NCBI RefSeq assembly: GCF_016592615.1
Contig: NZ_AP013043.1
Coordinates: 630,001 to 662,000, forward strand
Length of the DNA stretch: 32,000 nucleotides
Source of the DNA: Isorropodon fossajaponicum endosymbiont JTNG4
GTDB lineage: Bacteria; Pseudomonadota; Gammaproteobacteria; PS1; Pseudothioglobaceae
Direction of reading: 5' to 3'
In this document: in pieces, positions 1 to 32,000 of the stretch
How the letters are laid out: every line of letters starts with the position of its first letter
How positions within the stretch are numbered: position 1 is the stretch's first letter
The notes under the pieces: generated by a model
Database searches by the model: none
Told to the model about the DNA's origin: nothing
The model's input: the letters and a program-made list of their open reading frames with translations, nothing else
Program-made: the position numbers and the translations under genes

Positions 1-548
1 TCTTTTTTGATGTGTAAGGTTACTGTCGTGCCAAAATTTGGACAATCAACACTTTCTATTGAGTATTTTCCCTTGCCAGTAGAGGTCCATTTTGCACCTT
101 TTTTACCTTTACTGCCAGCTTTTCTAGTAATTAGTTCAACTTTATCAGCAACAATAAAGCTAGAATAAAATCCCACGCCAAATTGGCCAATTAAGTTAGT
201 GTCTTGTGCTTGTTTTTCATCTAAGCTTTTTAAGAACTTCTTAGTGCCAGAATTAGCAATGGTGCCGATGTTCTTATTAACTTCTGCTTCAGTCATGCCT
301 ATACCATTGTCAGTAATGGTAATTGTGCTGGCATCTTTATTCACATCAATGTGAATTTGCAACTCTTCTTTACCCTCAATCAAAGTATCATCTGATAAGG
401 ATTTGAATTTTAATTTATCAACTGCATCAGAGGCGTTAGAAACTAACTCACGTAAGAAAATCTCTTTGTTTGAATACAAAGAGTGAATCATCAAATCTAA
501 TAGTTGCGAGACTTCCGTTTGAAAAGTGTGCGTTTGTTTTTCTGCCAT
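1..548 (-). CDS. htpG: Chaperone HtpG (Hsp90 family), N-terminal ATPase part; the gene continues beyond the window start
   Basis: Reverse-strand translation from ATG at 546-548 gives MAEKQTHTFQTEVSQLLDLMIHSLYSNKEIFLRELVSNASDAV..., the Hsp90/HtpG N-terminal signature. It is absent from the ORF track because the window edge truncates it. Confidence 0.9.
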   Translation of the reverse strand, partial: MAEKQTHTFQTEVSQLLDLMIHSLYSNKEIFLRELVSNASDAVDKLKFKSLSDDTLIEGKEELQIHIDVNKDASTITITDNGIGMTEAEVNKNIGTIANSGTKKFLKSLDEKQAQDTNLIGQFGVGFYSSFIVADKVELITRKAGSKGKKGAKWTSTGKGKYSIESVDCPNFGTTVTLHIKK

Positions 549-590
549 TTTTTTTTATTCCTGTTTTGTGCGTAAAATGTATCAATATGG

Positions 591-1484
591 GTGAATTACA
601 AAAAAACAAGGGTTATTTTGCATAAACAAATTACTAATTTTATTCAGTATTTGAAAGTTGAGCGTCATTACGCCATTAATACGCAGCAGGCTTATAAGCG
701 TGATCTTGAGAAGTTGTTAGTATTTGTACATAAGAAAAGTCTTGAGCAGTGGTCAAATCTTACCAGTGATCATCTTAATTTGTTTGTGATGGAGATGCGT
801 CATCAAGACATTAGTGCCCGCACTATCCGCAGGAATTTGTCCTCAATTCGTGGATTTTTAGCCTATCTTGTTAATCATGAGCAGTTGAGTAATAATTGCG
901 CCATTCATTTACAATGCCCAAAAATTGATCAAAACTTGCCCAATATACTTAATTATGACAACATACTACTTATGCTCAAGCCTAGATCAAACACTTGGCT
1001 TGAATTAAGAGATGTGGCAATGGTTGAGGTGATGTACTCTTGCGGTCTTAGAGTGTCTGAATTGGTTGCTTTAAATGTTAATGACGTGGATTTAAATCAA
1101 GGATTTTTGCGCGTGGTTGGAAAAGGCGCTAAAGTTAGGTATACGCCAGTTGGTAAGGCGGCTCAGCAGGCAATTAGTCGTTTGTTGAATCGCTCAAATC
1201 ATGCGTTATTTGTGAATAAAAAGCAGCAAAGAATAAGCATAAGAGCTGTGCAAAATATGGTCAAAAAACGTGCACTAGAGGCTGGTATTAAAGTTAATGT
1301 GTATCCACATATGTTACGCCATGCAGCAGCAACTCACTTTTTACAATCCAGTCATGATTTACGTTCTACTCAAGAATTTTTAGGGCATTCCAGTATTAAA
1401 TCTACCCAAGTCTATACCCATCTTGATTTTTTAGAACTATCCAAAGTGTATGACCAGTGCCATCCAAGGGCTAAAAAATCATGA
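591..1484 (+). CDS. xerC: Tyrosine site-specific recombinase XerC
   Basis: 297-aa ORF. It carries catalytic-type motifs GLRVSEL, HMLRHAAATH and LGHSSIKSTQVYTHL. The C-terminus THLDFLELSKVYDQCHPRAKK resembles the XerC tail. Apparent GTG start. The stop overlaps the next start as ATGA. Confidence 0.8.
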   Translation: MNYKKTRVILHKQITNFIQYLKVERHYAINTQQAYKRDLEKLLVFVHKKSLEQWSNLTSDHLNLFVMEMRHQDISARTIRRNLSSIRGFLAYLVNHEQLSNNCAIHLQCPKIDQNLPNILNYDNILLMLKPRSNTWLELRDVAMVEVMYSCGLRVSELVALNVNDVDLNQGFLRVVGKGAKVRYTPVGKAAQQAISRLLNRSNHALFVNKKQQRISIRAVQNMVKKRALEAGIKVNVYPHMLRHAAATHFLQSSHDLRSTQEFLGHSSIKSTQVYTHLDFLELSKVYDQCHPRAKKS

Positions 1485-2017
1485 ATTTTCAGACCAGATT
1501 TGCAGTATCTTGTTTAAAAACAGGTGGTGTGATTAGTAATCCTACTGATACCATCCAGGGGTTGACTTGCTTGCCAAAATTTGAGTCTTCCATAGCTAAA
1601 ATACTGCAACTTAAACGCCGTTCAAGCGCTAAAGGTTTAATACTACTAGCCAGTGATGTACGTTATTTTATTGATTATGTTGAGGATGCTTCTTTGTTGG
1701 GTAATATAACAATGGGTACTCAGCCAACTACTTATTTACTCAAGGCGAATGAGCGGGCTTCTAAATTATTAACAGGTGGTTTTGATACAATTGCACTTAG
1801 ATTGACCAATAATCAACTCATTACTAATTTATGTGTAGCCACTAATAGTGGCTTGGTTTCAAGTAGCGCCAACATTACAAGTAAACGCAGTGCAACAAGT
1901 ATACTGGATTTAAAAAAATTCTTTAGCGATAAATTAGATTTTATTATCTCGCCAAAAACTTATAATACCCAAGCATCAAAAATTATTAATTTGCAAACTG
2001 GAGAGAAAATTAGGTGA
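1481..2017 (+). CDS. tsaC: Threonylcarbamoyl-AMP synthase TsaC (YrdC-type, Sua5/YciO/YrdC family)
   Basis: 178 aa. It aligns by eye with YrdC along its length ([40 protein letters not shown]). Overlapping start/stop with xerC and hemF suggests an operon. Confidence 0.75.
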
Positions 2018-2937
2018 TTGAACAAATTAAAAAATATTTATTAATGTTGCAAGCTGATATTTGTGAACAACTTGAGCAAGTAGATGGCAAGGCTGAGTTT
2101 ATTAAAGACGCTTGGAAAAAGCCAAGTAAGACAGGCAATGGATTAACCCGAGTGCTAAGTAATGGCGCTGTGTTCGAACAAGCGGGTGTTAATTTTTCAA
2201 TCGTCCATGGTGATGATATGCCGGCCTCAGCCACCGCATTAAGACCAGAGTTAGCAGGGCGACGTTTTGCCGCTTTAGGTGTATCATTAGTGATTCATCC
2301 ACACAACCCTTATGTACCAACTTCGCACGCCAATGTTCGATTTTTTATCGCCGAAAAAGAAGGCGAGACACCTATTTGGTGGTTTGGCGGTGGCTTTGAT
2401 TTAACGCCGTATTATGGTTTTGACGAAGATGCCATTTTTTGGCATCAGTCAGCTAAACAAGCGTGCGACCCATTTGGTGAAGAGGTCTATCCAAAGTACA
2501 AAAAATGGTGCGATGATTATTTTTATTTAAAGCATAGGAGTGAGCAACGTGGCATTGGCGGTTTGTTTTTTGATGACCTTAATGAAGGTGGTTTTGATGA
2601 GTGCTTTGCTTTTATGAAAAGTGTAGGTGATGGCTATATTAAAGCTTATCGCCCCATTGTTGAACGTAGAAAGGACACGCCTTATACAGACCATGAAAGG
2701 CAATTTCAGCTTTATCGTCGAGGGCGTTATGTTGAATTTAATCTAGTTTATGATCGGGGTACTTTATTTGGCTTGCAAACAGGGGGTCATAGTGAATCAA
2801 TTTTGATGTCGTTACCACCATTGGTACGCTGGGAGTATCGATACGAGCCAGAGCCGGGTAGCGAAGAAGCAAGGTTATACACACGTTTTATTCAACCTCA
2901 AGATTGGATTAACATCTCTCAAGAGGGTGTGAAATAA
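2014..2937 (+). CDS. hemF: Oxygen-dependent coproporphyrinogen III oxidase
   Basis: 307 aa with HemF hallmarks ([56 protein letters not shown]). GTG start overlaps the tsaC stop. Confidence 0.92.
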
Positions 2938-2938
2938 A

Positions 2939-3163
2939 GTGAAACATAATCTTGATGTTAAGCGCTTGTTGTGCCCTATGCCAGTGATTCGCTTAGGCGA
3001 GATGATTGAAAAAATTAAAAGTAATGACACGATTGAAATGCTTGCCACCGACCCTGGTGTATTACATGACATACCTGCTTGGTGTAAAGTACATGGGCAT
3101 AGAGTGATTTCGATTAATGAAAAAACCGATGAGATTATTCTACTTGTAGAGAAAATAGGGTAG
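2939..3163 (+). CDS. tusA: TusA-family sulfur carrier protein (CPxP motif)
   Basis: 74 aa. The N-terminal LLCPMPVIRL matches the TusA/SirA CPxP active-site motif. GTG start lies 1 nt after the hemF stop. Confidence 0.75.
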   Translation: MKHNLDVKRLLCPMPVIRLGEMIEKIKSNDTIEMLATDPGVLHDIPAWCKVHGHRVISINEKTDEIILLVEKIG

Positions 3164-3277
3164 AATTGTCCGCTGTTTTTATAAAAAATAAAACCAACAA
3201 AGAACAATGCTTGCAACGGCGCAGGCTATTTTGACAAAGACTGTCAGCAAATATAAATAGTCAAAAAAGGAGAAAGC

Positions 3278-4693
3278 ATGTCTGTTAAAAATGTAATGAA
3301 AATGATTGAAGACAATGAAGTGAAATTCATTGATTTTCGTTTTACTGATACCATTGGTAAAGAACACCACGTGAGCGTTCCAGCACACGCTGTTAATGCT
3401 GAAAAATTAGAAGATGGTCAGATGTTTGATGGCTCATCAATTGCTGGTTGGAAGCCTATTAATGAATCTGACATGATTATGATGCCAGACACAACAACAG
3501 CGGTAATGGACCCATTTACTGAAGAATCCACGCTTAATATCACTTGTGATATTATCGAGTCAAATGATATGAAGGGCTATGAAAAAGACCCTCGTTCTAT
3601 CGCAAAAAGAGCTGAAGCTTATTTAAGTGAAACTGGCATTGGTGATACTGTATATTTTGGTAACGAGCCAGAGTTTTTTGTTTTTGACAGTGTTAAGTGG
3701 GATACAGGCTTCGGTTTGGGTAAGGCATTTTATGAGATTCACTCTGAAGAAGCAGATTGGGAGTCAGGCTCTGATTTAGAGGGTGGCAATAAAGGACACC
3801 GTCCTAGAATTAAAGGTGGTTATTTCCCAGTCCCACCAGTAGATTCATTGCATGATTTGCGTTCGCAAATGTGTTTAGCAATCGAAGAAATGGGTGTTAC
3901 TACCGAGGTTCATCACCACGAAGTTGGCACTGCTGGACAGTGTGAAATTGGCGCACTGTTTAACACATTAGTGAAAAAAGCTGATGAGACTCAAATCTTA
4001 AAATATTGTGTACATAATGTTGCGCATGCTTATGGTAAAACAGCAACGTTTATGCCTAAGCCAATTGCCGTTGATAATGGCAATGGCATGCACGTTCATC
4101 AGTCAGTTTTCAAAAATGGTAAGAATTTATTTGATGGTGATGAATATGGCAATTTAAGCAAAACAGCACTGTACTATATTGGTGGTATTGTCAAGCACGC
4201 TCAAGCACTTAATGCCTTTACTAATGCTTCTACCAACTCGTATAAGCGTTTAGTACCAGGCTTTGAAGCGCCAGAAATGCTGGCATATTCAGCTAAAAAT
4301 CGCTCCGCTGCTATTCGTATTCCTTTTGTGTCCAATCCAAAAGGTCGTCGTATTGAAGTGCGTTTTCCAGATCCAACAGCCAATCCATATCTTGCATTTG
4401 CAGCAATGTTAATGGCAGGTCTTGATGGTATTAAGAACAAGATTGATCCAGGAAAACCAGGTGATGAAGACTTGTACGAATTAACAGAAAAAGAAAAAGC
4501 CTCTATCCCTAAAGTGTGTAGTTCATTAGATCAAGCACTTGAAGCACTGAATAAAGACCGTAAGTTTTTAACACAAGGTGGCGTATTCACTGATAATGTG
4601 ATTGATTCATTCATTGAGTTAAAAATGACAGAAGTGACTGCACTACGTGCTTCTCCTCATCCGGTAGAGTTTGACATGTATTACAGTGTGTAA
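3278..4693 (+). CDS. glnA: Glutamine synthetase type I
   Basis: 471 aa with canonical GSI motifs ([38 protein letters not shown]). AGGAGA Shine-Dalgarno upstream of the ATG. Confidence 0.95.
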
Positions 4694-4801
4694 AATTTAA
4701 AATAACGATAAAAAAGTAAGCTTGTCTTTATAAATTATTATTTTAAGTGAAATTGTTTTTCTTTTCAGAAACCTTTTAATTCTTTTATTAGTTTAAAGTA
4801 G

Positions 4802-4899
4802 TGCAATGCTCTAACCTACTTGGACACATTTCAAGCCGCTTTTTTCAATTCAGCCATCTTTTGAGCAGGTGTTAAATACCCAAAAATTAGAGCATTGCA
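4802..4899. mobile_element. Miniature (MITE-like) derivative of the IS3-family element: 82 bp of the IRR end capped by an inverted copy of the 13-bp IRR tip
   Basis: 4802-4883 is identical to the first 82 bp of the IRR end seen at 8950 and 20781. 4887-4899 (TTAGAGCATTGCA) is the exact reverse complement of 4802-4814 (TGCAATGCTCTAA). Confidence 0.6.
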
Positions 4900-4908
4900 G
4901 TATGGTAT

Positions 4909-5274
4909 GTGCTATTTCAGGTTGTTGTGGGTAATTCGCTAACTTTAGAGACTCGTGAGGTGTTCTATACTCCAGCTCATTATACGGGTTTGTGGGATAT
5001 GCGATTAAATCTTAGGAAATCTGAGAGTTTAATTACTAAACAACAGAAACAACAGAACAAGCAACACTCATCGATTCGTTATATTGTTGAGCGAACCTTT
5101 GGTTTGCTCAAGCTTCATCATGGTTTAGGCAAGGTAAGATACCTTGGTTTAGAAAGAAATAAAACCAGGGCTCAGTTAATTGCCATGAGTCACAACTTGA
5201 AAGACTGGCATGAATATATTCAAACGAATGCAAAGCCTGAGGGGTTGTTGTGTTTAAAGGTTGGAATGGTGTAA
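4909..5274 (+). pseudogene. IS5/IS4-superfamily (DDE_Tnp_1-type) transposase, C-terminal remnant
   Basis: Only the C-terminal block is recognisable (SIRYIVERTFGLLKLHHGLGKVRYLGLERNKTRAQLIAMSHNL). No N-terminal catalytic part and no credible start. Confidence 0.55.
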
Positions 5275-5529
5275 AAAATAAGAAAAATAAATGCTAAAAG
5301 CATCTATTTAAAAGGTGGTTTGTTAGATTTTTATGCAAAGATGAGAAAATCTGGTAAATTTTTTAGAAAAAATAAAAAGAATGGAATTTTGGAGAGGGAA
5401 TTATGAATTACGCAAAGGTCTCTCTTTATTTTTCATGCCAATAGATAAGGAGCTCAAGTTTACTCGAAGAGAGGCTAATAAACTATTTGGATGGGCATCT
5501 AGTAATGAAAACCTAAAATTTATCAAAAT

Positions 5530-5772
5530 ATGATTGGAGGCGGGGCAGGTGTTGGTAATGAGTGGTCTGTAGAATTGGCATTGATAGAGGCATCTGGTAA
5601 TTTTAAAAATCCAGAAATTATCAAAACATTACTAAAAGCAGGTGCAACTGTAAACAAAATGCAAAAGAGAAGTATTCTTGGAAAAATATTAAATGGTAAA
5701 AGCTATGTTGCTTTAAGTAAAGAGAAACAACAAATTTATGATTTGATTAAAAATCAAAAAGCTACTCATTAA
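5530..5772 (+). pseudogene. Ankyrin-repeat protein fragment (degraded)
   Basis: ASGNFKNPEIIKTLLKAGATVN fits the ankyrin-repeat consensus (..xxxVVKLLLxxGADVN). A second repeat-like stretch (GWASSNENLKFIK) lies just upstream (about 5488-5529) in another frame, implying a frameshift. Confidence 0.35.
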
Positions 5773-5806
5773 AATAAGGTAATTGGTTTTTATTAAACTA
5801 TGAAAA

Positions 5807-5832
5807 GCCGTGCAATTGCACGGCTTCTTTGT
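5807..5832 (+). terminator. Rho-independent terminator candidate
   Basis: Perfect 18-nt palindrome GCCGTGCAATTGCACGGC (5807-5824) followed by TTCTTTGTTG. It is preceded by AAAA, so it could work in both directions. Confidence 0.55.
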
Positions 5833-5879
5833 TGTATAAGGCGGTAAAATATCGACAACAAATTTACATTAAACCCATT

Positions 5880-6848
5880 ATGGCAGAATTAAGAAACGAT
5901 TGGACTCTAAAAGAGGTTGAGGCATTATTTGTATTACCTTTTAATGATTTATTATTTCAAGCACACAGTATTCATAGACAGAATTTTGACCCTAATCAGG
6001 TTCAAGTTAGTTCATTGTTAAATATCAAAACTGGTGCGTGTCCAGAAGATTGTTCATATTGTTCACAAAGTTCTAAATACGACACAGGGCTTGAGCGTGA
6101 AAAATTAATGGAGGTTGATTTGGTGCTTCAACAAGCCAAACAGGCGCAAGACAAGGGTGCAACGCGGTTTTGTATGGGCGCTGCATGGCGCAATCCTACT
6201 GATAAGAGTCTAGATAAAGTCATCCCCATGATTCAAGGTGTGAAAGCCATGGGCATGGAAACATGCGTAACCTTGGGTATGTTGACCCAGGAACAAGCAT
6301 TTACCTTAAAAGAAGCGGGTCTAGATTATTATAATCATAATATTGACACTTCAAAAGAGCACTACTCAAATGTGGTTACTACGCGTAATTTTCAAGATCG
6401 TTTAAACACTTTAGAATCAGTACAAAATGCCGATATTCATGTTTGTAGTGGTGGCATTTTAGGCTTGGGCGAAAATCAGACTGATCGCGCCTCTATGCTT
6501 AGGTCATTGTCTAGTTTAAAATCACATCCAGATAGTGTGCCACTTAACTTATTAGTACCCATCCCAGGCACGCCATTTGAAAACATTGAGCCACCAACTG
6601 AAAGTGAGTTTATACGTACCATTGCAGTAGCACGCATCATGATGCCAAAATCAGTTGTACGCTTATCAGCAGGACGCACTGAAATGGGCGAGGCTATGCA
6701 AGCGCTTTGTTTTTTTGCAGGGGCTAATTCTATCTTTTATGGCGAGCAATTACTCACCACTGATAATCCAAACACAAGCAGCGACCAAGATTTGTTTGCA
6801 AGGCTAGGGATTAATCAAAAGCAAGCAGATAATCTACAATCTGTTTAG
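5880..6848 (+). CDS. bioB: Biotin synthase
   Basis: Radical-SAM motif [13 protein letters not shown], plus YNHNIDTS and a near-collinear match to BioB. I place the start at ATG 5880 ([17 protein letters not shown]) rather than the track's upstream TTG at 5829, which overlaps the terminator hairpin. Confidence 0.9.
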
Positions 6849-7827
6849 CCGCATTGGGTTTGGTAAGTTTGAGCGCATTAGTAGACATTTGTTTAATTTG
6901 ATTTTTGTTAATATTGAGTAAGGTTTTTTCTAACAGTTCAATCGTTAAATTTTTTTGTTCAATCAATATGCCAGCGTTGCTATCTGCCAAAATCTTGGCA
7001 TTATACAATTGATGATTGTCAATGGCATGAGGCAGGGGGATCAAAATACTAGGCGTGGCTGATAGCATCAATTCTGAAACTGTCATTGCGCCCGCTCTAC
7101 AAAGCACAATATCTGCCCAAGCATAGGCACTTGCCATGTCTTTAATAAATGCAGTAACTTTCACAGTATTGTTTTTGTATTGGGCTTTAACTGCATCAAA
7201 ATGCAGCCCTCCTGTTTGATGCCAAATATTAATATCAATATTGAGTTGTACGGTGATATCGTTAATAGGCTTTGAGCCTAAAGAGCCGCCGATGATTAAT
7301 AAGTTTAATTTATTGTTATTATTTTGTCTTTCAACAGGATTGAACGCGACAGGATTGCCAGAAGTGGTGGCATTTTTAATAAAAGTATCATTAAATGCTT
7401 GAAAGGTTTTTGTGGCTATTTTATTGAGTATTTTATTGGTTGTACCTGGTATAGAGTTCTGTTCATGAATCACCAGTGGTACTCTAAAAATACAAGCCAC
7501 CAAACCGCCAATGCCAGAGGCAAAGCCACCCATGCCAAGTACAATATCTGGTTTAAACTTTAGAAAAATACCCATCACTTGCAGCGTTGCATAACTAAGT
7601 AAAAAAGGCGCTTTTATCAGGCTAACAATACTTTTACCACGCAAGCCAACACTATTCACTGTGTGTAGTTTGATGTTGTGTTTAGGCACAATTTCATTTT
7701 CCATACCAGTATTTGAGCCTAACCATTGAATATGAGTTGAATGATTTTTAAGTTCGTTAACAATAGCAAGTGCAGGAAATATATGCCCACCAGTTCCACC
7801 AGCCATAATGAGAATTTTTTTAGACAT
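6811..7827 (-). CDS. murG: UDP-N-acetylglucosamine--N-acetylmuramyl-(pentapeptide) pyrophosphoryl-undecaprenol GlcNAc transferase
   Basis: [22 protein letters not shown]-terminus and the overall MurG pattern. Start chosen at ATG 7827, overlapping the ftsW stop by 8 nt. Confidence 0.9.
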
Positions 7828-8977
7828 AATGTTTTTGTTTAGAATATTCACAACGATTTTCCATATCAATTCTGAGTAATATAGCCAGTGATATCAGTGC
7901 AAATATCATACTTGAACCGCCATAACTAATCAGTGGCAAGGTAAAGCCCTTGGGTGGAATTAAGCCAAGATTCATGGCAATATTAACGCTAAATTGCATG
8001 CTCAGCCAAGTACAAATACCAAAACCAACATAGGAACTGTATTTGCGATTATTTTTAAGGGCGTCTTTGGCAATTTTAAAACCTTTAAGAATAATATAAG
8101 CAAAGGTAAACAATACAAACAACATACCAACAATACCTGTTTCTTCGCCAATAATAGCAAAAATCATATCGGTATGTGGCTCTGGTAGTTTTGTGTATTT
8201 TTGAATACCATTACCCAATCCAACGCCAGTCCAATCACCTCTAGCGATACCGATTAATGCTTGTTTGGTTTGCCATACTTTTTCAGATTCGTTAAGCCAT
8301 AAATCTTCTCGCCAAAAGGAAGTTAGCCTTTCAACTCGATTGGGAATTTGGAAAAGAATGACAATAAAAACAGCAACAACGCTTGCACCAACTATGAACA
8401 ATTGCTTTAAGTAAACACCAGCAGTTAGCAGCATGGCAAAAGCAGTTGCGGAAATAATAAAGGTCGCGCCAATATCTGGCTCTAGTAATAACAAAAAACT
8501 TGATGCACCAATGATAATAAGCGTTTTAATAAAGCCCATATAAGGCTTTCTTAGATCCTTTTCCTGCCTAACCAAAAAGCCCGCCATGAATAGAATCATC
8601 ACCAATTTCATCATTTCAGAAGGCTGAAATTTAAACAACACAAAGTTAATCCAACGCGTTGAGCCTTTAACGGTTTTGCCAATAGGCTCTGGTAAAAACA
8701 CCAGCGCTAAGCATATCAAAGTAATAATAAAAAATAATTTAGAATGATTTTTGTAAAAATATAAGGGGACTTTAAGCACAGTGTAACCAAGGCTCAAGCC
8801 TAGGATAATAAAAACAGTTTGTTTTATAAAAAAACCGTAACTACTAAAATGTCCAAGCGAGGCAGAAAAAGACAATATCCAGCCAAAGGTCAACAGTGTC
8901 AAAATCGCAAAAAGTAGATTTTTATCAGGCAGTTGACCAGTTTTTTCGATGCAATGCTCTAACCTACTTGGACACAT
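7820..8977 (-). CDS. ftsW: Cell-division lipid II flippase/peptidoglycan glycosyltransferase FtsW (SEDS family); the first 9 codons come from the IS terminal repeat
   Basis: SEDS motifs ([51 protein letters not shown]). The ORF start ATG 8975-8977 lies inside the IS copy whose tip is at 8950. Confidence 0.85.
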
Positions 8978-8978
8978 T

Positions 8979-9707
8979 TCAAGCCGCTTTTTTCAATTCA
9001 GCCATCTTTTGAGCAGGTGTTAAATACCCAATCGCTGAATGAATCCTTTTGTAATTATACAAGTAGATATAACCCTCTACATTTTGCACGACTTCACTAT
9101 GATTTGCAAAACTTTGATAATTTAATCTCTCAGTCTTCAGACTTCTAAAGAAACGCTCCATGACCGCATTATCCCAACAATTACCTCGCCTGCTCATGCT
9201 TTGAGTAATGTTGTTCTTGTTGCAATAATCAATAAAAACTTTAGAAGAGTATTGAGTCCCTTGATCAGAGTGGAACATGTGTTTATTTGTATTGGGCTGG
9301 TGTCTAGACACAGCATTACTAAGCGCATCCTTTGCCAACTGAGCATTAGGCTGTTTTGACAATGCCCAACCAACAACTTGTCTTGAGCCTAAATCCAACA
9401 CACTGGCTAAATAACTCCCACCTTGATAGGTTTTGATATAGGTAATATCACCAACCCAATGCGTATTAATTGATTGCTGCTCAAACACACGATTTAATAG
9501 GTTTTTTGCCTTTTTAAACATCAATCTAGTATTAGGGTAATAATGACGCTTTCTTGGGCGTATGGCAACTACATTGGCTTTTTTCATTAGCGTTGCAGTT
9601 TGGTAAATACCAATGTTATAACCTTGGTTATTCAAAACTACTCGCATTCTGCGTTTGCCATAGGTGTATCCAACTTCAATAGCAGTTTGTTTGATTAATT
9701 TAATCAT
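8979..9707 (-). CDS. IS3-family transposase OrfB (DDE integrase core), ATG-delimited part
   Basis: 242 aa. DDE-type motifs WVGDITYI, HSDQGTQY and NAVMERFF. The protein is identical in all three copies. Confidence 0.85.
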   Translation of the reverse strand: MIKLIKQTAIEVGYTYGKRRMRVVLNNQGYNIGIYQTATLMKKANVVAIRPRKRHYYPNTRLMFKKAKNLLNRVFEQQSINTHWVGDITYIKTYQGGSYLASVLDLGSRQVVGWALSKQPNAQLAKDALSNAVSRHQPNTNKHMFHSDQGTQYSSKVFIDYCNKNNITQSMSRRGNCWDNAVMERFFRSLKTERLNYQSFANHSEVVQNVEGYIYLYNYKRIHSAIGYLTPAQKMAELKKAA

Positions 9708-9832
9708 AGCGTTGGTGTTGTTGTTTACTCGCTTATCTTTGACTTGATAGTAATAACTACTGTGAGGAAGTTTGAGTAATGCTCATAATTCTTTAGTATT
9801 GTATTGTTGGCAAGCCTTGTTTATCTTGATAA

Positions 9833-10184
9833 TCATATCACTTGGTGATTGTCCACAGCGAACAAGGCTGTTGCCTTTTTTAAGATTTCATTGTCCCTTT
9901 GTGCGCGCCAAAGTTGTTTCTCAAGCAGTTGTATTGTTTGTTGTTCAGAAGTCAGCGCTTTGCCTGACTCTGGTGTTTGTCCACCAAGCTCTGCTAGGTA
10001 TTGTTTTCTCCATCTGCTAACTGCTGAGGAGCAAGCTCCTGATATTATCATGATTTTTTTTATTGGTGTAATTCTCATGCACCATGAGTTTGGCATAATC
10101 TAGTGTTCCCCCCTCAAGGGGGTATTGAACAGAATGTTCAACGGTAAAAGTCACTCGTTGTTTTCTTGATTTATATTGTGTCAT
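9833..10184 (-). pseudogene. IS3-family OrfA, frameshifted (A8 tract instead of A7)
   Basis: ATG at 10182-10184 is preceded by AAGGAGG. The T8 run at 10054-10061 (A8 on the coding strand) breaks the frame that is open in copy 3. Confidence 0.7.
9875..9881 (-). promoter_or_regulatory. Programmed -1 frameshift heptamer A AAA AAG (copy 1)
   Basis: Coding strand reads TTA AAA AAG in the orfA zero frame. This is the classical IS3-family slippery motif. Confidence 0.6.
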
Positions 10185-10241
10185 TACTGACCTCCTTATG
10201 GTTTGTATTATAAGGCTATCTTTGTGTCCAATAAAATTAGA

Positions 10242-11864
10242 CTATTGCAGTTTATTTTGACTGGCTAAGTAGTCTTCATAATTGCCAGAATAATAATGCA
10301 TACTGCCCTCTTTAAGCTCTACCACCTTGGTAGACAGTGAGGAAACAAACTCTCTATCATGACTAACAAAAATCAAAGTGCCTTCGTAATTATCCAGTGC
10401 TAGATTAAGAGCTTCGATAGACTCCATATCAAGATGGTTGGTAGGCTCATCCATCACTAATACATTGGGTCTTTGCAGCATGAGTTTGCCAAATAGCATT
10501 CTACCCTTCTCACCACCAGAGAGTGATTTAATGCTCTTTCCAGTATCTTCTTTGCCAAATAACATTTTACCTAGTACTGCGCGCATTGCCTGTACATCGT
10601 CTTTTTCGCTTTTGAATTGGCTCATCCAATCAAGTACATTCATATTAGTTTCAAAATCTTTACTGTGATCCTGTGCATAGTAACCAATATTAATATTTTC
10701 ACTCCACTTAATTTTGCCTTTGTCGGGCTTGATTTCACCAACCAAAATACGTAGCAATGTGGTTTTTCCGATACCATTTTGACCAATGATAGCAATGCGA
10801 TCACCCACCTCAAATAAGAAATTAATATCTTTTAGAACTTCAAGCTTATTATCCTTTTCAGCCTCTCCTTGAGGCGTGAAACTCTTAGACAAGCCTTCGA
10901 CTTCTAATATATTTCTGTGTAACTTAGTTTCTTGGTTGAAAATAATATAAGGGCTTACCCTTGAAGAGGGTCTAATATCGTCCAGTATAATTTTATCTAA
11001 TTGCTTTAATCTTGAAGTGGCTTGCTTAGATTTAGAAGCATTGGCTGAAAAACGAGACACAAAATGCTTAAGCTCTTTAATTTTAGCTTCTTTTTTAGCA
11101 TTATCAGTTTGCATTTTTTCTTGAATAGCGGTTGATGCAATCATGAAATCATCGTAATTACCAGGGAAAGTATTAAGTGCGCCATAGTCTAAATCAGACA
11201 TATGTGTACATACGCCATTTAAAAAGTGCCTATCATGAGAGATGATAACCATGGTTGCCTTGCGTTCTTTTAATACGCCTTCTAGCCAACGAATTGAGTT
11301 AATATCTAAGTTGTTTGTTGGCTCATCAAGTAGTAGGATTTCTGGGTTTGAAAACAGTGCTTGAGCCAGCAAAATACGCAACTTCCAACCTGGTGCAATC
11401 TCACTCATCAGTCCATAATGTTGCTCTTCTGGGATGTCTAAGCCTAATAACAACTCACTGGCAGAAGACTCTGCCATATAACCATCCATTTCTGCAAATT
11501 GCATTTCAAGTTCTGCAACCTTGATGCCGTCTTTCTCGCTCATTTCAGGCAGGGCGTAAATCCTATCTCTTTCTTTTTTAATTTCCCATAATTCACCATG
11601 ACCCATAATCACCGCATCAACCACACGAAAATCCTCAAAGGCAAACTGGTCTTGGCGAAGAACACCCAAACGCTCGCCATCACTAATATGAACCGTGCCA
11701 TTGCTGGGTGTAAGTTCGCCCGTTAAAATTTTCATAAAAGTTGACTTACCACAGCCGTTTGCACCAATTAAACCATAGCGGTTACCGCCTTGAAATTTAA
11801 TAGAGATATTTTCAAATAAAGGTTTTTCACCAAATTGCATGGTGATATTGGCAGTAGAAATCAT
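10242..11864 (-). CDS. ybiT: ABC-F family ATPase YbiT-like (two ABC domains, no membrane domain)
   Basis: 540 aa, collinear by eye with E. coli YbiT ([20 protein letters not shown], second Walker [27 protein letters not shown]). The last codons and the stop lie within the IS tip. Confidence 0.9.
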
Positions 11865-11958
11865 AAGCTTTGTTGTTGTTTTTTACAAAAAACAACATTA
11901 TCCCATAATAGTAACAAAAAATGCAATAGTCTAATTTTATTGGACACAAAGATAGCCT

Positions 11959-11980
11959 TATAATACAAACCATAAGGAGG
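11959..11980 (+). promoter_or_regulatory. Candidate orfA -10 box (TATAAT, 11959-11964) and Shine-Dalgarno (AAGGAGG, 11974-11980)
   Basis: Perfect -10 hexamer and a strong SD 6 nt before ATG 11987. The -35 is weak (TTATTG). Confidence 0.4.
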
Positions 11981-11986
11981 TCAGTA

Positions 11987-12338
11987 ATGACACAATATAA
12001 ATCAAGAAAACAACGAGTGACTTTTACCGTTGAACATTCTGTTCAATACCCCCTTGAGGGGGGAACACTAGATTATGCCAAACTCATGGTGCATGAGAAT
12101 TACACCAATAAAAAAAATCATGATAATATCAGGAGCTTGCTCCTCAGCAGTTAGCAGATGGAGAAAACAATACCTAGCAGAGCTTGGTGGACAAACACCA
12201 GAGTCAGGCAAAGCGCTGACTTCTGAACAACAAACAATACAACTGCTTGAGAAACAACTTTGGCGCGCACAAAGGGACAATGAAATCTTAAAAAAGGCAA
12301 CAGCCTTGTTCGCTGTGGACAATCACCAAGTGATATGA
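11987..12338 (+). pseudogene. IS3-family OrfA, frameshifted (A8 tract at 12110-12117)
   Basis: Same lesion as copy 1. The ORF from ATG 11987 terminates early, and the remaining 87-aa ORF (12075-12338) lacks the N-terminus. Confidence 0.7.
12290..12296 (+). promoter_or_regulatory. Programmed -1 frameshift heptamer A AAA AAG (copy 2)
   Basis: TTA AAA AAG in the orfA frame (codons at 12288, 12291, 12294). Confidence 0.6.
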
Positions 12339-12464
12339 TTATCAAGATAAACAAGGCTTGCCAACAATACAATACTAAAGAATTATGAGCATTACTCAAA
12401 ACTTCCTCGCAGTAGTTATTACTATCAAGTCAAAGATAAGCGAGTAAACAACAACACCAACGCT

Positions 12465-13193
12465 ATGATTAAATTAATCAAACAAACTGCTATTGAAGTT
12501 GGATACACCTATGGCAAACGCAGAATGCGAGTAGTTTTGAATAACCAAGGTTATAACATTGGTATTTACCAAACTGCAACGCTAATGAAAAAAGCCAATG
12601 TAGTTGCCATACGCCCAAGAAAGCGTCATTATTACCCTAATACTAGATTGATGTTTAAAAAGGCAAAAAACCTATTAAATCGTGTGTTTGAGCAGCAATC
12701 AATTAATACGCATTGGGTTGGTGATATTACCTATATCAAAACCTATCAAGGTGGGAGTTATTTAGCCAGTGTGTTGGATTTAGGCTCAAGACAAGTTGTT
12801 GGTTGGGCATTGTCAAAACAGCCTAATGCTCAGTTGGCAAAGGATGCGCTTAGTAATGCTGTGTCTAGACACCAGCCCAATACAAATAAACACATGTTCC
12901 ACTCTGATCAAGGGACTCAATACTCTTCTAAAGTTTTTATTGATTATTGCAACAAGAACAACATTACTCAAAGCATGAGCAGGCGAGGTAATTGTTGGGA
13001 TAATGCGGTCATGGAGCGTTTCTTTAGAAGTCTGAAGACTGAGAGATTAAATTATCAAAGTTTTGCAAATCATAGTGAAGTCGTGCAAAATGTAGAGGGT
13101 TATATCTACTTGTATAATTACAAAAGGATTCATTCAGCGATTGGGTATTTAACACCTGCTCAAAAGATGGCTGAATTGAAAAAAGCGGCTTGA
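12465..13193 (+). CDS. IS3-family transposase OrfB (DDE core), copy 2
   Basis: Protein identical to copies 1 and 3. Confidence 0.85.
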   Translation: MIKLIKQTAIEVGYTYGKRRMRVVLNNQGYNIGIYQTATLMKKANVVAIRPRKRHYYPNTRLMFKKAKNLLNRVFEQQSINTHWVGDITYIKTYQGGSYLASVLDLGSRQVVGWALSKQPNAQLAKDALSNAVSRHQPNTNKHMFHSDQGTQYSSKVFIDYCNKNNITQSMSRRGNCWDNAVMERFFRSLKTERLNYQSFANHSEVVQNVEGYIYLYNYKRIHSAIGYLTPAQKMAELKKAA

Positions 13194-13222
13194 AATGTGT
13201 CCAAGTAGGTTAAACTATTGCA

Positions 13223-15607
13223 CTAAAGTAGTAGAACATATTGGTTTAGAAGGGTACTTTGACTCTCAGTCTAAAAAATATATGGAGCAAATAGAAGATT
13301 ATTTAAAACTCGACCCAAAGAGAAGGGATACATCTACTAGTCAATTAATCACAACATTTTCTTTATCTGAAAATGGCAGAACATTGTCTAAAAGATTAAG
13401 AGTGCAAAGAATATATCTACGCGATGAATATAAAAAAACTAACACAAAGGAAGACCTTGTTAAAACCACCTGCCTTACCAACGCTTTTGTGCATAATCAA
13501 ATGATTGTATGCATGAATTTGCCTGAGCCAAGCGTTTTGTGAATCCCATGGAGTGATACATTGCCATAGGGCGTTGAGTAATTGCATTTAAAGGAAATGC
13601 ATTAATGTCTGTATGTTGAAATTCAATCGGGTCGTGATATAAAGGCAAGGGGTCAAAAAATTCTTTTATGCGAGCACGGAGCTCTTCTGGTGGTTGTTTG
13701 CCTTTGCCTTTGCGCTTGCCTTGTGCAGCTAATTTGAATTTTTGTAATACTTCTGAGTACAAGTGGATTTGTACAGGTTCAGCGTAGCTGAGTTAGCCCG
13801 TTGTGCTTTGTCCATTGGAGATAGCCTAGATTCCAGTTGCGCATATATTGATATGATTTTGGCAATTTATAATGAAAAAAACAATCATTATCGATGTATT
13901 TTTTCCATTGGTTTTTGCTAGGCTCGCCTTTCATCTGTTTTTCGCCATTTTTGCCACGCCAACCTGCTAAATAGCCAATGTCTGAGCCTTTGGTAGTTTC
14001 GTAATTGATGATAAAACCTGGTAATCTTTGTATTTTCGATTGCCATTTTCATCAACAAAAGCAGGGAATTTAAGCCTTGATGCTAATTCAATCAGCACTT
14101 CTTGGAAAGGTTTACAATCGCCTGTTACTGGCAATACTGGCACACGTACAGAATCCACTGGACCATCAAATTCTGAAATAGGTCGATCCAACATACTCAT
14201 TACGTCGTGGCGTTCTAAGTAGGCGGTGTCAGGTAAGATTAAATCAGCAAAATCAACAGTTTCTGATTGAAAGACATCACAGACAATAATAAACGGAATT
14301 TTGCACTCACCATCTTCATTTTTATCAACCAACATTTTTCTGATTTCAGTTGTGTTCATGCTTGAATTCCATGCCATGTTAGACATAAATAACATCAATG
14401 TGTCAATAAAGTATGGGTCACCACGCCAAGCGTTGGTAATTGCATTGTGCATCAAGCCATGTACTGAGAGTGGATGTTCCCATGAAAACCCTTTGTCAAG
14501 GCGTACTGGCTGGCCTTCGTCATCAACAAATAAATCATCAGGATCTGCAGGAAAGCCAAGTACCATAGAATCTAGTGGCATGTTTGGCTTAATATCATCG
14601 GGTGATTTTGGTGGTTTAGCACAAGGCGGAATAGGGCGTGGAAAAGGGGCTTTATGTCTAAATCCACCGGGTCTGTTAATGGTGCCTAATAGCGTCATTA
14701 AGATGGATAAGTTACGAATGGCATGAAAGCCATTTGAGTGGGCGGCCAAACCACGCATTGCGTGGAATGCAACGGGTGCGCCAGTAACATGGTCGTGTTC
14801 CTCACCCAAAGCGTCTATCCAAGCAATAGGCAGCTCAATTTTTTGATCATGCGTAGCAATGCCCATTTCATAAGCAAGCCTGCGAATAGCCCAAAATCAT
14901 CACTGTCTTCATTTATATTGACCAATTCGGCAGCGTTGGTACATTTAATTAAAAATTCACGGTCAAACAAACCTTGCTTGATTAATTCATGATTAATTGC
15001 CATAAATAACGTACCATCAGTGCCTGGTTTAATAGGTATCCACTCATCAGCAATAGCAGAATAACCAGTACGTACTGGGTTGATTGAAATAAATTTACCG
15101 CCATTGCGTTTAAATTTACTCATCTCAATTTTCATTGGATTGGAGTGGTGATCCTCAGCTGTGCCAATCATAATAAAGAGTTTTGCTCTTTCTAAGTTTG
15201 GGGCGCCATATTGCTTGGCAAACAATCCTGTTAATGCTTGCACTTGGTCACAACCTGTAAATAAAGCGAACTTTTTAGGGTCTGTTGCGCGGATGTGGGA
15301 CAGGCGTTTTTCCATAATTTCAAAAGCCTCGTCCCACTCATTTTGCCTCAAATTGTGACTCGCCACGCTTGCGCACCTTCTTTTCTTTTAAGTGGCTTGG
15401 TTAAGCGCGCAGGCGAGTATTGTTTCATAATGCTCAGCTGAGCCCTTGGCACAAATCACACCTTTGTTTTAAGGGTGGTTTGGGTTGCCTTCAATATAGC
15501 GAATTTCACTATTTTCAATCGTGACATTAATGCCGCAACGACAAGCACACATATAGCAAGTGGTGCTTTTTATCTCTTTATTTGTCGGCTTATTTTGTTT
15601 TTGGCAT
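13223..15607 (-). pseudogene. Cytoplasmic molybdopterin (MopB-superfamily) oxidoreductase, multiply disrupted and 3'-truncated by IS copy 2
   Basis: N-terminal Fe-S motif TTCYMCACRCGINV...IRYIEGNPNHP*NKGVICAKGS has an in-frame TAA. The body is split over ORFs 14815-15366, 13967-14866 and 13475-13762 in different frames. There is no Tat signal, and an internal stretch after LFAKQYGAPN appears deleted. Confidence 0.75.
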
Positions 15608-15776
15608 GTTTTGTGTTTATCAATAAAAAATTATTTGAAGATGTGTATTTTAAAGTATTTAATTCAATTGATTAATATTAATAAATATTAATATAGACTA
15701 CTAAGAAAAACGGTTTATATACTTGTTAAATAAGGATAAAATAGAATTTCTCTTTACTTTTTTATGGCGTAATTGT

Positions 15777-16115
15777 ATGACTGATTGTTTGTTTTGTAAA
15801 ATGATTAATGGTGACATTCCAGTCAATAAAATCTATGAAAATAAAGATGTTCTGGCCTTTCATGATATTAATCCACAAGCGCCCCATCATTTTTTAGTCA
15901 TTCCAAAAACACATATTAAAACTTTAAATGATACTGATGATGCGCAATTGTTAGGCAAATTAACATTAACAGCAAGCCGTATTACTAAAGAGTTAGGTTT
16001 TGCTGATGAGGGTTATCGAGTGGTGATGAATTGTAATGAACAAGGTGGGCAAACGGTTTACCATATTCATCTTCATTGTCTAGGTGGGCGGGCACTGACT
16101 TGGCCACCAGGGTGA
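15777..16115 (+). CDS. hinT: HIT-family purine nucleoside phosphoramidase
   Basis: MTDCLFCKMINGDIP N-terminus and the histidine triad HIHLHCLGG. Start placed at ATG 15777. Confidence 0.85.
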   Translation: MTDCLFCKMINGDIPVNKIYENKDVLAFHDINPQAPHHFLVIPKTHIKTLNDTDDAQLLGKLTLTASRITKELGFADEGYRVVMNCNEQGGQTVYHIHLHCLGGRALTWPPG

Positions 16116-16223
16116 TAAGTGTCTTTTTGAAAAGGTGTTTATAAGCCTTATTTTTTACAAGGAAAACAAATCTCTAATCAGATAAAATTTAGCTCTTAAA
16201 TTTATTGAAATATTTTATCCATT

Positions 16224-19039
16224 ATGAGTAACGAATTTTTAGCCAGACATCTTGGTCCAAGTACAAATGATATTGAGACTATGATAAGCAGCATTGGCTG
16301 CTTATCTGTTGATGAGGTGATATCAAAAACGGTGCCTAAAAATATTTTATTTGGCAATCGAATGGCGCTTGATGAAGGTATGACTGAGCGGGACACTTTG
16401 GCATTGGCCTCAAGCCTTGCTGCTAAAAATATCTTAGCAACTAACTTTATTGGTCAAGGTTATTATGGCACGCTAATGCCGAGCGTTATTCAACGCAATA
16501 TTTTAGAAAATCCGGGTTGATACACGACTTACACACCTTATCAAGCTGAAATTTCTCAGGGTCGTTTGGAAATGCTGCTTAATTTTCAGCACATGATTAT
16601 TGATTTAACAGGCATGGATATTTCCAATGCTTCATTATTAGACGAGCCAACTGCTTGTGCTGAGGCAATGATGATGGCTAAGCGTGCTAATAAAAAGAAT
16701 AAATCCAACCAATTTTTGATTGATATTAACACTCATCCACAAACCATTACTATTTTGCAAACTCGTGCCAAGCCATTAGGCATTGAGTTGATTATTAAAG
16801 ACATTCAACATCATGATTTTAGTGATTGTTTTGCTTGTTTAATGCAATATCCAGGTACAAATGGTGACGTTCGAGATTTAACTGCTGACATTACTAGGGC
16901 AAAAGATAATGATGTATTAACCATTGTTGCTTGTGACCTTTTAGCATTAACACTGATTAAAACCCCTACAGAAATGGGGGCTGATATTGCCAGTGGGTAG
17001 CTCGCAACGCTTTGGCGTGCCTATGGGCTTTGGTGGGCCACATGCGGCATTTTTAAGTGCGCGTAATACGTTTAAACGCATGATACCAGGTCGGCTTATT
17101 GGCATGTCTCAAAGATGTTTTAGGCAATCCAGCAATGCGCATGTCACTACAAACTCGTGAGCAGCACATTCGTCGAGATAAAGCCACTAGTAATATTTGT
17201 ACTGCTCAAGTTTTATTAGCAGTGCTCGCCGCCGCTTATGGTATTTATCATGGCGCTAAAGGTTTGAAAAAAATTGCATTAAGTGTGCATGCTAAGGCCA
17301 ATAATCTTGCTAAAAGCCTGCTTGATGCGGATTTTGAATTAGCCACAGAACAATTTTTTGATACAATTACTATTAACACGACCGATGCTATTAGTTTATT
17401 TAATTCAGCACAATCAAATAACATTAACTTGCGTTTAATTAATGATAACCAATTAAGTATTGCACTTGATGAAACTACAACAGTTGATGAATTATCAAGC
17501 CTTGTGTCGGTTCTATCAATAGGTAAGGCTGCTTATTATCAGTCAGAAAATTTGCTTTTGAATATTGCTAAAGATAATTTACGTACTTCAGATTATTTGA
17601 CTCACCCTGTGTTTAGCAACTACCACTGTGAGACTGAAATGATGCGCTATTTGAAGCGTTTGGAAAATAAAGACATCGCGCTTAATCATTCAATGATTGC
17701 ACTAGGCTCTTGCACTATGAAGCTTAATGCTGCCACACAAATGTATCCAATCACACTGCCTGGTTTTTCTGATTTGCATCCATATGCACCAGAAGATCAA
17801 ACCAAGGGCTATCAGCAATTGTTTAAAGATTTAGAGCAGGCATTAGTAGAAGTTACAGGCTACGATGCAGTTTCTCTGCAGCCCAATGCAGGCTCCCAAG
17901 GTGAGTTTGCAGGTCTTCTAGCAATTAAGTCGTATCATCAATCCAAAGGCGAGGAAGGGCATAATATTTGCCTGATTCCTCAATCAGCACATGGTACTAA
18001 TCCTGCCAGTGCAGTTATGGCGGGCATGAAAGTGGTGATTGTTAAATGTGATGAATCTAGCAATATTGACATTCAAGATTTAACAATAAAGGCTGAGAAA
18101 TACGCAGATAAATTATCAGCCATTATGGTGACTTACCCTTCTACCCACGGCGTATTCGAGGTTGAAATTAAGCAAATATGTGAGATTATTCACACCCATG
18201 GCGCACAAGTATATTTAGATGGTGCCAATCTAAATGCCATGGTTGGCATTACTCGTATGGGTGAATTTGGTGCAGATGTGTCACATATTAATTTACACAA
18301 AACATTTGCCATTCCGCACGGTGGCGGTGGTCCAGGTATGGGGCCGATTGGCGTTAAAGCACACTTGAAAGAGTTTTTACCTGGCAATCCACTAATTAAA
18401 GATTCTAATGCCGTATCCGCAGCCATGTATGGCAGCGCTTCAATTTTGCCAATTTCTTGGTCATATATTAAGTTATTAGGTAAATACGGCATGCAAAGGT
18501 CTACCGAAGTTGCCATTGTGAGTGCTAACTATATTGCCAACGAATTGAAAGATTATTTTCCAATTTTGTATCAAGGTGAGCATAATATGGTTGCACATGA
18601 GTGCATTATTGATATTCGCCCTTTAAAAGAACAAAGTGGCATCTCTGAAGAAGACATTGCCAAGCGTTTGATGGACTATGGTTTTCATTCACCGACCATG
18701 TCATTTCCAGTAGCAGGCACACTCATGATTGAGCCTACAGAAAGTGAATCGCTACGTGAAATTAATCGTTTTATTAAGGCAATGATTAGTATTTATATCG
18801 AGATTCAAAAAGTAATTAAAGGCGAGTGGGACAAGGACAACAACCCGCTTAAAAACGCCCCACACACAGCAATTGAGATGGCTGGAGAGTGGCAATATCC
18901 TTATTCACGAGAAGAGGCGTTATACCCAATAAATTCACTAAAACAAAACAAATATTTCCCGCCCGTTAAGCGCATTGATAATGTGTATGGCGATCGAAAT
19001 TTATTTTGCTCGTGCCCAGACATTAAGGGTTTTGAGTAG
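16224..19039 (+). pseudogene. gcvP: Glycine dehydrogenase (decarboxylating) GcvP, disrupted by one nonsense codon and two 1-nt insertions
   Basis: Three collinear ORFs. TGA at 16518-16520 replaces the conserved Trp of LENPGWYT. The frame shifts near 16990 ([25 protein letters not shown]) and near 17110 ([18 protein letters not shown]). The remainder is well conserved, including [16 protein letters not shown]. Confidence 0.85.
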
Positions 19040-19442
19040 ATGGCTTTGCGCCTTATTTTGATACTTTATTTGGGTATTTTAGCTGGTTAGTTTGCACGTG
19101 GTTATTTTAATAAAATAGTGTTACCCATTCAAGCGTTACCCTAAATAACCACCTATACTAATCCTATTATTAGCCAAAAATCTGGCGAACAATCAATATC
19201 AATTCTGGCGAAAAACTAAGTTTAATTTTGAAAATCAATCAAGCACTTAGTCTTTGGTGATTTAAAATTAGCCAAATATTTTATTGCTTAAATTAATTGA
19301 GCAACAACCATTTGAGCCTCAGACTCTGATTTTATCAGCCAAATATTTATACTAAAATACAGAATATTTAGCAGTATTAGATGCTTTAGAGGTAATTAAT
19401 AGTCAAGTACAAGATAACTATTCTTTAGCAGAAATAGAATAA

Positions 19443-20099
19443 CTTATTTTAAACATTGCTCAACCTTATCTAAACCAACTTAGTGAAGGTAGAACAGATG
19501 AAAAGCTCCATTTCCTATACAGAATTGTTGATTTATTACCCAATCATCCAACCTTTCGCTATCAATTGAGCGAGTTACTATTAATGCTTGAAAAATATGA
19601 CGAGGCTACATTTCAGCTAGATTATCTAGCCACTAATTCACAATGGAAAAAACAATTCAAACGTTTAAAAAATGCCTTAAATTATGCACAGATTTTTACC
19701 CAAGGTGAATTGAGCATTCCAAGCATCAGCACTAATTCTAAATGACACTGTACCATAGGCAGGGATTGTGCTAACTTCTGAATAAGCCTCTTTGATATTT
19801 AGATAACGATTAGCCCAATCTAATGTAGGAGCAGTATCAAAAGAAAATGCAGCAATGAATCTTTTAACCAGGCAGAGAAAATCACTTTAAGTACTGCAAA
19901 TGGCACTATTACAGCCCATAAAATTAATATTAAAGAATTTACAGTGGGTGCAATCACAAAACAAGATTTTCTCATTGCTGTTCTACCACAAGCAAAACTA
20001 CCTTCCAATATTGATGGTTTATTAGGCACTGATTGGCTCCAAGCCTTTTACTTTGTAATTGATAAAAAACAATTATTATTACGCCTTACACCTCATTAA
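19443..20099 (+). pseudogene. Remnant of a TPR-like / retropepsin-like (clan AA) aspartyl protease gene
   Basis: A helical-repeat-like stretch (YQLSELLLMLEKYDEATFQLDYLA) runs to 19745. It is followed by four in-frame stops. The same frame then reads ITLSTANGTITAHKINIKEFTVGA...IDGLLGTDWLQAFYFVIDKKQLLLRL, typical of the C-terminal half of bacterial retropepsin-like domains. No DTG segment is found on this strand. Confidence 0.4.
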
Positions 20100-20214
20100 A
20101 TTCATGATTGCTTAGTTTTTTTTAATCAAAACCTTTCAACACAACTTGCCATTAATGCTAAACTAATTTTAAAATCAATACAAAATTCTATTTCCATATT
20201 AAGGAGAACGCCCA

Positions 20215-20780
20215 ATGAATTCATTGCTCATCACCAAAAGTTTCTCCCGTATTTTATTACTAATAGCAACACTCTTCACCTTATTTAACCACCACTGTTC
20301 ACGCTGTTACCACTGGCTTAGTCCTCAATAAACCCACCACACAATCCTCCACAGGTTGGGGTGGTGTTTCTTCAAGAGCGGTTGATGGCAACACTAGCGG
20401 CAACTATAACCACAAAAGTACCACCAACACCCAAAACCGTCAAGGTGTGTTTGGTGGCGTGTTGATTTACAAAGCGATCAAACCATTAATCAAATCGTTA
20501 TTTACAATCGTACTAATTGTTGTAAAGGCAGCAGATTGACTAACTATCGAGTCAGTGTTGCCACTGATGCTGATTTTAATGCCATCACCTATCAGCAAGA
20601 CTTTCATGCCTATCCTAACCCCGGCACAACAATTGACTTAGGTGACGAAGGCACACAAGGTCGTTATGTTAAAGTCCAACTACTCGATAAAAACTTTCTC
20701 TCTTTAGCAGAAGTTGAGGTCATAGGTAATATAGACAACAAAGGCGAGAAAGGAGGCAAGGGTGATAAAGGTATTCAAAC
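20215..20780 (+). pseudogene. Secreted F-type-lectin-like (FTP / F5-8 type C fold) protein with collagen-like G-X-Y tail; two frameshifts and 3' truncation by IS copy 3
   Basis: AAGGAG SD plus ATG 20215 and a signal-peptide-like N-terminus. The domain reads NKPTTQSS..AVDGNTSGN...WWRVDL...IVIYNRTNCC..RL...GRYVKVQL...LSLAEVEVIG, then GEKGGKGDKGIQ, and is cut at 20780. The middle part (about 20290-20450) is in another frame. Confidence 0.7.
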
Positions 20781-20809
20781 TGCAATGCTCTAACCTACTT
20801 GGACACATT

Positions 20810-21538
20810 TCAAGCCGCTTTTTTCAATTCAGCCATCTTTTGAGCAGGTGTTAAATACCCAATCGCTGAATGAATCCTTTTGTAATTATACAAGTAGATA
20901 TAACCCTCTACATTTTGCACGACTTCACTATGATTTGCAAAACTTTGATAATTTAATCTCTCAGTCTTCAGACTTCTAAAGAAACGCTCCATGACCGCAT
21001 TATCCCAACAATTACCTCGCCTGCTCATGCTTTGAGTAATGTTGTTCTTGTTGCAATAATCAATAAAAACTTTAGAAGAGTATTGAGTCCCTTGATCAGA
21101 GTGGAACATGTGTTTATTTGTATTGGGCTGGTGTCTAGACACAGCATTACTAAGCGCATCCTTTGCCAACTGAGCATTAGGCTGTTTTGACAATGCCCAA
21201 CCAACAACTTGTCTTGAGCCTAAATCCAACACACTGGCTAAATAACTCCCACCTTGATAGGTTTTGATATAGGTAATATCACCAACCCAATGCGTATTAA
21301 TTGATTGCTGCTCAAACACACGATTTAATAGGTTTTTTGCCTTTTTAAACATCAATCTAGTATTAGGGTAATAATGACGCTTTCTTGGGCGTATGGCAAC
21401 TACATTGGCTTTTTTCATTAGCGTTGCAGTTTGGTAAATACCAATGTTATAACCTTGGTTATTCAAAACTACCCGCATTCTGCGTTTGCCATAGGTGTAT
21501 CCAACTTCAATAGCAGTTTGTTTGATTAATTTAATCAT
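20810..21538 (-). CDS. IS3-family transposase OrfB (DDE core), copy 3
   Basis: Protein identical to copies 1 and 2. It lies in the -1 frame relative to orfA ((22014-21538) mod 3 = 2). Confidence 0.85.
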   Translation of the reverse strand: MIKLIKQTAIEVGYTYGKRRMRVVLNNQGYNIGIYQTATLMKKANVVAIRPRKRHYYPNTRLMFKKAKNLLNRVFEQQSINTHWVGDITYIKTYQGGSYLASVLDLGSRQVVGWALSKQPNAQLAKDALSNAVSRHQPNTNKHMFHSDQGTQYSSKVFIDYCNKNNITQSMSRRGNCWDNAVMERFFRSLKTERLNYQSFANHSEVVQNVEGYIYLYNYKRIHSAIGYLTPAQKMAELKKAA

Positions 21539-21663
21539 AGCATTGGTGTTGTTGTTTACTCGCTTATCTTTGACTTGATAGTAATAACTACTGCGAGGAA
21601 GTTTGAGTAATGCTCATAATTCTTTAGTATTGTATTGTTGGCAAGCCTTGTTTATCTTGATAA

Positions 21664-22014
21664 TCATATCACTTGGTGATTGTCCACAGCGAACAAGGCT
21701 GTTGCCTTTTTTAAGATTTCATTGTCCCTTTGTGCGCGCCAAAGTTGTTTCTCAAGCAGTTGTATTGTTTGTTGTTCAGAAGTCAGCGCTTTGCCTGACT
21801 CTGGTGTTTGTCCACCAAGCTCTGCTAGGTATTGTTTTCTCCATCTGCTAACTGCTGAGGAGCAAGCTCCTGATATTATCATGATTTTTTTATTGGTGTA
21901 ATTCTCATGCACCATGAGTTTGGCATAATCTAGTGTTCCCCCCTCAAGGGGGTATTGAACAGAATGTTCAACGGTAAAAGTCACTCGTTGTTTTCTTGAT
22001 TTATATTGTGTCAT
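21664..22014 (-). CDS. IS3-family OrfA (HTH plus leucine-zipper-like region), intact
   Basis: 116 aa from ATG 22014, preceded by AAGGAGG: MTQYKSRKQRVTFTVEHS...SSAVSRWRKQY...LLEKQLWRAQRDNEILKKA. Confidence 0.8.
   Translation of the reverse strand: MTQYKSRKQRVTFTVEHSVQYPLEGGTLDYAKLMVHENYTNKKIMIISGACSSAVSRWRKQYLAELGGQTPESGKALTSEQQTIQLLEKQLWRAQRDNEILKKATALFAVDNHQVI
21706..21712 (-). promoter_or_regulatory. Programmed -1 frameshift heptamer A AAA AAG (copy 3)
   Basis: Plus strand CTTTTTT at 21706-21712. It sits in the orfA zero frame as TTA AAA AAG. Confidence 0.6.
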
Positions 22015-22079
22015 TACTGACCTCCTTATGGTTTGTATTATAAGGCTATCTTTGTGTCCAATAAAATTAGACTATTGCA

Positions 22080-22563
22080 ATCACGGGTACCTATGCCTTT
22101 GGCATATAGGCTTAATATCTGACTATCAAAAGCACCCAATCGGCGTTTGACCTTTTTCAATAATTAAAGGTTCAAAGCTACCTCTGCGGTCTCTTGGGAT
22201 AGCAAGTTCAACTTCACCATGATTGCCTTTGACGGTTTTAGGGTAATAGCCATTACGAGCATTGCTGTCTGTATTAAGCTCGCTGCTATTTTGCCCATAT
22301 TTTGGATAACCAAGATGATGTTCCATCTCAGCACCTAATGCTGCTTCAATGGTCATTTTAACCAGTGAAGCAGCTAGATCTGCTAAATCATCTTGGGTGT
22401 GGATGTCTTTGGCAAGTTCATCAGCAAAAGCACGGAGCTTTTTCTGGTTGATGCCTGTGTTGTTAAGTTGCTTTTTTTTGTTTCTTGGTATTGTGTTACT
22501 CATGTTTTTTCTCCTTTTCGGGGATTATAAAATATGAGGGTTTACACAATCTGGTTTACAGGG
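22080..22563 (-). pseudogene. IS256-family (Mutator-type) transposase, 5' remnant truncated by IS3 copy 3
   Basis: 125-aa ORF with LVKMTIEAALGAEMEHHLGY...NARNGYYPKTV...LAIPRDRRGSFEP. The next block (GAFDSQILSLYAKGIGTRD) is in another frame and is cut at 22080. The upstream leader contains GGGTTTACACAATCTGGTTTACAGGG. Confidence 0.7.
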
Positions 22564-23394
22564 TCAAATAATACCTTGTTGTTTAGCAAAGTAGTTTGTT
22601 GCTTCAACGTAGCCTTGGATGCTACCACAATCAAATCGCTTGCCTTTAAATTTATAAGCAATCACTCGGCCTTGTTTTGCTTGGGTGAGTAGTGCATCGG
22701 TGATTTGAATTTCACCACCTTTGCCAGGTTTGGTTTGTTTAAGGATATTAAAAATATCGGGTGTTAGGATATAACGACCTATGATGACTATATTGGTAGG
22801 TGCATCCTTTGGTGCTGGCTTTTCAATCATATCAGTAACGCGGTACGTGTCATTAGTATTGTCAACTAAGTTACCAGCAATGACACCATACTTATGGGTT
22901 TGATCTATGGGCACTTGTTCAATAGCCACGATTGAGCATTGATATTTGTTGTACACTTGAATCATTTGAGTTAGTACACTATCGTTTTCTGATGTGCACA
23001 AATCATCGGCTAGATGAACAGCAAATGGCTCATTGCCAATTAGCGGTTCGCCAGTGAGAATGGCATGCCCCAATCCCAACATTTGTTTTTGCCTGACATA
23101 AGTAAAAGTGGCTTTGTTGCAAACGGCATTGATTTCTTTTAATAACACTTCTTTTTGCGTGCCTTGAATTTGAGCCTCCAACTCTAAAGCTCGGTCAAAA
23201 TGGTCTTCAATAGCTCGCTTTCCTTTGCCAGTGACGATGGCCATATTGCTCATGCCAGCATCAAGTGCCTCTTCTACGGCATATTGTAATAATGGCTTGG
23301 TTAGAATAGGCAGCATTTCTTTGGGTACTGCTTTCGTGGCAGGTAAGAATCTAGTACCAAAGCCTGCTGCAGGGAAGAGGCATTTTTTAATCAT
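22564..23394 (-). CDS. galU: UTP--glucose-1-phosphate uridylyltransferase
   Basis: 276 aa. N-terminus KCLFPAAGFGTRFLPATKAVPKEMLPI and VEKP-type motif MIEKPAP are characteristic of GalU. Confidence 0.92.
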   Translation of the reverse strand: MIKKCLFPAAGFGTRFLPATKAVPKEMLPILTKPLLQYAVEEALDAGMSNMAIVTGKGKRAIEDHFDRALELEAQIQGTQKEVLLKEINAVCNKATFTYVRQKQMLGLGHAILTGEPLIGNEPFAVHLADDLCTSENDSVLTQMIQVYNKYQCSIVAIEQVPIDQTHKYGVIAGNLVDNTNDTYRVTDMIEKPAPKDAPTNIVIIGRYILTPDIFNILKQTKPGKGGEIQITDALLTQAKQGRVIAYKFKGKRFDCGSIQGYVEATNYFAKQQGII

Positions 23395-23552
23395 AGTTGT
23401 TGTAATTTTTTAATCATAGTTGTTGTAATTTTTTAATCATAGTTGTTGTAATTTTTTAATCATAGTTGTTGTAATTTTTTAATCATAGTTGTTGTAATTT
23501 TTTAATCATAGTTGTTGTAATTTTTTAATCATAGTTGTTGTAATTTTTTAAT
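23382..23552 (-). repeat. Perfect 23-bp tandem repeat, about 7.4 units (coding-strand unit ATGATTAAAAAATTACAACAACT)
   Basis: Plus-strand unit TAATCATAGTTGTTGTAATTTTT starts at 23388, 23411, 23434, 23457, 23480, 23503 and 23526. No mismatches seen. Confidence 0.95.
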
Positions 23553-24764
23553 GAGGATATTTTTGCCAGATTCGACACCGGGCTGATTATAAGTATTAAT
23601 ATTAAGTAAATCCCCAACAAGTGATGTTAGCAACTCGTAGTAATAAATCAGTTGACCAATGCTGAATTCATCTTGCTTTTGCAAGGTAATTTCATCAAGC
23701 GGAATTCTTGTATGTTCTTTTAAGGATTTTATAATAGCGTCAGCTTGCATATTAATCAAGGTTGAAAATTCAACTTGATTAATTAAATCTAATGCTTCTA
23801 ATTTTTCTAAGGTAATGTCGGGTACTTTTTGGTGATTGTCAAAGGTTTTAAGTTTAATAAAGGTGACACTTTTATCTCGAGTCCCTTCAGATAATAATTG
23901 TAAAAAAGAGTGCTGATCTTTAGGTCCAGTTAGGCCAATAGGTGTTAATCCAACATTAAAGGCCGAGTTTTTTTGTTTCTTACCTAAGCTTTCTCCCCAT
24001 AATTGTACATACCAATCATTAAAATATTTAAGTGAATCGGTATAAGAAAACAAGGCATTAATGTTGTAGTTTGAAGAATTACTGGCATAAAAAGTTGCTT
24101 TTTTGAGCAATACATTTTGCATATAGCCTTGATTAAAAAAGCTGTCTTTAATCTTTGCAGCACCCTTTAGCAAACAATCAATTTTTATACCTGTTAATGC
24201 CAATGGGATGATACCTGCACTACTTAGGAGTGAAAATCTGCCACCAATATTTTGTTGGATGTTAACAATTAAGCCACTAACTTTTTGAGCATGTTGTGCT
24301 AGTAGTGAGTTTTGGTCGGTAATAAAAGTAAAGGGAAAATACGAAAGTTGGGCGCTTTTAGTGATTGCAAGAATGTACTTATAAGCCGCAATCGTTTCAA
24401 TGGTTGTGCCTGATTTAGAGATAACAATAAAATGTGTTGAGCCCATGTTTAGACTATTGCAAATATTGGCAATAGTAACAGGGTCGGTGCTATCCATAAA
24501 ATGCAGGTTTCGTTTTAATTGCCTGATGGGTTTAATAAAATGATAAACCGCTTTGGCACCTAAGCTTGACCCGCCAATGCCGATAACAACAACATCACTA
24601 ATGCTGTTTAAATCTTGCCTTTTGTCTAATTGCTTTAAATAATGATGAATATAAGCGGTATCTTGATTAGGTAAATTGTAATAGCCAATCTGTTTTTTTT
24701 CATTGATAATTCGACCTAAAAGACAAGGGTCAAAATCAGAATCAAAGCCTAGTGTGTTAATCAT
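23529..24764 (-). CDS. pgi: Glucose-6-phosphate isomerase (short ~410-aa type)
   Basis: SIS/PGI motifs VVIGIGGSSLGAKA, ISKSGTTIET, NIGGRFS and GPKDQHSFLQLL. Confidence 0.8.
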   Translation of the reverse strand: MINTLGFDSDFDPCLLGRIINEKKQIGYYNLPNQDTAYIHHYLKQLDKRQDLNSISDVVVIGIGGSSLGAKAVYHFIKPIRQLKRNLHFMDSTDPVTIANICNSLNMGSTHFIVISKSGTTIETIAAYKYILAITKSAQLSYFPFTFITDQNSLLAQHAQKVSGLIVNIQQNIGGRFSLLSSAGIIPLALTGIKIDCLLKGAAKIKDSFFNQGYMQNVLLKKATFYASNSSNYNINALFSYTDSLKYFNDWYVQLWGESLGKKQKNSAFNVGLTPIGLTGPKDQHSFLQLLSEGTRDKSVTFIKLKTFDNHQKVPDITLEKLEALDLINQVEFSTLINMQADAIIKSLKEHTRIPLDEITLQKQDEFSIGQLIYYYELLTSLVGDLLNINTYNQPGVESGKNILIKKLQQL

Positions 24765-24773
24765 AATATTATG

Positions 24774-26621
24774 CTATTCTACAGTGACTGATTTAGCCAG
24801 ATTGCGAGGTTTATCAACATCAGTGCCTTTGATTAATGCGACGTGATAGCTGAGTAATTGCAAAGGAATGGTAAAAATAATAGGCGCTGTAATTCTACCA
24901 AGGTTGTGTGTGATTGACATGACGGTCATATTTTTCATCGGAGGCACATTGGACATTTCATCTTCAAAAACAATCATTTGTGAGCCACGAGATTTGACTT
25001 CTTGCAAGTTTGATTTGAGCTTGTCTAATAGTTGGTCATTAGGCGCAATTGCAATAACAGGCGTGTCCTTATCAATCAGAGCAATAGGACCATGTTTAAG
25101 TTCACCTGCTGGAAAAGCTTCCGAATGAATATAGCTAATTTCTTTAAGTTTAAGCGCACCCTCCATGGCAATAGCATGCATTGTACCCCTTCCTAAGAAA
25201 ATGGCATTAAACTTGTCTTTAAAAGATTGTGCGAGTTCAATAATTTGATTTTCTTGTTCGAGTGTTTTTTTAATCAAGCCTGGCAAGCGATTTAGACCAT
25301 ATACAATAGAGGCTTCTTGTTGTCTATCCACTTGTTTATGGCATTTTCCAATGGCAACTGACAACAATGCTAAAGACACTAGTTGTGTGGTAAAGGCTTT
25401 AGTAGAAGCCACACTAATTTCAGGGCCGGCATGGGTTAACAAGGTAAGTTCAGACTCACGTGTTAGGGAAGATTCTGCACAATTGCAAATGGTTAATGTG
25501 TGAATATTCTTGTGACGCTTTTTGATAGATTTTAGCGCCTCTAAAGTATCAGCAGTTTCCCCGCTTTGGGAAATAGTAATCAACAAAGTGTTATCAAGCA
25601 CAATCGGATTACGGTAGCGATACTCACTAGCCACTTCAATATTAGTTGGCATTTTTGCAATGTCTTCAAGCCAGTATTTAGCGACTAAACCTGCGTTATA
25701 ACTAGTGCCACAAGCAATAATTTGAATGTGCTTTGTATTTTTAAAAATAGTTTCAGCATCATGACCAAAGGCAGAAAGCAACACAGTGTCTTTGGTAATG
25801 CGCGATTCTAACGTGTCACGAATTGCTTGCGGTTGTTCAAAAATCTCTTTTTGCATGTAATGTTTATAATCACCTAGCTCAATTTGTTTGCTGTTAAGAT
25901 TTGAAGTTTTAATGGCTCTATTAACTTGTTTGTCATCTTTGTTGTAAATAGTAATTGAGTCAAGCGTAATATCGGCAATATCTCCTTCTTCCAAAAAAAT
26001 AAATTTCTTGGTGATGTCCAGTAAGGCCACCTGATCTGAGGCAATAAAATTACCTTCATTACTAACGCCTATAATGAGTGGTGAGCCACTTCTAGCAACA
26101 ACGATATGTCCTGGATATTCTGATGATATCACCCCTAAACCATAAGCCCCTTCAAAGGTTTTAACAGCTTTTTGAGTGGCTTTAAGTAAATTTTCTGAGG
26201 TTTTCAGAGCTTGATGAATACTATGAACAATCACCTCAGTATCGGTATCTGAAGTAAAAGCATAACCTTGTGCTTTTTGTTTCTGCTTGAGTTTAAGGAA
26301 GTTCTCGATAATGCCATTATGTACAACACTAACCGTGCCAAAACAAATATGAGGGTGTGCATTTTGTGTTGATGGTTCGCCATGGGTTGCCCAGCGAGTG
26401 TGTGCAATGCCAACACTACCTTGTATTTTCAGACTTTGTTTTTGAATGCTAGTTTCAAGGTTAACCACCTTGCCTACTGCGCGCACACGGCTTAGTTTAT
26501 TGTCATTTGACAAAACCACAACACCCGCTGAATCATACCCACGATACTCTAAGCGTTTTAACCCACTAAGTAGAATTGGGGTGATGTTGTCTTTACAGAT
26601 GCCGCCAACGATTCCGCACAT
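24774..26621 (-). CDS. glmS: Glutamine--fructose-6-phosphate aminotransferase
   Basis: 615 aa. N-terminal MCGIVG nucleophile, two SIS domains and the C-terminal KPRNLAKSVTVE. Confidence 0.95.
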   Translation of the reverse strand: MCGIVGGICKDNITPILLSGLKRLEYRGYDSAGVVVLSNDNKLSRVRAVGKVVNLETSIQKQSLKIQGSVGIAHTRWATHGEPSTQNAHPHICFGTVSVVHNGIIENFLKLKQKQKAQGYAFTSDTDTEVIVHSIHQALKTSENLLKATQKAVKTFEGAYGLGVISSEYPGHIVVARSGSPLIIGVSNEGNFIASDQVALLDITKKFIFLEEGDIADITLDSITIYNKDDKQVNRAIKTSNLNSKQIELGDYKHYMQKEIFEQPQAIRDTLESRITKDTVLLSAFGHDAETIFKNTKHIQIIACGTSYNAGLVAKYWLEDIAKMPTNIEVASEYRYRNPIVLDNTLLITISQSGETADTLEALKSIKKRHKNIHTLTICNCAESSLTRESELTLLTHAGPEISVASTKAFTTQLVSLALLSVAIGKCHKQVDRQQEASIVYGLNRLPGLIKKTLEQENQIIELAQSFKDKFNAIFLGRGTMHAIAMEGALKLKEISYIHSEAFPAGELKHGPIALIDKDTPVIAIAPNDQLLDKLKSNLQEVKSRGSQMIVFEDEMSNVPPMKNMTVMSITHNLGRITAPIIFTIPLQLLSYHVALIKGTDVDKPRNLAKSVTVE

Positions 26622-26702
26622 GGTGTTGATTGTGTTAAGTAGTTATGTTTGAGATTATAGCCAATTACGTTTGCAAAACAGATAGATTATAATAAACAAC
26701 TT

Positions 26703-27542
26703 ATGGTCATCGACTTACACAATCACTCGTATTATTCAGACGGGGTTTTATCGCCTACTGAAGTGGTGCGCTTAGCCAAAAAACAAAACTGTGATGTGTT
26801 TGCATTAACAGACCATGATACGATTGATGGACTTGCTGAAGCCAGTCTTGAGGCAAATAAATTAAATTTAGAATTTGTATTTGGTACTGAAATATCAGCC
26901 ATGTGGAACAATATGACGATTCATATTCTTGGGTTAAAGATTAACCCAAATAACAAAGCATTGCAGGCTGGGCTTAAAAAACACCAACAGCTTCGAGAAA
27001 TTCGCAGCGAAAAAATAGCGCGTAGTTTGGGTGGGGCTGGCATTATTGGTGCTATGGAAAAAACCAAAGCACTTTCTAAAACAGGCATGATTACTCGCAT
27101 ACATTTTGCCCAAATGCTGATTCAAGAAGGTATTTGTAAGGACATGAAATCAGTATTCAGACGTTTTTTAGCAGGTAAAAAACCAGGTGGTGTGGGCGTC
27201 AAGTGGGCGCAATTTGATGAGGTGATTGGGTGGATACGCGTTGCAGGTGGCGTGGCAGTGTTGGCACATCCTTTTCGTTATAGAATGGCACATACTAAAG
27301 TTAAACGCATGATGAGTGATTTAGCTGTTAATGGTTGTGGCGGGATTGAAGTGGTAACAGCCACAAGCAGTGCTGATGAAATCAGACTTACCAGTCAATG
27401 GGCGAGTGAACTAGGGTTGTTAGCGTCAAGTGGTTCTGATTATCACGGCTGGTCCAATCAAAGAATACAAATGGGTTGTTTGCAAGATTTGCCTAATTTT
27501 GAACAAGCAATATGGAGAAATTGGACATGGCAAAATTATTAG
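26703..27542 (+). CDS. trpH: PHP-domain phosphoesterase TrpH/YciV family
   Basis: DLHNHSYYSDG...ALTDHDT...SGSDYHG metal-binding motifs. Adjacent to yciO, as in enterobacteria. Confidence 0.8.
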   Translation: MVIDLHNHSYYSDGVLSPTEVVRLAKKQNCDVFALTDHDTIDGLAEASLEANKLNLEFVFGTEISAMWNNMTIHILGLKINPNNKALQAGLKKHQQLREIRSEKIARSLGGAGIIGAMEKTKALSKTGMITRIHFAQMLIQEGICKDMKSVFRRFLAGKKPGGVGVKWAQFDEVIGWIRVAGGVAVLAHPFRYRMAHTKVKRMMSDLAVNGCGGIEVVTATSSADEIRLTSQWASELGLLASSGSDYHGWSNQRIQMGCLQDLPNFEQAIWRNWTWQNY

Positions 27543-28141
27543 AAATTCACTCGCAAAACCCACAGTTGCGCTTGATTGAACAGGTCGTTGATGAGTTGCG
27601 TCGTGGTGCGGTGATTGCCTATCCAACAGATTCTGGCTATGCATTAGGGACAACGTTAGGCAATAAAAACGGGTTAGAGCGTATTAGACGCATTCGTAAT
27701 CTTTCAAAACAACATCACTTTACCTTGATGATGCGTGATTTGGCGCATATCGGTGAATATGCCAAGTTGGACAATACTGCTTTTAGACTGCTCAAGAAAA
27801 TTCTACCTGGTGCATATACATTTATCTTGCAAGGTGCACGCGACATACCCAATCGCTTGTTACATGCTAAGAAAAAAACCATTGGTCTTAGAGTGTCTAA
27901 TCATGGTGTAGTGCAGGCTTTATTGGATGCATTAAATGAGCCAATGATGAGCGTGTCATTAATTATCAAAGATTGTGAGTTTTTTGATATTGATGATGTA
28001 CGCAATGCATTAGAAAAGCATGTAGATGTGATTATTGATGGGGGTTATTGTCCATTAGAGCCAACCACTGTGATTGATTTATCTTCAGGCGGTGCTGATA
28101 TTATTCGCCAAGGTGCAGGAGATATTTCCCTTATTGGATAG
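27527..28141 (+). CDS. yciO: YciO (Sua5/YciO/YrdC family, TsaC paralogue)
   Basis: IAYPTDSGYALG, HHFTLMMRDL, PGAYTFIL, KKKTIGLRV and PTTVIDL are collinear with YciO. Start placed at ATG 27527 (MAKLLEIH). Confidence 0.8.
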   Translation: MAKLLEIHSQNPQLRLIEQVVDELRRGAVIAYPTDSGYALGTTLGNKNGLERIRRIRNLSKQHHFTLMMRDLAHIGEYAKLDNTAFRLLKKILPGAYTFILQGARDIPNRLLHAKKKTIGLRVSNHGVVQALLDALNEPMMSVSLIIKDCEFFDIDDVRNALEKHVDVIIDGGYCPLEPTTVIDLSSGGADIIRQGAGDISLIG

Positions 28142-28189
28142 GCTTTTACGGCGTATAATGCGCACTTTTTATCAAGCACTTTTGGCAAA

Positions 28190-30790
28190 ATGAAAACCGC
28201 ACAAATTAGACAAAAATTCTTAGATTATTTTGAATCAAAAGGTCATACGATTGAGTCTAGTGCATCGCTTATTCCTCATAATGATAAAACTTTATTGTTT
28301 GTTAATTCAGGTATGGTGCCGTTTAAGGATGTCTTTAGTGGTGTGGAAAAGCGTCCATATACGCGCGCTGTATCGGTTCAGCGTTGTGTGCGCGCTGGCG
28401 GCAAGCACAATGACCTTGAAAATGTTGGCTATACAGCACGTCACCATACTTTTTTTGAAATGTTGGGTAATTTTAGTTTTGGCGATTATTTTAAGCGTGA
28501 AGCCATTCATTATGCTTGGGAATTTCTCACAAAAGAGCTAAACCTACCCAAGGAAAAGCTTTGGGTGAGTGTGTTTGAGCAGGACGATGAAGCAGAAAAT
28601 ATTTGGGTTAATGAAATTGGTTTTCCCAAAAATAGAATCTCTCGTTGCGGTGCTAAAGATAATTTTTGGCAGATGGGTGATACAGGCCCGTGTGGTCCGT
28701 CAAGTGAGATTTTTTATGACCATGGTGAGCATATTGCCGGTGGTCCACCAGGGCATGCTGATGAAGATGGTGACCGATATATTGAAATCTGGAACTTGGT
28801 ATTTACACAATTTGATAAACAAGAAGATGGCTATTTAAAACCATTGTCCGCACCTTGTGTAGACACGGGTATGGGCTTGGAACGTTTAGCAGCTGTGTTA
28901 CAACACAAGAATAACAATTATGATACAGATGGCTTTCAAAGCCTGATCAAAGCTGTCGTGAATTTAACACCTAAATCCAATAATGTTAAAAATGATAATG
29001 CCTCGGTGCGTGTGATTGCTGATCATATTCGATCTACTGCTTTTATGATTGTTGATGGTGTTATTCCTTCAAATGAAGGCAGGGGTTATGCACTTCGTCG
29101 TATTATTCGTCGCGGTATTCGTCATGGACATAAGATAGGTATTTATAAAGTATTTTTCTACCGTTTAGCGCCAGTATTGGCACTGGAATTTAAAGATGTT
29201 TATCCAGAATTAAAACAAGCTTTGCCCAAAGTTGAAAAGATACTAAAGCGCGAAGAACAACGCTTTGCACAAACGCTAGACCAAGGTATGAGTCTCTTAG
29301 AAGAGGCAATCACCAGTCTTAAATGTAGTGAAATTGATGGCAAAACAGTCTTTAAACTTTACGACACTTATGGCTTCCCAGTGGACTTAACAGCAGATAT
29401 TGCTCATGAGCGTAATTTAACCATTGACATGTTAGGTTTTGAGATTGAAATGACCAAACAAAGAGACCGTGCCCGACAAGCAGGTGATTTTAAAATATCG
29501 AAAAAAAAGGTTGATATTAGTGAGGCAACCGAGTTTCTAGGTTATGAACAGTTAGAGAATGTTTCTTCAATTCAGGCATTTGTTAAAGATGGAAAACTGG
29601 TTGAAAAAATTGAAGTAGGTGGGCATGGTGTTGTCGTTTTAGCTCAGTCAAGTTTTTATGCCGAATCAGGCGGTCAAATTGGCGATAGTGGCGTGTTGTC
29701 TAATGCGCAAGTTGAGTTTAGAGTGGGTCATACGAATAAGCAAAAATCAGGTGCATTTGAGCATCACGGTGTTCTAAATAAGGGTGTTTTAAAAGTGGGT
29801 GATGCGGTACAAGCCAATGTTGATAAAAAATCTCGCAAATGCATTGCTAGAAACCACTCAGCAACGCATTTATTACACTCCGCACTTCGCATTGTACTGG
29901 GTGAGACAGTAACGCAAAAAGGTTCTTTGGTTGATAGTGAAAAACTGCGTTTTGACTTCTCGCATGATGAGGTGATTACTAAGTCAGATTTAGAAAAAAT
30001 TGAAAGCATGGTTAATCGTAAAATTTTAGGAAATACAAAAGTACACACCGATATTACTAATATTGAAAATGCAAAGAAGAAAGGTGCAATGGCACTATTT
30101 GGTGAAAAATACGGTGATACTGTGCGTGTTTTAACCATGGGTAAAAATAATTTTTCAGTAGAATTGTGCGGTGGCACCCACGTTCGCCAACTTGGTGATA
30201 TTGGACTTTTTAGAATTACCTCAGAAGGCGGTGTTTCTGCTGGTGTGCGTCGTATTGAAGCGTTAACAGGTTATGATGCATATCAATTTGATAATCAAAC
30301 ACAAAATAGCTTGAATGAAATTGCACAAATAATCAGGTCAAGCAACGCACAAGTGGTAGAAAAAGTCACGCAATTGATTAAACAGCAAAAAGAATTAGAA
30401 AAACAAATTGCCATTTTAAAAAAACAATTAGCCAGTAACCAAGGCGATGATTTGGTTGGACAGGTTCAAGAGGTAAATGGTATTAAATTACTATCAACTG
30501 TCGTAGTAGAAGAGGTGAGTGGCAAAGATTTGCGTGATATTGCCGATAAACTCAAAAACAAGTTAGGCTCGGCTGTTATCGTATTAGCAGTAGTAAATAA
30601 TAATAAAGTATCCTTAGTTGCAGGCGTAACAAAAGATTTAACTAAGCAATATCAAGCTGGAAAAATTCTTAACCATGTTGCGCAGCAAATTGGCGGGAAA
30701 GGTGGTGGTCGCCCAGGTATGGCACAAGGTGGGGGCACTCAGCCTGAGAATTTAACCAAGGCACTTGCCTCAGTTAAATCATTAATTTAA
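28190..30790 (+). CDS. alaS: Alanine--tRNA ligase
   Basis: 866 aa. Class II motifs (FTNAGM-like VNSGMVPFKDVF, HHTFFEMLGNFSFGDYFK), editing-domain HSATHLLH and CGGTHV. Confidence 0.95.
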   Translation: MKTAQIRQKFLDYFESKGHTIESSASLIPHNDKTLLFVNSGMVPFKDVFSGVEKRPYTRAVSVQRCVRAGGKHNDLENVGYTARHHTFFEMLGNFSFGDYFKREAIHYAWEFLTKELNLPKEKLWVSVFEQDDEAENIWVNEIGFPKNRISRCGAKDNFWQMGDTGPCGPSSEIFYDHGEHIAGGPPGHADEDGDRYIEIWNLVFTQFDKQEDGYLKPLSAPCVDTGMGLERLAAVLQHKNNNYDTDGFQSLIKAVVNLTPKSNNVKNDNASVRVIADHIRSTAFMIVDGVIPSNEGRGYALRRIIRRGIRHGHKIGIYKVFFYRLAPVLALEFKDVYPELKQALPKVEKILKREEQRFAQTLDQGMSLLEEAITSLKCSEIDGKTVFKLYDTYGFPVDLTADIAHERNLTIDMLGFEIEMTKQRDRARQAGDFKISKKKVDISEATEFLGYEQLENVSSIQAFVKDGKLVEKIEVGGHGVVVLAQSSFYAESGGQIGDSGVLSNAQVEFRVGHTNKQKSGAFEHHGVLNKGVLKVGDAVQANVDKKSRKCIARNHSATHLLHSALRIVLGETVTQKGSLVDSEKLRFDFSHDEVITKSDLEKIESMVNRKILGNTKVHTDITNIENAKKKGAMALFGEKYGDTVRVLTMGKNNFSVELCGGTHVRQLGDIGLFRITSEGGVSAGVRRIEALTGYDAYQFDNQTQNSLNEIAQIIRSSNAQVVEKVTQLIKQQKELEKQIAILKKQLASNQGDDLVGQVQEVNGIKLLSTVVVEEVSGKDLRDIADKLKNKLGSAVIVLAVVNNNKVSLVAGVTKDLTKQYQAGKILNHVAQQIGGKGGGRPGMAQGGGTQPENLTKALASVKSLI

Positions 30791-30808
30791 TTTATTTTAA
30801 GTCAGAGG

Positions 30809-31099
30809 TTAAACACAACCCGTTGGTTGAGGCATGCCACCGTATTTGGTAATAGGTTTCATCGGGCCAGTTAACCATTCTTTAAATAGGATTTTTTTAT
30901 CAATACCCACAACTTTAGCAAAAGTTCTAATGGGCGGCACTGATGAATTTTCCTCAAAATACTCTCTAGCTACAAGGATTTGATTAACCATACTTTCAGT
31001 TAATTCAATGTCATCTTCCTTAGCCATTTCATGCATAATATCTTGCGTCCAAATTGTTGGATCGACTAAGTAGCCATTGCCTGTTCTTTCTAGTCCCAT
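30809..31099 (-). CDS. DsrC/TusE-family sulfur-relay protein, single-cysteine (TusE-like) C-terminus
   Basis: 96 aa ending ...GGMPQPTGCV, with the penultimate Cys of the family. The second Cys found about 11 residues upstream in bona fide DsrC is Thr here (KPITKYGG). Confidence 0.75.
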   Translation of the reverse strand: MGLERTGNGYLVDPTIWTQDIMHEMAKEDDIELTESMVNQILVAREYFEENSSVPPIRTFAKVVGIDKKILFKEWLTGPMKPITKYGGMPQPTGCV

Positions 31100-31249
31100 T
31101 TCATTACCTTGTTATTTTGTGAAAAAGTGAACCTATTATACCTATTACCTTAATATTTTACTAGGTTTTTATATAAATATCCATTAAGGCTGTAAAGAGG
31201 GTATGTGATGAGGTATTAGCAATATTCTGTAGGGTATAATTTGCTCGCT

Positions 31250-32000
31250 ATGGATTGGATGCAACTCACTATTAGAATAAACAAAGACCAGGCAGATTTT
31301 ATCTCTGAGGTGCTGATGGGTTTGGATGCTTTATCCCCATTACCTTTAGTGATTCATTTGATGATGCTATTTTTGAGCCACCTGTGGGCGAAACGCCTTT
31401 ATGGCAAGATACGACAATCAGTGCTTTATTTAATATAAATGTCGAACAAAAGCATGTGCAAATGATGTTAAAGCAAATTTGTAATATTGAACAAAGCTCT
31501 TTTGAACTACTAAAAAATCGTATTTGGGAAGATGCATCCACTCTGCCAAAAGAGGCTGTTATTATTGACATGAACCCTGGTTTGGCATTTGGCACAGGCA
31601 CGCACCAAACGACAGATTTATGCTTGCAATATTTGGATCAAAACCCACCAAAAAATTTAACTGTGATTGATTACGGTACAGGTACTGGTGTTTTGGCAAT
31701 TGCTGCAGCCAAGTTAGGTGAAAAAGAAGTCATCGCTATTGATAACGGCCCACAAGCAGTGCTTGCTACTACGAACAACATTCAAACTAATCATGTTGAC
31801 TTATTGATTGCTAATATCTTGGCCAATCCTTTGGTTGGTTTGTGTGAGCACTTTTCTAGGCGAATTAAATCAGGCGGAAAAATTGTACTATCTGGTATTT
31901 TGCAAGACCAAGTAGAGATAATTTTAGACACGTATGGTCATTATTTTTTAACATTAAGCGTTAAGCAAAAAGGTGATTGGTGTTGTGTAGATGGTATTAG
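31250..32000 (+). pseudogene. prmA: Ribosomal protein L11 methyltransferase PrmA, frameshifted and apparently internally shortened; runs to the window end
   Basis: MDWMQLTIRINKDQADFISEVLMGLDALS is in frame 2. ITFSDSFDDAIFEPPVGETPLW...NPGLAFGTGTHQTT...IDYGTGTGVLAIAA... is in frame 1. The switch occurs at the C4 run at 31335-31338. Confidence 0.7.

Follow-up and report, generated by a model that had tools for sequence, protein, structure and literature searches.

The window is a 32,000-nucleotide stretch of DNA from a clam-symbiont-type bacterium of the Ruthia clade, and it contains an ftsW gene whose start codon lies within an insertion sequence (IS). Only one open reading frame (ORF) in the ORF list covers ftsW. 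It occupies positions 7820..8977 on the minus strand, begins with the ATG at 8977-8975, and encodes a protein of 385 amino acids that alignment to 14 homologues reveals to be a hybrid. The product scores 340.5 bits against the FtsW equivalog model TIGR02614 (cutoff 337.5) over residues 18-373, matches the FtsW structures PDB 8P1U and 8BH1 over residues 18-381 (E = 4e-71), and is identical to database protein P0124. The murG gene, assigned from ORFs, sequence and synteny, follows at 6811..7827 on the minus strand. As in relatives, its ATG and the ftsW stop share an 8-nt overlap (ATGTCTAA), and murG is located directly downstream of ftsW in all related loci. Judged by this arrangement, murG is the downstream partner in the same unit as ftsW.

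An IS3-family element in three copies

Three ~1.3-kb copies of the element were recognized from repeats and alignment, and they differ by only 0.2-0.4%. Copy 1 (8950..10249, minus strand; 1300 bp) adjoins ftsW and was further assigned with Pfam and model NF033516. Copy 2 (11922..13222, plus strand) is inverted relative to copy 1 and differs at 3 bases in the tip of its right inverted repeat (IRR), and copy 3 (20781..22079, minus strand) was used as the reference for the IS boundaries. Canonical members of the IS3 family, such as IS911, IS150, IS2 and IS3, have TG...CA termini and an IRL promoter, encode a DDE (rve) transposase, and carry the slippery heptamer A AAA AAG in overlapping orfA and orfB genes. 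The window element resembles them in each of these features, the IRL promoter being a candidate. Its terminal inverted repeats are imperfect (IRL, TGCAATAGTCTAATTTTATTGGACACA; reverse complement of the IRR, TGCAATGCTCTAACCTACTTGGACACA), the orfA stop and orfB ATG overlap as ATGA, and the -1 slippery heptamer is found in the zero frame of orfA at 9881-9875. The transposase scores 258.9 bits with NF033516 (cutoff 160) and matches Pfam rve, rve_2, rve_3 and HTH_21.

Unlike canonical elements, the copies in the window are damaged. The orfB genes of all three carry an in-frame TGA at a codon that is an invariant Cys in five homologues, and orfA is frameshifted in copies 1 and 2 by an A8/A7 tract difference, so that only copy 3 has an intact orfA (116 aa) and none of the three encodes an intact autonomous transposase. 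Also in contrast to canonical elements, no 3- to 4-bp target-site duplication is found at copies 1-3 (flanks AAC/TCG, AAA/CTA and GAT/GTT). The missing duplications imply that the copies have recombined; such a loss is what recombination between copies would produce, and it does not count against membership in the IS3 family. With no target-site duplication at any copy, these sites give no order for the insertions, deletion and inversion on the path to the present arrangement. The IS was absent from all 76 related loci in which it was sought. Because the closest OrfB homologue among 5.8 billion proteins is only 86% identical, the element is an undescribed member of the family.

The hybrid start of ftsW

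The preliminary description of this DNA had placed the end of IS copy 1 at 8950, with an ATG in the IS that reads in frame into ftsW, and the IS alignment and ORF list show that it was correct to the base. The junction reads ...GAGCATTGCA|TCGAAAAAAC. According to the three-copy alignment, the 28 IS-derived bases of the IRR tip (8950..8977, minus strand) contribute the ATG, eight more codons, and base 1 of the codon that spans the junction. The IS thus encodes codons 1-9 (MCPSRLEHC), as had been proposed, and codon 10 (A|TC, Ile10) is composed of one IS base and two flanking bases. Codons 11-385 correspond to native residues 3-377, and the frame is open from the IS ATG through the junction into FtsW. 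Therefore, the hybrid retains 375 of 377 native residues, and only Met1 and Phe2 are replaced. The orfB stop codon (TGA at 8979..8981, minus strand, located from sequence and translation) precedes the hybrid ATG by a single nucleotide (TGA-A-ATG), also in agreement with the earlier claim. The TGA-A-ATGTGTC core of the IRR is present in two related IS elements (L075 and L076) as well. The IS-encoded residues fall within a variable cytoplasmic tail, whose length differs among FtsW homologues of the clade; the conserved SEDS core begins after it, at residue 18. Trypsin is predicted to release a diagnostic peptide, LEHCIEK, from the hybrid protein.

Comparison with IS-free relatives, which had been suggested as a check, recovers the ancestral 5' end of ftsW. 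The native protein begins with MFEKTGQ in 15 close homologues and in about 40 related loci. All 14 other full-length members of a 90% cluster have this start; the hybrid start is confined within the cluster to the window protein (P0124). Because close relatives read ...CTCATGTTTGAAAAAAC at the start of the gene, the IS adjoins position 5 of the native ORF. The native promoter region, the 5' UTR, and the bases ATGT are missing at the junction, as the alignment to close relatives confirms for the earlier statement that the native start and upstream region are gone. The native start is preceded by ATGTTTGAA. About 100-110 nt of upstream DNA have been lost (281 nt relative to L001), including a TATAAT box (GCGTATAAT) that is conserved in five relatives.

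It is possible in principle that the junction is an assembly or population artefact, in that it reflects a structural variant present in a minority of cells, or a misjoin through repeats in an IS-rich genome, and the dominant genotype keeps the native ftsW 5' end. For two related Ruthia symbionts, Ca. R. phaseoliformis and Ca. R. southwardae, read mapping has been reported to reveal intra-host structural variation (bioRxiv 10.1101/2020.02.01.930370), and a separate preprint notes a few transposases mainly in these two lineages (bioRxiv 10.1101/2020.10.19.345819). An artefact would also fit the recombination among copies implied by the missing duplications at all three, and exact searches of a metagenome collection returned 0 hits for the IS-ftsW junction and 0 hits for the IRR tip. 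However, the IRR-ftsW junction occupies 30 nt, short enough for reads of any type to cross, and a misjoin within the IS could change which flanks are paired, but would not create this junction. Moreover, the contig is a chromosome-scale record of 1.448 Mb, and the flank carries substitutions that set it apart from all relatives, as would fit a real lineage. We therefore regard an artefact as very unlikely.

The IS ATG is the sole canonical in-frame start ahead of the first membrane helix. The next canonical candidates are TTG26, TTG29 and TTG35, all within that hydrophobic helix as previously noted, and only the non-canonical ATC10 and CTG16 occur before it. No Shine-Dalgarno sequence is found ahead of the IS ATG, and 13 of the 16 gene starts listed in the window likewise have none. 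Predicted RNA structure around the ATG is unremarkable (-25 kcal/mol, z = -0.48). Perhaps FtsW is instead made on a read-through transcript from ATC10, CTG16, TTG26 or TTG29, and the IS ATG is irrelevant. Homologue P0042 is annotated from the position equivalent to Leu16 (MPDK...), and several clade members have Met at this position, so a protein initiated at this point would probably be functional. In addition, a stretch rich in AGG/GAG (AAGTAGGTTAGAG) is located just ahead of codons 10-16. On the other hand, CTG and ATC are rare initiators, starts at TTG26, 29 or 35 lie within the first helix and would truncate it, and a canonical ATG in an A-rich, unstructured context is available in frame 9-15 codons upstream. 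A start outside the IS is thus distinctly unlikely.

An insertion in this orientation has a prior chance of 1 in 3 of being in frame. In the two alternative frames of the ftsW flank, stops appear after 16 and 7 codons. The IS ATG also occurs at three more IRR ends in the window, where the ORFs that it opens have just 115, 34 and 13 codons. The 115-aa ORF, at IS copy 2, has no Pfam match and was treated as a chance ORF rather than as a gene.

The inverted ABC-F segment and proposed transcription toward ftsW

An ABC-F ATPase gene of the YbiT/PRK15064 type (10242..11864, minus strand) is located upstream of IS copy 1. It was identified by model NF011646 (949.6 bits), BLAST orientation, and alignment of its 3' end. 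In the 36 of 36 related loci that have enough flanking sequence, which span the SUP05/Thioglobus/Ruthia clade, the gene upstream of ftsW is a divergent ABC-F gene and never murD. The preliminary description had pointed out that murD, which precedes ftsW in the canonical murD-ftsW-murG order, is missing upstream. As an argument about the IS, this does not survive the comparison: the absence is an ancestral, clade-wide trait and not IS damage.

In the window, the ABC-F gene has the opposite orientation to that in every relative, as BLAST comparison with L001 and L004-L008 shows, so that it is now co-directional with IS copy 1 and ftsW and points through the IS into ftsW. Its native stop codon has been lost through a one-nucleotide change in an A run, and the ORF ends at a TAG in the IRL. 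Behind it, 57 nt left over from the native intergenic region between ABC-F and ftsW (11865..11921, plus strand; defined by alignment and promoter scans) are detached from ftsW and adjoin the IRL of copy 2. This remnant carries a promoter-like site, TTTACA-16-CATAAT (11882-11909, plus strand), that is directed toward ftsW in relatives and into IS copy 2 here.

Inversion by recombination between inverted IS copies occurs in IS-rich symbionts and pathogens. The segment fits this pattern, because it lies between copies 1 and 2, which are inverted, more than 99% identical, and have both IRLs facing inward, and because it is flipped relative to every relative. Inversions are also described among clam symbionts (bioRxiv 10.1101/2020.02.01.930370). 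The present one differs from other IS-mediated inversions in that it comprises only 1.67 kb and a single gene, and in that it lines up ABC-F transcription with the IS and a promoterless ftsW-murG. A composite transposon consisting of the two IS copies and the ABC-F gene was considered and rejected: all relatives have ABC-F next to ftsW as a native gene, and no duplication is seen between the outer flanks (TCG... and CTA...).

Several sequences might serve transcription of ftsW. A candidate IS promoter read from the IRL sequence (TTTATT-17-TATAAT; 10207..10235, minus strand) points to ftsW and is followed by AAGGAGG and the orfA ATG. Its TATAAT and Shine-Dalgarno block is conserved in L075 and L076; with matches at only three of six -35 positions, the site escaped a consensus scanner. 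A promoter scan identified three promoter-like sites within the IS that point to ftsW, and no terminator-like sites were found on the minus strand from 10400 to 7700. Close to the IRR, no strong promoter directed outward was found. The IRR tip (TTGCA|T as the -35) might have combined with the ftsW flank into a hybrid promoter, but this was rejected, since no -10 is present at a usable spacing; a transcript from it would, in addition, exclude the ATG. Any transcript that includes the canonical start would have to begin in or upstream of the IS, which agrees with the earlier proposal that ftsW-murG is fed from the IS. A further promoter-like site (TTGACA-17-GATATT, matching at 10 of 12 positions) is found inside ftsW at 8902-8874.

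Retention of the hybrid gene

The ftsW gene is full length in every Ruthia-clade genome seen, and its dN/dS is 0.03-0.06. The window copy has no visible decay, and the changes unique to its terminal branch comprise 0 nonsynonymous and 8 synonymous substitutions. These observations bear on the possibility that ftsW is an incipient pseudogene, recently silenced by the IS, in which the in-frame ATG is accidental and decay has not yet begun. Because the IS copies differ so little, the event is probably recent, and the lack of decay is therefore weak evidence of continued function. Several genes in the same window are decaying, among them a split gcvP (16566-19039) and molybdopterin-oxidoreductase fragments (13967-15366), and murG may be kept alive by the promoter-like site within ftsW. 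Furthermore, Ruthia magnifica and Vesicomyosocius okutanii have been listed as lacking FtsZ (PMC4164004). Division genes can thus be lost in this group, and the indispensability of FtsW is an assumption in this clade. Against silencing stand the conservation of the gene across the clade, the purely synonymous changes on the window branch, and the overlap between murG and the ftsW stop, which suggests coupled translation. V. okutanii is without class A PBPs and has been described as dependent on SEDS/bPBP polymerases (PMC8406291), which would raise the importance of FtsW. On balance, a pseudogene seems unlikely.

We favor the reading that the hybrid start is used on a read-through transcript and has been kept by survivorship, with a probability of about 0.6. 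The arrangement has the structure of an IS-driven hybrid gene, in which a sense-oriented IS end replaces the 5' end and supplies an in-frame start with no intervening stop. The path to it involved two or more IS junctions, the removal of ~100 nt of native DNA ahead of ftsW, and a flip of ABC-F between inverted IS copies. Genes ftsW and murG would then come last in a chimeric unit with the order (hybrid promoter)-ABC-F-IS orfA'/orfB'-ftsW-murG. Without its native downstream region, ABC-F would be transcribed straight into the IS, and the IRL promoter and IS-internal promoter-like sites may also contribute to transcription of ftsW-murG. Translation would begin at the IS ATG without a Shine-Dalgarno sequence, like that of most genes in the window. 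Reinitiation after the orfB stop may assist. However, coupling to orfB is a weak proposition because all three copies have a nonsense codon in this gene, and the orfB translation that coupling requires appears compromised by this TGA and by the orfA frameshift in copy 1. FtsW would have been kept only by in-frame junctions, a survivorship filter that involves no special mechanism, and because the transposase is dead, the junction would now be frozen. The preliminary description said that the start looks like a selected rescue; in this survivorship sense that is the most economical reading, because ftsW is under strong purifying selection and shows no decay.

It is highly improbable, although conceivable, that the ABC-F segment and its two inverted IS copies act as a reversible switch for ftsW-murG expression. 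The present orientation would run ABC-F transcription through IS copy 1 into ftsW. The flipped orientation would instead place the 57-nt remnant, with TTTACA-16-CATAAT, directly upstream of IS copy 1 and in the same direction. If so, recombination between copies would switch a symbiont population between levels of a septal cell-wall synthase, and could link the intra-host structural variation in related symbionts to division control. In a weaker form of this improbable reading, insertions at gene 5' ends would be unusually tolerable for this IS subgroup because its IRR has a conserved ATG.

IS-driven hybrid genes are already known. In Acinetobacter baumannii, ISAba1 within adeS drives the downstream remainder of the gene from its promoter Pout (PMC3498117), and the window IS similarly interrupts the 5' end of a gene that it is proposed to drive. 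The adeS product is an N-terminally truncated, constitutively active sensor that was selected by antibiotics and shown experimentally (PMC3498117). In contrast, the case in the window affects a housekeeping gene for the cell wall and division, retains 375/377 residues, and has its ATG within an inverted repeat. In Bordetella pertussis, outward promoters of IS481 at the 5' ends of katA and bteA are the main source of transcripts (PMC3053399). That organism, like the present one, is an IS-expanded, host-restricted bacterium with the IS at a gene 5' end, here as a predicted source of transcripts. The IS481 upstream of bteA is located in the 5' UTR, keeps the native start codon, adds no IS residues, and down-regulates the protein (PMC3053399).

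Within this context, the window appears to be a clean new case of a gene that survives transposon damage. A mobile element has removed the promoter and start of a normally essential gene, and the frame is left intact by way of the IS ATG. At this one locus the IS provides the ftsW start codon, the ABC-F stop codon, and the position of the ABC-F -35 box. For annotation, the deposited 385-aa protein includes nine transposon-derived residues. If the gene is expressed as proposed, it would be a well-defined exaptation of an IS for an essential function, and the understanding of IS-driven expression would be unchanged. More broadly, the locus illustrates how symbiont genomes that are gene-dense and invaded by IS elements can withstand insertions at the borders of genes.

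The IS-donated start of ftsW

The only ORF covering FtsW (385 aa; 7820-8977, minus strand) begins within copy 1 of an insertion sequence (IS), the right inverted repeat (IRR) of which supplies the first nine codons. Read on the minus strand, this end of the copy is ...GCGGCT TGA A ATG TGT CCA AGT AGG TTA GAG CAT TGC A|TC GAA AAA ACT GG, with the orfB stop (TGA) at 8981-8979, the ATG opening the ftsW frame at 8977-8975, and the IRR tip at 8950. The hybrid start is therefore real and its coordinates exact, as the preliminary description had given them, with the in-frame ATG of the copy 1 IRR leading into FtsW.

The accompanying claim that the native 5' region was lost is confirmed by comparison with close relatives. 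The closest FtsW homologues, including those of Ruthia magnifica, R. endofausta, the Abyssogena phaseoliformis symbiont, and several Ruthia/Ruthturnera MAGs, have 377 aa and all share the N-terminus MFEKTGQ. In the window, Met1 and Phe2 alone are replaced, and 375 of the 377 native residues are kept. Because the DNA at the ftsW 5' end reads ...CTCATGTTTGAAAAAAC in five close relatives versus ...TTGCA|TCGAAAAAAC in the window, the IS abuts ORF position 5. About 100-110 nt of native upstream DNA is missing on the ftsW side relative to the nearest relatives (281 nt relative to the related locus L001), and the lost stretch holds a GCGTATAAT box present and conserved in each of the five. The spacer between ftsW and the neighboring ABC-F ATPase gene is itself variable within the clade; in L001 (7724-8000) and L007 it has an extra insert of ~170 nt, which is absent in complete Ruthia genomes.

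The IS-side ATG belongs to a conserved repeat core (GGCTTGAAATGTGTC) common to related IS elements in other genomes, and on this comparison it is not an adaptation of copy 1. The same ATG at the three other IRR ends in the window opens ORFs of just 115, 34, and 13 codons, and the other two frames of the ftsW flank reach stops after 16 and 7 codons. The 115-aa ORF, opened by copy 2, extends into flanking DNA (13195-13542) and is without a Pfam match. The prior for an in-frame insertion in this orientation is 1/3. If FtsW is needed, the in-frame outcome alone would survive, and the "selected rescue" proposed earlier comes down to an ordinary survivorship filter.

The elements and the inverted ABC-F segment

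In IS-free relatives, the gene order is brkB(<-) ABC-F(<-), an intergenic region, ftsW(->) murG(->) bioB(<-) glnA(<-). ABC-F is divergent from ftsW in 36 of 36 SUP05/Thioglobus/Thiodubiliella/Ruthia loci (all fetched clade loci with sufficient flank), at a distance of 100-170 nt, or 331 nt in L001. Since murD is never 5' of ftsW in these loci (0 of 36), its absence, pointed out earlier, is ancestral to the clade and unrelated to the element. Thus, the earlier interpretation stands for the hybrid start and native 5' loss and falls for murD.

Two features occur in the window alone: relative to ftsW, the ABC-F segment (10250-11921) is flipped, and it is bracketed by copy 1 (8950-10249, minus strand) and copy 2 (11922-13222, plus strand), inverted with both left ends inward. 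Of the old intergenic region, 57 nt (11865-11921) is still joined to the ABC-F start and now adjoins copy 2. A target-site duplication was looked for at all three IS copies and is absent, and synteny with relatives ends beyond copy 2, so the copies have evidently recombined. By inverting, the bracketed segment might switch the expression of ftsW-murG, which would fit a report of structural variation within hosts in Ca. R. phaseoliformis and Ca. R. southwardae (bioRxiv 10.1101/2020.02.01.930370), but we regard this as highly improbable. According to a separate preprint, these two Ruthia lineages hold most of the few transposases (bioRxiv 10.1101/2020.10.19.345819).

Both ends of ABC-F are altered. 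A change of one base within a run of A removed its native TAA, and the new stop is a TAG within the left inverted repeat (IRL) of copy 1 (10242-10258), which converts the C-terminus from ...ASQK to ...ASQNKLQ. The position of its predicted -35 box (11905-11933) is occupied by the copy 2 IRL. The related locus L004 has the promoter-like site TTGAGC-18-GATAAT, and in the window a hybrid promoter-like site, TAGACT-17-TATTAT, lies across the ABC-F/copy 2 junction.

Repeat comparison revealed three copies of one 1.3-kb element in the window (copy 3, 20781-22079, minus strand) and one 98-nt derivative. The 1.3-kb element belongs to the IS3 family of insertion sequences, with a match to transposase model NF033516 (258.9 bits versus a cutoff of 160), Pfam rve and HTH_21 domains, TG...CA termini, and a slippery heptamer, A AAA AAG (9881-9875 in copy 1). 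It is an undescribed member of this family, with a best OrfB match of 86% identity. It was found in 0 of 76 fetched related loci, and its IRR tip was absent from the metagenome collection searched. The copies differ by a few bases per 1300; the copy 2 IRR tip differs by three (TTAAACTATTGCA versus TTAGAGCATTGCA). In copies 1 and 2, orfA has A8 in place of A7 (A-tract near 10045-10052), and is frameshifted in copy 1. In all three copies, orfB has TGA where five homologues show an invariant Cys (9785-9787 in copy 1), as well as Gly at the homologues' invariant Trp (YQGWSY). The family looks transpositionally dead in this genome, or reliant on a copy elsewhere.

The MITE-like derivative (4802-4899) comprises the terminal 82 nt of the element, which hold the end of orfB and the IRR, capped on its inner side by an inverted 13-nt IRR tip (TGCAATGCTCTAA...TTAGAGCATTGCA). 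It sits within a 1.08-kb insertion (4714-5794) between glnA and bioB that is absent in relatives, beside a DDE_Tnp_1 (IS4/IS5-like) transposase fragment (4909-5274). A 125-aa IS256/Mutator-family transposase fragment (22080-22503) is truncated by the copy 3 IRL, giving an IS nested in an IS. Apparent pseudogenes include gcvP (glycine dehydrogenase), in pieces of 144 and 646 aa (16566-19039), and a molybdopterin-type oxidoreductase whose coding sequence is interrupted to give at least two ORFs (299 and 183 aa; 13967-15366). Such broken genes beside IS copies indicate ongoing gene decay. Separately, a perfect 23-nt tandem array of 7.4 copies (ATTTTTTAATCATAGTTGTTGTA; 23382-23552, minus strand) spans both the pgi stop and the galU start. 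Each unit includes a copy of the galU ATG and first codons, and because 23 is not divisible by 3, a gain or loss of units could affect the initiation of galU.

Probable expression and function of the hybrid gene

Stripped of its native downstream region, ABC-F would read straight on into copy 1, entering by the left end and following the sense orientation of the IS. Between 10400 and 7700, the minus strand has no predicted terminator-like sites. At the left end of the IS, TTTATT-17-TATAAT precedes AAGGAGG-ATG, a block that is almost unchanged in two related IS elements of other genomes, and three more promoter-like sites within the IS have the same direction. Read-through transcription into ftsW-murG is thus the default expectation.

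Translation would begin at the IS ATG, the sole canonical in-frame start before the first membrane helix. FtsW might instead be made from a non-IS start, and one homologue is annotated from the position of Leu16. However, just ATC10 and CTG16 precede the helix, and TTG26, TTG29, and TTG35 fall within it, so we consider this distinctly unlikely. The IS ATG has no Shine-Dalgarno sequence. The relatives' native ftsW start has none either, and among 16 gene starts listed for the window, 13 lack one. The RNA fold around the IS ATG is unremarkable (z = -0.48). Coupling of ftsW to orfB via TGA-A-ATG, proposed earlier, is allowed by the geometry and is a weak proposition. Because of the orfA frameshift and orfB TGA of copy 1, few ribosomes should reach the orfB stop, although some might via reinitiation at ATG 9707.

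The window ORF matches database protein P0124 exactly, so public annotation (NCBI, UniRef, nr) is already based on the IS ATG. Among 15 full-length cluster members, P0124 alone has the hybrid start, and its entry is on a 1,447,997-nt contig. A minority variant or an assembly problem is a very unlikely source of the hybrid.

When ftsW of the window is compared pairwise with that of six relatives, dN/dS is 0.033-0.058, as it is when those relatives are compared with one another, and window-unique codon changes number 0 nonsynonymous and 8 synonymous. The hybrid protein scores above the FtsW equivalog threshold. Because the alignments to the equivalog model and to solved FtsW structures from Pseudomonas both begin at residue 18, the junction codon and the nine residues encoded by the IS lie in a short cytoplasmic tail before the conserved core; the length and sequence of this tail vary among clade members. 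We place the probability that the hybrid is the expressed, functional form of FtsW at about 0.6. Alternatively, ftsW might have been silenced recently. The IS copies differ so little that selection was probably measured over a branch far older than the event, and the lack of decay is by itself weak evidence against silencing. Nevertheless, ftsW is full-length and strongly constrained in all Ruthia-clade genomes examined, and we judge silencing unlikely. The need for FtsW in this symbiont is an assumption. In a review, FtsZ is listed as missing in Ruthia magnifica and Vesicomyosocius okutanii (PMC4164004), and class A PBPs are reported absent in V. okutanii (PMC8406291), where SEDS/bPBP pairs would therefore be the sole polymerases.

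IS elements that drive or remodel neighboring genes are already well documented. The Pout promoter of ISAba1 drives a truncated AdeS (PMC3498117), and katA and bteA of Bordetella pertussis are transcribed from IS481 promoters (PMC3053399). The window case works in the same way in outline. In contrast to those cases, the start codon lies within the terminal repeat, the protein is almost wholly kept, the neighboring gene was brought into line by an IS-bounded inversion, and the gene is a core cell-wall and division gene of an obligate symbiont. At this locus, IS ends provide one start and one stop codon and also cover a -35 position; each of the three genes retains a full-length ORF.
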